Source of the DNA: Candidatus Kapaibacterium sp.
GTDB lineage: Bacteria > Bacteroidota > Ignavibacteria > Kapaibacteriales > UBA4661
NCBI GenBank assembly: GCA_036847245.1
Contig: DAIUAL010000002.1
Coordinates: forward strand, 1-58,828
Length of the DNA: 58,828 nucleotides
Direction of reading: 5' to 3'
Every line of letters begins with the position of its first letter. The stretch's first letter is position 1. The translations under genes were made by a program, and so were the position numbers. The notes beneath the pieces are model-generated. The model saw nothing but the letters and a program-made list of their open reading frames with translations. It did no database searches and was not told the origin of the DNA. Shown here one piece after another: positions 1 through 58,828 of this stretch.

Positions 1-181
1 GAAATTGGGGCTGGAATCTCATGATTAATGTCCAATTATTTTAATCTTCTTCCGACACAAAGGATTATTGCTCAAACAAAGCACATAGTATGAATTGTGG
101 CTTCTGTGTAATTTGCCGACCAATTCTCATCGATAGTCATCGATCATATTCGTTTCACTTGTTTCTTTGTTCCTGAATTGT

Positions 182-895
182 ATGGGTCGGATTTTTGAAA
201 AACGAAAGCATAAGATGTTTGCCCGCTTCGATAAAATGTCGAAAGCATTTACGAAAATCGGAAAAGAGATTGCCATTGCCGTAAAAATAGGTGGTGGTGA
301 TTCTAACAATAATCCTCGTCTGCGTGCTGTTTTGCAAAAAGCAAAAGCCGTGAATATGCCTAAAGATCGTGTCGAGGGTGCAATCAAACGTGCTCTTTCG
401 AAAGATGCAGAAAATCTTGCTGAAGTTGTATATGAGGGATATGGTTCTCATGCCGTAGCGATTGTCATTGAAGCTGCAACCGATAACCCTACACGCACAG
501 TTGCTAATGTACGAAGCTACTTCAACAAATATGGTGGTTCGCTGGCAACCTCCGGCGCATTAGAATTCATGTTTCAACGGCGTGGTGTGTTTACTATTCC
601 TATTGAAGGTATGTCGATGGATGACCTCGAAATGACACTTATTGATTGTGGTGCCGATGACATCGAAGTCGACGAAGAAGACAAAATTGTTACCGCATAC
701 ACATCGTTTGAAAGTTTCGGGCAAATGCAAAAGAAATTAGAAGAAGCAAAAATTGTTTTTACCAATGCAGAATTGCAACGCCTTCCTCTGAATACGGTGA
801 CATTAACCGATGAACAAATGGATGAAGTGGCAACACTGATTGATCGACTCGAGGAAGACGATGATGTACAAGCGGTGTATCATAACATTGCATAA
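182..895 (+). CDS. yebC: YebC/PmpR-family DNA-binding transcriptional regulator
   Basis: ORF 167..895. The product from the ATG at 182 reads MGRIFEKRKHKMFARFDKMSKAFTKIGKEI..., then NPRLRAVLQKAKAVNMPKD and VYEGYG, typical of the YebC/TACO1 family over its full length. Confidence 0.9.
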   Translation: MGRIFEKRKHKMFARFDKMSKAFTKIGKEIAIAVKIGGGDSNNNPRLRAVLQKAKAVNMPKDRVEGAIKRALSKDAENLAEVVYEGYGSHAVAIVIEAATDNPTRTVANVRSYFNKYGGSLATSGALEFMFQRRGVFTIPIEGMSMDDLEMTLIDCGADDIEVDEEDKIVTAYTSFESFGQMQKKLEEAKIVFTNAELQRLPLNTVTLTDEQMDEVATLIDRLEEDDDVQAVYHNIA

Positions 896-951
896 TCTTT
901 TCGATGACAGAATCTTCTCTCGGCTCTTCTTTTTGTTTTTGTTCGCAGGTC

Positions 952-2037
952 ATGGATACACAACACGCATCAGCACCGCTCTCGACACCATCGCGCAAGC
1001 GCGATCATGTGGAATTATGTGTGCATGATGATGTGCAATTCACAACAAAGACTGCGGGCTTTGAGCGGGTTGAACTTCTGCACAATGCACTCCCCGAACT
1101 CGATTATAACGATATTGATACAACTACTCTTCTCTTCGGCAAACCGCTTGCCATGCCCTTGATGATTTCAAGCATGACAGGCGGTTATGCAGAAGCAGAA
1201 TCTATCAACCGTTCGCTTGCGATTGCTTGTGCCGAGTACGGTATTGCGCTTGGTGTCGGCTCACAACGTCAAGCTCTCGAAGACAGTACCCATCATGCTT
1301 CGTTTCGTGTGGCACGAGAATACCACCCTCATGGTTTCATTACTGCCAATATCGGCGCACCGGAAATTGCCCAACGCTCTGCACGCGAATCACTCCATCG
1401 CATCATCGATCTTATTGAAGCCGATGCACTGACAATTCACCTCAATCCTCTTCAAGAACTTTTACAAGTGGGAGGCAATACTTCATTCAGTGGCGTTCTA
1501 ACAGGCATTGAAGAATGTGTTCAGTATTTGCAGATTCCCATCATTGTCAAAGAAGTGGGTGCAGGTATTTCCCGAACCGTCGCAGAAAAACTTCTCGATA
1601 TTGGTGTACAAGCTATTGATGTTGCCGGAGCAGGTGGAACAAGTTGGGCAGGCGTTGAACTTCGTCGTTCCGCCATGCTGCACGAAGAGAAAGCACACTT
1701 ACATGCCCTTTGGAATTGGGGAATTCCAACTATTGAATGCTTACAAGCACTTGCCCCCCTCAAACCCTCTCCTCTCGATGATGATGAAGGCAATATGCGT
1801 TTTACGCTGATTGCATCCGGCGGCATTACTTCCGGTTTTGATATGGCAAAATCACTCGCACTTGGTGCAGATCTCACCGCTTCTGCACGTCCATTTATGA
1901 AGCAGTTGGTCGATCATGGTCAGGACGGATTGCACACCATGCTCCGTCAGTGGCGCGAACAACTTACCGCGTGCATGTTTCTTACAGGATCGGGGAACAT
2001 TTCAACAATGCAAAACGTTTCGTATATTCTGCACTGA
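952..2037 (+). CDS. fni: Type 2 (FMN-dependent) isopentenyl-diphosphate delta-isomerase
   Basis: ORF 904..2037. Motifs MISSMTGG, VKEVGAGIS, GAGGTSWA and IASGGI match the IDI-2 family. The ATG at 952 (MDTQH) is the more likely start. Confidence 0.88.
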   Translation: MDTQHASAPLSTPSRKRDHVELCVHDDVQFTTKTAGFERVELLHNALPELDYNDIDTTTLLFGKPLAMPLMISSMTGGYAEAESINRSLAIACAEYGIALGVGSQRQALEDSTHHASFRVAREYHPHGFITANIGAPEIAQRSARESLHRIIDLIEADALTIHLNPLQELLQVGGNTSFSGVLTGIEECVQYLQIPIIVKEVGAGISRTVAEKLLDIGVQAIDVAGAGGTSWAGVELRRSAMLHEEKAHLHALWNWGIPTIECLQALAPLKPSPLDDDEGNMRFTLIASGGITSGFDMAKSLALGADLTASARPFMKQLVDHGQDGLHTMLRQWREQLTACMFLTGSGNISTMQNVSYILH

Positions 2038-2226
2038 CATGCGTATATGCAACGTTCTATCGTAGAATCTCATTGCGAAACCATGCTCAACAGCCATAAC
2101 GCAATGCACTATCATCAACTATGACGGTCCACTCTCCGGGCGTCCATTTATGGATATGCTGTTCGCAGGACAAATACACAAGATGTAATGCTATGATTGG
2201 GGAGTCTCTCTTTTTCAGGAAGTACT

Positions 2227-3210
2227 ATGGAATTTATTGAATACTACAATCGATTACGGCAGATCGTCGAAGATGAGCTTGCAACTCTTGTTACGCAAGA
2301 ACGTCCTCGTACACTGTATGAACCGATTCGATATATTCTTTCCGGCGGCGGAAAACGTGTCCGCCCTATTCTCTCGATGATGGCATGTGAAGCTGTCGGC
2401 GGCAATCCACTTCATGCGCTTCATGCAGGGATTGCGGTTGAGGTCTTGCATAATTTCACATTAGTCCATGACGATATTATGGACACTGCCCACATGCGCA
2501 GAAATCGCCCTACAGTCCATAAAAAATGGAATGAAAATGCGGCAATTTTAGCAGGCGACTGCATGATGCCGATTGCTTATCAAATTCTGCTCAAAACACC
2601 TTCACTTAGTCATTTGCCGGAACTCATTACGGCATTCAATACGGGCGTTATCGATGTGTGTGAAGGTCAGGCATATGATTTGGAATTCGAGCAAGAGCGC
2701 GATGTCATGTTGAATGATTACCTCTTAATGATCGAAAAGAAAACAGCAAAAATGCTCGAGCTCGCCGTAGTTGCAGGAGCACTCATTGGCAATGCGCAGC
2801 AAGAGCATATTGATGCGCTTCGACGTTATGCTTTAGCCGTGGGAACAGGATTTCAAATTCAAGACGATTTACTCGATGCCACTGCCAACGAAGCAGAATT
2901 CGGTAAACGTATCGGTGGTGATATCATTGAAGGGAAGAAAACATTTTTGATTCTCCATGCAACTCAAAAAGCTACTAAACCTGACGATAAAGCTTTGTTA
3001 CAAAAGTTTTATGATGAGCAAGGTTTGCTCCCCGACGATGTTCCTTTGATGATTGATCTTTTTCATCGGCTCGATATTATCAACACCACACAATGTGAAG
3101 TTGAACGCTCTATGCACCATGCTCACGAAGCTTTGCAGGCACTCCCTGATAATGCAGGACGCAAAATGCTGGCACACTTTGCGGAAATGCTTGTACAACG
3201 CACATCATAA
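2227..3210 (+). CDS. Polyprenyl diphosphate synthase (GGPP/FPP synthase family)
   Basis: ORF 2197..3210. Both Asp-rich motifs are present (LVHDDIMD and FQIQDDLLD). The ATG at 2227 is preceded by AGGAAG. Confidence 0.88.
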   Translation: MEFIEYYNRLRQIVEDELATLVTQERPRTLYEPIRYILSGGGKRVRPILSMMACEAVGGNPLHALHAGIAVEVLHNFTLVHDDIMDTAHMRRNRPTVHKKWNENAAILAGDCMMPIAYQILLKTPSLSHLPELITAFNTGVIDVCEGQAYDLEFEQERDVMLNDYLLMIEKKTAKMLELAVVAGALIGNAQQEHIDALRRYALAVGTGFQIQDDLLDATANEAEFGKRIGGDIIEGKKTFLILHATQKATKPDDKALLQKFYDEQGLLPDDVPLMIDLFHRLDIINTTQCEVERSMHHAHEALQALPDNAGRKMLAHFAEMLVQRTS

Positions 3211-3255
3211 GAATACTGTAGTGTACATTTGGCGACAATTTCATTAAAAAGCAAA

Positions 3256-3285
3256 AAGGGCAGGAGAATCGATACTCCTGCCCTT
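3256..3285. terminator. Bidirectional intrinsic-terminator hairpin between convergent genes
   Basis: Stem GGGCAGGAG (3258-3266) pairs with CTCCTGCCC (3275-3283) around an 8-nt loop. An A-run lies on one side and a T-rich tract on the other. Confidence 0.7.
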
Positions 3286-3319
3286 CTTATTTGCGAGCAT
3301 TTTTGGTACGTATGCCAGG

Positions 3320-4708
3320 TCAGTAATACCACCCAAACACGATATTCATTTCATCTTCAGCGCGCAGTCCGAACCGTACTACTTGGTTGGTGTTATTCAA
3401 GTATGTCACCACCGATTTCAAACCTTCACCACGCCGTAAGATGAGTGGCTCTTTGAACCACACAATCGGTGGATTGAGGTAATTGGTCGAAGAGTATACA
3501 ATCTCACCATCACGTGTACCACCGACAATTTGAATAACAAAGCGTTTTTGTAATTGATGCGCATGCGAAGTCAGCCCCACAACACGCACAATTGTATCAT
3601 TGTCGTAGTTGCCACGTGTACCGACACGATACGATGTTTCAATGGTTGTTTCTTTTTGCGCAGGAAGAGAGAAAGAAATGTTATTTAACTGCAAAGGCTT
3701 GAGGACATTCTTAACTTTGTCAGGTGTTGTCGTATGGAGATTAAATACAACTTCGCCGGCAATAGAGTCTTTCAAACCATTGGAATAGTGTGAATTAAAA
3801 TCCAATAACCAATCTTTCGGAATACGCATTGCCATACCTTCAGGGAAGGAAATATCAGCATATTTGGTTTGCGCACCCATAACAAACTCACGGTCTTGCA
3901 TTTCAAGCAAACGAGCGATGTTGACTTGATAATTTTCGTTATACAAATCACGTACAACACCCGGTTGAATCAACGAACGTACTATAGATGTTCGTGGATA
4001 ACCATACAAAATAAAGTGATGACTTCGATCGCGCTGTGCCATCTCGAAACGTGTCATGTACAAATCTTCTGTGTGAGTATTTGCTTGAGCAATAAATATC
4101 TCACGATCTTTCTGTGCAGGTACACTAAAACGATTGACGCGGAACTGCAATCCCGAAGCAGGTTGTGGCAGAGTAATCAATTCATTCTGACTGCGTGTAT
4201 CATCGAGCAATGTTGGATCGGCAACAGCACCATCCAGAGGCGCACCGGCAACAATCCACTGTCGAATAAACTCTAACTGCCCGCGTGTCAACGTTCGTGA
4301 CCCCAAGGGCATCAAATCACCATAGCCGTCGGATTTATGTAAATTTAAACTATCAAGTTTGATGTAGAGAAAACTCTTGTTCAAATCACTTGGTTTCACA
4401 CGTAAAAGCTTGTCTTTAAGTGCATTAGCGTTCGATGGATTTGCATTTACAAGATTGCGATAAGCAACTGCAGGCGACAAATCCAGACCACCTCCACTAT
4501 TCGCTGTCGCATGGCAACCACTTGTTGCACAGTTAGGTGTTAAGATTCTCTCTTGCAACAGAGCAAAGGAAGAATTTCCTGTTGGAACGAGTGGCGTTGT
4601 ACCCGGCATTTCATCGGCAATTTTGAAATTATTGCACGACATCAATGCGACCGTACCACTCAGCGTACACAACAAAAAAACCGAACGAAAAAAGGGGCGC
4701 ATAGACAT
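3320..4708 (-). CDS. Lipoprotein with a PHM/DBH-like copper monooxygenase domain and an N-terminal PSCyt-like CX4CH module
   Basis: Signal peptide plus lipobox (VALMSC). Ligand pattern: HH (SHHFILYGY), H (NSHYSNG), HxH (SHAHQL) and M (EDEMNIVFGWYY). N-terminal part: NCATSGCH...GGGLDL...FIRQWIVAGAP. Confidence 0.6.
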   Translation of the reverse strand: MSMRPFFRSVFLLCTLSGTVALMSCNNFKIADEMPGTTPLVPTGNSSFALLQERILTPNCATSGCHATANSGGGLDLSPAVAYRNLVNANPSNANALKDKLLRVKPSDLNKSFLYIKLDSLNLHKSDGYGDLMPLGSRTLTRGQLEFIRQWIVAGAPLDGAVADPTLLDDTRSQNELITLPQPASGLQFRVNRFSVPAQKDREIFIAQANTHTEDLYMTRFEMAQRDRSHHFILYGYPRTSIVRSLIQPGVVRDLYNENYQVNIARLLEMQDREFVMGAQTKYADISFPEGMAMRIPKDWLLDFNSHYSNGLKDSIAGEVVFNLHTTTPDKVKNVLKPLQLNNISFSLPAQKETTIETSYRVGTRGNYDNDTIVRVVGLTSHAHQLQKRFVIQIVGGTRDGEIVYSSTNYLNPPIVWFKEPLILRRGEGLKSVVTYLNNTNQVVRFGLRAEDEMNIVFGWYY

Positions 4709-4825
4709 ACTTGCAGAAGAAAGTAAAAATAGGAGCTTTCAATTCAAGGCAATTTAACGAATTAGATCTGTACTCACGTAGGACGTATAAACACACATAA
4801 GGTTTAAAAAGTTTTTATGCCCCAC

Positions 4826-5521
4826 CTACTCATACGCTAATCGTTCAATGGCATCCGATTCGATAATGTCATGCCCTTGCTTGTCTGACAATGCATAGCG
4901 CATCATTCCCATAGCAATGGTTCGAGCATGGATAACACGATACTTGCGCATGGGTCCAATCAACAATGGAGCAAGCATCTTTGTAAAAACAATACCCAAA
5001 TATTCACCGGGACGCGATTCTGTACGATTACCATCGATAAAGGACGGACGAAACGCACACGAATTGGCAATACCGCTTGCCTGCACATCGCGTTCCATTT
5101 CACCTTTGGTACGACTGTAGAACACTGATGATTGTACATGTGCTCCAAGTGCTGACACAACAAGAAACCTCTCACCGCCATTCTGCGCCGATAAGCGAGC
5201 TGCATTGACCACATAGTCATAATCCACTTTACGAAATGCCTCTTGCGAACCGGCAGTGCGAATTGTCGTACCTAAGGTGCAATACACATCATGCGCACGA
5301 AAGACGGAGAGATTATCCCCCATAGCATCTAACGAACCGATACTATGCTGAATAATTTTTCTGCTCGGAATATCATCAGGTATTTTGATGGATTTGCGCA
5401 CGAGCAAGTGAACAGACTCATAACTTGATTCTTCTGCAAGCAAGCGCAGGCAATGCCCACCGACCAATCCTGATGCCCCAATGAGCAAGGCAGTACGTGT
5501 TACTTTATGTGATTGTGCCAT
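4826..5521 (-). CDS. NAD(P)H-binding Rossmann-fold oxidoreductase (HTATIP2/NmrA-like)
   Basis: N-terminal ALLIGASGLVGGHCLRLL glycine-rich dinucleotide-binding motif. The length (231 aa) is typical of the family. Confidence 0.7.
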   Translation of the reverse strand: MAQSHKVTRTALLIGASGLVGGHCLRLLAEESSYESVHLLVRKSIKIPDDIPSRKIIQHSIGSLDAMGDNLSVFRAHDVYCTLGTTIRTAGSQEAFRKVDYDYVVNAARLSAQNGGERFLVVSALGAHVQSSVFYSRTKGEMERDVQASGIANSCAFRPSFIDGNRTESRPGEYLGIVFTKMLAPLLIGPMRKYRVIHARTIAMGMMRYALSDKQGHDIIESDAIERLAYE

Positions 5522-5620
5522 AGGAACTTAAGGTTGATAACAATAGCGATGAACACAATGAATAAACATGAAAACAATGGTACAATCAGGCATAGTATCC
5601 AAAGAATACATGATCTTATG

Positions 5621-7987
5621 TTATTCCTCGAAACGTTCGACAGTCTTGATACCTTGTATTTTTTTCAATTTGCTGAAGAGCTTATCCAAATGCTCTTTGT
5701 CCTTGACATACACCGTTACCACACCCTCGAAATGATTATCATACGAATCAATATTCACGCTACGGATATTTGTATTGTTGAGTGAGGAAATCATCGTAGT
5801 GATATCGCTGACTAACCCCGTGCGATCATCACCCGACAAACGAATCCCTGCCATAAACTGCTCTTTGAAATCCCCTGCCCACGCAACTTCCATCAGGCGT
5901 GGATGTGCATTTTCTAAAAAACCTTTAACATTCTTGCATTGCTTACGGTGAATTTTAATACCATTACCAATCGTAACAATACCGACTATGTCATCGCCGG
6001 GTACAGGGTTACAACATCGTGCGTAAGAATACATCACCGGTGTTTTACCACCTTCTTCGACGATACGAATACTGTTTTGCTGTTCGGTACGTGCGCGGTT
6101 GACAAATTTCTCGAAATGCTTTGATTCTATTTTATCAGGTTCGGGTTCGGGAGCAGGTGGTTCCTTAGGTTTGAGATATTTATCGATTGCCGCCTTACCT
6201 GCGACATCGACATCGAGCAAACCTGTTGCAAGGGCAAAAAGAAAATCTCCCTTGTGTTGAAATCGCAAACTATGTGCAAAACGGTCAAGTTCGTCTTCAT
6301 TGATGTGTAAATCAATGCGCTTGACTTTACGATCCCAAATTTCTCGCCCTTCTAATACCTTCGCACGGCGATCTTCATTCAAAAACTTTCGAATTGCCGA
6401 CTTGGCTTTGTGTGTTACGACAAAACGCTCCCAATCTTTACTTGGCGATTGATTTTTCGAGGTTAAAATTTCTACCTGATCGCCGCGCTGCAAGACATAG
6501 TTGAGCGGAACGATTTTCCCATTGACTTTTGCACCGATGGTGTGATACCCAACTCGACTGTGTATGTCAAAAGCAAAATCAATCGGTGTCGCATCTTTTG
6601 GAAGAATACGCAAATCACCCTTAGGCGTAAAGACATAAATCTCTTCCTGAAAAAGATTCAACTTGAAACTCTCGATAAGCTGCTCCGGTGCTTCATCGCC
6701 GGCACTATCGAAAATATCGCGCACCCAATTTGCCCATTCTTCGAGCTCTCGATCCTCAACATAGGTATTGGTTACATGCTCCTTATACCGAAAGTGTGCA
6801 GCAAGACCCAACTCGGAAATCTCGTGCATTTTGCGAGTACGAATTTGCACCTCAACTTTCTTACCATCAGGACCAATGACCGTAGTATGAAGCGATTGAT
6901 AACCATTTTTTTTCGGCACAGAAATATAGTTTTTGAATCGCTCGGGCACCGGTGTATAGATATCCGAAATAATACCATACGCCACAAAGCAATCATTGAC
7001 ATTCTCCGTATCAAGGATAATTCGCACGGCAAAAAGATCGTACACATCATCGAGCGATTTACCACGCGACACCATCTTATTGTAAATCGAATACATGTGC
7101 TTGGCACGACTTGAAATCTCAAATCGAAATCCTTCTTTCACCAAACGCTCCTGTATCGGCTTAGCAAAATCTTCTACATAAGTGTTGCGTTCATCACGCT
7201 TGAGATTTAGTGCTTTTTTAATTTCATCGAATGCTTCACGATTCAAATATTTGAATGCCAAATCTTCAAGTTCCCATTTGATATTCCCAAAACCCAAACG
7301 ATGGGCAAACGGCGAGTAAATATCAAGTGTTTCGCGAGCAATACGCTTTTGCTTTTCGGGTGTCATGTGCTGAAGTGTACGCATATTGTGCAAGCGATCA
7401 GCAAACTTGACAAGCATCACACGCACATCGCTTACCATCGAGAGCAGAAGTTTACGATAGCTCGCGGCTTGACGAATTTCGCGTGTTTCAAAAGCACCGG
7501 AAATTTTTGTGACTCCATCAACGATAGCCGCAACATCACTGCCGAAAAGATCCCCTATATCGTGCAGAGTATATTCAGTGTCTTCTGCTACATCGTGCAA
7601 AAGTGCGGCAATGACCGATGCTTCATCAAGAGGCGTTTCGCGTACCAGCAATGTTGCCACAGCAAGCGGATGCGTATAATATGGTTCGCCCGAAGCACGT
7701 AAATCCTTTCCATGCGCCCGTACGCAGAAATACACGGCACGCCGAATCCGCTCTTCGTCGAAACGCTTCAAACCCATACGGCATGCTGCAATCAGATCTG
7801 CCAATAGTGCTTCGACTTTTGGATCAACTTCATCAGTAAAGGAATCTTGTGGTATGGTATCGGATGAGATTGTACCATGATCAACAGAAGTGATACACGA
7901 CACATCTGGTTCGCCAACGGCAATCGGCGTAGGTGTTTGCTCCTGCGTTGGCATGTGTTCGTCTTTAGATATTTCTTGGAGTGCCAT
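5621..7987 (-). CDS. relA: Bifunctional (p)ppGpp synthetase/hydrolase, RelA/SpoT family
   Basis: HD hydrolase motifs (YYTHPLAVA, LLHDVAEDT), a synthetase core (YQSLHTTV), and TGS and ACT-like C-terminal regions. The track ORF extends to 8074; the ATG at 7987 (MALQEISKD) is the likelier start. Confidence 0.9.
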   Translation of the reverse strand: MALQEISKDEHMPTQEQTPTPIAVGEPDVSCITSVDHGTISSDTIPQDSFTDEVDPKVEALLADLIAACRMGLKRFDEERIRRAVYFCVRAHGKDLRASGEPYYTHPLAVATLLVRETPLDEASVIAALLHDVAEDTEYTLHDIGDLFGSDVAAIVDGVTKISGAFETREIRQAASYRKLLLSMVSDVRVMLVKFADRLHNMRTLQHMTPEKQKRIARETLDIYSPFAHRLGFGNIKWELEDLAFKYLNREAFDEIKKALNLKRDERNTYVEDFAKPIQERLVKEGFRFEISSRAKHMYSIYNKMVSRGKSLDDVYDLFAVRIILDTENVNDCFVAYGIISDIYTPVPERFKNYISVPKKNGYQSLHTTVIGPDGKKVEVQIRTRKMHEISELGLAAHFRYKEHVTNTYVEDRELEEWANWVRDIFDSAGDEAPEQLIESFKLNLFQEEIYVFTPKGDLRILPKDATPIDFAFDIHSRVGYHTIGAKVNGKIVPLNYVLQRGDQVEILTSKNQSPSKDWERFVVTHKAKSAIRKFLNEDRRAKVLEGREIWDRKVKRIDLHINEDELDRFAHSLRFQHKGDFLFALATGLLDVDVAGKAAIDKYLKPKEPPAPEPEPDKIESKHFEKFVNRARTEQQNSIRIVEEGGKTPVMYSYARCCNPVPGDDIVGIVTIGNGIKIHRKQCKNVKGFLENAHPRLMEVAWAGDFKEQFMAGIRLSGDDRTGLVSDITTMISSLNNTNIRSVNIDSYDNHFEGVVTVYVKDKEHLDKLFSKLKKIQGIKTVERFEE

Positions 7988-8425
7988 GATTGTTTCTCGT
8001 CTTACTGGATATTGCGCTATATCTTTCTTAACAATCTTTGTGCCATCTGCATAGCACCATGGGAATATCACCATCGTTCAAGAATGACTACCGAACATTG
8101 TTTATCAACACACGATGTATTCTTAACGCCATGCCCTCCCCTACTTTTTCACAAATGCTTCTACGTTTCTCTGCAACTTGCATATCAACAATGCTCGATT
8201 ATGTGTTGCTCATCGTGAGTGTTCATGGCTGTTTGCACTTGTTTGTGCAGGATTTGGCTTATGTAACAAGTATGACTGAAAATGGTAATTTTTACACAAA
8301 AATTCAAGGGAAATCCTCTGTATCCGTAGTAGTACTTAAAGAGAAGTTTGGAAATTCTCAAAAAGATGCCGTATTTGGTTTCCACATGTGCGTCTTCTCT
8401 GTTTATTTGTTTTTCACGTCAATCT

Positions 8426-8719
8426 ATGGCACTAACAATTCGCCCGCAAAACAATGATGAAACACCACCTCAAAAAGCAGTGGTGATTCGCACGATCTTC
8501 GATGAAATCGCTGAGATGGGGGAATTACAAAACTTTATTCAAGGCTATCTCAAAGAGCGCTTTGATCAAGATGATTCTTTTCGCCGTGAAATGATTGATA
8601 CGCTTGCTGATTCTGCACCCAACCCAACAGAAATCGTTGAGCACTATGTTCTGACCCGCTTGCATGATGCCCTGCAAAACTTTATCACACAAGCACAGTC
8701 TGCTCCTCTTCCACGTTAA
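8426..8719 (+). CDS. Hypothetical small acidic protein
   Basis: ORF 8348..8719 opens with TTG; in-frame ATGs lie at 8366 and 8426. No recognisable family. It sits 15 bp upstream of the next gene on the same strand. Confidence 0.45.
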   Translation: MALTIRPQNNDETPPQKAVVIRTIFDEIAEMGELQNFIQGYLKERFDQDDSFRREMIDTLADSAPNPTEIVEHYVLTRLHDALQNFITQAQSAPLPR

Positions 8720-8733
8720 TGTTCTGATACCGT

Positions 8734-9663
8734 ATGTCAACGAATGCTTCTCTTCCGTCGAATACTTCTCTATCATCCACAACCGACTCTGCACCGCGCT
8801 CGCTAAGCACGGAAATTGATGTTTTGGTTGAGCAGATACGTTCGCAAGCGGGCATGTATGTACAACTCATGATACAGTTGCGCGATACCGCAGAACGTAT
8901 TGAACAAGACCGCATCAAGGTTGAAGAAGCATATCGCCAACTTCGCGCCGAGTCGAAACGCAGTATTGCCGATATCGAAAAATCTGCTCATGCGACTATG
9001 AATTCTGTTACAGAACATGCCCAGCAAATCGAGTCGCTCTATGGTGGATTGAAATCCATTCAGGAATTCCACCAAAAAACGAAAAATGAAAGCATCATTG
9101 CCGAAGAATATCGCAAACGCTTAGAAGCAATGCTCGTTGATACCGATGCCAAAGTCAAAAAAATGTATGATGAAATTGTTCCTGTCATCGAACAAAAACT
9201 TGGACAGCAGATTTATGCCATGCGCGAGCAATTACGCGGACAAGAAAATAAACTTGGCGACATCATGGAGGCACAACGCCGAGGATTTACGCGGTTAGAG
9301 GAAGAGGTTGATAATTTCAAAAGCAAAATCCCGGAAACCAGCTTAATCGTTAAACAAACAAATCGACGTATTGCAGAGATTGTAGAAGAGAGCTACAAAA
9401 CAGTAGAACAACAAGTTGCCAAAATTAATGATGACCTTGAAAAAGCAAAAGCCGAAGTCATGAAACAAAGCACCCTACTCGGTAGCGATGGTCATCAATC
9501 CGGACTACAAAAAAAGATCGATGTTCTCGAAACCAAAACCTATAAACTGGAACAACAAGTCAAGCAGTTTGATGCTGGAAGCAAGCGAGCGACCATGATT
9601 GCCATAGGTGTTGGGGTAGCAGGCATTATCTTGTCACTCAGTTTAATTTTTGCAATGAAATAA
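8734..9663 (+). CDS. Tail-anchored coiled-coil protein (hypothetical)
   Basis: 309 aa. The N-terminus is Ser/Thr-rich, followed by about 250 aa rich in heptad-like E/K/Q/L sequence. A single C-terminal TM segment (MIAIGVGVAGIILSLSLIFAM) ends the protein. Confidence 0.6.
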   Translation: MSTNASLPSNTSLSSTTDSAPRSLSTEIDVLVEQIRSQAGMYVQLMIQLRDTAERIEQDRIKVEEAYRQLRAESKRSIADIEKSAHATMNSVTEHAQQIESLYGGLKSIQEFHQKTKNESIIAEEYRKRLEAMLVDTDAKVKKMYDEIVPVIEQKLGQQIYAMREQLRGQENKLGDIMEAQRRGFTRLEEEVDNFKSKIPETSLIVKQTNRRIAEIVEESYKTVEQQVAKINDDLEKAKAEVMKQSTLLGSDGHQSGLQKKIDVLETKTYKLEQQVKQFDAGSKRATMIAIGVGVAGIILSLSLIFAMK

Positions 9664-9739
9664 GCTTTTCAATAGCCTTAGATTTCAACACTTCTTGTAT
9701 TTCTCTGACTGATTATATTTTAGAAGAAGGTTTTTTATA

Positions 9740-10216
9740 ATGCACTTCCACTTCAAGCATTTTTCCGAGCTTACTCTTGACGAACTGTATGCAATTCTTG
9801 CTGCTCGCCAAGAAGTCTTTATCGTAGAGCAAAACTGCCCGTATCTCGATGCTGATGGCTACGACAACAAAGCCCACCATTTATGGAGTGTGTTGCCTAA
9901 TCATAATCCCGATGATAGCACTGCGATTGGAGCATATATGCGTATTTTCGCGCCCGACATTAAGTATGTTGGTGAATCATCGTTAGGGCGGATTATTTCG
10001 ACTGCTAAAGCCCGAGGTACGGGTGCAGGACGCCGATTGGTACAAGAAGGCATTGCTCATTGTCAACGCATGTATCCGCATGTTTCTATTCGTATTGGTG
10101 CACAGCAATACCTTGAACAATTCTATGGTTCCTTTGGCTTTGTTACAGTCAGCGAACCCTATATGGAAGATGGTATTCCGCATATCGAAATGGTACTTGC
10201 CCGACCTACTCCGTAA
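9740..10216 (+). CDS. elaA: ElaA-like GNAT family N-acetyltransferase
   Basis: FSELTLDELYAILAARQEVFIVEQNCPYLDADGYD and GAQQYLEQFYGSFGF...EDGIPHIEM match E. coli ElaA along the full length. Confidence 0.85.
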   Translation: MHFHFKHFSELTLDELYAILAARQEVFIVEQNCPYLDADGYDNKAHHLWSVLPNHNPDDSTAIGAYMRIFAPDIKYVGESSLGRIISTAKARGTGAGRRLVQEGIAHCQRMYPHVSIRIGAQQYLEQFYGSFGFVTVSEPYMEDGIPHIEMVLARPTP

Positions 10217-10271
10217 TGGTTCGCAATAACATACTCATGATATCTTTTCATTCCTTTTTATACAGTACTTC

Positions 10272-11156
10272 ATGAAAAACTTTACTGTTGGTTTAGTGCA
10301 AATGGGATTTGGCACAGACCCCGATGAGAATACCCGCCGCGCCGTTGAGAAAGTTGGTGAAGCCGCAAGCAAAGGCGCACAGATTATATGCCTCCCCGAA
10401 ATGTATCGAACACCATACTTTTGCCAGCATGAGGACTTTGCTATGTTCGACCTGTCGGAAACTGTTCCCGGTCCATCAAGCGAAGCATTCTCTATAGCGG
10501 CAAAAAATCATAATGTAGCAGTTATTGTACCCATTTTTGAAAAGCGTGCACCGGGAGTATATCATAATAGCGCTCTCATCTATGATGCCGATGGAACATT
10601 ACTTGGTATTTATCGAAAAATGCATATTCCCGATGATCCTGCATTTTATGAGAAATACTATTTCACACCCGGCGATTTAGGCTTCCGTGCGTTTACAACC
10701 AAGCATGGTCGCATTTCTACACTTATCTGCTGGGATCAGTGGTATCCCGAAGGTGCACGGCTTTCTGCTTTGCGTGGTGCGGCATGTCTTTTTTATCCCA
10801 CAGCAATTGGCTGGCATCCCGATGAGCGCGAGCGATTTGGCACAGCACAACATGATTCATGGCGTACGATTCAGCGTAGTCATGCTATTGCGAATGGTGT
10901 CTATGTAGCATCCGTCAATCGTGTGGGGCATGAAATCCAACGCGAAGGTGATGCAGGATTAAAATTTTGGGGACAGTCCTTTATCTGTGACCCACAGGGC
11001 GTGGTGCTTGCCGAAGCAAGTATTGACGAAGAAGAAATCTTGATTGCCGATATTGACATGCGGCACTTAGAAACAATTCGCCGCAACTGGCCCTTCCTCC
11101 GTGATCGGCGCATCGATGCGTATGGCGATATTACCAAACGCTTTATCGAAGAGTAA
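10272..11156 (+). CDS. aguB: N-carbamoylputrescine amidase (nitrilase superfamily)
   Basis: KGAQIICLPEMYRTPYFCQ, IYRKMHIPDDPAFYEKYYFTPGD, ICWDQWYPEGAR (catalytic Cys) and LFYPTAIGW match AguB. Confidence 0.88.
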   Translation: MKNFTVGLVQMGFGTDPDENTRRAVEKVGEAASKGAQIICLPEMYRTPYFCQHEDFAMFDLSETVPGPSSEAFSIAAKNHNVAVIVPIFEKRAPGVYHNSALIYDADGTLLGIYRKMHIPDDPAFYEKYYFTPGDLGFRAFTTKHGRISTLICWDQWYPEGARLSALRGAACLFYPTAIGWHPDERERFGTAQHDSWRTIQRSHAIANGVYVASVNRVGHEIQREGDAGLKFWGQSFICDPQGVVLAEASIDEEEILIADIDMRHLETIRRNWPFLRDRRIDAYGDITKRFIEE

Positions 11157-11294
11157 GCAAGACGGAACCTTTTGCGCACCGGACATCACAAGAAATAGTA
11201 TGATGCCCTTCGTTCATAAAGCCGTATTTTTGTTGTGAACCGTAGAAAGATAGCCCGCTGTGTATGATAACCTCATGTGCAGTGGGCTTTCGAT

Positions 11295-12437
11295 TTATAG
11301 TCGGTTGTTCATCCCACCGACACGAGACAATGCCTCATTGATATGCCGATACACACCATGCCCATGCACAGCAAACTGCGCAAAATATCCCGTGTACCAC
11401 TGACATACACTTGCCCCTGCCTGTTGCGCAGTGCGTACATCCTCTGCTATTGCAATGCCACCCGTACTGATGACATGAAATTCCCGATCATGACGTAGAG
11501 TGCGGCAATACTCTGCGGCATGGTGCACACAAGCAAGTGCATCTCCTTTCACTACTTCGCCCGATACACCGCCACCAAATGTTTGCGTAAAGTAATCATA
11601 CAACCGACGTTCGCTATGGTGAATCCGCTCTGCATGATGTACATAGCGCGTTGAAGTATTGCCGAAATTCACACCATCATATCCAAGGGTGTTTAAAATA
11701 TCCATGAGTGGTGCGATTTGCTCTTGCTGGGTATCGCTAGAATACTTCACAATAATCGGTAGTCGCTGTGTACGCTTGCGGAGAGCATGTTCGGCAAGAA
11801 ACTCCAACCGTTCCACCATTGCATCCCAGCTTTTGTGTTCATCGGAGTGCGACGTATTGGGGCAACTTTCGTTGAGTTCGATAAAATCAACTCGAGCGGA
11901 GGCATACATTTGTATTGCTTCGACTAATTCCTCTAATGCCGCTCGACCACTTGACTCCGGTGCCGCCATGATGCTGACACCTATGGGAAAATCGTTGTAC
12001 CGAGGTAATCCCGAAAGTCGTTTGGCAACCTCAGCATGACCCGCATTCGGCAAACCCAACCAATTCGATGCTGAGCGCGAACGCGGGTACGGTGCAAAAG
12101 GTTTTGCAATGCCTGCTTTGCTATTGCCTGTGCGCGGGTATGTGGTGGTGGTTCCTGCCAAATATGCCCCTGCTCCTTGGCGATAGACCATGTCGTACCC
12201 CTCGCCATTTTTGAATATCCCTGCGGCATTAAAGAGTGACGAACGGAAGCGTAATCCCCACAGCTCTGTTGCGAGTTCTTGAGGCGGTGTGTAGGGTGGT
12301 GGTGCATCAGCAAATAATTGCTCTAAAAAAAAGTTACGCCCCTGCGAATACAATTGTACCGCGGTATGAGGCGGTAAAAGCGCGACGAATGGACGCATAA
12401 GATGATCAGCGCGTGCGAGAAATTCAGCAAGAGTCAT
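11295..12437 (-). CDS. Dihydroorotate dehydrogenase-like flavoprotein (divergent PyrD family)
   Basis: FNAAGIFKNGEGYD, GTTTTYPRTGNSK, NWLGLPNAG, ELNESCPNT and ISTGGI match the PyrD fold. The ATG at 12437 (MTLAEF) avoids overlap with the upstream GNAT gene. Confidence 0.65.
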   Translation of the reverse strand: MTLAEFLARADHLMRPFVALLPPHTAVQLYSQGRNFFLEQLFADAPPPYTPPQELATELWGLRFRSSLFNAAGIFKNGEGYDMVYRQGAGAYLAGTTTTYPRTGNSKAGIAKPFAPYPRSRSASNWLGLPNAGHAEVAKRLSGLPRYNDFPIGVSIMAAPESSGRAALEELVEAIQMYASARVDFIELNESCPNTSHSDEHKSWDAMVERLEFLAEHALRKRTQRLPIIVKYSSDTQQEQIAPLMDILNTLGYDGVNFGNTSTRYVHHAERIHHSERRLYDYFTQTFGGGVSGEVVKGDALACVHHAAEYCRTLRHDREFHVISTGGIAIAEDVRTAQQAGASVCQWYTGYFAQFAVHGHGVYRHINEALSRVGGMNNRL

Positions 12438-12468
12438 AGCGTGTTGTTGATTGGTGATTGTATATGCC

Positions 12469-13005
12469 TTACAAAAATTTGAGCATGAGTATCTCGTCCA
12501 CATACACCGTATAAGTCTTCAGTGCTTGCGGTTCTCTGCCGTACTCGACAAATCCCATTTTACGGTAGAGCTGGTATGCGGGTGAGGTTGGTGGCGATAC
12601 TGTCAGAAGAATTTGCTCGCATCGTGCATCCTCTTTGGCAATGGTCGTTAACATATCAAGTAGTTTGACAGCAATGCCTTGCCCACGTGCCGAGAGCGCA
12701 ACATACATACCAAAAAGTCGCGCTTTGTGGCTTCGCTTGATAAATTGCTGTTGCACTTGCAAACTCACCATACCGAGTATCCGATGATCTTCTTCAGCAA
12801 ATGCGCCTAGAACAAATTGTGTAGGGTATTGCAAATACTGTTGAAAAAACTGCTCCTTATTCAGGGTAGATATTTTCTGATACTCATCATAACTTGAACT
12901 AAACGAGTCCGAATCTGTCCGCAATGCCTCCTCACGCAAACGCACATATTCGAGAAAATCATTCTCGTCCAATGGTCGGACATAATATGGTGTGTGAATA
13001 TTCAT
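12469..13005 (-). CDS. GNAT family N-acetyltransferase
   Basis: Acetyl-CoA binding core LFGMYVALSARGQGIAVKLL. The ATG at 13005 (MNIHTPYY) lies downstream of the comM stop. Confidence 0.8.
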   Translation of the reverse strand: MNIHTPYYVRPLDENDFLEYVRLREEALRTDSDSFSSSYDEYQKISTLNKEQFFQQYLQYPTQFVLGAFAEEDHRILGMVSLQVQQQFIKRSHKARLFGMYVALSARGQGIAVKLLDMLTTIAKEDARCEQILLTVSPPTSPAYQLYRKMGFVEYGREPQALKTYTVYVDEILMLKFL

Positions 13006-13052
13006 GGCATTCCCCTTTTTCCCATGCTGAAAAAAATGTATTCTCCACAAAA

Positions 13053-14597
13053 CTACGCATTCCAAAATTGTCGATCGAGCGAACGGTATTGAATTGCCTC
13101 ACTGATATGTTGAGGTTGAATATGTTCACGATCGGCAAGATCGGCAATCGTACGTGCCACTTTGAGAATACGATCAAAAGCACGTGCTGACAATCCTAAT
13201 TTCGTCATTGCCATTTTCATGAGTGCTTGACCTTGTTCGTCAAGAATACAGAACTTTTTCAAATCTGCTGAAGTCATATCAGCGTTTTTGTGAACGCCTT
13301 TACGTTTTGCAAAACGGTGCTTTTGAATCTCACGAGCGCGTACAACACGCTCGCGCACAGTATTGGATGATTCCCCTTGCTTTGTATCTGTAAGATCTTG
13401 ATACTTTACTGATGCTACATCCACATGAATATCAATACGATCCAGCAAAGGTCCTGAAATTTTCGCCATATAGCGTTGAATGTGCTGTGGCGAGCAGACA
13501 CATTCTTGGATAGTCGAACCAAAGTGCCCACACGGACAAGGATTCATCGAACATACCAGCATGAAATTTGCGGGATATTCGACGGTCATTTTTGTTCGAG
13601 AAATTGCGATACGTCTATCCTCCAACGGTTGGCGTAACACTTCAAGAACATTTCGTGCAAATTCCGGCAATTCATCTAAAAAGAGTACGCCATGATGCGC
13701 CAGCGAAATCTCGCCCGGGCGCACTACGCCAACACCGCCACCCACAAGTGCCGCATCAGAAATCGTATGATGCGGTGCACGATAGGGGCGTACTGATACC
13801 AAACCCACACCACCGGGTAATACACCTGCAACAGAATGAATTTTCGTCGTTTCGAGTGCTTCGTCAATTGTAAGTGGCGGTAAAATACCTGCAAGACGCT
13901 TAGCAAGCATCGTTTTACCCGAACCCGGTGGACCTACCATGATGATATTATGACCACCTGCCGCGGCAACCTCCATTGCCCGTTTGACATTTTCCTGTCC
14001 TTTCACATCGGCAAGATCAGGAATCATCGTTGTTTCGGTATGAAAGAGTTGATTGGCATCTACCACACGTGGAGAAATAACACGCTCGGCAGAACAGTAC
14101 TCAACGGCTTCCCTCAGAGACTGTACCGGAATCACTGCAACACCTTCGACCATCGCGGCTTCATTCGCATTGGCTTCGGGTAGAATAATCGTCGTGCATC
14201 CTTCGTGCTTTGCCTGCATAGCAATTGCCAGCGCACCATGCACCGGACGGACTGTACCATCGAGTGCCAATTCACCAAGAAGCAATGTACTCTCGGGAAT
14301 AGTGTCCACCTGACCAAGTGAAGCAAGCAATGCAAGAGCAATCGGTAAATCAAACGCACTGCCTTCTTTACGAATGTCCGCCGGAGCAAGGTTAACCGTA
14401 ATGCGTTTGGGAGGAAAGGCAAAGTTTGAATTTTTAATTGCCGCCGACACACGCTCGCGAGATTCACGTACTGCAGAATCAGGCAATCCTACCACCGCAA
14501 AACCCGGAATGCCATTTTCAACATGGGTTTCAATTTCTACCACAAACGCATTCACACCAAACGTTGCCGCCGAACGTACACGCGAAAACATTGCCAT
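13053..14597 (-). CDS. comM: YifB/ComM family Mg-chelatase-like AAA+ ATPase
   Basis: Lon-like N-domain (GLPDSAVRESRERV), Walker A (MVGPPGSGKTM), Walker B (GVLFLDELPEF), a CPCG zinc motif and a C-terminal HTH-like region. Confidence 0.92.
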   Translation of the reverse strand: MAMFSRVRSAATFGVNAFVVEIETHVENGIPGFAVVGLPDSAVRESRERVSAAIKNSNFAFPPKRITVNLAPADIRKEGSAFDLPIALALLASLGQVDTIPESTLLLGELALDGTVRPVHGALAIAMQAKHEGCTTIILPEANANEAAMVEGVAVIPVQSLREAVEYCSAERVISPRVVDANQLFHTETTMIPDLADVKGQENVKRAMEVAAAGGHNIIMVGPPGSGKTMLAKRLAGILPPLTIDEALETTKIHSVAGVLPGGVGLVSVRPYRAPHHTISDAALVGGGVGVVRPGEISLAHHGVLFLDELPEFARNVLEVLRQPLEDRRIAISRTKMTVEYPANFMLVCSMNPCPCGHFGSTIQECVCSPQHIQRYMAKISGPLLDRIDIHVDVASVKYQDLTDTKQGESSNTVRERVVRAREIQKHRFAKRKGVHKNADMTSADLKKFCILDEQGQALMKMAMTKLGLSARAFDRILKVARTIADLADREHIQPQHISEAIQYRSLDRQFWNA

Positions 14598-14731
14598 ATC
14601 ATGTCAAAAAAAACGAGCGAAAAAAACTTTTTTCGATACATTGAGTACACATAGAAACGTGTACTGATCGAAACATTCAACTGTACACGTAAGTTACTCA
14701 CCTCACTCACAACTCACAACTTGGAGGATAT

Positions 14732-15121
14732 ATGTTTCTTGGTCTGCGTACCGTAATTTATCAAGTTTCTAATTTGGTAGAAGCAACTGCGTGGTACACC
14801 AAAGTTCTTGGTGTTGCACCCTATTTTAATGAACCATACTATGTTGGCTTTCATGTTGGTGGTTTTGAGCTTGGCTTACAAGCAGATTCTCCATCCTCTA
14901 CACCGGTTGCAAATCAAATTGCCTACTGGGGTGTGGATGAAAATATCGAAGCTGTCTATGCGCATTTACTTGCTTGTGGTGCAACACCACGCGAACATGA
15001 TCCTGCCAACACCGATAATGCTGCAATCTCGGATGTCGGCGGTGGCATCCGCGTAGCAGAAGTCCGTGATCCTTTTGGAAATATCTTCGCTATCTTGTTC
15101 AATCCGCATTTTGGCGCATAA
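14732..15121 (+). CDS. VOC/glyoxalase family protein
   Basis: 129 aa with a typical glyoxalase-fold N-terminus (LRTVIYQVSNLVEATAWYTKVLG). GGAGG lies 6 nt upstream of the ATG. Confidence 0.75.
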   Translation: MFLGLRTVIYQVSNLVEATAWYTKVLGVAPYFNEPYYVGFHVGGFELGLQADSPSSTPVANQIAYWGVDENIEAVYAHLLACGATPREHDPANTDNAAISDVGGGIRVAEVRDPFGNIFAILFNPHFGA

Positions 15122-15127
15122 GTCTTT

Positions 15128-15682
15128 ATGGCAATTACTCTGCAACACTTTACTCCGCAGTATCAACAACAAGTACAAGATTTCGTGCTTGGCATTCAGA
15201 ATGGTGAATTCCATTTGGGCTTGACCGTTCACGATCAGCCCGACCTACCAAATCTACAAGCATTCTACCAAGAGCGTGGCGGGCAGTTTTGGATTGCTCT
15301 TGACGAAGACGATACGGTTGTCGCCACCATTGCAGTAGAATTGCTTCCACGCCACAATGCTGTGCTTCGCAAAATGTTTGTCGCACCCCACCTGCGCGGC
15401 AAGAAAACAATCAACAACAAAGAACTCAATATCGCTCAGACACTCTTCAATGCTGTTCTTGACTTTGCACGCGAACATAATGTGAGCGATCTGTGGCTCG
15501 ACACTCCGCATCAAGCGCAAGCCGCACACCGCTTTTATGTGCGTAATGGCTTTGTGCACGTTAATGCAGAGGCAATTCCCCCTGAATATCGTTTTCCGAA
15601 TATAGCTCTGTCGAAAATACATTTGTATCTCTTGAGTCTTAAATTCTCTTATACTCTTTCATCAAACACTCTTTTCCTATGA
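15128..15682 (+). CDS. GNAT family N-acetyltransferase
   Basis: LRKMFVAPHLRGKK... and AHRFYVRNGF motifs. The stop overlaps the purK start (ATGA). Confidence 0.75.
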   Translation: MAITLQHFTPQYQQQVQDFVLGIQNGEFHLGLTVHDQPDLPNLQAFYQERGGQFWIALDEDDTVVATIAVELLPRHNAVLRKMFVAPHLRGKKTINNKELNIAQTLFNAVLDFAREHNVSDLWLDTPHQAQAAHRFYVRNGFVHVNAEAIPPEYRFPNIALSKIHLYLLSLKFSYTLSSNTLFL

Positions 15683-16857
15683 TTGGGTCTCTTCTTACGC
15701 CCGGTGCACCTACGATGCTTGGCATTCTTGGTGGCGGGCAATTAGCCAAAATGCTTGCTCAAACCGCTTACCGCATGGGTTTGCACATTGCTGTTATCGA
15801 GCATGGTGAAAATTCACCCGCCGGCTTGATGACGAAGCATGAGTTTTCGCAAGGATGGAATCATGAAGGGGACTTGGAGAATTTTATCACATGCGTTGAT
15901 ATCATCACCTTGGAAAATGAGTTTATCGATCCTGCTATCTTAGATCGCATTGCCGAGCGCAGACCGGTTTTTCCATCGCCCGATACGATGCGCTTAGTCC
16001 AAGATAAATTCATTCAAAAAGAAACCATGCAGAAAGCAGGCATCCCAACACCTCGATTTTGCGCGGTAGACAAGGAAACCGATGCGTATGATTTTGCTGA
16101 AAGCGTTGGTTACCCTATCGTCATCAAAACACGAAAATTTGGTTATGATGGTTATGGCAACATGACAGCAAAACGTCGCAACGAAGCATATCGCGCATGG
16201 ATGCGATGGGGCAACTATGAGGGTAATGATCCTGATCAGGTTCGCCCCATCATGGCAGAAGAATTTGTTGATTTCACGCATGAACTTGCCGTCATGGTTG
16301 CTCGCAATCGGCGTGGTGAACTTGCCATCTATCCTTGTGTTGAAACGATTCAAAAAGATCATATCTGCCACACCGTGATTGCTCCTGCGCGCCTCGATGA
16401 AAGCATTCGCAAGCGTGCGCAAGATATTGCCGTATCGGCGGTCGAAGCAGTGCAAGGCGTGGGTGTCTTTGGTGTCGAAATGTTTTTGCGATCTGATGGC
16501 ACATTGCTGTACAATGAAATTGCCCCACGCCCTCATAATTCCGGTCATTACACGATTGAGGGTTGTCATACTTCGCAATTTGAAAACTGTATTCGTGCTG
16601 TGTTGAATTTGCCACTTGGCTCTGCCGAACAGCGCACACCGGTGGCAGTGATGATGAATCTTCTCGGTGAGCGCAGTGGTCCGGGCATACCGGACAGCGT
16701 GGTTGCCATGATGCAATCACCTCATGCACAATTACACTTGTATGGCAAGAAAGATTCTCGCAAAGGACGTAAAATGGGACATCTCACGGTCATCGGCAAT
16801 GACATCGACACCACCCTTGCCGAAGCACAACGCGCAGTCGATGATCTTGTGTGGTGA
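15679..16857 (+). CDS. purK: 5-(carboxyamino)imidazole ribonucleotide synthase
   Basis: LGILGGGQLAKM, an ATP-grasp core and PRPHNSGHYTIEGC match PurK. An alternative start is the ATG at 15715. Confidence 0.9.
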   Translation: MIGSLLTPGAPTMLGILGGGQLAKMLAQTAYRMGLHIAVIEHGENSPAGLMTKHEFSQGWNHEGDLENFITCVDIITLENEFIDPAILDRIAERRPVFPSPDTMRLVQDKFIQKETMQKAGIPTPRFCAVDKETDAYDFAESVGYPIVIKTRKFGYDGYGNMTAKRRNEAYRAWMRWGNYEGNDPDQVRPIMAEEFVDFTHELAVMVARNRRGELAIYPCVETIQKDHICHTVIAPARLDESIRKRAQDIAVSAVEAVQGVGVFGVEMFLRSDGTLLYNEIAPRPHNSGHYTIEGCHTSQFENCIRAVLNLPLGSAEQRTPVAVMMNLLGERSGPGIPDSVVAMMQSPHAQLHLYGKKDSRKGRKMGHLTVIGNDIDTTLAEAQRAVDDLVW

Positions 16858-16926
16858 CTGCTTTCGTGTGCCAAACTATGGCGAAGATGTGTAGAAACCA
16901 AGATTTCAAGAGCTTCCCAACAACTT

Positions 16927-17994
16927 TCATTTTTTTGGCACAGGAAGAACACAATACTGTCGCACGACTTCGAGGATAGCCGTGTGATACGCAAACACCG
17001 TAGCGAGATCTTCTTTGTACGAACAGCAGTCAGTATTACTGAGTACAATGACGCTTGTGCGTACAGCAGGAAAGTAAAAATTCATCGAAGCAAAACCCGG
17101 TGCAAAGCCCGTATTGCCTAATCGCACCACTTGATTGGTCGAATCAATTGTAATGCCATAGCTGTATTCCGTTTTGCCGAAAAGCGGATGCTGGCGCGTT
17201 GCATTGGGCTTCGTAGTCGTGAGAAGTTGCATCATTCGTGGCGAGAGTAATTGCCCGCTATACAATACCCGATTCCATCGAGCTAAATCCCGTGCAGTTG
17301 AGATAAATGAACCTGCTGCAGGATAATTTTCTAAACTCGCTTGTTCCTGTTGAAATGTACCGGTACTGTCACGAGTGTAACCTTGCACTAAGTTCTTATA
17401 CTGCTTCACAGCAGGATGAAATGTCTGCGTCATGCCACAAAGTCGAAAAAGTTCTTGCGCACAGTCCGCAAAGGATTTCCCTGATGTTGCAGATACGATG
17501 CGCGACAACAATTCATAGCCACGTTGTGAGTAGGCGAAGCGCGTTCCTGCCGGAAAAGAAGACGGCTCTGTCAGCGATGTAATGCCATGTGTATGCGTCA
17601 ATAAATGATGTGCAGTAATCGTATCTGCCCATGCTTGTTGCAATTCCGGCAAATACTGACGAATCGGCGCGAAGAGATCTAATCGCTTACTCTCCACTTC
17701 TCGAAGTACCAACACACCGGTGAATTGCTTGCTAATTGACCCTACCACAAATTGACTTGTAGACGAGAAGGGCGTTTTCGTAACATTCCGCGCATACCCT
17801 TGCGATGCGGCATAGAGCGTAGTCGTGTCTTGTTGAATGAGCACCATTCCCGAAAAAGGGTATGGAGCATTGGAATTGTGAAGAATGCGATACAGAGCTT
17901 CTGTAAAGGTAGGTTTTGCTTGTGTGTACGCATTCTGTGGTTGTGCGATGTTCCACACAACGAAGAGAATGACAACAGAAAAAAAATTCTTCAC
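16927..17994 (-). CDS. Serine hydrolase, beta-lactamase/PBP4* (class C-like) family, secreted
   Basis: Signal peptide and an SxxK motif (GSISKQFTG). The GTG start overlaps the meaB stop (GTGA). Confidence 0.75.
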   Translation of the reverse strand: MKNFFSVVILFVVWNIAQPQNAYTQAKPTFTEALYRILHNSNAPYPFSGMVLIQQDTTTLYAASQGYARNVTKTPFSSTSQFVVGSISKQFTGVLVLREVESKRLDLFAPIRQYLPELQQAWADTITAHHLLTHTHGITSLTEPSSFPAGTRFAYSQRGYELLSRIVSATSGKSFADCAQELFRLCGMTQTFHPAVKQYKNLVQGYTRDSTGTFQQEQASLENYPAAGSFISTARDLARWNRVLYSGQLLSPRMMQLLTTTKPNATRQHPLFGKTEYSYGITIDSTNQVVRLGNTGFAPGFASMNFYFPAVRTSVIVLSNTDCCSYKEDLATVFAYHTAILEVVRQYCVLPVPKK

Positions 17995-18992
17995 GATATG
18001 TCCTTGGATGAATGATGTTCACCGCGAAACATTTGTACTAGATGCAATGCTAATGCGGTAGGTGATGCAATACCGGCGCGTGCCTTCTCTTCGTAGTCCT
18101 CATAATGATGAGCAATCGCAGGATGTTCAAAAAATTGTTGATGGAGTAGTGCGGTCAGCGCATCGCGCATCCAATAACCGGCTTGCTCTGTGCGTAGACG
18201 AGCAATATCATCTGCACATGTTTGGCGAAATTGTTCACATATCGCCCACACATCGCTGATACCCTGATTCTCTGTTGCGCTGGCAAGGACCACCGGTGCC
18301 TCCCAAGCTGGATATTTTGGTGTCAGCAAATGTAATCCTGCCTGCAATCGGCGCTGAGTAAGCAATGATTGTTCGCGGTGAATGTCTGCTTTATTAACGA
18401 CAATAGCATCGCACATTTCCATAATACCACGCTTGATACCTTGCAACTCATCGCCGGCAGTGGTAAGCATAATTGCCAAGAAAAAATCGGTGAGTCGTGC
18501 CACCGCTGTTTCAGATTGCCCAACGCCTACCGTTTCAACAATCACAACATCATAGCCCGCCGCTTCGCACAGAAGCATGGTTTCGCGGGTTTTGCGGGCA
18601 GTGCCACCGAGCGTCCCGCCCGAAGCAGAAGGACGAATAAAGGCATTCTCTTCGCGGGCAAGCAGAAGCATCCGTGTTTTATCGCCGAGAATAGCACCAC
18701 CCGTTCGCTCTGAACTGGGGTCAATTGCAAGCACGGCGACTTTTAACCCGAGCGAGCAGAGGTATAATCCCAATGCTTCGATGAAGGTACTTTTACCTGC
18801 ACCGGGAACGCCGGTAATGCCCAAACGAAATGCGCGTCCCGTTTGCGGAAGCACAGATTCGATGAGCAGTTGCGCTTGGCGAATATCTTCAGAACGTGTG
18901 CTTTCCACGAGTGAAATTGCCTTCGCCAACAAGCGACGATTCCCCATGCGAACACCGTTCTGCAATGTTTCGAGTGAAAGTGTTCGTGCCAT
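17991..18992 (-). CDS. meaB: MeaB/ArgK-type G3E GTPase (methylmalonyl-CoA mutase chaperone family)
   Basis: GITGVPGAGKST, AIDPSS, GDKTRM, ETVGVGQSE and VVNKAD motifs. The ATG at 18992 starts 1 nt after the upstream gene's stop codon. Confidence 0.88.
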   Translation of the reverse strand: MARTLSLETLQNGVRMGNRRLLAKAISLVESTRSEDIRQAQLLIESVLPQTGRAFRLGITGVPGAGKSTFIEALGLYLCSLGLKVAVLAIDPSSERTGGAILGDKTRMLLLAREENAFIRPSASGGTLGGTARKTRETMLLCEAAGYDVVIVETVGVGQSETAVARLTDFFLAIMLTTAGDELQGIKRGIMEMCDAIVVNKADIHREQSLLTQRRLQAGLHLLTPKYPAWEAPVVLASATENQGISDVWAICEQFRQTCADDIARLRTEQAGYWMRDALTALLHQQFFEHPAIAHHYEDYEEKARAGIASPTALALHLVQMFRGEHHSSKDIS

Positions 18993-18993
18993 G

Positions 18994-20313
18994 CTATGAT
19001 ACTTGAGAAGAAGATTTACCAAGAAGATGTCGCGCATACTGCCATGTATCGGGTATTGCACGCCCAAGATCCGTGATGCGTAGGGGGACATGTTGTTGCA
19101 GAGCATACCAACAGATCATACCCTGCACAGCCATGTAGGTGCCATAGCCAAGCGGAACAAGCGTTGCATTGTGCGTAAGTCCGATAGCGCACAGCATGAT
19201 CGCACCCGCGCCACCACCCCACCACACCGAGCGCAGAACAGCGCGACTTTGCCCAATACCGCTCAATGCCCCACCAAGCATAGTCAGTGGCAAAAAAGGA
19301 GCAATCCATGTTAGCACTACGAAATGGTGAATCGCACCTTCGTAATGCACAGGCAAGACCCATCGCAACACCATTGCCGTCATCCCCCAAAAAGAAGAAA
19401 GCGCAATACCTGCAAAACCCAAGATTAAAAATGACAATGCTTTTGATAGCACCGATGCTAATTCATCAAGACGATGTTCAGCATATAAGCGTGTTGCTAT
19501 CGGATAGAGAATTCCGGCAATCGCATCGGTGATATCCGTGCAGACACGAAAGAGTGTTTTCGCACTATTGTATAAGCCCACCACTCCAACACCAAAAAAG
19601 AATTGTACAGCATACACATCGAGTTGGCGGACACCATTATGGACAACACCAATGATTGTTTGATCGGCTCCAAAGCGGGTAAAATCACGCTTGTTGAAAC
19701 CTGCATCAATCCGCCATTGCCATGAAGAGCGCGTGAACCATGCAGAAGACAATGACGATGCGCCATGCCCACAGATGGTAATCCACGCAAGATGTTCAAA
19801 AGAAGTCAGCATGTTTTGTCCGAGGAAGATCACCGTCAAGATCGTCATCGTGCCATAGTATGCAGTGTTCACCCAAAAGACTTCTTTCATTTGAATATCA
19901 CGATACAACAGGCGAAGACCCACGACACGCACGCATCCGGCAAGAAGAAGAATTGGCACATAGCGCACTGCAACCACAACAGCATCGGCGAGCATTACTG
20001 CGCCACTGCCAATCACACTCAGTGCAAGAGCAAGTATAATGACACTGACGACTATTTTTCCATGCCATTGCACGCTCATTGCTACCGCCGAACCTCGTTG
20101 CGCGCCCGTGCCGAAGCGGATAATTCCCTGCAATGCAAAGCTATCGCTGATCGCAAAAACATACAGCACCAAGCCATTCAGCAAAGCAAATCTGCCGAAC
20201 TCCTCTGCCGGTAGTGTGCGAAACTGTATGATCTGCACAAAGCCATAGACAATGGCAAGGAGCTTATCAGCACCCGTCCATGAAAGTTTGGCAATGTGTT
20301 CTTGAATACGCAT
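18994..20313 (-). CDS. Polysaccharide/oligosaccharide flippase-like polytopic membrane protein (MOP superfamily)
   Basis: 439 aa, roughly 12-14 hydrophobic segments, and N-terminal KL.W.GADKLLAIVYGF, typical of Wzx-like proteins. Confidence 0.6.
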   Translation of the reverse strand: MRIQEHIAKLSWTGADKLLAIVYGFVQIIQFRTLPAEEFGRFALLNGLVLYVFAISDSFALQGIIRFGTGAQRGSAVAMSVQWHGKIVVSVIILALALSVIGSGAVMLADAVVVAVRYVPILLLAGCVRVVGLRLLYRDIQMKEVFWVNTAYYGTMTILTVIFLGQNMLTSFEHLAWITICGHGASSLSSAWFTRSSWQWRIDAGFNKRDFTRFGADQTIIGVVHNGVRQLDVYAVQFFFGVGVVGLYNSAKTLFRVCTDITDAIAGILYPIATRLYAEHRLDELASVLSKALSFLILGFAGIALSSFWGMTAMVLRWVLPVHYEGAIHHFVVLTWIAPFLPLTMLGGALSGIGQSRAVLRSVWWGGGAGAIMLCAIGLTHNATLVPLGYGTYMAVQGMICWYALQQHVPLRITDLGRAIPDTWQYARHLLGKSSSQVS

Positions 20314-20334
20314 ACAGTTTTTACAACTCGAAAA

Positions 20335-21207
20335 TCATTCAAATAAAATGACACGATTACCACACAAGAAGACACGCTCTTGCAAGACAAGATTGAGTGC
20401 GCGAGCAAGCACGGTTTTCTCGACATCACGACCGCGTTGTGCCATGTCGTTGGGGCTGTGCGTATGATCGACCGGTATCACGCTCTGTGCGATGATGGGT
20501 CCTTCGTCAAGATCATTCGTAACAAAATGCGCTGTCGCACCAATAATCTTGACACCCCGCTGATATGCTTGCTTGTAGGGCTGTGCGCCAATAAATGCCG
20601 GCAAAAATGAATGATGGATATTGATAATTCTACGTTCGTATCGCTCGACAAAACGAGGTGAAAGAATACGCATATACTTTGCAAGTACAATGTAATCCGG
20701 TTGATACGCATCAATACAAGCAATCATTTGTTCTTCTTGTTCATCACGTGAAATCCCCTCATGTGAAACACAATGAAAAGGAATGCTGAATTGTTCCGTC
20801 AGTGCTTGCAGGGTTGTATAATTCCCCGCTACAGCACATATCTCAGCTTGTAAATCACCGAAAGCATGGCGCAAGAGCAATTCCCCTAAACAGTGATATT
20901 CTTTCGTTACCAAGATCATCACGCGAGTTTTGCGTGGCGCACTGAAAAGAATACCTGCATCCATCGGGAGAACGGCGCGAAGCTCTTCGGTGAGTGTATG
21001 TTGCAGAGATATGATATCAGCATCGACAGGTACAGAGCCATGCTCGCCGCGCACCATCTCAAATTCCGTGCGCATGAAGAATTGTGCTGTATCGGCAGAG
21101 ACGAATTCATGATTCGAAATGATATTCAAATCGTGGCGCGCCAAGACACCTGTAATGCCATGCACAAGCCCCGTGCGGTCGCTACACATAATGCGAAGTG
21201 TTGTCAT
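20335..21207 (-). CDS. purU: Formyltetrahydrofolate deformylase
   Basis: N-terminal ACT domain (DRTGLVHGITGVLA) plus a formyltransferase core (IINIHHSFLPAFIGAQPY, GATAHFVTNDLDEGPII). Confidence 0.92.
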   Translation of the reverse strand: MTTLRIMCSDRTGLVHGITGVLARHDLNIISNHEFVSADTAQFFMRTEFEMVRGEHGSVPVDADIISLQHTLTEELRAVLPMDAGILFSAPRKTRVMILVTKEYHCLGELLLRHAFGDLQAEICAVAGNYTTLQALTEQFSIPFHCVSHEGISRDEQEEQMIACIDAYQPDYIVLAKYMRILSPRFVERYERRIINIHHSFLPAFIGAQPYKQAYQRGVKIIGATAHFVTNDLDEGPIIAQSVIPVDHTHSPNDMAQRGRDVEKTVLARALNLVLQERVFLCGNRVILFE

Positions 21208-21292
21208 ACTTTGTTGTGTTATGAATGTATTGTTGAATTGTGGTTTGCGTGATGGGAACATATCATGCACTCAAGAGTGGAGTACAAGACCA

Positions 21293-22027
21293 TTAAAATC
21301 GTTCTAACTTAAAGGATTCACCCAAATAGCGTCTGCGAACATCTTCGTTAGACGCAATCTCTTCAGCAGTGCCGGAGTAGAAAACTTGACCATCGATCAG
21401 GATATATGCGCGGTCGGTAATCGAAAGTGTTTCATGCACATTGTGGTCGGTAATCAGAACACCATAGCCACGATCACGGAGCTTATTGATAATCGACATA
21501 ATATCTTCGACTGCTATCGGATCAATCCCCGCAAAGGGTTCATCAAGCAAAATAAATTTCGGATTTGCCGCAAGTGTGCGTGCAATTTCACAGCGTCTGC
21601 GTTCGCCGCCCGACAGCATAAAACCTTTGCTCTTGCGAATATGCGTGATATTAAAATCGGTGAGTAATTCTTCCAATCGCTCTTTGCGTTGTGCTTTGTT
21701 GATGGGTTGTAATTCCAAAATTGCCATGATATTATCTTCCACCGACATGCGCCGAAAGACTGATGGTTCCTGTGGCAAATATCCAATACCAAGCCGTGCT
21801 CGCTTAAACATTGGCAAAGGTGTAATCTCGGTATCATCGAAATAGACCGCACCAATGCTGGGTTTAATCAAACCCACAATCATGTAGAATGATGTTGTTT
21901 TGCCTGCACCATTCGGACCAAGCAAACCAACGACTTCGCCTTGTTTGACCGATAGAGTAACATCGCGCACGACTGTGCGACTTTTATAAACTTTCACTAA
22001 TTGCGATGTTCGTAATTCGGATACCAT
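21293..22027 (-). CDS. lptB: LPS export ABC transporter ATP-binding protein
   Basis: Walker [10 protein letters not shown], signature LSGGERRR, Walker [10 protein letters not shown], and the LptB-typical N-terminus (L....L.K.YK.R.VV). Confidence 0.92.
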
Positions 22028-22054
22028 GAAAAAGAGAACGAATGAAACAACTGA

Positions 22055-24127
22055 TTACCATCGCACATCTGCTTGAAAGGAAATGCGCCGCTCGACATTG
22101 CCGGAGAATGCTGTGAGGTCGCTTCCCAGCGATGATGCGCCGACACGCGCGCTCACAAAACCATTAGCATACAGGTCAATCCACGCATTCGGCGAGTACT
22201 GCACCATGAGCATCATGCGACCACCACGCCCTTGAAAGACGGGGCTGACAAGCGTACCCGGAATACTCGACTCAAATGCCCAAATCGCAGAATCAAAACT
22301 TCCCGTGCTGTACCACAGCAAGCGTGATGTGATGCGAAATTGCCCAATCCCAGCCATATCGCCAAGCGTCCATTGTGCATCGCCGAACCACAACATACCT
22401 GCTTCGGGCATACTATTACCGCCTAAATTTCGATAGACGGTTTCGATGCGCGTTCGCAAGCGTAGAGCATCGCTCATGGTGTGTTGAATTTCTGCGCGAA
22501 ATGTCCAACGAGTATTCAAGAATTCGTCATACACCGGCACCCGCGATGAACCGATCCGCGCAAAATCATTGCCGGTGGTCAAGCGTGTGCGGAATGCCCA
22601 CAAAGTCTGTGGCGAGCTGTGCCATTGCAATTCGGAAAACACATCTATATCGCGCTCATGATTATCGATTGGTGAATTTGGGCTTGTTGAAGAAAAGATA
22701 TCCATGTACGAGTACACGCGCACTGTCCGCGACAAACGGTGGCTCCACCCTGCATAGAACCCTATCTCATCCGTTGGACGTGATGACTGTCCGAAATTAA
22801 TACCAAAGGGTGCGCGAAATGCCGAAGGAAATGCCCGTACACCTACCATCCATTCGTTGTTAGCAGAACGTGTGGTTGCACTCATACGACCACCGATATT
22901 ACTGTTACCATCTTTAGCAAACTCACCGGCAAGAAACCAATCATTTAATTGATATGTCGCAAACAGCGATGTAAAGAATGCGCTCTGCCCTTCGATAGCG
23001 GAAGAAGACGTACTAATCGAAGGATAATCGTAATTGATCGAAAATACCGTAGCACCAACTATGAAACGATTGTACTCATATTTCAGCGTTGTACCCAATG
23101 CACGTTCGGCTAGTGCATTGCGACGCTCAAGTTCCGTATCGGTGCGATAAAGCCCTTCTGTATAAAATGAAGTAATAACTTTTTTTGCGGTATCAATGCG
23201 ACCTGCACGCGGATAAAACGAACCCCATCCAAGTAACACTAGATTGCTCCCATCATCAAAAGTAAGTCGGTGTTGCAATGCCGCGCCACGAAATACTTGC
23301 CCCGTCAGTACTGAACGATTCAGCATAGCATCAACCCCGAATTGCATGGCGGGCGATATAACATCAACGCCTTTACCGGGTGCGCTCGCCTGCCACACGA
23401 TACTGCCCAAACCCGACAGCACCGAATAATCACCAACTGTCAGCTTCGTATGTTGCTCGGTACCGAATGTTAATTCAACACCACCGGTTACATAGTCGGC
23501 ATAACTTTGTTCACCCGGATCTTTATCCGTCAGCAAAGTTGCTCTAAGACCTGTTGTACCAACCTGTGTACGCATATCAAGTCGCTGATAAAACTCATGT
23601 TGATTCCCTACAAACCGACCTGTTTCTGTACCACGTAAAGTATTCAAACGATGCACACTGCGTGCGCGATAGAGAAATTCCATCGATGATGGCGTACTGG
23701 ACTGTCTGCGTGCACTGCTTCTTTTCGGCGATGATGCAGGGAGCATCGTGCAGTTCATGAGTACGAGATATTGCACTTCATCAAGCTGCAAGGAATCTCG
23801 AATATCATCAAGCGTCATATCGGCATTTCTTCGAGCCAGTGCCGTAATGCGTCGTGCAATCGGCAAGGTTAAACCGGGCAATTCTGCCAATTGTGCCGAA
23901 CGCACACGTCGAAGATTCAGTGGCTGGGCGGCGTATAATTCCAACACATCTAACTGTGGTGTAATGCCGGTGCGCTGTGCAAGCAATTCAAAGAGCAATT
24001 CAAGGTTGCGCACATCGCCTTTCTGCGATTCAACACTTTGTGCCATCATATCCGACACAAAACAAAAGTGCATGACACAAAGACATGCACTCCACAACAA
24101 TACATTCTGTTTCACCATCATGATCAA
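22055..24127 (-). CDS. Putative outer-membrane protein: N-terminal helix-hairpin-helix module plus a beta-barrel-like body
   Basis: Signal peptide and an HhH-like segment (AQLAELPGLTLPIARRITALA). The long body is Gly/Ser/aromatic-rich with alternating pattern, and the C-terminus ends in ...FQADVRW (aromatic terminal residue). Confidence 0.5.
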   Translation of the reverse strand: MIMMVKQNVLLWSACLCVMHFCFVSDMMAQSVESQKGDVRNLELLFELLAQRTGITPQLDVLELYAAQPLNLRRVRSAQLAELPGLTLPIARRITALARRNADMTLDDIRDSLQLDEVQYLVLMNCTMLPASSPKRSSARRQSSTPSSMEFLYRARSVHRLNTLRGTETGRFVGNQHEFYQRLDMRTQVGTTGLRATLLTDKDPGEQSYADYVTGGVELTFGTEQHTKLTVGDYSVLSGLGSIVWQASAPGKGVDVISPAMQFGVDAMLNRSVLTGQVFRGAALQHRLTFDDGSNLVLLGWGSFYPRAGRIDTAKKVITSFYTEGLYRTDTELERRNALAERALGTTLKYEYNRFIVGATVFSINYDYPSISTSSSAIEGQSAFFTSLFATYQLNDWFLAGEFAKDGNSNIGGRMSATTRSANNEWMVGVRAFPSAFRAPFGINFGQSSRPTDEIGFYAGWSHRLSRTVRVYSYMDIFSSTSPNSPIDNHERDIDVFSELQWHSSPQTLWAFRTRLTTGNDFARIGSSRVPVYDEFLNTRWTFRAEIQHTMSDALRLRTRIETVYRNLGGNSMPEAGMLWFGDAQWTLGDMAGIGQFRITSRLLWYSTGSFDSAIWAFESSIPGTLVSPVFQGRGGRMMLMVQYSPNAWIDLYANGFVSARVGASSLGSDLTAFSGNVERRISFQADVRW

Positions 24128-24210
24128 TCGTTGTTACCTAACATGAAACGTACACACAATAACTCTTCGGCATCAATCTTTGCCTACAAAAACACTCTAC
24201 CATGCATCAA

Positions 24211-25008
24211 TTATGCGCCCATGATTTTGCCCCACATCCACGTAAAGCCGCCAACTAATATTGCATTCAATAACAAGATGACAAAACCATAGATTATCCC
24301 TTGTTTTGCGGTCAAGCGTGCATGGATTCCGCACACCATACCAACAACAAGATATTCCCAAATGGAGAAAACATTGAACATTGAAGCACTTAAATACAAT
24401 GCACCATGCTCTGTCGCATCAATGAATGCCGCAGGTGATGGTACGGCATGAATTGTATTCATAAAAAATTGCCCCAAGCACATGAGTATCGTACCAACCG
24501 CCGAAATTGTTGTTCCATAACTTGTTAAGCCGATAATCACACTCGTTGGGGGCGGCTCCGATTGAAAGAGGCGAATCATAACCCATAAAAATAATCCCAT
24601 CAAGGCGATGGAAATGAGCGACTTCGCAAAACCACCACCAATCGCACGTACAATACTAAAATCGCCGCCTTTTTTCATGTCTTCCGAAATCTCTTCGATT
24701 TTTGATTCGGGAACATTCTTTGCACGAAGTACTTTTTCTGTAGGTCGCCACTGCAATTCATAAATCTGCTGGCGTAGAATATCATTAGAACTAATTAAAA
24801 ACGACACAACAACAACGGCAAGTGTCGAAAGCAATGTTGCAAAAAAGAATGGTCGCATTGGATGCTCTACACGGCGCAGGGCAAGCTCTTGCGGAGACGT
24901 AATAATATCTACAAAGCCCGAGAGCCACGAACTTTCTTCTTGATCTTGATCCGAAGAATCCATGATCGGCTCTGTCGGCAATTCTTCATTAGCAGGAAAC
25001 TGTGTCAT
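24211..25008 (-). CDS. Yip1-domain membrane protein
   Basis: Acidic N-terminal region followed by five hydrophobic segments. The track ORF starts with GTG at 25059; the ATG at 25008 (MTQFPANEE) is taken here. Confidence 0.6.
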   Translation of the reverse strand: MTQFPANEELPTEPIMDSSDQDQEESSWLSGFVDIITSPQELALRRVEHPMRPFFFATLLSTLAVVVVSFLISSNDILRQQIYELQWRPTEKVLRAKNVPESKIEEISEDMKKGGDFSIVRAIGGGFAKSLISIALMGLFLWVMIRLFQSEPPPTSVIIGLTSYGTTISAVGTILMCLGQFFMNTIHAVPSPAAFIDATEHGALYLSASMFNVFSIWEYLVVGMVCGIHARLTAKQGIIYGFVILLLNAILVGGFTWMWGKIMGA

Positions 25009-25261
25009 AGAACAAGCGAAAAGTGAACAAAAAAGTGAAAAGAAAATACATACTTCCACACTATAGAAATATACTTTATTGTGTCAATAATATGTGAAAG
25101 ATTCAAGCCATAAAATGCCGAAATGGTATATTGCTGTTCTGTATCAGCGTCATGGTCGTTGCTTATCAAAGAGTAAAGATTCTCTTGGACAACGACTCAA
25201 GTAGTAAAATACATCTTTGTTTCACACTTTTTCTTTCATTAACAACGGAGTGATAGTAGAT

Positions 25262-26062
25262 ATGACAGCAGTAAAGTTTAATGCTTCGGTCAATCGTATG
25301 CTCGGATACATGTGTATTGCGCTATGCGTATGCATGATCAGTTCGACAACAGTAGTAGCACAAAAAAAATCCGACAAACCTGCACCTAAAACAAGTGGCA
25401 AAGCGGCAACCGCTAATCCCAATGCCCTCATCACATTCAAAGATTCGCTCAGCTATACCATTGGCATGGATGTAGCACGCAGTATTCGCAGTGGCAATTT
25501 GGATTTAGATATTGATAAATTCGTTGCCGGCTTACGCGCAATGATGGCATATGATTCTACTAAAAGAGGCAGTATTAAACCTCTTCTTACCGAAGATCAA
25601 GCTCGTGCATGCCTGCAAGCATTTCAAATTCAACGCATGAAAGAACAGTCAGCTATTAACGAACAAAAAGTCAAAGAAGCAAAAGTCGTTGCTGATTCCT
25701 TTATGCTTGCCAACAAGCAAAAACCGGGTGTTGTAACACTACCCAGCGGTGTACAGTATCTTTCGCTCAAGAGCGGATCAGGCAAGTCGCCGGCTGACAC
25801 CAGCGAAGTAACGGTGCACTATGTCGGTAAATTAATCGATGGTACAGTTTTTGACTCTTCGGTCGAACGCAATCAACCTGCAACATTCCGCTTGAATGGT
25901 TTGATTGATGCATGGAAAGAAGCACTCCCTAAAATGAAAGTCGGCGACAAATGGGTTCTGTATGTACCACCCGAAAAAGTGTATAAAGAAATGGGCGCAC
26001 CACCAAAAATTGGTCCGAATGCTGTTCTCATTTTTGAATTAGAACTGCTTGATGTTAAGTAA
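25262..26062 (+). CDS. FKBP-type peptidyl-prolyl cis-trans isomerase (FkpA/Mip-like), secreted
   Basis: Signal peptide, a helical dimerisation region, and the C-terminal FKBP core VTVHYVGKLIDGTVFDSS...VLIFELELLDV. Confidence 0.88.
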   Translation: MTAVKFNASVNRMLGYMCIALCVCMISSTTVVAQKKSDKPAPKTSGKAATANPNALITFKDSLSYTIGMDVARSIRSGNLDLDIDKFVAGLRAMMAYDSTKRGSIKPLLTEDQARACLQAFQIQRMKEQSAINEQKVKEAKVVADSFMLANKQKPGVVTLPSGVQYLSLKSGSGKSPADTSEVTVHYVGKLIDGTVFDSSVERNQPATFRLNGLIDAWKEALPKMKVGDKWVLYVPPEKVYKEMGAPPKIGPNAVLIFELELLDVK

Positions 26063-26090
26063 CTTTTTTTTGATCGTTTTTTCTTATCGA

Positions 26091-26831
26091 ATGAACTCTT
26101 TTCTCAAATCTCTCGCTGTAGTCTGTGTTGCCCTTGGTTTGGTAGCAGTAACAGCATGTAACTACAATCAAACATCGAATGTTGCTCTCATAAGTTCGGT
26201 TGATAGTGCAAGCTATGCTATCGGTATTGACATCGGTAAAAATATCCAGCGCAGTGATGCCGATATCGACCTGAACATCTTGCTTGCCGGCATGAAAGAT
26301 GGTCTTGCTATCGGTCAGGCACTTGCCAAAGGTGATACCACGAAAAAAGGATTGCAGTCCGAAGCGCAGATGCAACAAGTCATGATGAATTTCCAAGTTG
26401 CTATTCAACAAAAACAAATGCAAAAAGCTCAAAAACAAGGTGAAGACAACAAACAGCTTGGTCAGGCATTTCTTGCGAAATACAAACAAGAGCAAGGTGT
26501 TACAGCACTGCCGAATGGCATCTTGTACAAAGTCATCAAATCCGGTTCAGGTGCAAGCCCCAACGAAAACAGTACCGTTACCGTTCATTACGAAGGTAAA
26601 TTGGTTGATGGTAAAATCTTCGATAGCTCTTTCCAACGTAATGAGCCTGCGACTTTTCCGCTCGGCAATATGATCCCAGGCTGGAAATCAGTCCTCCCGA
26701 AAATGAAAGTTGGCGATACATGGGAATTCGTTTTACCTGATAGTTTGGGATATGGCGCGCAAGGTGCGGGTGGTGCTATTGGACCATATGCCGTACTTAT
26801 CTTCAAAGTCGAACTGAAAGATGTAAAGTAA
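26091..26831 (+). CDS. FKBP-type peptidyl-prolyl isomerase lipoprotein (tandem paralog)
   Basis: Lipobox (VAVTACN) and FKBP core VTVHYEGKLVDGKIFDSS...VLIFKVELKDV. Confidence 0.88.
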   Translation: MNSFLKSLAVVCVALGLVAVTACNYNQTSNVALISSVDSASYAIGIDIGKNIQRSDADIDLNILLAGMKDGLAIGQALAKGDTTKKGLQSEAQMQQVMMNFQVAIQQKQMQKAQKQGEDNKQLGQAFLAKYKQEQGVTALPNGILYKVIKSGSGASPNENSTVTVHYEGKLVDGKIFDSSFQRNEPATFPLGNMIPGWKSVLPKMKVGDTWEFVLPDSLGYGAQGAGGAIGPYAVLIFKVELKDVK

Positions 26832-26874
26832 TCTTTGTACTCCAAGTCTTCAGACGATCATCAGTAGTTATTTC

Positions 26875-26912
26875 AACCGCTTGTACTTACAACAGTGCAA
26901 GCGGTTTTTTTT
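26875..26912 (+). terminator. Rho-independent terminator
   Basis: 12-bp stem AACCGCTTGTAC/GTGCAAGCGGTT (one G-U pair), an 8-nt loop, then T8. Confidence 0.85.
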
Positions 26913-26928
26913 GGCAGTACTTTCTCTA

Positions 26929-27753
26929 TTACAAGGGTGCAAGCGTTCCCATCTCGCCTTTTCCCAATCGCTTGCGTGCGGCGTGCATTTGCTCGGCAGT
27001 GGTCATAACAAAGGGTCCGCCATAGACGATAGGTTCGTTATGAGGTATCCCTGAAGCAAAGATAATATGTGCCGATGTGTCGAGTGCTTGTACTCTTACC
27101 GTATTCCCTTCATTCTCGAAAGTTACTAATGCTCGTGCGGAAATAACACGGTCTTGTATTTGCACACCCCCCTCTAAACAATACACAAATGCCATGACAT
27201 GTGCAGGAAGTTCGAGAATAGTATGTGGGTCTAGAACAATATCGTACAACTCTGTTTTCGTGACGAGTTCTATGGGCGATATCATACCTTGATATGTACC
27301 TTGCAGTACACGAAGATGTATACCGTCACTACTGTATGTTGGAATTTGCTCTGCGACGGCATGAAATGCTTGCGGCGCAACAAGGCGATTGCTGTCGGCA
27401 TGGTTGATCCAAATTTGCAATCCATGACATGGCACGCCATATTCCGTGGGTACTTCGTCGTGGTGAATACCACTGCCTGCCTGCGTTACGTGAATATCAC
27501 CCGGCGCGATAATACTACGATCACCTAAACTATCCCGATTGAGAAATGCTCCTTGACTATCAGGGAGCATATAGGTCATGACAGATACCCCGGCATGAGG
27601 ATGCGGACCAAAGATACCACGATCCATATAGAATTCCGTAAATACCAAGAATGGTTCAAAGCCATGTTCGGCATGAAACATGTCAACAGTAGTAAAGCCC
27701 GGCGCATTAGTTGTGAGTGCTTTGGGATGAACAGCGCGAATAGATTTCAACAT
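26929..27753 (-). CDS. Pirin family protein
   Basis: Cupin metal motif (FGPHPHAGVSVMTYML), a second His/Glu cluster (GSGIHHDE), and a bicupin length of 274 aa. Confidence 0.88.
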   Translation of the reverse strand: MLKSIRAVHPKALTTNAPGFTTVDMFHAEHGFEPFLVFTEFYMDRGIFGPHPHAGVSVMTYMLPDSQGAFLNRDSLGDRSIIAPGDIHVTQAGSGIHHDEVPTEYGVPCHGLQIWINHADSNRLVAPQAFHAVAEQIPTYSSDGIHLRVLQGTYQGMISPIELVTKTELYDIVLDPHTILELPAHVMAFVYCLEGGVQIQDRVISARALVTFENEGNTVRVQALDTSAHIIFASGIPHNEPIVYGGPFVMTTAEQMHAARKRLGKGEMGTLAPL

Positions 27754-27798
27754 ATCGGCATGAAAAAGTAAAAAAAGAATAGGCTAGTATTCTACAAT

Positions 27799-27833
27799 AA
27801 AAAAGCCGCAGAGTGTAGATTTCATGCGGCTTT
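27799..27833 (-). terminator. Rho-independent terminator for the Gln-rich gene
   Basis: Stem AAAGCCGCA/TGCGGCTTT with a 14-nt loop. On the minus strand a T-run follows it, 28 nt past the stop at 27861. Confidence 0.8.
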
Positions 27834-27860
27834 AAAAGTATCTGAAGTTATGCCGACAAC

Positions 27861-28247
27861 TTATGCAGCAAGTTGAAGAAATTGTTGCGGTGTTTGATTT
27901 GCTTGTGCAAGCGAGGCAACAGCAATCTGCTGTTGTACCTGCGAGCGTGATAGTTGCAGTGTCTGCTCGGCATCGCTTGCTGATTGCAAGGACTGCTGAT
28001 TACTCAGTTCTTGCACGGCATTTTGTGACTGTTGTGCTACGCGTGCTTCGTTGGAGATTGCACCGGTGTCAGGCACATTCTGTGAAGTCCGTGCCTGCTC
28101 TCCTTGCTGTGTTCGGCGCGTACTTTGTGTTTGTTGCGTCTGCTCAACACGCTGGACTTCCTGCGTACGCTCTGCTTCTTGTGTACGCTGAGCTTGTTGT
28201 ACTTGCTGAACGGGCTGTTGCAACTTGCTGATGTCGGTAGTATTCAT
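27861..28247 (-). CDS. Gln-rich low-complexity protein with a flagellin/YjfB-like C-terminal helix (hypothetical)
   Basis: 128 aa with degenerate RTQE/QTQQ repeats. C-terminus: LSRSQVQQQIAVASLAQANQTPQQFLQLAA. Terminator orientation supports the minus strand. Confidence 0.55.
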   Translation of the reverse strand: MNTTDISKLQQPVQQVQQAQRTQEAERTQEVQRVEQTQQTQSTRRTQQGEQARTSQNVPDTGAISNEARVAQQSQNAVQELSNQQSLQSASDAEQTLQLSRSQVQQQIAVASLAQANQTPQQFLQLAA

Positions 28248-28332
28248 GATTTGACTGAAAAACAGTATTATACACCCGCATCCTGCGTGAATTGCTCATC
28301 CGTATTGCATTAACAAGGTTATGCGAAGATAC

Positions 28333-28376
28333 AAAAAATGTATGCTTGTTATGCTCAAGCATTGACTACATTTTTT
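28333..28376 (-). terminator. Rho-independent terminator closing the blaI-blaR1-like operon
   Basis: Nested inverted repeats AAAAAATGTA/TACATTTTTT and TGCTTG/CAAGCA immediately after the stop at 28378. A T-run follows on the minus strand. Confidence 0.75.
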
Positions 28377-28377
28377 G

Positions 28378-29073
28378 CTATCGCAAGATCGATTTCGTTA
28401 TCACCATTTCGACAAGAAAATACTGCTCCAGTCGAAATTTTGGTCCGAATTCCTCAGGCGGAACATCAGACTGTGCCACATTGCAATACGAACCACTACC
28501 ATCGGGATATATCGTCGGTGGAATAATAGCGCACAGATAGAACGGCTTACCAATCGGCACTGCCAATGTTGTATTTGCCCCAAGGAAATCTTTCAAAGCA
28601 TAATCTTCCTTGATAGGCAATAAAGCATACGTAAGCTTTCGACTACTGAACTGTGGTGTACTTATCTGCATTCGTAGCTTATCATCTTGTATTTTACAAA
28701 TAAATCGAAAGGATGCCGAATCCTTTTTGATCATAAAAAAATCATCAATGGTGCCATCTATCAATGTATCTGTTTTGACAAGTTTGCCTCGCTTGAATTC
28801 TTTGACAAAGAGCTGGTAAAATGTGCCTTTCAAACTTGTACTCTTGAAATGTACCAGCTGAATAGCAAGATTCTCAAAGCGCATGAGGTGATTGAGCGAT
28901 TCATTACCTGTGCTATAGTCTAAACGAAGTATTGCCACTGAATCAGAACCTTGCGCATGTGTCACACATGGCAACAAAAAGAACAGAGAGAATGCCACAG
29001 TTATGTGCGCGATAATATTTATGTATGGTATCATCATGAAAAAGAATTGATGAGAAAAAATGACCGCGAACAA
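28378..29073 (-). CDS. Hypothetical exported protein, third gene of the blaI-blaR1-like operon
   Basis: Hydrophobic N-terminus ending ...LLPCVTHAQG. No recognisable family. It starts 33 bp downstream of the M56 gene; alternative starts lie at 29037/29034. Confidence 0.55.
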   Translation of the reverse strand: MFAVIFSHQFFFMMIPYINIIAHITVAFSLFFLLPCVTHAQGSDSVAILRLDYSTGNESLNHLMRFENLAIQLVHFKSTSLKGTFYQLFVKEFKRGKLVKTDTLIDGTIDDFFMIKKDSASFRFICKIQDDKLRMQISTPQFSSRKLTYALLPIKEDYALKDFLGANTTLAVPIGKPFYLCAIIPPTIYPDGSGSYCNVAQSDVPPEEFGPKFRLEQYFLVEMVITKSILR

Positions 29074-29106
29074 GATACTGTGGCATATTCCACTGCTTAT
29101 CCATGA

Positions 29107-31863
29107 TTACCAATCCGTCAGTAACTCAGTAATTTTTTTCGTGCTGAGTCCTTCCTCTTTGAGTTTTTTCAACTTTTTGATCGAGATTCCAAGCACGCCG
29201 ATTTCGCTGATTTCATCGGAGGTAAAACCCATTCCTTTTGCTTCGCGCACCCATTCGATACTCACACCTCGCACGCCAATTTCTGCAATATCATCAGAGT
29301 TCAAGCCAAGCTTGCGGAGTTCAGAAGCATAGTCGGGACGAATACCACGTACGGCAAGTTCCATTGTTTCATCAGTCGAGAATCCTTGTTCCTTATATGC
29401 TTTGGCAGTTTCGGGCTTGATACCTCGCACACCATAATCCATCGCGGCATGCACATCAAAACCTTGTGCTTGATATACTTTTGCACGTTCGGGATCAATA
29501 CCACGCACGGCAAGTTCCATTGCATCATGATCAGAGAATCCTGCTGAACGGAATTTTTTGGCTGTTTCAGGTTTGATACCGCGAACGGCATACTCGAGCA
29601 TTTCACGATATGCAAAGCCCGCCGCTTTGTACTCTTTCGCTTTTTCAGGACTGATGCCACGAACCGCGATTTCCATTGCTTCATCGTCCGGGACACCGGC
29701 ATCGCGGAGTTTTTTAGCAGTTTCGGGTTTGATACCGCGCACGGCATATTCCATAGCATCATCGGTAGCAAAGCCAAGCTCTTTGTATGCTTGGGCTGTT
29801 TTCGGAGTAATGCCACGTACGCCAAGTTCGTACACCTCGTGCCCTTTAAAACCTGCGGCTTTGAGTTCTTTGGCGGTTGTAGGCTTGATTCCTCGTACAC
29901 CCAATTCCTTTGCTTCGTCTGTAGAAAATCCGGCATCTTTATATTCCTTCACCGTAGCAGGACGCAAACCACGTACACCAAATTCTACAGCTTCATTGCG
30001 AGTGAATCCCTGCGACATAAAGGACGACGCTACGGCAGGCGAAACACCAACCACACCAAAAGATTGAATATCATCGACTTTCATACCCTGTGCAAGTGCA
30101 TCTTTGACATACGATGGCTTCACACCGGTAAGAACAAAACCCACAACATGATTGAGCGACAAATTCATTCCTTTGAATGCTTCGAACTTACTGAGTTTTG
30201 TTCCTGCCAAGGCAACATCATAGAGTAACATATCCGTAACGGGACTATATCCCATTGCTTTAAGCTCGGCAATAGCTTTAGTATCAGCTGTAAAGCGGTA
30301 TGTTCCTTTGGCTTTACCACGGGCATTGACTGTTCCCTTCATACTGAGTGTACCGAGTTCAAAGGGCAGAGTGCAAGAAATTTCACCTTCTTTTGCAAAA
30401 GATTGCGCAGATAGACCTCGAAATTTATCAAGAGAGTAACGGCTGTATATGTGATAACCGATGCCATCATTTGGTTCATTTAAGCGCAAGGTAACGCGGT
30501 CATCATCACGCAGTTCTGCCGCCCATTCGCCTACAGGCTCTGCGTTGGGATCAAGCCGGTCTTTGGTACGATTGAACACGACATGGTCACCATAGATCAT
30601 GGTATCATCATCACGTTCAACAGAATCTTTTTTGGTTTTGCGTTTGTCACGTTCAGCGGTCAGACCAATGGGCTCAGCGATGGTTTCAACAACAGCATCT
30701 TTGACAACTGTTGATGTTTTAGCAACAAGTTCCTGCACTTCTGTGTTGGTGCCGAGAACAAGCATAAGAGCAATCGTCAAGGCAAGTGCTGCCGAGAAAT
30801 AACCGCTGTGCAAGCGGGGCGTGTCGACAGGTGATTGCAATAAGCGTTGGATACGATGAAGAAGCATATTCTTTCCTCCTTTGCCGGGGAAAAATTGTGA
30901 AGACGAGAATGGATTGATGAGAGAAGAATACTGAACAAGCGCGGAGAGTGCCGTAGCAATAGCACGAGAATCTCCCGTTACACTGAGCGCAATATCATCG
31001 CAACAGTGTTCACGCTCTTGGTTGATAATTCCTGACAACCACCACACCGCGGGATGATAAAACAGGATACTTTCGACAATAGACTGCACGATATTCACAG
31101 CAAAATCACGCCGAAGAATATGAGCCATTTCGTGAGCAAGAATTGCTTCGACTTGTTGCGGTGTCAGCCCCGCAATCATGCCCACCGGAAAAAGAATCAT
31201 CGGCTTGAGAATACCAATCGTCATTGGCACGCGAGCAAGCGTAGATTCTACTACCTCAACTGTTGTGGAGAGTGCGATTTTTTCGGCAATCGATTGTACC
31301 GTCCGTTGCCAGACTTCGGGCAGAGGTTGTACACCCTCTGTACGCAGTCGCCGCACATACCATGTGCTTAAAAAAAGTTTTCCCAAAAAGACCACGACTC
31401 CGCAGAACCATAGTGCTACCATGAAGTCGATGTGTTCATTGATAAAAGTTTGCCATGTTCCTTGAAGTGCTTGTAAGCGTTGGAGCAATGTGGGTAGAGA
31501 GCTTGCTGTAACACTCTGCGTCATGGTTGCATTACCTTGCGACAAGGATGATGATATCGACTGCGAAGAAAGAGACTCTTGTGAGACACTGCTCATGACA
31601 GAAGCACTGCGAATACTCACAAGTGGCTGTGCTGAAGAATATTCAATGAATGCCGTTCCACACACAATACAAAAAAGCAAAGCCAAACCACCAAGTGCTA
31701 CACGATAGACATATTCTGACTCGCGCTCATCGCCACGAGCACGCAAGCGATGAAATACAACACCGGCAACCAAGGCGATCAAGGCACCCTGCCACAAAGA
31801 ATGAATCAATGCCCACCCAATAGCATATAACAGTGTCGAGCCGGTCGAGGAAAATGCAAGCAT
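29107..31863 (-). CDS. M56-family (BlaR1/MecR1-like) membrane metalloprotease signal transducer with a C-terminal 26-aa repeat array
   Basis: N-terminal TM segments, the zinc motif ILAHEMAHILRRD and the conserved FYHPAVWW, then a final TM segment. After a ~210-aa unassigned region, the last ~347 residues (about 572-918) form 13 tandem repeats. Confidence 0.85.
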   Translation of the reverse strand: MLAFSSTGSTLLYAIGWALIHSLWQGALIALVAGVVFHRLRARGDERESEYVYRVALGGLALLFCIVCGTAFIEYSSAQPLVSIRSASVMSSVSQESLSSQSISSSLSQGNATMTQSVTASSLPTLLQRLQALQGTWQTFINEHIDFMVALWFCGVVVFLGKLFLSTWYVRRLRTEGVQPLPEVWQRTVQSIAEKIALSTTVEVVESTLARVPMTIGILKPMILFPVGMIAGLTPQQVEAILAHEMAHILRRDFAVNIVQSIVESILFYHPAVWWLSGIINQEREHCCDDIALSVTGDSRAIATALSALVQYSSLINPFSSSQFFPGKGGKNMLLHRIQRLLQSPVDTPRLHSGYFSAALALTIALMLVLGTNTEVQELVAKTSTVVKDAVVETIAEPIGLTAERDKRKTKKDSVERDDDTMIYGDHVVFNRTKDRLDPNAEPVGEWAAELRDDDRVTLRLNEPNDGIGYHIYSRYSLDKFRGLSAQSFAKEGEISCTLPFELGTLSMKGTVNARGKAKGTYRFTADTKAIAELKAMGYSPVTDMLLYDVALAGTKLSKFEAFKGMNLSLNHVVGFVLTGVKPSYVKDALAQGMKVDDIQSFGVVGVSPAVASSFMSQGFTRNEAVEFGVRGLRPATVKEYKDAGFSTDEAKELGVRGIKPTTAKELKAAGFKGHEVYELGVRGITPKTAQAYKELGFATDDAMEYAVRGIKPETAKKLRDAGVPDDEAMEIAVRGISPEKAKEYKAAGFAYREMLEYAVRGIKPETAKKFRSAGFSDHDAMELAVRGIDPERAKVYQAQGFDVHAAMDYGVRGIKPETAKAYKEQGFSTDETMELAVRGIRPDYASELRKLGLNSDDIAEIGVRGVSIEWVREAKGMGFTSDEISEIGVLGISIKKLKKLKEEGLSTKKITELLTDW
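29110..30150 (-). repeat. Coding tandem repeat, 13 units of 78 bp (26 aa)
   Basis: Units run from HVVGFVLTGVKPSY... to IGVLGISIKKLKKLKEEGLSTKKITE. Core consensus: GVRGIxPxxAKxxKxxGFxxxExxE. Confidence 0.85.
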
Positions 31864-31933
31864 GAGAACACCTTTCGGGAAAATGCAGTGAAAAGAGAGA
31901 GTATTTGTGATCGATAAATATGGGGGTGTGCAA

Positions 31934-32374
31934 CTATTTGCTTTTCAAGAGCTTTTGAATTTCTTCCATTTCTTCTTTCGAGGGTGAGTAATTTCCAAGC
32001 GCCTGCTTGACAAGTTGCATGGGCGAGCCATGAAAAACAGCATCCATGAATTTTCCTAAGAGTGCTTTTTGCGTGTCTTCACGGGAGACAGTTGCAGAGT
32101 ACAAATGCGTTTTGTTGCTCTCATCGCGTCGAACTAATCCTTTTTCTGCCATGATCTGCATGATCTTGAGTGTGGTGGTATAACCGATTTCTCCCTCAAG
32201 CCCTTTTTGCACTTCTTTCGCATTGAGCATATCATTGACATCGCGAACGGATGCCGGTTGATGCTCCCACAAAATTTGCAGAATGGCTAATTCAGCATCA
32301 GTGGGCTTTACGGATGATGTTGAAAAAAAAGAACGCATCGTTTTTTTGACTGAAGATTTTGATGCAGATGCCAT
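31934..32374 (-). CDS. blaI: BlaI/MecI/CopY family transcriptional repressor
   Basis: Winged-helix core (AELAILQILWEHQPASVRDV...GYTTTLKIMQIMAEKGLVRR). No C-terminal Cys cluster, so it is not CopY-type. The track ORF opens with TTG at 32389; the first ATG is at 32374. Confidence 0.85.
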   Translation of the reverse strand: MASASKSSVKKTMRSFFSTSSVKPTDAELAILQILWEHQPASVRDVNDMLNAKEVQKGLEGEIGYTTTLKIMQIMAEKGLVRRDESNKTHLYSATVSREDTQKALLGKFMDAVFHGSPMQLVKQALGNYSPSKEEMEEIQKLLKSK

Positions 32375-32434
32375 AGTATATGCCCTCAAAGTATTTCAAA
32401 GATTGTTTTTGTGAGTTGTCTTGCTGTTATTATC

Positions 32435-32450
32435 TACGAAAAATTTCGTA
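32435..32450 (-). promoter_or_regulatory. Operator-like dyad 1: TACGAA-AAAT-TTCGTA
   Basis: Perfect 6-bp inverted arms. The dyad centre lies about 68 bp upstream of the blaI ATG (32374). Confidence 0.45.
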
Positions 32451-32506
32451 GAAAAGTTTCAAAAAAAGACGAAGATATTACTTGCTATTTTCTTCCGCCT
32501 GATTTA

Positions 32507-32522
32507 TACGAATTGTTTCGTA
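32507..32522 (-). promoter_or_regulatory. Operator-like dyad 2: TACGAA-TTGT-TTCGTA
   Basis: Same arms and spacing as dyad 1. Confidence 0.4.
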
Positions 32523-32530
32523 GATAAACT

Positions 32531-32546
32531 TACGAAGTATTTCGTA
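32531..32546 (-). promoter_or_regulatory. Operator-like dyad 3: TACGAA-GTAT-TTCGTA
   Basis: Same arms and spacing, 24 bp centre-to-centre from dyad 2. Dyads 1 and 3 share the flank TTTCGTAGA-A-GTTTCAAAAAA. Confidence 0.4.
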
Positions 32547-32596
32547 GATAGTTTCAAAAAAGTTGTGAAGAGATTGCAAAAAGTACAACAATCCAC

Positions 32597-32633
32597 AAAA
32601 AAATCCCGCATAAGCATACAGCTGTGCGGGATT
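32597..32633 (-). terminator. Rho-independent terminator for the HMA lipoprotein gene
   Basis: Stem AATCCCGCA/TGCGGGATT with a 14-nt loop, followed by T7 on the minus strand. Confidence 0.75.
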
Positions 32634-32670
32634 ATGTTGTGTTGATTGTGCGGGATTATGTTGTGTTGAT
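32623..32670. repeat. Perfect 24-bp tandem duplication (TGTGCGGGATTATGTTGTGTTGAT x2)
   Basis: Copies at 32623-32646 and 32647-32670 are identical. Copy 1 supplies the right arm of the terminator stem. Confidence 0.95.
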
Positions 32671-32704
32671 GAGTGTGTATAAAGCAATACACTGCATGCA
32701 ATGC

Positions 32705-33079
32705 TTAATGTGTCTTTGCACCTGCTTCACGATACTTACAGCATTTCGGAAGTCCTGCATAGGTTGCATCCTGTGCTTTGGTTGTTTCTATATCATGACC
32801 AACCGATACGACTTTATCTTGAATAGCTTTGAGGTTTGTTTTGCTGTCATCAAATTTCACCGCAAGCATTTTTGTATTTTTATCCCATGTTGCCGATTGA
32901 ACGCCCTGCACTTCTTTGACGGCTTTTTCAATGCGTTTTTTGCACGAACCGCAATTGCCTGATACTTTGATTGTTTCTGCCTTATCCGCAGAAAATGCTG
33001 AAGCAGCAGTGCAACCCGCGATGATAGCACTAACAACCACAAGGCGTTGCCATGAACGGCGCAAAAAGAATGTTTTCAT
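32705..33079 (-). CDS. Heavy-metal-associated (HMA) domain lipoprotein
   Basis: Lipobox (IIAGC), an HMA fold with a CxxC motif (SGNCGSCKKRIEKAV), and a C-terminal CC pair. Confidence 0.8.
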   Translation of the reverse strand: MKTFFLRRSWQRLVVVSAIIAGCTAASAFSADKAETIKVSGNCGSCKKRIEKAVKEVQGVQSATWDKNTKMLAVKFDDSKTNLKAIQDKVVSVGHDIETTKAQDATYAGLPKCCKYREAGAKTH

Positions 33080-33117
33080 AGAATCAGTTCCTTAAAGTGA
33101 ACGAAGAGGTAATGTGT

Positions 33118-33759
33118 ATGTTAAAAGCAAACAAATTTACAACAATGTTGGTTAGCATACTGATTGCCAGTGCACTTTTTGATGTGGGAATTGCACTATT
33201 GTGGTATCATGAGTTACCCATACGTGTTCTACCGGAACATGCTCTCTGTATTCCTGAAAATATTGCCGCTTTATCGGTACACAATATTCAGTCGCAGAAA
33301 AAACCTCTTAAATCACTGTATGCACAACAACCTCTTTTACTTTCGGTATATCTTGGTGCGGGTTGCCCGATGTGCGTGATGACACTCCAACTTTTATCGC
33401 AACATGCCGACCGCGTCCGCGGATATGGTTGGGAACTTGCTGCTCTCAGCAACGATACACCCGAAGAAAATAGCGTTACTTTAGAGCGTCCGCAGGGTGA
33501 TAGCAGTTTTGCACAGCCCGGTGGTGCATTCAGTATTCCCCTCTATTCAGACATCAACCATACTGTGATGGAAGCCCTACGATGCTATCGCCCCGATACC
33601 GATACCGAACGACATGGACTTTTTCTCGTGGATACCGATGGAAAAATTCTCTACGACACCATTGATCGCCGCCCCATCGACGATCTTGAACCCATTATTG
33701 AGCGTATTCGTCATTATCGCACTACAAAAACACGGAGAATTGCCGAAAAGAAATGGTAA
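33118..33759 (+). CDS. Membrane-anchored thioredoxin-fold (AhpC/TSA/redoxin-like) protein
   Basis: N-terminal TM segment and a CxxC motif (GAGCPMCV) in a redoxin-like context. The ATG at 33118 follows AGAGG by 8 nt; the track ORF starts with GTG at 33097. Confidence 0.65.
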   Translation: MLKANKFTTMLVSILIASALFDVGIALLWYHELPIRVLPEHALCIPENIAALSVHNIQSQKKPLKSLYAQQPLLLSVYLGAGCPMCVMTLQLLSQHADRVRGYGWELAALSNDTPEENSVTLERPQGDSSFAQPGGAFSIPLYSDINHTVMEALRCYRPDTDTERHGLFLVDTDGKILYDTIDRRPIDDLEPIIERIRHYRTTKTRRIAEKKW

Positions 33760-33921
33760 AGTTCTTCTTCTTTTTGTAGCTTGGAAGATCATACTTTCAG
33801 CAATCGTGAAGTATTCTCTGCAATAGGTAGAAATCGCCAACTTCATCGCATCGGAAATGCCACTTGAATTATTGTGCATCTGATCGTTTGATTCTACATT
33901 CACTTTTCACGTGCTTCATCA

Positions 33922-36192
33922 ATGAAAATCTCACAACGTGCATCAACTGGCAATCTTTCCTATTTCTACACGGAAGAAAAGCCCCCCGGAATGCTCAGTG
34001 CCCACATTATGTATCCTGCATACATTGTGTTGGCTCTTACACTCGTGGCAAGTATTGGCGTTGGTATTCTCCTTCTTCAAAATGTCGAAGAAGTACGCCG
34101 AAGCGATTTTGAACGAAATACTATCAATGTATCGCAGCGTCTTCGGAGTACTGTACAACGCTACACGCAGGTGTCGCAAACAATGATGGGTTTGTATGAA
34201 TCGTATGGCATCGTTATTCGCGATATTTTCGAGGTTGCTGCAACACCATCTGTACGTGTCTTTCCCTCAATGCTGTCGATTAGCTTTATCAGTTTTGTAC
34301 CCATTAGTGGTGTTGAGGATTTTGTTTACAATGCACGACGCGAACGGTACTTAGATTATCGCTTGGATGTCACCCCACAAGCGCGACAACGACTCTACAT
34401 GATGCCGATTTTTTATGTTGTACCATTCCCGGCGAAACAATCCTTAAGCGGTTTAGATGTTGCCAATATCCCTGAAATGCAACAAGCCATTCTGACAGCA
34501 CGTGACAGCAATTGCACGGTGCTCTCACAAACATTTCGCTTGGGTCAAGATTCAACTGTGATGGCACTTCTTGCACCGGTGTACAAACGAACGTTTCGTG
34601 CCGTCCCTGAAGCACAAGCAAAAGAAGACATTACTGCCGCCGACTACTATGTTCAAGCTGACACGACTACTTTGCAAGCACGTATCAAAAACTTCGCCGG
34701 TGTCATGTGCATCGAGATTCAACTGTCTCAATTTGTACGTGAGGCATTCGGCGAATTAGAACATGCCGATCCGGGCATTATTGTTCGCTGTATCGACAAA
34801 ACAGCCAACAATGCTGTTCTTTATCAATCTGCAAGTCTTTCGGCTCAATCGAACCCCAATTTCACCCCCGAATTTCAAACGCGTACACGAGTACAGCTCG
34901 GCAATCACACAATCGAACTCGAGTTTATTGCTACTCCGGAATTTGGCAGCAGTGTTGAAAAAAATCTACCCTATATCACCGCAGGTGTGAGTGTTTTAGC
35001 AAGTCTTTCATTGTTTGCTTTTTTAGTTTCATTGCTTTCAGGGCGTGCACGAGCACAATTTTTGGCAGAGCGTATTACACGCTCACAACGGCGCATTTTT
35101 GACTCTTCGCAGGATATGATCTGCGTAACAAGTTTGAATTATTCTATTCGCAGTGTAAATCCGGGTATGGTTGAAACTCTTGGCTATACTCCCGATGAGC
35201 TTATTGGTGCATCGTTGTGGCAGTTTTTTGATCAGAATGCCGATGCTTTAAAACTTTTCAAAGGTGCCGACGGCGAACGTATTCATTACGAAACACCAAT
35301 GCACAAAAAAGATGGCTCGGTGATATGGGTCAGCTGGAATAGCACGGTCAGCGATGATGCTATGTACAGTATCGGGCGCGATATTACCATCGAAAAGCAA
35401 TACGAACAGCAACTCCGACTTCGTACCAAACAAGTAGAGTTGGCACAACAGATTACGATTGAATCAGCACATAGCAAAAACATCTTGATGTCGAACTTGA
35501 GCTTTTATGCGCGTACGGCTTTATCAAGTATTTTGGGTTATGTACAGATTATTTCGATGCGAGCATACGATTCAAAAGACGAAGAAGAAACCCTCATCAA
35601 CACCATTCAGCGTGACTCTGACTTGCTCATGAGCCGTATGCATGACATTGTTACAATTGCCGAACGCGACACGATTGCCTCTATCACTCGCGGTACAATG
35701 ATGCGCATCCCAATTCTCGAATCTTTTGCTGATTTTGAGAATGAACTTGCTCAACGACTCCCTAACAAAGGCATTACATTCGCCAAACAGTTTGATGCTG
35801 AAGTAGCCGACTACATCCTGAATGTTGATCGCGAAATGTTTTACAATGCCTTGACTTTTGCCATTGATAGTTTGACACAAGGTTCTCAATTTTCGTTTGT
35901 GCAAACAGGCATTACACTCAATACACACGAAGCCGTAGCAGAGTGCGAATTTCTTTTCCCCATATCGCCGGGGATTCATGATACGCTCAAACGCTTCCGC
36001 TCATACTCCATGTTTCAATTGATCTCTGCACTAGATCAAGACAACGACGATATTATGTTCCGCTTGGCACAAGCACACTCACTCTTCAAAATGCTCGGCG
36101 CAAATATCATGGTTGATGTTGTTGATGAAGAAACAGCGGTCATGTTTCTCTCGATTTCTGTACGCAAAATGATTCGTCTACCTCAGCAATGA
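33922..36192 (+). CDS. CHASE-PAS sensor protein with a degenerate histidine-kinase core
   Basis: TM, then a ~300-aa CHASE-like periplasmic domain (MPIFYVVPFPAKQSLSGLDV...AILTARDS...ALLAPVY), a second TM and a PAS domain. The H-box reads SNLSFYARTALSSILGY (Phe where His is expected), and the N/G boxes are not recognisable. Confidence 0.75.
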   Translation: MKISQRASTGNLSYFYTEEKPPGMLSAHIMYPAYIVLALTLVASIGVGILLLQNVEEVRRSDFERNTINVSQRLRSTVQRYTQVSQTMMGLYESYGIVIRDIFEVAATPSVRVFPSMLSISFISFVPISGVEDFVYNARRERYLDYRLDVTPQARQRLYMMPIFYVVPFPAKQSLSGLDVANIPEMQQAILTARDSNCTVLSQTFRLGQDSTVMALLAPVYKRTFRAVPEAQAKEDITAADYYVQADTTTLQARIKNFAGVMCIEIQLSQFVREAFGELEHADPGIIVRCIDKTANNAVLYQSASLSAQSNPNFTPEFQTRTRVQLGNHTIELEFIATPEFGSSVEKNLPYITAGVSVLASLSLFAFLVSLLSGRARAQFLAERITRSQRRIFDSSQDMICVTSLNYSIRSVNPGMVETLGYTPDELIGASLWQFFDQNADALKLFKGADGERIHYETPMHKKDGSVIWVSWNSTVSDDAMYSIGRDITIEKQYEQQLRLRTKQVELAQQITIESAHSKNILMSNLSFYARTALSSILGYVQIISMRAYDSKDEEETLINTIQRDSDLLMSRMHDIVTIAERDTIASITRGTMMRIPILESFADFENELAQRLPNKGITFAKQFDAEVADYILNVDREMFYNALTFAIDSLTQGSQFSFVQTGITLNTHEAVAECEFLFPISPGIHDTLKRFRSYSMFQLISALDQDNDDIMFRLAQAHSLFKMLGANIMVDVVDEETAVMFLSISVRKMIRLPQQ

Positions 36193-36220
36193 TGAGATAT
36201 TGAAGTCACCATTACCTCTC

Positions 36221-37618
36221 CTACAGACCCAATTGCTTTAGTCGCTCGGCAATTTGGTCAAGATAAATATTCAATGCTTCACCATACACCATCGTGTCGG
36301 GAATGAAGAGCAGTGAACCATACGATGAGGGATTCCCATTTAAAAACTTAGAGGTGGCAATCACTGTTTCTTCCTCAGGACGAAATTCATTATCAACATC
36401 ACGGACAATCACTGTACAACCATACTCCGTGATTTTTGACTTTTCGACCGGTGCACCGATAAAACCAAGAAGCTCGAAGGGAATACGTATCTTCATAACA
36501 TAACCGCTATCGGTCAATGAAGATGCTACGCGCACTTGTTGCGATGCCTGTCGTTGGGCTTCGCTCAAATCATCAGTCGAACTAATCACCACCGATGGCT
36601 TGCGATCAGTAAAATTTCCTGGTATCGCAACGAAGGAAAAAATCCCCGAATCTGCCGTCAAACGAAATTTGTCGCCGCCCGCTCCCACACGCATAAAACG
36701 ATTGTTCGTGTTAGCAACATCAAGCCAAATCTCCACTTTTTCGGTTGTTGCCCCCTCAACACGTTCGCCTACAACCTTATCATCTTTGACACGAATCAGA
36801 AAAAACAGATATTGTTCATTGTACGCAGTACGGACATCAAAAGAACAATCCTTGTCGCCCTGCCAATAAAATGAACCCTGTGTAACAAAACGTATGGAAC
36901 CGCTTTGCGCATCGGTTGAGTAACCTTGTACAATTTTTCGTCCACGCGAATATGCCGGCAAGGAAAGGAATTCACTTGTGAATACCTCATCACCGGAGCG
37001 TGTCTCGCGGTATTTTTCTGTGCCATACAATGTTTGAAAATTGCGTTCTGCTTCGTGTGTAAGCAGTTTTGCTCGCTCTGTTTTAAACTTATTCAGAACG
37101 ATTAAAGAGCCCGCTGTCAGGCGATAACTTGTTACCGTCCACTCAAAATCTTTTTGCTTTTCGACTACCGAGCAAGCATTGTCTTTGATCGACACACCAA
37201 CTTCAATGGGTAAAGCAAAAAAGTTGTAGGGAAATTTTCCTACATTGGTGAGATATCCTTCGATATCAGTAAATAGATAAACATTGACGACCTTAGACTT
37301 ATCTCCTGCAAGTCGTACCGAGAGCGCAAGGTCATTCACGCCATCACCGGAAAAGTCGCCGACATCCCACCCCCATATCGTGTAGCCGATGCCTTTAGGC
37401 AATTGATTCTTGACATCGTCGATCAATTCATCAATAAAATACTCTTGCAATTTGGGTTTGAGTTGCTCAAAAGTCATTCCGCTCTGTGCCCATAGGGCAA
37501 GTGACGATGCCCACATTAGGAGAACACAAACCATACCTCTCACAACGGGTAAACGACTAACACTGCGCAAATAGATATTGTCATACTGCATAGGATCATA
37601 CCGCATAGAATTCTGCAC
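36221..37618 (-). CDS. Hypothetical secreted protein (FG-GAP-like motif plus CBM9/DOMON-like C-terminal region)
   Basis: Signal-like N-terminus, GWDVGDFSGDGVNDLAL, and YNEQYLFFLIRVKDDKVV...VEIWLD, which resembles CBM9-type domains. The assignment is tentative. Confidence 0.45.
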   Translation of the reverse strand: MQNSMRYDPMQYDNIYLRSVSRLPVVRGMVCVLLMWASSLALWAQSGMTFEQLKPKLQEYFIDELIDDVKNQLPKGIGYTIWGWDVGDFSGDGVNDLALSVRLAGDKSKVVNVYLFTDIEGYLTNVGKFPYNFFALPIEVGVSIKDNACSVVEKQKDFEWTVTSYRLTAGSLIVLNKFKTERAKLLTHEAERNFQTLYGTEKYRETRSGDEVFTSEFLSLPAYSRGRKIVQGYSTDAQSGSIRFVTQGSFYWQGDKDCSFDVRTAYNEQYLFFLIRVKDDKVVGERVEGATTEKVEIWLDVANTNNRFMRVGAGGDKFRLTADSGIFSFVAIPGNFTDRKPSVVISSTDDLSEAQRQASQQVRVASSLTDSGYVMKIRIPFELLGFIGAPVEKSKITEYGCTVIVRDVDNEFRPEEETVIATSKFLNGNPSSYGSLLFIPDTMVYGEALNIYLDQIAERLKQLGL

Positions 37619-37637
37619 TGAAATGGATCACGGAGAT

Positions 37638-38627
37638 TTATCCTAAAATTTCTCGCTTCACAGCTTGAATATCGCGATGCGACAAACGCGGACCAACTTG
37701 GGCAATAACTCGTGATGCCGTGAGCGATGCCAATGTTCCTGCCGCCAACGGCGAATGACCATGCGCTAATCCGTATAAAAATCCACCGGCAAAGGAATCA
37801 CCTGCACCTGTTGCATCAAGCGGCGTCGTTGGGAATGGCGGAATATCAACAGTAACACCATCTATATATGCTTTTGCACCATTGCCACCCAGCGTCATAA
37901 CAACATTCGGTACAATCTTCGTGAGTGCCGAAAACGCACTATCAGCATCGCTTGTGCGCGTATAAGCAAGACCTTCTGTTTCATTACAGAAAATTAAATC
38001 TGCATGCTGCACAACATTGCGTAAACGCTCACCAAAAACATCGACGATAAAAGTGTCTGAGAATGTTACAGAAATTTTTGTACCTGAGGCTTTGGCAATT
38101 GTAACAGCGTGGTCGAGTGCATCAGCACCATTTGGCTCGGTGAATTTATATCCCTCAAGATATATCCATTCTGAACGTTTGATGGCATCATCATCAACAT
38201 GATCAGGTGAATATTCGCTATTCACACCAAGATGTGTATTCATCGTGCGCTCAGCATCAGGCGTAATAATAATGAAACTTGTTCCTGATGTTTTGTTAGG
38301 ATGTAGATGCGCATGCAATTCGATACCAAGCTCTTTAAACTCATCGGCATAGAGTTTACCATGTTCATCATCACCAAGCAACCCACTATACCCTGCTTTA
38401 CCGCCAAACTGTGCAAAGGCAATAACAGAGTTTGCGGCAGAGCCGCCACTGGATTTTACAGTAGGAGCATGTTCGAGCATGGCATGAAGTCGTTGCTGGT
38501 CTTCTTGAGTTGCAAGAGCCATACCGCCTTTGCGGAGATTGAGTGTTTCAAAAGCAGAGTGTTCCACCTGCACTTGAATATCTATAATTGCGTTGCCAAT
38601 GCCGAAGAGTTGAAGATCTTTTTTCAT
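37638..38627 (-). CDS. Adenosine kinase / PfkB-family carbohydrate kinase
   Basis: GIGNAIIDIQ N-terminus, and the PfkB signatures GGSAANS and DATGAGDSFAGGFLYG. Confidence 0.82.
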   Translation of the reverse strand: MKKDLQLFGIGNAIIDIQVQVEHSAFETLNLRKGGMALATQEDQQRLHAMLEHAPTVKSSGGSAANSVIAFAQFGGKAGYSGLLGDDEHGKLYADEFKELGIELHAHLHPNKTSGTSFIIITPDAERTMNTHLGVNSEYSPDHVDDDAIKRSEWIYLEGYKFTEPNGADALDHAVTIAKASGTKISVTFSDTFIVDVFGERLRNVVQHADLIFCNETEGLAYTRTSDADSAFSALTKIVPNVVMTLGGNGAKAYIDGVTVDIPPFPTTPLDATGAGDSFAGGFLYGLAHGHSPLAAGTLASLTASRVIAQVGPRLSHRDIQAVKREILG

Positions 38628-38693
38628 AGTGAAGATGAACCTAATAAATACAAAGAGAAATTATCACTGACAAGAGAATCATGCATTTGCTTG

Positions 38694-39704
38694 CTATGAC
38701 AATGTCAAAATCGCCTCACAGACCGCTTCAAAACTCATTCCTGCGGCAGATGCCGCTTTCGGAACAAGACTTGTTTCAGTCATACCGGGTAGAGTATTCA
38801 CTTCAAGACAATATGCCTGACCATCGTCATCCAGACGAAAATCAACCCGACTGTATGCGGTACAGCGCGTGGCATGATGCGCATCGAGTGCAAGTTCTTG
38901 CACATAATGCGTTTCCTCCGGTGTGAGTTCAGCAGGGCAAATGTATTGCGTATGTCCTTTCGTGTACTTGTGTTGGTAGTCGTAGAACCCGCCATCAGGA
39001 CGAATTTCAATGACAGGCAATGCTTGCGTACCAAGCACTGCAACAGTGAGTTCACGCCCACCGATAAATTTTTCAAGGACAATCGACTGCGACCATGCTC
39101 CTGCCTGATTGATCGCATCGTGCAAGTCATCCGGTGTTGCCGAATGAAGAATACTCATACCGACAGTCGAACCTTGATCGTCGGGCTTGACGACAACTGA
39201 TGGTCCCAATTCTGCAAGGATCGACGAAAGTAAATGCACATTCCCTGCCGATGACGGATCAACTGTAATACCCGGTGGAACAAGAACACGAGCGGCAGTC
39301 AAGACATCTTTCGTTAATGTTTTACTCATGCACAATGCACTGACTGCCATCTTGCTACCGGTATAACGAATACCACGCATGTCGAGCAATGCTTGCACAT
39401 AGCCATCTTCTCCGTACTTACCATGCAGAGCAATAAACACGGTATCAACTCCATCAAGCAAAGGCGACATTAAACACTCTACAACCAAGCGCGGCGGATA
39501 TTGTGCTAATTCTTCATAGCTCGGTTGAATACCGGCATTGATTGACATCGTTGGCACATCGAGAAGTCCTTGCGCACCAAGTGCCGGGTCGATAGCTTTT
39601 ACGGTGTGCCCCATGCTAACTAATGCATGATAAATAGCACGCCCTGTAGCAAGTGATACATTACGTTCGGGCGAGATACCGCCCATGAGAACTGCTATGG
39701 TCAT
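38694..39704 (-). CDS. ddl: D-alanine--D-alanine ligase
   Basis: IAVLMGGISPERNVSLATG, FIALHGKYGEDG, an ATP-grasp core and EVNTLPGMT. Confidence 0.92.
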   Translation of the reverse strand: MTIAVLMGGISPERNVSLATGRAIYHALVSMGHTVKAIDPALGAQGLLDVPTMSINAGIQPSYEELAQYPPRLVVECLMSPLLDGVDTVFIALHGKYGEDGYVQALLDMRGIRYTGSKMAVSALCMSKTLTKDVLTAARVLVPPGITVDPSSAGNVHLLSSILAELGPSVVVKPDDQGSTVGMSILHSATPDDLHDAINQAGAWSQSIVLEKFIGGRELTVAVLGTQALPVIEIRPDGGFYDYQHKYTKGHTQYICPAELTPEETHYVQELALDAHHATRCTAYSRVDFRLDDDGQAYCLEVNTLPGMTETSLVPKAASAAGMSFEAVCEAILTLS

Positions 39705-39736
39705 ATTGAAATCTGACGATGATATTGACGATGATA

Positions 39737-40570
39737 TTATTGTACAAAAGTATCGTGCAACTTACGCAAGAGCTGTAAATCCTCCCATGCGGGCTTTTTC
39801 CATTCGGGGCTACGAAGCAGAGCCGCAGGATGATAGGTTGCAATCAGCGGGATACCGCGATATTGTAATTGTTTGCCTCGTATATCGCCCATTTTGAAAT
39901 TGCTTTTCATTAAGGTATTCACCGCTGTTAAGCCAAGTGCAAGAATAATCTTCGGTTGTACAAGAGCAATCTGTTTATGCAAATAGGGTTCGCATTGCTC
40001 TACTTCTGCCAGCTCCGGTCGACGATTGCCCGGTGGCCTGCACTTAATAATATTTGCAATAAACACATCTTTGCGATAGAACTCTACTGCTTCAAGCATC
40101 TTCGTCAACAACTGTCCGCCACGGCCTACAAATGGTTCACCTTGCGCATCCTCATCAGCACCCGGAGCTTCACCTACAACCATCAATGTTGCTTTCGGAT
40201 TACCAACTCCAAAAACAAAATTCGTCCGCGTTGCCCCGAGCGGACAGTTCAAGCACGAACATATCTGTTCGCGTAATGTTACTAAATCAGGTGCTGACTG
40301 CCACTCGGCTGAAACAGTATTCGTTTTTTTCATAGTATGATCGACAGTAATATCCGCTGACTTTTCGAGGACATTTTTCGTTGTTCCGTTGTTTTGCTCA
40401 TCGCGTGAATTCTTCTCTTGCTTTCTCTGCGGCTCTCCATGATACTCCCTTTGTACTTCATGTTGCGACCTCAAGTCCACATACGAAATCGCGCCATATT
40501 GTTCTTTTTGTTGCTCAAAATAGCGGAGAGCTTTTTCCACGAGATTGCTCAAGGAAGGTTCGGGGGACAT
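39737..40570 (-). CDS. Family 4 uracil-DNA glycosylase with an N-terminal low-complexity extension
   Basis: C..C..CPL cluster, [21 protein letters not shown] and TYHPAALLR. Confidence 0.85.
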
Positions 40571-40634
40571 ACTCTAGGAAAGGATATTTTCAAAAAATGA
40601 ACACACACAATCATGTGCCGCATCATACGGGATA

Positions 40635-42413
40635 TTATTTCTCAAACACGGGATTTGTTGCAATTGGTGGTTTGGAGAAACTACCATCCAAACCACGAAT
40701 CTCGAGGTCTTCGAGGAACAGGTCAGGCGAAATACCGCTTGCCGGAAGGAATTGCGAACCACCGGAAAAAAACGGTGGCGTTACAGCAAGAGCATAAAAA
40801 TTATACGCTGTTTTGCGCTGGCTCACAGCAACAATATCCTTGAAAACCTGTGGCACAAGACCCGTTGCCTCTGTACCGCGCATCAACTCTTCTTTACCAT
40901 TAGCATACACTTTATACACCTCAAGCAGTGCCATTGTGTTTTCACCACGCATGACAGGGAAATCACCCGATGTTAAACCAAAGAGTGTGGTAAAAAGAAT
41001 ATTCGGATTGACTGCTTTGCGTACAACAATCCCAAAAGGCAACTCACGGTCTTTGCAAAGTTTGAGCATTCGTTTTTTCAGATCCGCCGTTGACACTTGT
41101 TTCGAACGCTCGGCGGATAATTCCACGACACCATACATTGGTGCACCACCACGTTGATGTCCATTAGATTTTTTAACACGCTTATGCGGAATCCGCGATG
41201 ACAACAATGTCCGCAAATATCCCTTGTCCACAATCGTGGGCGACTCTGCAAGGATGCCATCATCATCGACTTTATACGAACCAAAAAGCGGAGTGCGCTG
41301 CGCACCATTGACAAACTCTTCTTGTGTTGGTTTAACTGCCATCGTTAAAAATTCCGGCAGAACACGTCCACCAATTTTATTCTGAAATGCCGTATTACGC
41401 TGGTTATCGGGCATACCGCGCTCGGCAAGCATTGGACGTTGCGTTGGGATATAGGGTAAAAATCCTTGTGCTAATAATTCAGCAGCGGCTTGTCCTTCAA
41501 ACAGTACGGGACCCGAATAACTATCAAATTTCGGTGCAGAAACTAACTGCGTTAGTGTTGTACAGATCTCTCGCATGGCACGCTTCAGTGAGTCAAGCGA
41601 AGGTAAACGTGCCGGTGATTTGCTATATGCGGAGTATACATTAGCAAGGGGCATGCCATCGGTTGATTGGGCAGAACACACAATTTCAATACCACAGGAT
41701 ATTGAAAGTTTCACGTACTCGCGCCCCTCGGTATTCACAAAATACCTGCGTTCGGGAATATACTCGATATTGACAGCGGAGTTTTGTAAAGCGGGAAATT
41801 CCTTGGCAATTGCCGATACTTCAACAACAATCCTTTGCCATTCCGCCATCGAGAATGTTGGTGCAATACTTGTATCAATACGGCGTTCAGGAGGGAGCAA
41901 AACAAAATCCGGTAATGAGTCTTGCTCTGCGCGATTCTGTAAGGCGGCTCTTTTTTTAGCAAAAATTTCTGCAGATTGTTTGAATGCGGCGTCGGTAGCA
42001 AGCCACAATTCACGACGCAGAGCATTATAATCAGCATCAAGAGCTGTTCGTCGATTACGGAAAGATTCTTCATCATCGGATGAACCAAAAAATCCTAATC
42101 CTACATCGAAGAAATTGGTATTGTCCATTTGGGGTGTGCCTACACGTACACTACTGCTGATCGTGCGATCGCTCCGTGATTGCGCTTCGCTAAGCGTTCC
42201 GAACTGCGCACGAACATGATATTCGGTTCGGTCGGTAAGTGTATAATCCACATAGTAAGGTGTCGGTACATTCGGTAGTCGTACTTCACGAATGCTCCTT
42301 TGTGCTTCGTCACGCAAAGCACGAAGAATTGTTTCATGCGACTGTGCAAAAAGTGTGGTACTGCACACACAACAAACAACAGATAATTTCAGCAAAAAGG
42401 AGTATCGCATCAT
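40635..42413 (-). CDS. Secreted TldD/PmbA-family protein lacking the HExxxH motif (PmbA-like partner)
   Basis: Signal peptide, and family-typical YYVDY, GPVLFEG and GGSQF segments. No HExxxH motif was found. Confidence 0.75.
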   Translation of the reverse strand: MMRYSFLLKLSVVCCVCSTTLFAQSHETILRALRDEAQRSIREVRLPNVPTPYYVDYTLTDRTEYHVRAQFGTLSEAQSRSDRTISSSVRVGTPQMDNTNFFDVGLGFFGSSDDEESFRNRRTALDADYNALRRELWLATDAAFKQSAEIFAKKRAALQNRAEQDSLPDFVLLPPERRIDTSIAPTFSMAEWQRIVVEVSAIAKEFPALQNSAVNIEYIPERRYFVNTEGREYVKLSISCGIEIVCSAQSTDGMPLANVYSAYSKSPARLPSLDSLKRAMREICTTLTQLVSAPKFDSYSGPVLFEGQAAAELLAQGFLPYIPTQRPMLAERGMPDNQRNTAFQNKIGGRVLPEFLTMAVKPTQEEFVNGAQRTPLFGSYKVDDDGILAESPTIVDKGYLRTLLSSRIPHKRVKKSNGHQRGGAPMYGVVELSAERSKQVSTADLKKRMLKLCKDRELPFGIVVRKAVNPNILFTTLFGLTSGDFPVMRGENTMALLEVYKVYANGKEELMRGTEATGLVPQVFKDIVAVSQRKTAYNFYALAVTPPFFSGGSQFLPASGISPDLFLEDLEIRGLDGSFSKPPIATNPVFEK

Positions 42414-42438
42414 AGCTTATGAATTCGTAGGAAGAATA

Positions 42439-44190
42439 TCAATTGTTCTTTTGTGTCGAAATAGGCGAGGGCAGGATCGGGGGTTTTGCTTGCGATTTCG
42501 ATTTCTTTTGTGCTTCAATCACCGACACCAATAAACTTGGTGATGATGCCGACACCGGCACACCACCGGACTCTGCGCCGCACACACCATTAAAGATACC
42601 AAGATCATTTGCTGCGGCTTGGATCTGTTTGAACGTTGTCAGCGGCGTACCGATCAAATCAACACCGCGTACTAATTCATCAGCACGACCATCGGCAAAA
42701 ATTTTATACACAAGCAAAGGCTGTACATTGAACGCATTCGGCAGAGTACGCTGAGTAAAGGTAAATCCACCCGAAATTTCTACAAAGTACAACCCAAACT
42801 CTTTCCCCTGCTTTTTGCACTCGGCACGGAGCAAAGTGCGAAGAGAGTCGAATGATACTTGATTGCGCACCTGCACTAAAAGATTCGATTGGCGAGCAAC
42901 AACACCAAATCCCGATTGCCTCCGCCCATGACCATTCGATTGAGAGAACCGTTCAATTGGCGACCGCGACATTAAGAAATTTTGAAAAGCACCATCTTTT
43001 ACGGCAACAACTTTTTGCCCTAATACGCCTTCATCGTCATACCGATAATGTCCCACGACATCGCGTCCATTCAGAGTGGTAAGAGTAGGATCAAATGTTA
43101 CATCGATAAAATCAGGAAGAATTTTTTCGCCGATAAGATTTTTAAATGTTTGGCTTGAGCGCACATCTTTTTGACGATGCCCCTCAATACGATGCCCAAA
43201 AATTTCATGAAAAAAAACACCCGATGCCTCACCCGACAGAATTGCCGGACCGGAAAATGTTTCGATGAGCGGTGCTTGACGGAGTTTTCCTAAAAGATTC
43301 ACAACCGTAGTAATATCGCTTGCCATAGCTTGTTCGCCGGGCAGACCTTCGGGTGTGAAAGCAAAGTATGAGCGGTACAAAGGAAGAGTCATACCATCAT
43401 CGGCTTTCGTCATACCTTGTGCAAAAACACGAATATAACTATCGCCTGTTTGCAAGATCGTACCTTCGCTATTGACAAACCACCGTGTTGTTACTTCAGC
43501 ACGCAAAAAAACTTCGCCTTGATAGATTGCCGGATCAGCAGCAAAAAGCCGTGAGAGCCGCTTCAAACGATTTCTCCAAGCGAGTGTATCAAAAGCAAAA
43601 ACACGTACCTGCTCGATAGCTTGCACAGGTTGTTCGCGAGAGAAATCCGGCGAAGCATCTTCTTCCTTAACCTTGACGGCTTGATTACTTACCACTTTCA
43701 CATACCGCTCAACCGATGATTTGTATTGACGATCGGTAGCAAGCCACAATGCAGAGCGAAGTGCCGCAACATCATTGCCAATCGGGAATGACGAGCCTCT
43801 CGACATTGCGGGTTGCTCAAAATTGGAACCGCGTAATTGTCGTGTATTATCCACTTGGTATGAACCGACACGCACATCAATATCAAGTGTCCGCTGGGTA
43901 TTTGCATCTTCAAGAACAATGTCGCCAAATGAGGCAGACATCGTCATTGAGCGTACTTCTGTTACGGCATACCCTATAAAATAAGGGGGATGTTGCTCCG
44001 ACGAAAACTTTTGCATTGTGCGCTGCATTTCAGCACGCATCGCTTGCAGAACGGGATGCTCCGTTTGTGCATGGAGTTGATACGGCACACCACCTATCAT
44101 CAGGAACAGGCTCAACAGCAGAATAGATAGGATACTTTGAGATAGATAACGGCAACAACAATTTCGATCCACGCGCTTTGCTCTCCTCAT
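42439..44190 (-). CDS. Secreted TldD-like metallopeptidase
   Basis: Signal peptide and the zinc motif FFHEIFGHRIEGH. The paralogous gene lies immediately downstream. The ATG is at 44190. Confidence 0.78.
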   Translation of the reverse strand: MRRAKRVDRNCCCRYLSQSILSILLLSLFLMIGGVPYQLHAQTEHPVLQAMRAEMQRTMQKFSSEQHPPYFIGYAVTEVRSMTMSASFGDIVLEDANTQRTLDIDVRVGSYQVDNTRQLRGSNFEQPAMSRGSSFPIGNDVAALRSALWLATDRQYKSSVERYVKVVSNQAVKVKEEDASPDFSREQPVQAIEQVRVFAFDTLAWRNRLKRLSRLFAADPAIYQGEVFLRAEVTTRWFVNSEGTILQTGDSYIRVFAQGMTKADDGMTLPLYRSYFAFTPEGLPGEQAMASDITTVVNLLGKLRQAPLIETFSGPAILSGEASGVFFHEIFGHRIEGHRQKDVRSSQTFKNLIGEKILPDFIDVTFDPTLTTLNGRDVVGHYRYDDEGVLGQKVVAVKDGAFQNFLMSRSPIERFSQSNGHGRRQSGFGVVARQSNLLVQVRNQVSFDSLRTLLRAECKKQGKEFGLYFVEISGGFTFTQRTLPNAFNVQPLLVYKIFADGRADELVRGVDLIGTPLTTFKQIQAAANDLGIFNGVCGAESGGVPVSASSPSLLVSVIEAQKKSKSQAKPPILPSPISTQKNN

Positions 44191-44265
44191 CAATGAGCAA
44201 TGATACAAGAAAATAATTCTTTCTTTTTGTTCTCTACATTTTCACACAACACATACTTCCAATAA

Positions 44266-44290
44266 CCAATAGTTTGAAATAAACTATTGG
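44266..44290 (-). terminator. Terminator-like hairpin after gpmA
   Basis: 10-bp stem CCAATAGTTT/AAACTATTGG with a 5-nt loop, 10 nt past the stop. The T tract is weak. Confidence 0.45.
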
Positions 44291-44299
44291 AAGACAGCC

Positions 44300-44917
44300 C
44301 TATTCTACGGGTGCGAGATACTGTTTGCTAAGTACTTCAAGATTATCTGACAACTCGTATACAAGCGGATTTGCTGTGGGGATATTGAGCTCCAACACTT
44401 GTTCTTTCGTAAGATGCTCTAAGTGCATTGCCAGGGAACGCAGTGAATTACCATGCGCGGCAATAAGAACATTTTTTCCTTCACGAAGTTTTGGAGCAAT
44501 TTCTTCTTCAAAGTATTTCACCACACGAATTTGCGTCATTTCAAGGGACTCACCATTCGGCGGTGGCACATCATAACTGCGTCGCCAGATTTTGAGCTGT
44601 TCCAAACCATATTCACGCCCTACATCATCTTTGTTCAAACCCTGCAAATCACCATAGTGCCGCTCATTCAGTGCTTCATGCCGTGTTGTAGGAATGTTCG
44701 TTTTACCTGCATCGGTAAGTGCAATCTCGGCTGTACGCATCGCACGAGTCAGCACTGATGTGAAGAGATAATCAATATGATAAGGTTTCAAGAGTGTACC
44801 GGCGCGATGTGCTTCTTGCACACCTTGCTCGGACAAATCTTGATCGACCCAACCAGTAAAACGATTTTCAAGATTCCATAAGGACTGACCATGACGAAGC
44901 AAAATGAGTGTAGGCAT
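44300..44917 (-). CDS. gpmA: 2,3-bisphosphoglycerate-dependent phosphoglycerate mutase
   Basis: LILLRHGQSLWNLENRFTGWVD (catalytic His) and AAHGNSLR. Confidence 0.9.
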   Translation of the reverse strand: MPTLILLRHGQSLWNLENRFTGWVDQDLSEQGVQEAHRAGTLLKPYHIDYLFTSVLTRAMRTAEIALTDAGKTNIPTTRHEALNERHYGDLQGLNKDDVGREYGLEQLKIWRRSYDVPPPNGESLEMTQIRVVKYFEEEIAPKLREGKNVLIAAHGNSLRSLAMHLEHLTKEQVLELNIPTANPLVYELSDNLEVLSKQYLAPVE

Positions 44918-44996
44918 ACTGATTTTTGTAAAAGAATGTTAGAGAGAAAAAGTTTTAGTAATGATATTGGGATACAACAATGAATGCACGATTAAC

Positions 44997-45500
44997 TCAT
45001 GAAGCGTTTACCCAATCGATTACACGCTTTAAAACACGGCGTTCATCGTCTGTAACAACTTGATCGGCGGCAACCACATACTTGCCATAGCGCGTCAGGA
45101 GTTCTTTCAAATTAGCTTGTGCCGTATAGGAGCGACTACCCAATTGACGCAAGAGTGCCAGCGTTTGGATAGGAACATTCGGGTTTGCACGAATGTCATT
45201 TAGGAGCTTGTTGCTCACTTCGGTTACCTGCTTCTTGGTATTCTCTGTTAAATCATCCCATCCATTGATAATGAGTGTGTGACCAAACATAATTCCGGCA
45301 ACTGTTATCATAAACAAGCCGCGCTCTTCATCGCCAAAATCACGATCAGCAATACCACACAATAGGGTAATCTTAGCAATATCCATGAGAATAGTTGAGC
45401 GAAACTTCATGGAAATTTGCGCCGGCAATTCTACTTCCATCTGTGCTATAGTTTTCGTGATTGCAACAGCATCGCGAATAGAATTCAAATGAATGTTCAT
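44997..45500 (-). CDS. Hypothetical protein, possibly TerB-like
   Basis: ATG at 45500 (MNIHLNS). Two D/E-containing helical motifs (GIADRDFGDEERGLF and AADQVVTDDERRVLKRV) resemble TerB/DjlA N-domains. Weak assignment. Confidence 0.4.
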   Translation of the reverse strand: MNIHLNSIRDAVAITKTIAQMEVELPAQISMKFRSTILMDIAKITLLCGIADRDFGDEERGLFMITVAGIMFGHTLIINGWDDLTENTKKQVTEVSNKLLNDIRANPNVPIQTLALLRQLGSRSYTAQANLKELLTRYGKYVVAADQVVTDDERRVLKRVIDWVNAS

Positions 45501-45574
45501 ACTATGAGGTGATGATAATGAGAAGAAGAAAAAGAAACAGAGGCTTACAATACATGAGGCATCGTTGAGCACTA

Positions 45575-45994
45575 TCAAACATCGGAGGTGGACTGTGCAG
45601 GCTCACACAACTCCATCAAGACACCATTGGTGGATTTCGGGTGCAGAAAAGCAATCAGCATATCATGTGCACCGGGCACGCCATGCGTATTGATGAGTTG
45701 CACTCCTTCACCTGAAAGTCGCTTCAATTCCTCGTTTACGCCTTGTGTTGTGAATGCAATATGATGAATACCTTCGCCACGTTTTTCAATAAATTTTGCA
45801 ATTGGTGAATCGTCATGGGTCGCGGCAGTCAATTCGATCAGGACATCGCCTTGTTTGAAAGATGCAATAGCAACTTTTTGTTCATCGACGACTTCTTCAT
45901 GAAAGTGCTGTACTTGAAAAATTTTTTCAAAGAGGGCTTTGCTTGCCGACAAGTCGCGTACGGCAATACCGATATGATTTACACCTTGTATCAT
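45575..45994 (-). CDS. mce: Methylmalonyl-CoA epimerase (VOC family)
   Basis: VNHIGIAVRDL, IELTAA, GEGIHHIAF and GVLMELCE. Confidence 0.85.
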   Translation of the reverse strand: MIQGVNHIGIAVRDLSASKALFEKIFQVQHFHEEVVDEQKVAIASFKQGDVLIELTAATHDDSPIAKFIEKRGEGIHHIAFTTQGVNEELKRLSGEGVQLINTHGVPGAHDMLIAFLHPKSTNGVLMELCEPAQSTSDV

Positions 45995-46060
45995 AACCTT
46001 GAAATCTCCTGAACATCATCATAAAAAAGTCGTAAAACGAGAGATCTACATAGGAGAACT

Positions 46061-46822
46061 CTATGCCGGTACGATCATCGCTTCCGCATCAGCTAATTGA
46101 TCAACTGTATTGACACCAAGTACCTCATGAAAAGCATCCGTTTTCCATGCACGAACAACATGCCCTTCTGCTAAGAGAATTTCCACAATCGTTGTCAGGT
46201 AGTACTCGCCTTGCGCATTGTTATTCGCAACCTTTTTGAGCGATGCAAAAAGGTGCCCTGCGGAAACAATATAAATGCCACTGTTGATTTCTGTAATCTC
46301 ACGCTCTGCTTCGGTTGCGTCTTTATGCTCAACAATTTTAAGAACATTACCCCTATCATCGCGGACTAATCGACCATAGCCGGTTGGATCGGGTGCTTCT
46401 ACCGACAACACTGTCAGCACAGCATGAGTACGCATGTGCTCTTCAGTAAATGCACGCAATGTTTCTGCACGAAGCAAAGGAACATCACCCGACAGAATGA
46501 TAACATTACCGGTAAAATCACGAAGAATGGGCTCTGCTTGATCTGCGGCATGACCGGTACCCAACTGCGGCTCTTGTACTGCAAAGTGCATTGGATACTG
46601 CGCTATAGGGAATGTTGCTTCAATAAACTGTTGTACGGCTTCACGCTGAAATCCAACGATCGTAACGATATACGCAGGATTCAATGAAAGTGCCTGGTGC
46701 ATAACATACTCGATCATGGGTTTACCATGCAATTCAAACAGCACTTTCGGCTTGTTGGGATTATTCATACGGGTGCCCTTGCCGGCGGCAAGGATAACCA
46801 CACTCACAGATTGTTCAGCCAT
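46061..46822 (-). CDS. Sugar-1-phosphate nucleotidyltransferase (GlmU N-terminal domain-like, no acetyltransferase domain)
   Basis: VVILAAGKGTRMNNPNKPKVL and ILSGDVPLL. The 253-aa product ends before any left-handed beta-helix region. Confidence 0.75.
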   Translation of the reverse strand: MAEQSVSVVILAAGKGTRMNNPNKPKVLFELHGKPMIEYVMHQALSLNPAYIVTIVGFQREAVQQFIEATFPIAQYPMHFAVQEPQLGTGHAADQAEPILRDFTGNVIILSGDVPLLRAETLRAFTEEHMRTHAVLTVLSVEAPDPTGYGRLVRDDRGNVLKIVEHKDATEAEREITEINSGIYIVSAGHLFASLKKVANNNAQGEYYLTTIVEILLAEGHVVRAWKTDAFHEVLGVNTVDQLADAEAMIVPA

Positions 46823-46892
46823 ACAAAAGACTAATACTCAATAAAACAACAGAACAACTTCTCTTCTCAAACTTTTCTTTTGGTGTTACCGA

Positions 46893-47228
46893 CTACATAA
46901 ATCCTAATTCCAACATAGCAACTTCCGACATTTTGGAACGCTCCCATGGTGGATCAAACACTACATCGACCAAACAACTTTTGACATCAGGAATATCAGC
47001 AAGACGTTGCTCGACCTCGCCCGGAAGCGTTCCGGCGGCAGGACAATTTGGCGAGGTCAGTGTCATCTCTACCTGCACATTGTTGTCTGCATCAATTGCC
47101 ACCTTATATATGAGACCAAGTTCAAAAATGTCCACCGGAATTTCCGGATCATAGCAGGTTTTCAGAACACTGGTAATACGTTCTTCCATTTCCGGAACTG
47201 TCCCTGCATTGATAAATGTTGTTTGCAT
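46893..47228 (-). CDS. DUF59/SufT-like Fe-S cluster assembly protein
   Basis: VLKTCYDPEIPVDIFELGLIY and LTSPNCPAAG motifs. Confidence 0.85.
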   Translation of the reverse strand: MQTTFINAGTVPEMEERITSVLKTCYDPEIPVDIFELGLIYKVAIDADNNVQVEMTLTSPNCPAAGTLPGEVEQRLADIPDVKSCLVDVVFDPPWERSKMSEVAMLELGFM

Positions 47229-47645
47229 TACATCTTCCCCCTTTGATTCATTGTTCGTATATCATTATTCGTACATCATCGTCCACATCATCATCCGTCG
47301 CCGATCACTCGCGTCAGCAAGCACATCGTATTATTGCTACCAACGTAGACGCGCAATATACAATCCAAAATGATTTGGGGTATATGCTTGGTAAAGAATT
47401 TACGTGATCGTCGTAAGTGAATCGTACTCATGAGACATTGGACAAACACACCTGCGAAAACCAAAACATTAGCGTAATTTTGCCTAAAGAGAAACTTCAC
47501 TTGTATCTGGTATGAATGACAAGGTATGGATAGTAGTTGTGTAGGATACCATTACCATGCGTTTATATCTTCACTCACTCATACTTTGACTCTTTTAATT
47601 TCTGCCTATAATCCATTATTTCCTTTTTTCACATTTACGAACATT

Positions 47646-48653
47646 ATGAAATTTGGTGTCCTCACAGGCGGTGGCGATTGCCCCGGCATGAATGCATTTA
47701 TTCGCGGCATTGTCCGCACAACGCTTAACCTACGTCCACAGACATCAGTATGGGGTGTCATAGACGGTTGGAAAGGTTTACTCGACAATAATTTTCGCCG
47801 TTTGAACAAGCTCGATGTTGCGGGCTTAACTACCCGTGGCGGTACGATTCTCGGAACCTTGCGTATGCCTGAACTTACCACCGACCGCGACCTGCAAGAA
47901 ACTGTTGCACGCAATGTGCATGATAATGGCTTCGACAATATTTTCGTGTGTAGTGGCAATGGCAGTCTGAAAGCGGCAAGTATTATCAATCAAATTTGCC
48001 GCGAACAAAAATTGCGTACACGCTTCTTGGTATCGCCCGGTTCGATTGACAATGATGTGGTCAACAATCATGGTGCTTCGATTGGTTTTTATAGTGCGGT
48101 CGATAAAAGTTTAGAAATGCTCGAATGGATTCGCGACACTGCCAGCTCGCACCGCCGTGTGTATATCTTGCGTTCGATGGGTCGCATGTCGGGCTATTTA
48201 TCGCTTTTTGCAGGTATTGCATCCGGTGCTGAATATGTCATTCTCCCTGAAGAAGATGTCGATTTTGAAGACTTGGCTACAGTGATTGCCGAGCGCGATA
48301 AAGATACTCGCATTATTGTGAGCGAAGCATACGAGCATTCGCTTGATGACATACGCAAAATTCTCGAGGATGTCTTCGAGCGACGCAATATTCATCGCGA
48401 AATTCGTACCGTCGATATGGGCTATTTCCAGCGTGGTGGTAAAGCGGCTGTAACTGATATTTTACGTGCAAGTTGGATTGCTTACCGCATGGTGCGCGAT
48501 GCTTTTGCACAATGTGAAAGTGGCTTCTACACTGCATACTATACCGGTGATTCCCCTGCTCCGATTCCCCTTGAAGTTGCTGCCAATGATGAAGTTTCCA
48601 GCCATCGTGAAATTCCGCAAGATCTTATCGATTTCGCTTTAGCGTTGCGATAA
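47646..48653 (+). CDS. pfkA: 6-phosphofructokinase
   Basis: MKFGVLTGGGDCPGMNAFIRG, GSIDND, SMGR and GYFQRGG. Note SGNGS where GGDGS is usual. The track ORF start at 47526 is not credible. Confidence 0.85.
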   Translation: MKFGVLTGGGDCPGMNAFIRGIVRTTLNLRPQTSVWGVIDGWKGLLDNNFRRLNKLDVAGLTTRGGTILGTLRMPELTTDRDLQETVARNVHDNGFDNIFVCSGNGSLKAASIINQICREQKLRTRFLVSPGSIDNDVVNNHGASIGFYSAVDKSLEMLEWIRDTASSHRRVYILRSMGRMSGYLSLFAGIASGAEYVILPEEDVDFEDLATVIAERDKDTRIIVSEAYEHSLDDIRKILEDVFERRNIHREIRTVDMGYFQRGGKAAVTDILRASWIAYRMVRDAFAQCESGFYTAYYTGDSPAPIPLEVAANDEVSSHREIPQDLIDFALALR

Positions 48654-48688
48654 TTGTTAATGATATTCTATTATCAGACTACAAGACG

Positions 48689-49117
48689 ATGAAAATTACA
48701 TCTCTCGTCCATATACTTGCCCCTGCTCCCCAAAGAGTGTTTCTTCTTGACAGTGCAGGGGCTTGTTATTCTGCACTACTCCTTGGTCTCGTACTGGCTT
48801 CGTGCCCGACACTGATTGGTGTTCCGCAGACTACACTCTACGAGCTATGCACCGTAGCAAGCATTCTTTGTCTCTCGTCGCTCGGCTCATATATTTTTCT
48901 CCGCCATATATGGCGCACAGTATTGCGTTTCATCGCTGTGGCTAATCTCCTCTACTGTCTGTACACAGCTTTGTTGGTCTTTCAATTGTGGCATGAAATC
49001 ACCTTCTTTGGCATTGTATATTTCGCTGTGGAGATACTCATTATCGTGGCACTTGCTTTCTTTGAGCTGTGGTTTTCGAGACGTGGGGGGACACTCCATA
49101 CCACTGCGTCAGCATAA
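48689..49117 (+). CDS. Hypothetical four-TM membrane protein
   Basis: Four hydrophobic segments in 142 aa; no recognised family. Confidence 0.5.
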   Translation: MKITSLVHILAPAPQRVFLLDSAGACYSALLLGLVLASCPTLIGVPQTTLYELCTVASILCLSSLGSYIFLRHIWRTVLRFIAVANLLYCLYTALLVFQLWHEITFFGIVYFAVEILIIVALAFFELWFSRRGGTLHTTASA

Positions 49118-49201
49118 CTTGTCGCGCTTTCACATGTCCGTTATTGAAGCATTCCTATATTTGCTAAATTCTCTTTGTGCTACTCTTCTTGATGGACAGC
49201 C

Positions 49202-49942
49202 ATGTGCGGACGCTACTCGATGTTTTCTTCTGCCGAGAAGATTCATACCCGATTCAACATTGATGATATTCCTCAAGACACAGTATCAGGCGATTCTACC
49301 TCGATCAAACCACGCTACAACATCACGCCCATGCAGAATGTTCTCGCTATCACGGCTGAGAAACCCCGAAGATTACAATCAATGCAATGGGGCTTGCTTC
49401 CCTCATGGGCAAAAGATAAAAGTATGAGTGCGAAAATGTTCAATGCCCGTGCAGAAACCATCCTCGAAAAGCCGTCTTTTCGTACCGCTTTTGCCCAACG
49501 TCGATGCTTGGTACTTGCCAATGGCTTTTATGAATGGGAGAAAAAAACAGGTCAGCCCTATTATGTATCGCTTAGCTCCGGTGAATGCTTTGCTATGGCG
49601 GGTCTGTGGGAAACATGGCAAGACCCCACGACCAAAGAAAGCATGCGTTCGTGTACCGTCATTACCACCGAACCCAACAGCATGATTGCTCCGTATCATC
49701 ATCGCATGGCGGTGATTCTTCAACAAAAAGATGAAGATATATGGCTCGACCATACGATACTCCAAGACCGCTTGCTTACCCTGCTTCGTCCGTACCCCGC
49801 AGAAGAACTTCAGATTGCTCCGGTATCAAAATTGGTTGGGAATATCCATCATGATTCGCCAGATTTGATTCATCCGATTGATCTCACGCAAGCACGTTCT
49901 TCTTCAGAACATTCTGTCCTTGATGATCTGCAATTGTTTTGA
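49202..49942 (+). CDS. SOS response-associated peptidase (SRAP/YedK)
   Basis: N-terminal MCGRYS (catalytic Cys2), NARAET and GFYEW motifs. Confidence 0.9.
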   Translation: MCGRYSMFSSAEKIHTRFNIDDIPQDTVSGDSTSIKPRYNITPMQNVLAITAEKPRRLQSMQWGLLPSWAKDKSMSAKMFNARAETILEKPSFRTAFAQRRCLVLANGFYEWEKKTGQPYYVSLSSGECFAMAGLWETWQDPTTKESMRSCTVITTEPNSMIAPYHHRMAVILQQKDEDIWLDHTILQDRLLTLLRPYPAEELQIAPVSKLVGNIHHDSPDLIHPIDLTQARSSSEHSVLDDLQLF

Positions 49943-49978
49943 ATCACTTTTCTTTTCATCATCCTTCTACCTTTTGCT

Positions 49979-50899
49979 ATGCGCCCTTTCGTATTCTCTC
50001 TCCTATGCTTTATTCTTGCATCGGCATTCTCTACACTAACACTCTCTGCCATGCCCTTGCAAAAGCCAACCAAGACACAATGCTTGGAACGTATTCACTC
50101 CATTGTGAGCAAATACAAAGCATCTGTGGGTGTTGCGGTTATTCAGCCGGACACACGCGATACACTTGTCATCAATGGCAACAAGCATTTCCCCATGCAG
50201 AGTGTGTTTAAATTTCATATTGCTCTAAATATTCTTCATAGTATCGATCAAAAGAAATATAGACTCACCGATAGCATTCGCCTCCGGAAAGCTGACTTGG
50301 ATAATGACTTGTGGAGTCCACTGCGCGAGAAGTATGGGCGCACTGGCATAACACTCACGCTTGATGAAATTCTTCGCCCTACGGTGGCACAAAGCGACAA
50401 TGTTGGATGCGATGTCCTGCTCCACAAACTTGGCGGACCAAAGGCATTGCAAACTTATCTGCACAAGAATGGTATTCGTGATATTGCTGTTGCCATCAAC
50501 GAAGCAACCATGCAAGCGCATTGGGCGAGACAATACGAAAATTGGTCAACACCTTTGGCATCTGCACAAGCACTCTTAGCAACATTTCACGCGAAAACAT
50601 TACTCTCCAAAGAAAGCACCGAGTATCTTTGGAATGTTATGGCGGGCACAACAACCGGTGCCAACAAACTCAAAGCACTGCTACCAGCAGGCACAACAGT
50701 TGCGCACAAAACAGGATGGTCAGGCGCGAAGAATGGTCTTACTGCCGCATCGAATGATATTGGCATGATCGTGCTACCCAATCAACAGCGTGTGGCAATT
50801 GCCGTATTTGTTGGCGAGTCGTATGAAAACGAAGACACTAATTGTCTCATCATCGCAGAAATTGGCAAAGCCGTGTGGGATTATTATACCGCGCAATAG
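49979..50899 (+). CDS. bla: Class A beta-lactamase
   Basis: Signal peptide, SxxK (MQSVFKF), SDN (AQSDNVG), an omega-loop Glu candidate (INEATMQ) and KTG (AHKTGWSG). Confidence 0.85.
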   Translation: MRPFVFSLLCFILASAFSTLTLSAMPLQKPTKTQCLERIHSIVSKYKASVGVAVIQPDTRDTLVINGNKHFPMQSVFKFHIALNILHSIDQKKYRLTDSIRLRKADLDNDLWSPLREKYGRTGITLTLDEILRPTVAQSDNVGCDVLLHKLGGPKALQTYLHKNGIRDIAVAINEATMQAHWARQYENWSTPLASAQALLATFHAKTLLSKESTEYLWNVMAGTTTGANKLKALLPAGTTVAHKTGWSGAKNGLTAASNDIGMIVLPNQQRVAIAVFVGESYENEDTNCLIIAEIGKAVWDYYTAQ

Positions 50900-50966
50900 G
50901 AGTACCGAGGGGAACTCCGCACAACACCGCCTTTTCGACATCGAAAAGAACATCAAAACCTCGTAT

Positions 50967-50992
50967 AAGAATGGCATCAATAAGCCATTCTT
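50967..50992 (+). terminator. Hairpin downstream of bla (weak terminator candidate)
   Basis: 9-bp stem AAGAATGGC/GCCATTCTT with an 8-nt loop. No clear T-run. Confidence 0.3.
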
Positions 50993-51219
50993 GATGAAAA
51001 ATCATGCATCATACTTGATAGGAAATATGCGCCGATACATTGAACAAAACGCCTGAAAAAAGTTTTCCACATACTCTATCATATACTCTATTTTTTAAAA
51101 ATCAGCTGTGTAACTTGATAGGTAATCAGGATTCGTGAGTGTGTTCCTATGAAGCTTGTTTTGTATGAATGTTCTTGTGAACACTGACATTATCTTTTAT
51201 ACACTTTCAGGACATATTT

Positions 51220-52368
51220 ATGCGTTCTCGCTCTTGGATTGTACTTGCTTTCTTGCTTTGCATTCTTGCAACTGTATATGGAACATGTTCAGCTCAATCG
51301 CAACAAGTAAATATCATTACTCATGCCATAACAGCATCATCATGTACGATTAGTATTGCTGAAATTAACAGAGAAACAATCACATCCTGCACGGTGCAAA
51401 TAACCCTTGCTTCTTCGCCGGGTACATTACCTACATCAACAATAACCACTCGCGCAACACTCACAATGCAGTCTCCACGTACAACATTTTCATGGTCGCC
51501 GGGAACAGTTGCACGAGTAGAGGTCGTTGCCATTGCACCTGCAAAAAGCTCAGCATGGTGTAATGGCGGCTGGGCTTCACCGTATTTTATCAGCAATCCT
51601 TTGTCCTCGCTTCAAGCCATGATAACAGATTCACGTATCGATACGCGTGCAACGACCACATTATTGGAACCCATGCTCCAAGATTCGCTGACATATGTTA
51701 TAAATGCAAGCTCTATTGTTTTGTTACCGACTACTCCTTCACCGCTTCGTTTGGCAATTGCTTTCGATACAGTGCTGACAGTCTTATCACAGCAAGGATT
51801 TACGCTCCGCGATGCCTGGGTTCGTGATTTTCACATTGCTTTATGTCAACATGAGTCTCCGATATTCCCCACGAACATTTACGCACTTATTCGTCCGCAG
51901 AGACCATCGGTAGAATTTTTTAATGCACTCAATAGAGCATGGACAGATATTGCTCGGCAATCAGCTCGTGTAACCAGTGGTTTAGGTTCTGCCGATAGAA
52001 CACGTATTAGAGAAATACTATCTTCTACCAACCAATTCAGTCGATACTACAATTTGACGAATACAAGCAATACCACATCCGTCAGTGGCACAGCTCAGCA
52101 AGAGCGTTTGCAGGTGCAGATTGCACCGCAACCAATCGAGGGACAAGCAACCATAACGATCACAACACCTTCTCCTTTGACTGCCGATATTCGTCTTGTC
52201 AATATGCTCGGGCAAACTATTGCTGTGCTTGCACAAGGGCAACGTTTGTCGGCGGGTGTGAATGCCTTGTCTATAGCAAGCGCAGGACTTGCCAGTGGTG
52301 TGTATGCTGTGCAGGTCGTAGAAAGTGGGCGTATTCTGCATACGCAGAGTGTCGTGGTAACGCGATAG
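51220..52368 (+). CDS. Secreted protein of unknown function with a T9SS C-terminal sorting domain (paralog A)
   Basis: Signal peptide (ATVYGTCSAQ). The C-terminal ~85 aa (IRLVNMLGQTIAVL...GVYAVQVVESGRILHTQSVVVTR) fit the Por/T9SS CTD pattern. Confidence 0.75.
   Translation: MRSRSWIVLAFLLCILATVYGTCSAQSQQVNIITHAITASSCTISIAEINRETITSCTVQITLASSPGTLPTSTITTRATLTMQSPRTTFSWSPGTVARVEVVAIAPAKSSAWCNGGWASPYFISNPLSSLQAMITDSRIDTRATTTLLEPMLQDSLTYVINASSIVLLPTTPSPLRLAIAFDTVLTVLSQQGFTLRDAWVRDFHIALCQHESPIFPTNIYALIRPQRPSVEFFNALNRAWTDIARQSARVTSGLGSADRTRIREILSSTNQFSRYYNLTNTSNTTSVSGTAQQERLQVQIAPQPIEGQATITITTPSPLTADIRLVNMLGQTIAVLAQGQRLSAGVNALSIASAGLASGVYAVQVVESGRILHTQSVVVTR
52102..52368 (+). repeat. Direct repeat copy 1 (CTD-coding segment)
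   Basis: 267 bp, about 87% identical (hand count, 34 mismatches) to 53299..53565. Confidence 0.85.
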
Positions 52369-52422
52369 CCTCCGTTTTTCACCCTACCCCATCTGTTTTT
52401 CTCATGTCCATAATAATTGCTT

Positions 52423-53565
52423 ATGTCTTCTCTTTTTCGCTTCTCGGTGTTTGGAGCTTTGCTTTTCTTTATTCTGCCTACGATGTATGTCTCTTGTGTT
52501 GCACAAGTGCGACCAATGACGATTATACCCCACGCAATCACGGCATCATCGTGTACAATTGGTGTTGCTGAAATCAACAATGGTGTGTTGACATCATGTA
52601 CAGTGCAGATTACTCTTTCGTCATCACTGTTTTCATCAGCATCTGTGTTTTTTACAACTCATGCGACGTTAACTAGACAGACACCACATACAACCTTTGC
52701 ATGGTCGCGGGGAGTAGTAGCACGAATAGATATCGTGGATATTACTCCTGTCATCACTCCTGCTTGGTGCTTCAATATAAGTCAATGGGCTTTTCCTCAT
52801 TTCATAAGCAATACTTTTTCAGCTTCGCCAGCAGAAGTCACGGATTCACGTGTGATGAGCATACCTTCTGAACCGCCTCTTGATGCACAAGATTCGTTGA
52901 ATTATTTTATGTATACGGTGTCAAGTAACAGCCCTCCGCTGCGTTTTATATCGGTTATAGACAGCACGCTTGGGGTGTTGGCACAACAAGGGTATCCACT
53001 ACGTGATGTGTGGGTGCGTGATTTTCATCTCGGTTTATGTTCCGGAGATTTGGTTGCAGTTAGTTATGTGTATGCGTTTATTAGGTTGCGGAGGCCATCA
53101 CCTGATTTTATCACTGCACTACGTCAAGCAGTATCAAGTGCTCGTTTTTTAGATGTTATCCAAGCACCCTTCTCCACTCAATCGGTACCATCTACGCGAC
53201 AAACTATTGGACAAATGATTGGTTTCACGACCTCCTATCAATTTACTCGCTACTACAACTTCACGCGCACCACATCAGTCGGTGGCACAAGCCAACCGGA
53301 ACGTTTGCAAGTGCAGATTGCACCGCAACCAATCGAGGGGCAAGCAACCATGACGATCACAACACCTTCGGCACTGACAGCTGATATTCGTCTTGTCAAT
53401 ATGCTGGGGCAGACTATTGCTGTGCTTGCACAAGGACAACGTTTGTCGGCTGGTACAACTACTTTGCCGATAGCAAGTACAGGACTTGCAAGTGGTGTGT
53501 ATGCCGTGCAGGTCGTATCAAGTGGTCGTATTCTGCATACGCAGAGTGTGGTGGTAACGCGGTGA
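52423..53565 (+). CDS. Secreted protein of unknown function with a T9SS C-terminal sorting domain (paralog B)
   Basis: Same architecture as paralog A; length is 382 aa from the track TTG at 52417 (380 aa from the ATG at 52423). Confidence 0.75.
   Translation: MSSLFRFSVFGALLFFILPTMYVSCVAQVRPMTIIPHAITASSCTIGVAEINNGVLTSCTVQITLSSSLFSSASVFFTTHATLTRQTPHTTFAWSRGVVARIDIVDITPVITPAWCFNISQWAFPHFISNTFSASPAEVTDSRVMSIPSEPPLDAQDSLNYFMYTVSSNSPPLRFISVIDSTLGVLAQQGYPLRDVWVRDFHLGLCSGDLVAVSYVYAFIRLRRPSPDFITALRQAVSSARFLDVIQAPFSTQSVPSTRQTIGQMIGFTTSYQFTRYYNFTRTTSVGGTSQPERLQVQIAPQPIEGQATMTITTPSALTADIRLVNMLGQTIAVLAQGQRLSAGTTTLPIASTGLASGVYAVQVVSSGRILHTQSVVVTR
53299..53565 (+). repeat. Direct repeat copy 2 (CTD-coding segment)
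   Basis: See copy 1. Confidence 0.85.
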
Positions 53566-53572
53566 TACATGG

Positions 53573-53604
53573 CACCCAAGAGGTCTTGATTGCCCTCTTG
53601 GGTG
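53573..53604. terminator. Hairpin between convergent genes (T9SS paralog B and dut)
   Basis: 11-bp stem CACCCAAGAGG/CCTCTTGGGTG with a 10-nt loop. Confidence 0.6.
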
Positions 53605-53634
53605 GGTATTACTCAAAAGCTACCGACAACCTCG

Positions 53635-54102
53635 TCACACACCCGTACTGCCAAAGCCACCCGCACCGCGCTCGGTAGCATCGAGTGCCTCGACCAATCG
53701 CCACCGAATATGTTCGTAGCGAGCAACGACCATTTGTGCGATACGATCACCACGTTGAATAGTAAATGGCTCCGTGCCTGCATTGGAAAGAATCACTTTG
53801 ATTTCACCACGATAATCGCTGTCAATCGTTCCCGGAGCATTCAGCGAAAACACGCCATGCTTTGCTGCCAAGCCGCTCCGTGACCGGATCTGCGCTTCAA
53901 AACCACGTGGCAGAGCAATGGCAATACCGGTCGGTACAAGGCGGATAGCACCGGGCTGAAGAATCATCGGCTCATCTATCACGGCATACAAATCCATACC
54001 GGCTGAACCTTCTGTTTGATATTGTGGCAAGGGAATATCCTGTACGGCTTGTACCCATTGGATAGGAATTTCTTGTGGAATGGCAATCGTTTGTGTTGTC
54101 AT
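53635..54102 (-). CDS. dut: dUTP diphosphatase
   Basis: [25 protein letters not shown] and GDRIAQ motifs. Confidence 0.92.
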
Positions 54103-54113
54103 GATGTGCTGTA

Positions 54114-55274
54114 CTAATGAGAAGAATGATGAGGGAATGATAATGAATTCTGCTCTGCAATCAGGGCTTCAAGAATGCCGACATAGCCCGCAATACCCTG
54201 CTCTAATTCATCGCAGTAAATAAACTCGCCCGCTGTGTGCGAACGCTCCGACATGCCGGGTCCTATCTTGACCGAAGGATAAGGAATCACTGCTTGATCC
54301 GACATCGTAGGCGAGGCGAATGCCGTATGCCCAAGCCGTAATGCTGTCTGCACAAGAGGATGCGATTCATCAATCGATGAAGGACGCAAACGCACGGAGC
54401 GCGGTGCAATTTCATAGCGAATGGCATCGGGTATTGCAGAGCGAAGTTCTCGTTGAATGATTGCAACAATCTCTTCATTGCTGTACGCATCGGTCGTGCG
54501 AATATCCACAACAAATGAGCATCGATCAGGAATGACATTGTGCTGTGTACCTGCTTGCACTTGCGATAGCGTCATTTTGACAGGACCCAAGCGCGGCGAT
54601 ACTTTTTCAAAGCGATACGCGCCAAACCATTCAATAATAGGCAGAGCATTGTAAATAGCATTCGCAGAACGTTCCCACACCCGCGCTGAATGCCCTGCAC
54701 TGCCATAGACAAGACCATCGAGAACAACCAATCCTTTTTCAGCGGTAGCGATATTCATACCGGTTGGTTCGCCAACGATAGCAACATCAATAGAACCTAA
54801 TTCTGCAAGGATGGATTCTACGCCATTCTTGCCGATAATCTCTTCCTCAGCTGTTGTTGCGAGCACAAGATTAAAAGGCATATCCGTACGCTCATAGCAA
54901 TACACAAAGCTTGCAATTAAGCCACACAAGGGCGCACCGGCATCATTGCTCCCCAAGCCGATCAATTTCATGCGATTGTTCTCTTGCACCATCATCGGCG
55001 TGAATGGATCGCTCTGCCAACCGCTCACGGGCTTGACGGTATCATGATGCGAATTGAGTAATATGGTCGGCTTTGCGGTGTCATACGCACGATTGCACGA
55101 CCACACATTGTTCATACGCCGCTCGGTGGGAATACCGCGCTCATGAAGAAATTCTTGAATACAGGTTGCCGTAGCATCTTCCTCGCGGGAAAAAGAAGGT
55201 ATGGCAATCAATCGTTGTAACAACTGTAGTGCATCGCGGGTACAATCTTGAAGAGTAAATCGCATAGACATCAA
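54114..55274 (-). CDS. M20-family metallohydrolase (acetylornithine deacetylase / ArgE-DapE-like)
   Basis: [15 protein letters not shown] and TAEEE metal-ligand motifs, in an arg-gene context. Confidence 0.8.
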
Positions 55275-55296
55275 AAGAGAAATCGCTTAAAATCAA

Positions 55297-56568
55297 CTAT
55301 ACTGAAAATCGACTATACCATGGCAAAATACCTGTGGCAATCCATGCTTGAATATCTGCTACTCTGCGCTGAGTCGTATGATGCGTTTGCACGGTACGAA
55401 TCAAGTTTTGCGCCAAGCGCCTACGCAGAGATTCTTGTGTTTGCAGTGTGTGGAGTTGTTCTGCCAAACGTGGCGCAACCACCGTTACATCGCCATCATC
55501 GAAGAGAAAAATATCAGCGCCATCGATAAAAAGAAGATCGGTAAGTGGTCGCGGGAATGAGCCATGCGGTCGCCATGACACTACGGGAATACCCGCACTT
55601 GCCGCTTCGACAATTCGGTTGGAATATCCCCGAAAATTTGCCGGAAGTATAATAGTTGTATTCCATTGCGCCAAGGTATGTAAATATGCTTTGAACACAT
55701 TTTCACGAATGCGACGAAGCACCTGTACATGCTCAACAAGATTCTGCCATGTTGGTTGATGTTCGTTGTGCAGTGCGCCATGCAGAACTGCTTGCGCTTC
55801 TTCATACAGCACATGGAACTGCACCTCGCTGCCAAATGCTTGCTCAACACGCGGCATAATCTCAATCAAGTTCTGTAATGCAGGATGAGCAACATATTCG
55901 GCACGCCGCTCATACGCTACCCCTGCAAATCCTGCACTTTGGTACTGATGTTCGTGTTGTACGACTTGCGCATTCTGCACAAAACGTTCGGGAATTGCCC
56001 AAGGGCAAAACATGGTATTGTATCCCTGCTCACGATAGTACACGGCATCGCCTTCATCCATGCAACATAAGTGCGTGAAGTATGGCAATATATCCTCTGT
56101 TTCTCGACGAGCTTCCCACAAGTCCGCTTTAGAACTTGTACCATGCAGTGACTCGGGAATAATTGCAACACGAATAGGTGCATTGTTTTGCAACCAAGTG
56201 AGGGTATTATCCTTGATTTGATGATGGCGAAGCATGACAAATGCTTGGTCGAACCACTGACCCGATACTTGCTGTATGTCCGTTTGACTCCGCAAAAGAT
56301 GCTCGATATGATACAACCATGAAGCATGGTATGATGAGGGAATTTCATAAATCCCGGGGATAGTAACAATCGTATTACTCTGCACCGCTCCATATGGCAA
56401 ACGCAACCCTTCTTCCCACCCGTAGTGAATACCATATTGCCACAAGCCACCCTTCTGCCACGATAAAAATTCAAAGGGCACAAACAGAATTCTTTGACCG
56501 CCATATCCGGCTTGTATCGGCAGAATATGCTGTTGCGATTGGATAGTATGTTCTGCTGGCGGCATCAT
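55297..56568 (-). CDS. CgeB/GT1-like glycosyltransferase-family protein (hypothetical)
   Basis: The C-terminal segment NRIVEAASAGIPVVS resembles the GT-B sugar-donor domain. The start overlaps the argH stop by 4 nt (ATGA). Confidence 0.45.
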   Translation of the reverse strand: MMPPAEHTIQSQQHILPIQAGYGGQRILFVPFEFLSWQKGGLWQYGIHYGWEEGLRLPYGAVQSNTIVTIPGIYEIPSSYHASWLYHIEHLLRSQTDIQQVSGQWFDQAFVMLRHHQIKDNTLTWLQNNAPIRVAIIPESLHGTSSKADLWEARRETEDILPYFTHLCCMDEGDAVYYREQGYNTMFCPWAIPERFVQNAQVVQHEHQYQSAGFAGVAYERRAEYVAHPALQNLIEIMPRVEQAFGSEVQFHVLYEEAQAVLHGALHNEHQPTWQNLVEHVQVLRRIRENVFKAYLHTLAQWNTTIILPANFRGYSNRIVEAASAGIPVVSWRPHGSFPRPLTDLLFIDGADIFLFDDGDVTVVAPRLAEQLHTLQTQESLRRRLAQNLIRTVQTHHTTQRRVADIQAWIATGILPWYSRFSV

Positions 56569-57983
56569 GATACAGTGCGTGTTGCTGAAGTACGAAGTTC
56601 TACCACCGGTGCTGTGAGCAAAGCATGCAGTGCGGCAGCAATATTCTGCTTCGGTAGAGATGTGAACACTACACGCATTGCTTCGCGAATACGGTCGATA
56701 CCAAGATTACCGATGCTGCCAAGATGCGTGTAGGTTGCATTGCGCTCCGGCTTGTAGGTGCCTTCGGCAATCTGCGCACCAATTGTTTGGTAGGCAGTAC
56801 GAAAAGGCATCCCATTCTGCACTAATCGATTCACTTCTTCGACTGTGTAGAGATAGGTATATTTTTCATCATCGAGAATGGTCGTATGCACATCGATATG
56901 ATCCAAACTCATGCGCATCATCGAGAGACAATCCTGCAGGGCATCAATATGAGGAAAGAGATACTCTTTCAAGAGTTGTACGTCACGGTGATACCCGGAA
57001 GGCATACTACTCAACATCATCGTTATCGTATTCGGTAATGCCATAAGAGCATTGGTGCGCGCTCGAATTAACTCAAACACATCAGGATTTTTTTTGTGGG
57101 GCATAATCGACGAACCCGTTGTCAATACATCGGGAAAGCGCACAAAACCATAGTTAGCACTCGTGTAAAGAACGATATCGGTCGCAAGTTTATTCAGGGT
57201 TGCCGCAATGTTTGCCATTGCTTGTGCAGTAATCCGTTCGGACTTTCCTCGTGTCATTTGTGCATATACGGCATTCACATTCACATCAGCAAAACCAAGC
57301 AGTCGTGTGGTGTGCTCACGATCAAGCGGAAATGATGAACCGTATCCTGCAGCGGAACCCAGCGGATTTTTATTGACTACTTCAAGAGCAGAACGCAGAG
57401 TATACATATCATCGCATAAACTTTCAGCATATGCAGAAAACCACAGTCCAAACGACGAAGGCATCGCCACTTGAAAATGCGTATAACCGGGTAGAGAAAC
57501 CTCCGCCTATCGCTCTGCCAGGTCGCATAATTGCTCGCATAATGCCGACACGCTCTCTGCGCACTCAAGCAGAGCAGAGCGTACATAGAGCTTGATATCT
57601 GTCAGGGCTTGATCATTGCGCGAACGACCGCTGTGAATCTTTTTTCCGATATCACCAAGCGCAAGTGTCAATAAGAGTTCAATCTGCGAATGAATATCTT
57701 CAACACCTTCCTCGATAGCAAAATCATCACGCTGCACTACTTCGTATAAAGTGCGCAAGACATGAACAATGTGCTCACATTCCTCAGATGAAAGTAAACC
57801 AATATCGCAGAGCATAATACCATGAGCAATAGAGCCAAGCACATCCCATGGTGCTAGACGCTTATCCATGATACGATCCTCCCCCACGGTAAATCGTTCA
57901 ACATGTTGTGCCAAGAGTGCATCGCTGTCGCTTTGCTCCGAATCGCGTTGCTTTGCCCATAACTTGTGTTGCAGTTGCGCCAT
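56565..57983 (-). pseudogene. argH: Argininosuccinate lyase interrupted by one in-frame TAG (57507..57509)
   Basis: Track ORFs 57507..57983 and 56565..57470 are in the same frame. The minus strand reads ...LAER-TAG-AEVSLPGYTHFQVAMPSSFGLW..., and the signature GSSIMPHKKNPD is present downstream. Confidence 0.85.
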
Positions 57984-58153
57984 ATTGTATCATCGTGGAT
58001 AATGCTTGTTAGCAATGATGAAGAAGAATTCATCAAGAATTTGTCAAACAAATTACGGCAAACTATACCAATTGGGTAATTTTGTATGTCGTTCACACAG
58101 CACGCGCAGACAATCTTTTGCGTCTCTTTTTCGAAATATTGCTTGATACGCTC

Positions 58154-58594
58154 ATGCAGGGAAGCCGCATTCTGATTGAATTCTTTAACTCTGCTGCCTT
58201 GAGTATTAGTGCTTTGCTCTCCTCATGCGAAGTGGTTCGCATTGCTTCGAATGAGCGACAAGCACAGGTTTTGCCGGATATTGATCAGCGATCATCGCAA
58301 GGGGTTGTATATCTCTTTAAGAATGAAATTGACAGCAACAACATCACTGCTGCTGTCCGTGTTTTTGCCAGCGAACAACAACGCCAGTTGCTTGCCATTG
58401 AGAAATACGAAATGAAATTTGATGTTGAACGCTGGGGACGAAGCATTGCCCGCAAAGACATTACCGCATTACGTGCCGATACGATTTCGCCAACCCAGCA
58501 CCTTGTTAAAGCAGAATTTAACTACAACAAAGCGTTGATGTTTAATACTGTTCGCTTAGGCGACAAATGGTTTATTACATCCGTGAAAGAGTAG
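58154..58594 (+). CDS. Hypothetical protein (possibly NTF2/SnoaL-like fold)
   Basis: ORF 58082..58594 opens with TTG; the first ATG is at 58154. It ends with ...GDKWFITSVKE. No firm family. Confidence 0.4.
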   Translation: MQGSRILIEFFNSAALSISALLSSCEVVRIASNERQAQVLPDIDQRSSQGVVYLFKNEIDSNNITAAVRVFASEQQRQLLAIEKYEMKFDVERWGRSIARKDITALRADTISPTQHLVKAEFNYNKALMFNTVRLGDKWFITSVKE

Positions 58595-58601
58595 TCGCCC
58601 T

Positions 58602-58828
58602 ATGCCGCGCCACTACTATACACTTGCTCATATTGTACGTGCAACACAGAAGTATTGCGGAGCATATATCACCGAGTGCTATTCCCAAGAAAAAAATGTT
58701 CTCGTTCTCACTCTCGAAGATACTACACGATTTCCACAGCCCGTTCATCTCGTATGCGAATGTGATGCACGTCTTGGTGTGTTTGTGCTTCGTACCGGAT
58801 TGCATCAAGCCCGTACGAATGTCATACA
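58602..58828 (+). CDS. NFACT/DUF814-family protein, N-terminal fragment (runs off the window)
   Basis: An open frame from the ATG at 58602 reads MPRHYYTLAHIVRATQKYCGAYITECYSQEKNVLVLTLED.... This resembles the N-terminus of Bacteroidetes-type NFACT (RqcH/FbpA-like) proteins. It is not in the ORF track because no stop occurs before the window end. Confidence 0.5.
   Translation, partial: MPRHYYTLAHIVRATQKYCGAYITECYSQEKNVLVLTLEDTTRFPQPVHLVCECDARLGVFVLRTGLHQARTNVI

Follow-up and report, generated by a model that had tools for sequence, protein, structure and literature searches.

A predicted BlaI/M56 proteolytic switch with a non-penicillin sensor and a probable exported cargo in an uncultured Ignavibacteria-type bacterium

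Here we describe a three-gene unit encoding a BlaI-like repressor, an M56 membrane protease and an exported protein, X, in a window of 58,828 nucleotides (the whole stretch of DNA analysed) from Candidatus Kapaibacterium sp., an uncultured Ignavibacteria-type bacterium whose genome is 97.7% complete. The unit is probably an autoregulated switch of the BlaIR family that acts through regulated proteolysis and induces a single exported cargo. As a further instance of a recently described design it is well supported; it does not represent a new kind of system. A summary of its features is available in Table 1.

In the mechanism we propose, a dimer of the BlaI-like protein would bind three TACGAA-N4-TTCGTA dyads; since these overlap two putative promoters of the TTGAAAC type, the bound repressor would shut off blaI, M56 and, by read-through, X. 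The M56 protein would lie in the inner membrane with its zinc-protease domain in the cytoplasm and about 540 residues in the periplasm, where an envelope or periplasmic cue may act on the ectodomain and activate the protease. Active M56 would then remove the repressor, directly—by presumed cleavage—or indirectly. The output would be more BlaI and M56, plus exported X, the sole evident cargo and presumably co-transcribed with the pair.

Table 1. Features of the blaI-M56-X unit, in positions of the window and ordered from its 5' to its 3' boundary on the minus strand.
Feature	Position	Strand	Remarks
HMA-gene intrinsic terminator	32595..32633	-	End of the upstream gene; 5' boundary of the unit
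-35-like TTGAAAC, distal promoter	32551..32557	-	4 nt 5' of dyad 1; putative promoter role
Operator dyad 1	32531..32546		TACGAAATACTTCGTA (read on minus strand); orthologous dyads in all relatives
Operator dyad 2	32507..32522		TACGAAACAATTCGTA; 24 bp from dyad 1
Second -35-like TTGAAAC, proximal promoter-operator copy	32456..32462	-	Also in L043
Operator dyad 3	32435..32450		TACGAAATTTTTCGTA; 60 nt 5' of blaI-like ATG; kept in L043
BlaI/MecI/CopY-family repressor, 146 aa	31934..32374	-	No cysteine; sole BlaI copy in the genome
M56 BlaR1-like membrane zinc protease, 918 aa	29107..31863	-	The genome's only M56 gene
Twelve exact-period 26-aa repeats, aa 603-914	29122..30057	-	G/A-V-R-G-I-x-P...AGF...; non-canonical sensor
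M56-X spacer	29038..29106	-	Weak hairpin, then AUUUUUUC; possible leaky attenuator
X, exported, 219 aa (231 aa from TTG at 29073)	28378..29037	-	N-terminal signal peptide and beta-rich domain
Closing intrinsic terminator	28331..28378	-	Strong, 3' of X; -17 kcal/mol, z -4.3

The initial annotation of this DNA had described a self-contained unit of three minus-strand genes, preceded by three identical-arm dyads, closed by a strong terminator and built on BlaI and M56 proteins whose sensor is not of the penicillin type; its regulated product would be an uncharacterised exported protein, and the window's beta-lactamase would have no such dyad upstream. All of this holds, the identity of the product as a likelihood, and BlaI, M56 and the operator cluster each occur once in the genome. 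The open reading frames (31934-32374/32389, 29107-31863 and 28378-29073) correspond to blaI-like, M56 and X in that order. One boundary may need correcting: the gene caller starts the third gene at ATG 29037, giving 219 aa against 231 aa from the TTG, and the gap between M56 and X is therefore 69 nt rather than the 33 bp first given.

Strong terminators flank the unit at both ends. The HMA gene upstream is closed by a separate hairpin, AAUCCCGCA...UGCGGGAUU followed by U7 (-19.7 kcal/mol, z -3.7), which gives the unit its own 5' boundary. At the other end, none of 200 shuffles folded as well as the closing terminator, which looks bidirectional because an A-run and a U-run lie on either side of its stem. 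The hairpin in the M56-X spacer is not significant (-11.8 kcal/mol, z -1.0), and the spacer showed neither a sigma-70-like promoter match on the same strand nor a dyad. X lies on the strand of M56, 69 nt behind it and with no strong terminator between them—an arrangement that fits read-through. As for the surroundings, the HMA gene (1.5e-11; an HMA lipoprotein) is directly upstream of the unit, and a divergent AhpC/TSA membrane redoxin lies beside it. No dyad accompanies the class A beta-lactamase (49979-50899; Beta-lactamase2, 9.4e-36); beyond the three, the window has none.

Family membership, catalytic motifs and predicted topology are established for the pair by sequence comparison and modelling. 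The repressor matches Penicillinase_R (PF03965) at 1.8e-22, with 80.3 bits against a cut-off of 22.6 and coverage of profile positions 2-114 of 115, and has the winged-helix N-terminal domain and C-terminal helical dimerisation domain of that family. Its PDB matches, which cover residues 22-145, are M. tuberculosis 2g9w (the best), BlaI 1sd4 and MecI 1okr; the NCBIfam BlaI and MecI models score it at 22-34 bits, below their cut-offs of 180-250. In the alignment, Q-A (LVKQ|ALGN) takes the place of the scissile pair N101-F102 of the staphylococcal proteins and lies within a motif, LV.QALG, that is kept in all 10 aligned members of the lineage; cleavage at the equivalent position is therefore not assured. 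A CopY/TcrY copper repressor was also considered and rejected: CopY_TcrY (TIGR02698) gives 35.4 bits against a cut-off of 121.95, and the protein, having no cysteine, lacks the CxCx4CxC hook.

The M56 protein matches Peptidase_M56 (PF05569) at 9e-24 (84.6 bits, cut-off 31) and carries the HExxH and ExxxD motifs as HEMAH at 244-248 and EHCCD at 285-289, both invariant in the alignment of M56 sequences. Hydropathy places transmembrane helices at 18-37, 50-78, 143-168 and 351-376, in agreement with the helices of the AlphaFold model; the protease domain is thus predicted between the third and fourth helices, and the C-terminal domain across the membrane from it. In Foldseek, the model aligns with the transmembrane and protease part of BlaR1 (8exr_A; prob 1.0, TMt 0.58, rmsd 4.3 over 186 columns). 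The model blaR1_generic covers only residues 137-314, with 74.4 bits against a cut-off of 400.

The outward C-terminal part (about 540 residues) is modelled as a linker, a beta domain at 444-526 and a helical solenoid formed by the repeats. Each repeat is predicted to fold into two short helices (pLDDT 80-90), with 9-residue helices every 13 aa. The sole sequence match to the repeat region is a designed helical repeat, 5cwc, and Foldseek found no structural match to the ectodomain in the PDB. Neither PF00905 nor a beta-lactamase-type domain was found in M56 by Pfam searches with E up to 0.1.

The dyads are predicted palindromic operators of the TAC...GTA type at the repressor's own promoter, which points to autoregulation. 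All three are perfect, against an average of 0.11 in shuffles of the window (at least three in 0 of 100), and they span 60-170 nt upstream of the blaI-like ATG. The proximal promoter copy repeats the arrangement at dyad 1, as TTTTTTTGAAACTTTTC-TACGAA. A genome-wide search, by which a regulon might be defined, returned the operon itself and one further perfect dyad, within the rimP coding region; dyads with one mismatch numbered 22, against 39 for a reversed control. The genome thus holds a single dyad cluster and, as far as sequence can tell, no further operator. Conservation of the candidate operator is shown by a footprint of 11 relatives' tabulated loci together with L043 and L044: 2-3 dyads lie within about 100 bp upstream of blaI, their arms invariant and their spacers variable. 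A T-rich run with TG(C/A)AAC precedes the first dyad by 4-5 nt at 10 of the 13 blaI promoters listed—and at all six promoters of a second exported protein, Y, described below.

X itself has no match in Pfam or NCBIfam, and its model (pLDDT 77, pTM 0.73) has none in the PDB or BFVD. A search of 5.8 billion proteins gave ten hits, and 244 clusters, mostly from Bacteroidota, were found at E<=0.001 among 1.84 billion representatives. Most of the homologues have no regulator or signalling gene nearby, and in Flavobacteriaceae their contexts are very varied. Other switches do occur beside X: it follows ECF sigma genes in three lineages (L010, L072, L074) and, in L006 and L007, another BlaI/short-M56 pair with little or no detectable relationship to the window's own, while in L008 its neighbours are a histidine kinase, divergently oriented, and a regulator of the OmpR type.

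Conservation separates the pair from its cargo. The initial annotation had treated the three-gene order as a unit; in relatives blaI-M56 is kept, with its dyads, in nine of ten genomes of the same family and in two further families of the order, whereas X follows M56 only in L005 (gap 63 nt, 65-68% identity to the window). Judged by the annotation's own refuting condition, conservation of the trio is partial. Nine same-family genomes have blaI-M56 without X beside M56, and the one of ten in which X was detected has it under an ECF sigma factor. In L043, the closest locus by M56 (90% identical, with the same upstream synteny including HMA and redoxin), a terminator comes right after M56 and there is no X; in the relatives of genus g3, the genes that precede blaI are unrelated ones. 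We read X as a lineage-specific cargo that does not belong to the core of the switch.

Might X then be a mere neighbour, inserted or retained between the blaI-M56 operon and the terminator, with a promoter of its own and outside BlaI control? We consider this unlikely. The L043 arrangement, the nine family genomes and the varied Flavobacteriaceae contexts would suit it, as would the weak hairpin with its U-run and the lack of a dyad in the M56-X gap. However, that gap is short and on the same strand, its terminator is not significant and no sigma-70-like promoter was matched in it; the arrangement is also kept in L005 at the divergence given above, and X stands behind BlaI/M56 in a second, unrelated lineage (L006, L007) though M56 genes are rare (one here).

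The principle that the repressor controls an exported cargo is supported by Y, an unlinked protein of about 440 aa with a signal peptide and no Pfam match. Six same-family genomes carry the same dyads directly upstream of Y, with the same TGAAAC/TGCAAC prefix; they are perfect in G001 (two), G003, G005 and G007, and one-mismatch pairs in G002 and G006. Y is absent from the window's genome and from G000. In G009, G010, G020 and G035, perfect dyads occur only at the switch's own promoter and no cargo is visible. Comparison of these predicted operators shows a cargo swapped between sister lineages—X in the operon here, Y in trans elsewhere.

That X belongs to the signalling apparatus, as a periplasmic co-sensor or a partner presenting ligand to the M56 ectodomain, seems improbable. 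Export takes X to the sensor's side of the membrane, and it adjoins three kinds of transmembrane signalling (BlaI/M56, ECF sigma and histidine kinase/OmpR); yet most X genes have no such neighbour, the solenoid-bearing M56 occurs without X in nearly all relatives, and the single same-family genome with X places it under a sigma factor. Moreover, X pairs with two M56 proteins of unrelated ectodomains, and hhalign found no similarity between X and the M56 ectodomain (probability 0.06%). The initial annotation had placed X in a candidate envelope signalling module; nothing shows X to act in signalling, and it reads better as cargo.

It is very improbable that the unit is a CopY- or PetR/PetP-like switch for metal (copper) or thiol stress that works together with the neighbouring HMA lipoprotein and membrane redoxin: the two neighbours (shared by L043), a thioredoxin-fold gene after X in L006, the one invariant cysteine of X and the copper response of PetR/PetP (bioRxiv 10.1101/2020.07.31.226407) favour it, but the repressor falls short of CopY_TcrY (35 bits vs 122) and has no hook, no segment of the M56 ectodomain is rich in Cys/His, a terminator of its own closes the HMA gene, neither HMA nor redoxin has a dyad upstream, and in genus g3 other genes take their place.

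The reading of the unit as an autoregulated switch with an exported cargo has a published precedent, and the claim that the design is undescribed does not stand. [quoted passage not shown] The same study reports that only about 6% of M56 proteins have a beta-lactam-binding domain, that a blaI-like gene is found close to 96% of M56 genes and that M56 C-terminal domains are diverse (PMC13492132). As in CenIR, a blaI-like gene here lies directly upstream of M56 without a transpeptidase domain, an order kept in relatives, and is followed by a small lineage-restricted exported protein; in both systems the regulon lacks a beta-lactamase. Unlike CenIR, this locus belongs to a different phylum with a Gram-negative envelope and has a different operator, and its cargo gap is 69 nt against 215 bp. 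The sensor of about 540 aa, with its beta domain and solenoid, differs from the short, largely unstructured tail of CenR; X (219 aa) belongs to a family of 244 clusters, whereas CDR_0474 (136 aa) is reported to be exclusive to C. difficile (PMC13492132). The CenIR regulon was measured by RNA-seq, whereas regulation here is predicted from operators only.

Other known systems come close. With BlaI/BlaR1 and MecI/MecR1 (S. aureus, B. licheniformis) it shares the repressor fold, the M56 transmembrane and zinc-protease core, TAC...GTA-armed dyads at an autoregulated promoter and the presumed logic of protease activation by the sensor and subsequent loss of the repressor; it differs in having no penicillin-binding sensor, Q-A in place of N-F, and a cargo that is neither a beta-lactamase nor PBP2a. 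Atypical BlaI/BlaR pairs without a sensor domain are known as M. tuberculosis Rv1846c/Rv1845c, M. abscessus BlaIR and P. aeruginosa PvmSR (bioRxiv 10.64898/2026.08.03.742534). These also combine a repressor with an M56 unable to bind beta-lactams and have roles outside antibiotic resistance; however, they essentially lack an ectodomain, which is large and structured here, and control broad regulons (energy metabolism, virulence), whereas the operator here occurs only at its own operon. The copper-responsive pair PetR/PetP of Synechocystis sp. PCC 6803 governs the petE/petJ switch (bioRxiv 10.1101/2020.07.31.226407; PMC7896320). As proposed here, a membrane protease eliminates the BlaI-type repressor with which it is paired, in answer to a non-antibiotic cue; in contrast, no metal-binding signature was seen in the repressor or protease here, and HMA lies outside the operator-controlled unit.

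Most BlaI/M56 pairs of the family lack a beta-lactam sensor, and for CenIR and PvmSR the activating signal is unreported in their papers. The present locus offers a clean comparative case: the system is single-copy, its operator can be read from the phylogenetic footprint, and its regulon is apparently one exported protein, with the cargo swapped between sister lineages. Such a minimal regulon makes it convenient for heterologous reconstitution, through which the cue of a structured non-penicillin sensor could be found. Its use is therefore for annotation and as a test bed; the general view of such switches stays the same. Tentatively, X—and Y in sister lineages—may serve Bacteroidota-group bacteria as envelope-stress effectors that can be exchanged for one another and coupled to whichever transmembrane proteolytic switch is available, a possibility to which we give a rather low probability; if it were true, the 26-aa-repeat solenoid would be a new class of periplasmic sensor for an envelope cue. 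X also has an invariant C-terminal motif in the alignment of its homologues, DGSGSYCxVAQS..PE.FG......YFL..M, with a His preceding Tyr in at least 90% of members, and this may be the signature of a periplasmic enzyme or binding protein not yet described.

The conserved unit at this locus is a bicistronic, putatively self-repressed blaI-M56 switch, and the exported protein encoded 3' of the M56 protease gene (here called X) is probably an accessory cargo placed inside the operon in this lineage, presumably on the same transcript. The initial annotation had described three genes preceded by dyads—inverted repeats that form the putative operator of the BlaI-like repressor—and followed by a terminator, and this description is borne out by the open reading frames, Pfam matches, shuffled sequences, and folding. 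Perfect dyads occur in the shuffled window at a mean of 0.11, and none of 100 shuffles had three. Terminators at both ends set the unit off: a hairpin of -17 kcal/mol (z -4.3) stands 3' of X, and another terminator (-19.7 kcal/mol) closes the upstream HMA gene. Folding found no structure in the blaI-M56 gap, and the M56-X gap holds just a weak hairpin (z -1.0) and then a short U-run. The protein database's gene caller starts X at an ATG at 29037, giving 219 aa (P0001). A perfect 24-bp tandem duplication (caacacaacataatcccgcaca x2) at window positions 32623-32670 overlaps the 5' arm of the HMA terminator, and the terminator sequence at the HMA position differs in L043, the closest relative by M56.

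Coordinates of the module and of related features in the loci compared (L, extracted locus; G, genome; Y, exported protein of sister lineages)
Feature	Coordinates	Strand or place	Details
BlaI-like repressor gene	31934-32374	-	146 aa from ATG; Penicillinase_R 1.8e-22 (Pfam)
M56 protease gene	29107-31863	-	918 aa; Peptidase_M56 9e-24 (Pfam)
X gene	28378-29073	-	231 aa counted from TTG
Three perfect dyads	32435-50, 32507-22, 32531-46	upstream of blaI	TACGAA-N4-TTCGTA
Dyads upstream of Y	L045:1501-1537 (G001), L047:1501-1516 (G007), L048:1501-1516 (G005), L059:1501-1516 (G003)	upstream of Y	
Y loci without a perfect dyad	L063 (G006), L065 (G002)	same place	one-mismatch dyad pairs, same TGAAAC prefix
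X behind ECF sigma genes	L074:3395-6356 (G003), L072:3363-5625 (G218), L010:3055-6588 (Sediminibacterium)	same-strand clusters	three separate lineages
Thioredoxin-fold (AhpC/TSA-type) genes	window 32705-33759; L043:2147-3199; L006:3300-4001; L009:3931-4941	near X or BlaI module	several unrelated loci

The window repressor can be aligned over its full length with the solved structures of BlaI, MecI, and M. tuberculosis BlaI. At the position of the staphylococcal cleavage site, N101-F102, it carries Q-A, which sits within a motif (LV.QALG) kept in 10 of 10 aligned members of the lineage. The M56 protein has hydrophobic segments at 18-37, 50-78, 143-168, and 351-376 and the motifs HEMAH at 244 and EHCCD at 285; the AlphaFold model of its N-terminal 380 residues resembles the TM/protease domain of BlaR1 solved by cryo-EM (8exr_A, probability 1.0, TMt 0.58). 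Its C-terminal 540 residues are predicted to lie on the periplasmic side, like the BlaR1 sensor, and the model gives them a disordered linker, a beta domain at 444-526, and, at 603-914, twelve exact 26-aa repeats of two 9-residue helices each (pLDDT 80-90), which build a solenoid. No penicillin-binding domain was found in M56, and the blaR1_generic model reaches 74 bits where its cut-off is 400. The repeat-bearing form is restricted to 14 clusters in a search of 5.8 billion proteins; one database homologue of the window M56 is labelled Ignavibacteria bacterium. By analogy with BlaI/BlaR1, a periplasmic cue would act on the M56 ectodomain and the cytoplasmic zinc protease would be switched on; the repressor would then be lost and the genes de-repressed.

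The genome, which is 97.7% complete, holds exactly one BlaI-family gene and exactly one M56 gene. A genome-wide search for the perfect dyad, as the initial annotation had proposed, returned a sole cluster at the blaI promoter and a single further site inside the rimP coding region, which we take as chance. A wider regulon was considered and rejected, with 22 one-mismatch dyads, all of them scattered, where the reversed control gave 39. Since the dyad is confined to the blaI promoter (bar rimP) and one-mismatch sites are fewer than in the control, the system in this genome appears, judged by sequence, to control itself and whatever shares its transcript, and nothing more. The class A beta-lactamase of the window (49979-50899) was also rejected as a target, there being no dyad at the gene, as the initial annotation had already remarked.

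Of ten genomes in the same family, nine carry the blaI-M56 pair, which also occurs in two more families of the order. Two or three dyads lie within ~100 bp upstream of blaI at all 11 tabulated loci and at two further extracted loci (L043 and L044), with invariant arms and variable spacers—a clear phylogenetic footprint at the sequence level. In 10 of 13 printed blaI promoters, the first dyad is preceded at 4-5 nt by a T-rich run and TG(C/A)AAC, and the -35-like element immediately 5' of that dyad hints that promoter core and dyads overlap. Perfect dyads occur at the system's own promoter alone in four further relatives. When five relatives were scanned for further dyads, extra sites were found; in four of the five these immediately precede orthologous genes for a different exported protein, Y. 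This protein has ~440 aa, a signal peptide, and the motif NCTGWC(F/Y)EDYVKTELSFF, and has no match in Pfam or NCBIfam. Y is found in six of the ten family genomes (G001, G002, G003, G005, G006, and G007), directly preceded in all six by a TGAAAC/TGCAAC prefix and BlaI-type dyads; it was not found in G000. In this family, the putative target set of the repressor is its own operon and one exported protein, and in sister lineages that protein is Y, encoded in trans under the same putative operator. One compared genome, G008, has an extra perfect dyad (L086:1501-1516; G008:C106:6951-6966) over the 5' end (initial codons, if the first ATG is the start) of an ABC-permease gene—the downstream one of two in tandem, MacB-like by eye; this site may be chance or another target.

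The gene order proposed in the initial annotation is shared by one relative and not by others. On the metagenome contig L005, the C-terminal part of M56 is 65% and X 68% identical to those of the window, and M56, X, a Gln-rich protein, and pirin follow in the same order. In L043, which shares 90% M56 identity and the genes before it (CHASE sensor, redoxin, HMA, and blaI) with the window, M56 is immediately followed by a terminator and then DUF5916, with no X, which marks a rearrangement breakpoint directly 3' of M56. X is likewise beside M56 in none of nine family genomes; G003, among these nine, does encode a distant homologue of X, located behind an ECF sigma gene. When L043:6754-7023 is compared with window 29038-29106, the first ~15 nt past the M56 stop codon are closely alike and the likeness then wanes. 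The Gln-rich protein of the window (27861-28247, minus strand, 128 aa) has a flagellin-like C-terminal helix (...LAQANQTPQQFLQLAA) and weak flagellin matches in NCBIfam (1.3e-4); it is encoded at 2347-2814 in L005, again between X and pirin, and is missing from that position in L043.

That X is an unregulated neighbour has a fairly low probability. At ~17 other X loci no regulator adjoins. At two loci (L006 and L007), X lies 3' of a BlaI/short-M56 pair whose regulators show little or no detectable relationship to those of the window; M56 genes are rare (one in this genome), so chance is an unlikely explanation for X behind two unrelated M56 pairs, by a rough estimate rather than a formal test. 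A second operator before X was looked for at those loci, and the M56-X gap has no copy of their AACTAT-N5-ATAGTT-type dyad. X also stands behind ECF sigma genes, and at L008 it adjoins a divergent histidine kinase and OmpR-type regulator. A role of X as co-sensor is rated low. Searches by tblastn and phmmer with the window BlaI and M56 found nothing at Flavobacteriaceae X loci, and inspection of neighbours agrees that these have no BlaI/M56. In G003, the product of the gene after X is a TM protein that carries a C-terminal T9SS sorting domain.

X itself, the putative accessory cargo, begins with a hydrophobic signal, has a domain of ~185 aa, and matches nothing in Pfam or NCBIfam. Its C-terminal motif, DGSGSYCxVAQS..PE.FG......YFL..M, does not vary within the family, which is small: a word-indexed search of 5.8 billion proteins gave 10 matches, and from 1.84 billion representatives 244 clusters were drawn at E<=0.001. 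Among 401 genomes sampled from the phylum, 5 have X, and the named genera are Christiangramia, Salinimicrobium, Salegentibacter, Formosa, and Sediminibacterium. Composition gives no guide to a foreign origin of X: GC content of the gene is 40%, compared with 45% in the window, and GC3 is equal (0.40). Structure prediction, also proposed earlier, gave a beta-rich AlphaFold model of fair quality (pLDDT 77, pTM 0.73) for which Foldseek found no significant match in BFVD or the PDB; the best PDB matches (E 0.01, TM 0.2-0.3) are the beta-sandwiches of UNC119, ApaG, and RhoGDI. Relationships of X to Y and to the M56 ectodomain, the latter as an exported paralogue of the sensor, were rejected (hhalign probabilities of 0.2% and 0.06%).

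The interpretation in the initial annotation is partly supported, for the blaI-M56 switch and its likely exported cargo; it is not supported for the fixed trio or for the claim of an undescribed module, the design having been published for C. difficile CenI-CenR and CDR_0474 (PMC13492132). In CenI-CenR there is no transpeptidase domain; the strongest target of the pair, the orphan exported protein CDR_0474, is encoded 215 bp downstream and is induced ~500-fold upon CenIR depletion. The same study sorted ~15,000 M56 proteins into 254 architectures (PMC13492132). Sensor-less BlaIR pairs are described in M. tuberculosis, M. abscessus, and P. aeruginosa (bioRxiv 10.64898/2026.08.03.742534). Our locus adds one more case to this design and no new type of system; what sets it apart is its operator sequence, a solenoid sensor of 26-aa repeats, the cargo families X and Y, and the sister-lineage cargo swap.

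PetR/PetP of cyanobacteria is a copper-responsive relative (bioRxiv 10.1101/2020.07.31.226407), and a further alternative, of low probability, is that the module is a switch for copper or thiols linked with its HMA and redoxin neighbours. A CopY-type metal hook is excluded because the repressor lacks cysteine altogether. In X, one cysteine is invariant; this and the thioredoxin-fold neighbours may be coincidence or a thiol link.

Follow-up and report, generated by a model that had tools for sequence, protein, structure and literature searches.

Among the closest described relatives of the signalling system analysed here are BlaR1 and MecR1 of Staphylococcus aureus and Bacillus licheniformis (8exp/8exs). 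These transducers consist of an M56 gluzincin protease with HEXXH, Asp, and EXXXD elements, four transmembrane (TM) segments plus a re-entrant segment, and a sensor located C-terminal to the last TM segment; the hallmarks of BlaR1 and its N-out/C-out topology have been described (PMC9834060). The sensor is a class-D-β-lactamase-like transpeptidase domain, and the adjoining gene encodes a BlaI-family repressor with palindromic TAC...GTA-type operators over its own promoter. Most M56 proteins lack a β-lactam-binding domain, 96% lie near a BlaI homologue, β-lactam binding is confined to about 6% of M56 ‘BlaR’ proteins, and the largest architectural class has ‘no identifiable C-terminal domain’ (PMC13492132). 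Among the non-canonical BlaIR systems, Clostridioides difficile CenIR, Mycobacterium tuberculosis and M. abscessus BlaIR, and Pseudomonas aeruginosa PvmSR have no β-lactam-binding domain and are presumed to respond to other envelope cues (PMC13492132; bioRxiv 10.64898/2026.08.03.742534).

The window (the whole stretch of DNA analysed, 58,828 nucleotides) contains the gene of an M56 transducer (positions 29107–31863, minus strand; 918 amino acids plus stop), whose product is identical to P0157 from NCBI GCA_002405405.1. Residues 87–295 match Peptidase_M56 (PF05569) with an E-value of 9e-24 and a score of 84.6 bits, the cut-off being 31. Hydropathy, Pfam, and alignment together assign residues 1–376 (30736–31863, minus strand) to a gluzincin protease domain, predicted to face the cytoplasm, with four TM segments (14–37, 55–73, 141–165, and 354–376) and a re-entrant segment (215–233), and this region aligns to residues 105–293 of S. 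aureus BlaR1 (8exs/8exp). The zinc-binding and catalytic motif H244-E-M-A-H248 (31120–31134, minus strand) aligns with H201-E-X-X-H205 of BlaR1, and the stabilising D253, five residues past the second histidine, aligns with D210. E285-H-C-C-D289 (30997–31011, minus strand) corresponds to E242XXXD246 at an offset of 43 and represents the gluzincin EXXXD motif with the third zinc ligand. The BlaR1-like core is complete (HEXXH, Asp, and EXXXD) within a four-TM scaffold, and its N-terminal part shares little identity with BlaR1 (E about 2e-4).

The hydropathy profile and a positive-inside tally revealed K/R-rich loops at residues 38–54 and after TM3, as well as an acidic stretch after TM4, which is compatible with the N-out/C-out topology of BlaR1. 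Since the four hydrophobic segments with their K/R-rich cytoplasmic loops match that topology, and since domains homologous to the C-terminal ones also occur in proteins with a signal peptide, the region following TM4 is predicted to lie outside the membrane, as the sequence-only reading had proposed for its repeats. Within this region, a β domain and the α-solenoid that follows it are predicted to be periplasmic and would serve as the sensor.

A BlaI/MecI-family winged-helix repressor gene lies directly upstream (31934–32374, minus strand) and encodes 146 amino acids from the ATG at 32374 (TTG at 32389 in the ORF list), matching Penicillinase_R (PF03965) with an E-value of 2.5e-22. Together with the Pfam match and the HEMAH motif, this adjoining gene bears out the earlier assignment of the protein to BlaR1-type M56 transducers. 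In a motif scan, three perfect TACGAA-N4-TTCGTA palindromes were found to overlap two promoter-like elements upstream of the repressor gene. Palindrome 1 (TACGAAGTATTTCGTA, 32531–32546) is located between a −35-like TTGAAA and a −10-like element, palindrome 2 (TACGAATTGTTTCGTA, 32507–32522) overlaps a TATAAA −10-like element, and palindrome 3 (TACGAAAAATTTCGTA, 32435–32450), the closest to the repressor start, is preceded by a −35-like TTGAAA and followed by GATAAT. These are the only matches with at most one mismatch in the 58.8 kb, where 0.11 would be expected by chance. The palindrome recurs upstream of blaI at loci of many phyla (54 of 83), and the −35/operator/−10 layout is conserved, including in loci L001 and L002. 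On sequence grounds, TACGAA-N4-TTCGTA is the predicted conserved operator of the blaI-like gene. No convincing further site or regulon member was detected in the window, the confident sites being those of the operon itself. An additional operator site in L002 sits upstream of a secreted protein that carries no annotation.

Downstream of the M56 gene, a possibly co-transcribed ORF of 219–231 amino acids (28378–29073, minus strand), with a hydrophobic N-terminus and no family, is followed by a terminator-like hairpin at 28342–28362. It was considered as an output of the system and set aside for its missing conservation in the closest relative; indeed, the downstream genes are not conserved even in this relative, which is 89% identical. 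Metal sensing of the CopY type, suggested by the upstream HMA gene, was likewise rejected, given a repressor that lacks a Cys motif and an HMA gene with a terminator of its own.

The predicted sensor differs from that of BlaR1 and MecR1. Even at E ≤ 1, the 918-residue protein gave no Pfam match to the transpeptidase PF00905, its C-terminal part contains no K[TS]G motif, and NCBIfam blaR1_generic scored 74 bits against a cut-off of 400, over the protease region only. No β-lactamase, PBP2a, or other low-affinity PBP gene is present among the neighbours (HMA, AhpC-TSA, CHASE-PAS, the 219-aa ORF without family, and pirin). The absence of a penicillin-binding domain, already noted from the sequence, therefore holds, and by its domains and linked genes the protein does not appear to be a bona fide β-lactam-sensing BlaR1/MecR1 (NCBIfam blaR1_generic, sensor_BlaR1, sensor_MecR1). 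In combining an M56 protease with a BlaI-like repressor it resembles CenIR, BlaIR, and PvmSR. Yet the C-terminal regions of those proteins are short and largely disordered or absent, whereas in the window protein the ~480 residues of β domain and repeat array are confidently modelled as folded and are part of a large conserved family, in which secreted partner proteins are also found.

AlphaFold models the C-terminal ~540 residues as three parts. An acidic linker after TM4 (residues 377–443; 30535–30735, minus strand) is of low confidence (pLDDT < 50 for model residues 1–60) and probably disordered. It leads into a six-strand β domain (residues 444–526; 30286–30534, minus strand) with conserved W447, G504, G510, G520, and F524, recognised by a local HMM with an E-value of 1.4e-28. 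The remainder (residues 527–918; 29110–30285, minus strand) is an α-solenoid in which loops of four residues connect 29 helices of nine residues, with two helices per repeat and ~14.5 units of 26 residues. The pLDDT is 83 for the whole model and exceeds 90 throughout the array, and a separate model of an array fragment showed an identical helix pattern. The structure prediction proposed earlier thus yielded a confident model. The conserved β domain before the array had not been described in the sequence-only reading. It has no Pfam or NCBIfam family and no significant structural match in a Foldseek search with the whole extracytoplasmic model; a likeness to lipocalins, the best matches, was dismissed as not significant (E 0.3–1). 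Since no structure matches significantly, a ligand-binding role for this domain is a conjecture.

Foldseek against the PDB gave no natural match at E ≤ 1e-3 for either the whole extracytoplasmic model or a four-unit fragment, although monotonous helical repeats suit this program poorly. The best Foldseek matches to the solenoid (E 0.009–0.3) and the best profile matches (E down to 1e-33) were de novo designed helical repeats and α/α toroids (5cwb, 8cwy, 8v2d, 4yxx), which likewise consist of short idealised helix-loop-helix-loop units. Because the designed proteins are artificial, this resemblance reflects convergent idealised geometry and composition, not ancestry.

At the sequence level, the count of 13 units from residue 572 was accurate: positions 29110–30150 correspond exactly to residues 572–918, and the identity at lag 26 is 0.38, compared with a maximum of 0.13 over all lags in 2000 shuffles. 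In the 26-residue register, 12 canonical units occupy residues 601–912, each with [GA]-V-[RVL]-G-[IVL], and are preceded by two to three degenerate units (523/549/575) and followed by a 6-residue tail. The modelled array starts slightly earlier (~527) than residue 572.

No curated Pfam or NCBIfam model covers this repeat, consistent with its earlier description as lacking a named family; PF27122, considered as a name, is ‘IniB’ and matched faintly in some relatives only. The rarity implied at first was not upheld. The search for other M56 proteins with the repeat, suggested at that stage, found it in 89 of the 120 nearest M56 homologues, where it is the commonest C-terminal module and whose arrays match that of the window at E-values of 1e-11 to 1e-241. 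An exhaustive profile search yielded 1150 cluster representatives at E ≤ 1e-3, distributed over Acidobacteriota, Myxococcota, Gemmatimonadota, Bacteroidota, and Ignavibacteriota and mostly of a 29-residue form, and the repeat is present at 33 of the 82 loci whose M56 ORF could be identified. Matches of period 13 in Ser/Thr kinases were rejected as a simpler, different repeat in a cytoplasmic context. The module was defined by two-helix units of the form x-[RH]-G-[VI]-x-P-x-h...G-[FY], repeated in tandem on the C-terminal side of either an M56 head or a signal peptide and β domain, an arrangement found in the window protein. The unnamed M56 family with 28/29-residue repeats (e.g., in Archangium, Blastocatellia, and Saprospiraceae, annotated as ‘M56 family metallopeptidase’) shares with it the M56 head, the operator, and the β domain (fused or on a partner), and its repeats are homologous (array-to-array phmmer E 1e-15 to 1e-31). 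In the clade of the window protein (Ignavibacteria/Kapaibacterium-like), the unit has 26 residues and R replaces H in the x-H-G-V motif, whereas the extra 2–3 residues of the 28/29-residue form sit in the loop past G-[FY]. The 26-residue form is a lineage variant of the 28/29-residue repeat.

The relationship between the β domain and the M56 head is variable across the family, a feature that the sequence-only reading did not contain. Immediately downstream of M56 proteins without a β domain, one or two proteins consisting of a signal peptide, a β domain, and a repeat array are encoded. Such secreted partner genes are found at 21 of 23 loci of this kind and at none of seven loci with a fused protein (Fisher p = 1.8e-5). 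The window protein is the fused, single-chain form. Array lengths of M56 proteins and their partners do not covary (r = 0.08), so a strict side-by-side pairing of the arrays receives no support.

Taken together, the window protein probably represents, in one fused chain, a widespread and unnamed proteolytic signalling system of the BlaI/BlaR type whose envelope cue is something other than β-lactams. Within such a system, the β domain would be the likelier ligand-binding head, and the solenoid would act as a rigid scaffold for protein–protein docking or extension. Docking may involve the partner's array in split systems and, in the window protein, the other protomer of a BlaR1-like dimer. An envelope signal would alter the assembly of the sensor, and the change would pass via TM4 to the cytoplasmic protease, which would then cut the BlaI-like repressor and derepress the operon, plus regulon members elsewhere in the genome. 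A more specific form of this proposal, possible but doubtful at present, is that the β domain and solenoid constitute a new type of periplasmic co-receptor: in split systems, the secreted solenoid would dock array-to-array on the M56 solenoid, and its ligand-dependent binding, release, or degradation would trigger cleavage of the repressor, the window protein being a tethered version. If true, three components would feed a BlaR-type protease through solenoid docking, with no relation to antibiotics, and among the BlaR-like sensors of soil Acidobacteriota and Myxococcota this type may be the most common.

A rather unlikely alternative is that the solenoid is a passive spacer or ruler spanning the periplasm, by analogy with proline-rich TonB linkers and the DotG repeat region, which would bring its tail to the peptidoglycan or outer membrane; in that case a mechanical input, or one received through an outer-membrane partner, would be sensed, and the β domain would not be the sensing part. 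Several features would suit a spacer: arrays differ in copy number, with about 5 to about 19 units, a Pro/Ala-rich linker precedes the array in acidobacterial and myxobacterial members, and the C-terminal ELLTDW tail is conserved, being kept as (E/D)-[IL]-L-T-D in the 26-residue clade. TonB_C is, moreover, the second commonest C-terminal domain of M56 proteins (PMC13492132), which makes trans-periplasmic reach a recurring theme of the family. The best natural match of the window profile among PDB sequences is also periplasmic, namely the DotG/IcmE decapeptide repeat (PF25296) of the type IV secretion system Dot/Icm in Legionella (E 2.6e-22), whose A-G-F-[ST]-x-x-E-L-K resembles the second half of the window unit. 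Nevertheless, the DotG repeat has a period of 10 and the window array one of 13/26, its score against PF25296 is 38.2 bits with a gathering threshold of 45, and the match may reflect shared composition. DotG was discarded as a structural template because its repeat region is unresolved in cryo-EM, with only residues 791–824 and ~857–1046 modelled (PMC8486379). Further arguments against a mere spacer are the strong conservation of the repeat, including the charged surface residues R5, K13, K16, and E24, which exceeds what a spacer needs, the presence of the array in soluble secreted partners without a membrane anchor, and the lack of a conserved gene for an outer-membrane partner nearby.

The sequence-only reading had compared each unit to a degenerate helix-hairpin-helix (HhH). 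ComEA is a periplasmic HhH DNA receptor, and by analogy an array of true tandem HhH motifs binding the nucleic-acid backbone would make the M56 protein a sensor of extracellular or periplasmic DNA, which we consider improbable. The likeness consists in a ~26-residue unit of two helices, in which a G-hydrophobic turn precedes P-x-x-A, and tandem arrays of HhH motifs do exist (Topoisomerase V). Locally, V-R-G-I-x-P-E-T-A-K resembles the hairpin and second helix G-I-G-P-K-T-A. Summed, sub-threshold matches to HHH_5 (37.5 bits for the isolated array; also in relatives), DNA_pol_lambd_f (Pol λ fingers), SAM_BAF, and the RadA N-terminus were obtained, together with weak profile matches in PDB sequences to Topoisomerase V (E 0.095) and the Rad51 N-terminal domain (E 1) and weak mTERF and TALE fold matches (E > 1). 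However, no single stretch passes any HhH model, including HHH_5, DNA_pol_lambd_f, and SAM_BAF. The first glycine (position 6) is invariant, but position 8 is S, K, R, or T and never G in all 12 units. The array has 56 K/R and 56 D/E residues and is thus neutral; 172 M56 relatives have on average a net charge of −0.95 per 26 residues, with values down to −4.8. In the Foldseek comparison, Topoisomerase V ranks 23rd (E 6.1, TM 0.36), behind designed helical repeats, and no other HhH protein appears. Since every loop uniformly has four residues, the array is modelled as a continuous solenoid and not as the five-helix unit of (HhH)2. Of the HhH comparison, then, a diffuse profile similarity stands, the second hairpin glycine and a significant fold match being absent, and the likeness is weakly supported.

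An artefact of assembly or annotation, whether through collapse or expansion of the repeat or through a chimeric ORF, has negligible probability as the source of the tandem array, although the window stems from a metagenome-assembled genome and assembly is known to be error-prone at tandem repeats, because the 78-bp units are on average only 50% identical in DNA (maximum 77%; longest exact internal repeat 16 nt) and an independent assembly from another sample (P0007, Logan SRR30952577; 89% overall identity) has the same number of units, aligned gap-free at 91% identity over the array, and the architecture is common to homologues in several phyla.

Collectively, one large, well-folded putative sensor module, a β domain plus an α-solenoid of 26–29-residue repeats present in at least five phyla, is now defined within the class of M56 proteins with ‘no identifiable C-terminal domain’. 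Proteins of this family at present bear the label ‘beta-lactamase regulating signal transducer’, an annotation that needs correcting, and the size of the family justifies new Pfam/InterPro models. The module itself, together with the conservation of both the operator TACGAA-N4-TTCGTA and a secreted partner, makes the system directly testable in cultured Archangium.

The M56 transducer is encoded by an ORF on the minus strand (29107..31863; 918 aa). The Peptidase_M56 match covers residues 87–295 (Pfam, E 9e-24), the zinc motif HEMAH occupies residues 244–248, and the first 380 residues can be aligned to S. aureus BlaR1 (PDB 8exs/8exp). In this alignment, H244/H248, D253, and E285xxxD289 correspond to H201/H205, D210, and E242xxxD246 of BlaR1, i.e., the gluzincin signature and stabilising residues (PMC9834060). 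The protease half is canonical, with an intact M56 catalytic core. Hydropathy analysis predicted four TM segments (14–37, 55–73, 141–165, and 354–376) and a re-entrant-like segment (215–233); K/R-rich loops follow TM1 and TM3, and an acidic stretch follows TM4. Since these features fit the N-out/C-out topology of BlaR1, in which the C-terminal sensor is extracellular (PMC9834060), residues 377–918 are predicted to lie outside the cytoplasmic membrane. Unlike BlaR1, which has a transpeptidase sensor domain, the protein yielded neither a transpeptidase domain (Pfam) nor a K[TS]G motif. The sequence-only reading, which had proposed a BlaR1-type M56 transducer with an extramembrane 26-aa tandem array and no penicillin-binding sensor, is confirmed for the array and the missing sensor and supported for the extramembrane placement.

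The interval 29110–30150 corresponds exactly to residues 572–918. Twelve canonical units in a 26-residue register span residues 601–912, with the consensus E-h-[GA]-V-R-G-I-x-P-E-T-A-K-x-[YL]-K-x-A-G-F-s-x-D-E-A-M; they are flanked by two to three degenerate units on the N-terminal side and by a six-residue tail, ELLTDW, on the C-terminal side. Array identity at lag 26 is 0.38, whereas 2000 shuffles never exceeded 0.13 at any lag, and a weaker signal at lag 13 (0.18) indicates that each unit is built from two related halves. An AlphaFold2 model of the extracytoplasmic part, built on an 11-sequence alignment, has a mean pLDDT of 83, exceeding 90 across the array. It comprises a low-confidence, probably disordered linker (residues 376–435), a β domain of six strands (residues 444–526), and a helical array (residues 528–916) of 29 nine-residue helices joined by four-residue loops. 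This regularity indicates that each unit is a helical hairpin and the array a uniform α-solenoid, and a separate four-unit fragment model reproduced the helix pattern. In Foldseek searches against the PDB, neither the whole model nor the fragment gave a match at E ≤ 1e-3; the best matches of the fragment were designed repeats and toroids (E 0.009–0.3), followed by mTERF and TALE (E > 1) and Topo V (E 6.1). We consider it unlikely that such a solenoid is simply a passive spacer spanning the periplasm.

The units had also been likened by eye to a degenerate helix-hairpin-helix (HhH), and an array that is an HhH domain would make the protein a DNA sensor. Summed over the array, the HHH_5, Pol lambda fingers domain, BAF, and RadA N-terminus profiles do score, but no single stretch on its own reaches the cut-off of any of these profiles, glycine is never found where the second hairpin glycine would be, and the charge is balanced (56 K/R vs. 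56 D/E), with a mean net charge of −0.95 per 26 residues across 172 M56 relatives. Against PDB sequences, the array profile matched helical repeat proteins designed de novo (E as low as 1e-33) and the DotG/IcmE decapeptide-repeat region (E 2.6e-22), while Topoisomerase V and the Rad51 N-terminal domain gave E values of 0.095 and 1. The local likeness to HhH is real, yet it falls short of family membership, and the HhH interpretation is a distant resemblance at best; non-specific DNA binding by the array is unlikely, and a DNA sensor is highly improbable. An assembly or annotation artefact can practically be discarded, as the 78-bp units are diverged at the DNA level (mean identity 50%, maximum 77%; longest exact internal repeat, 16 nt; only 2.4 diverged copies detected by TRF) and the 392-residue array of P0007, an independently assembled relative of 89% overall identity (Logan SRR30952577), aligns with it without indel at 91% identity, all three indels between the two proteins lying outside the array.

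The uniqueness of the repeat implied at first did not hold. An exhaustive HMMER search with residues 512–918 against representatives of 50%-identity clusters returned 1150 representatives at E ≤ 1e-3 and 242 at E ≤ 1e-10. Most top matches are M56 proteins that have HExxH around residue 200–250 and end in an array of period 28–29; period 26 occurs in a minority, including the clade of the window. When full-length M56 homologues are considered, 89 of the closest 120 have the repeat (84 of period 29 and five of period 26). Among genomes, the nearest relatives are MAGs of Ignavibacteria and Candidatus Kapaibacterium, and the 29-aa form was found in Blastocatellia, Thermoanaerobaculia, Gemmatimonadota, Saprospiraceae, and cultured Archangium. 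Source databases label the repeat-bearing homologues only as "M56 family metallopeptidase" or "beta-lactamase regulating signal transducer". As anticipated, the repeat belongs to no named family: neither the repeat nor the β domain nor the partner proteins (secreted proteins made of both) are modelled in Pfam or NCBIfam, and no published description of this β-domain and repeat module was found in the literature. PF27122, listed for some relatives, was rejected as the repeat family, being merely a faint IniB match. In a 2026 survey of ~15,000 M56 proteins, the commonest architecture had no identifiable C-terminal domain, and only about 6% had a transpeptidase domain (PMC13492132).

Related repeats were also observed. 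Two M56 proteins, P0013 (residues ~519–700) and P0076 (residues 541–800), carry other 26-aa variants without the first-half glycine (VKPDLLKAYKDAGFDLEEYKSYIHSR); the units of P0076 are nearly identical to one another (lag-26 identity, 0.87), suggestive of a recent expansion. In Ser/Thr protein kinases among the HMMER matches (P0015, residues 453–620; also P0014, P0017, P0020, and P0049), the region separating the kinase domain from a C-terminal TM segment holds a tandem repeat of 13 residues, W-K-x-A-G-F-x-P-x-E-A-K-x; one such kinase also bears a UvrD helicase. This repeat looks like a half-unit of the 26-aa repeat; Pfam gave only sub-threshold "Decapeptide" (DotG) matches to it.

In a Blastocatellia locus (L003), the operon order is blaI, M56, and two module genes. 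The M56 protein has a Pro/Ala-rich linker and an array without a β domain, and each module gene encodes a hydrophobic signal or anchor at the N-terminus, then a β domain and an array. A β-domain HMM was run on all ORFs of the fetched loci, and the counts cover M56-repeat loci whose downstream sequence exceeds 1.3 kb. No partner gene occurs in the seven loci with an internal β domain (the window, its near relative, Ignavibacteria, Kapaibacterium, Gemmatimonadota, and Thermoanaerobaculia), whereas 21 of the 23 loci without one have one or two (Fisher's exact p = 1.8e-5; 2e-4 without the window's own two loci). Partner genes lie on the same strand as M56 and start −3 to 132 nt past its stop codon. 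In their products a typical signal peptide comes first and the β domain right after it, which independently places the β domain and array outside the cytoplasm. This complementary pattern indicates that the β domain and array work together with the M56 head, and the window protein is the single-chain version of the system. Arrays are of similar mean length in M56 proteins (8.4 units) and partners (7.4), with no covariation (r = 0.08). The module is not restricted to BlaI/M56 systems, since a standalone signal, β-domain, and repeat protein (P0003; L085, 2990–7047) is translationally coupled, by overlapping stop and start, to a PadR-regulated permease gene with duplicated MacB_PCD/FtsX.

A Penicillinase_R-family repressor gene lies directly upstream of the M56 gene (Pfam, E 2.5e-22). 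Three perfect 16-bp TACGAA-N4-TTCGTA palindromes occur in the 315-bp region upstream of it, and these are the only matches with at most one mismatch in the 58.8-kb window (0.11 expected; three in 0/100 shuffles). Of 83 fetched loci, 54 have the motif a short distance ahead of their blaI homologue; they represent Acidobacteriota, Bacteroidota, Planctomycetota, Myxococcota, Gemmatimonadota, and others. A common layout is seen in the window, L001, and L002 (a Kapaibacterium locus): one palindrome sits between TTG(A/C)AA and TATAAT-like elements and the next overlaps the TATAAT-like element, which is the arrangement needed for promoter occlusion. The regulatory half is canonical and conserved. No regulon members beyond the operon itself were identified in the window. 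L002 has an extra perfect site (4859–4874), ~4.3 kb upstream of its blaI gene, immediately preceding a ~442-aa secreted protein without a Pfam family and with an aromatic-rich C-terminal end, possibly a regulon member.

Just upstream of the blaI-like gene, a 124-aa HMA (heavy-metal-associated, CxxC) lipoprotein-like protein is encoded (32705–33079, minus strand). Its own hairpin and T-run terminator (about 32600–32640) places it on a separate transcript; the linkage is kept in the locus of the closest relative (L084) and not in L002. Downstream of the M56 gene by 34–70 nt lies an ORF of 219–231 aa whose N-terminus is hydrophobic and which matches no family (28378–29073, minus strand), followed by a terminator-like hairpin (28342–28362); it is absent from L084, where a DUF5916 gene takes its position. 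A 128-aa Gln-rich ORF with QQxQ and TQE repeats (27861–28247, minus strand) has no family match, contains an 18-bp tandem repeat (2.9 copies, 28149–28200), and is absent from the locus of the 89%-identical relative. On the plus strand are a 756-aa membrane protein with CHASE and PAS domains (33922–36192), whose C-terminal region is histidine-kinase-like in appearance with no output domain in the precomputed Pfam list, and two slightly overlapping tandem FKBP-type peptidyl-prolyl isomerase paralogues (FKBP_N and FKBP_C; 25217–26831), both with signal-peptide-like N-termini.

Gene order shows genetic coupling of M56 systems to secreted paralogous modules. We propose that an envelope cue would be perceived by the periplasmic β domain and solenoid; the ligand would more likely bind the β domain, with the solenoid serving as a docking or extension scaffold. 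As in BlaR1, TM4 would pass the change on to the protease, and cleavage of the repressor would derepress the operon, plus targets elsewhere. The window system is a fused variant with 26-aa units, specific to its lineage, within a large and uncharacterised BlaI/M56 sensor family in which both the operator and the secreted partner are conserved. It is a concrete and experimentally tractable starting point for finding out what most "BlaR" proteins actually sense.
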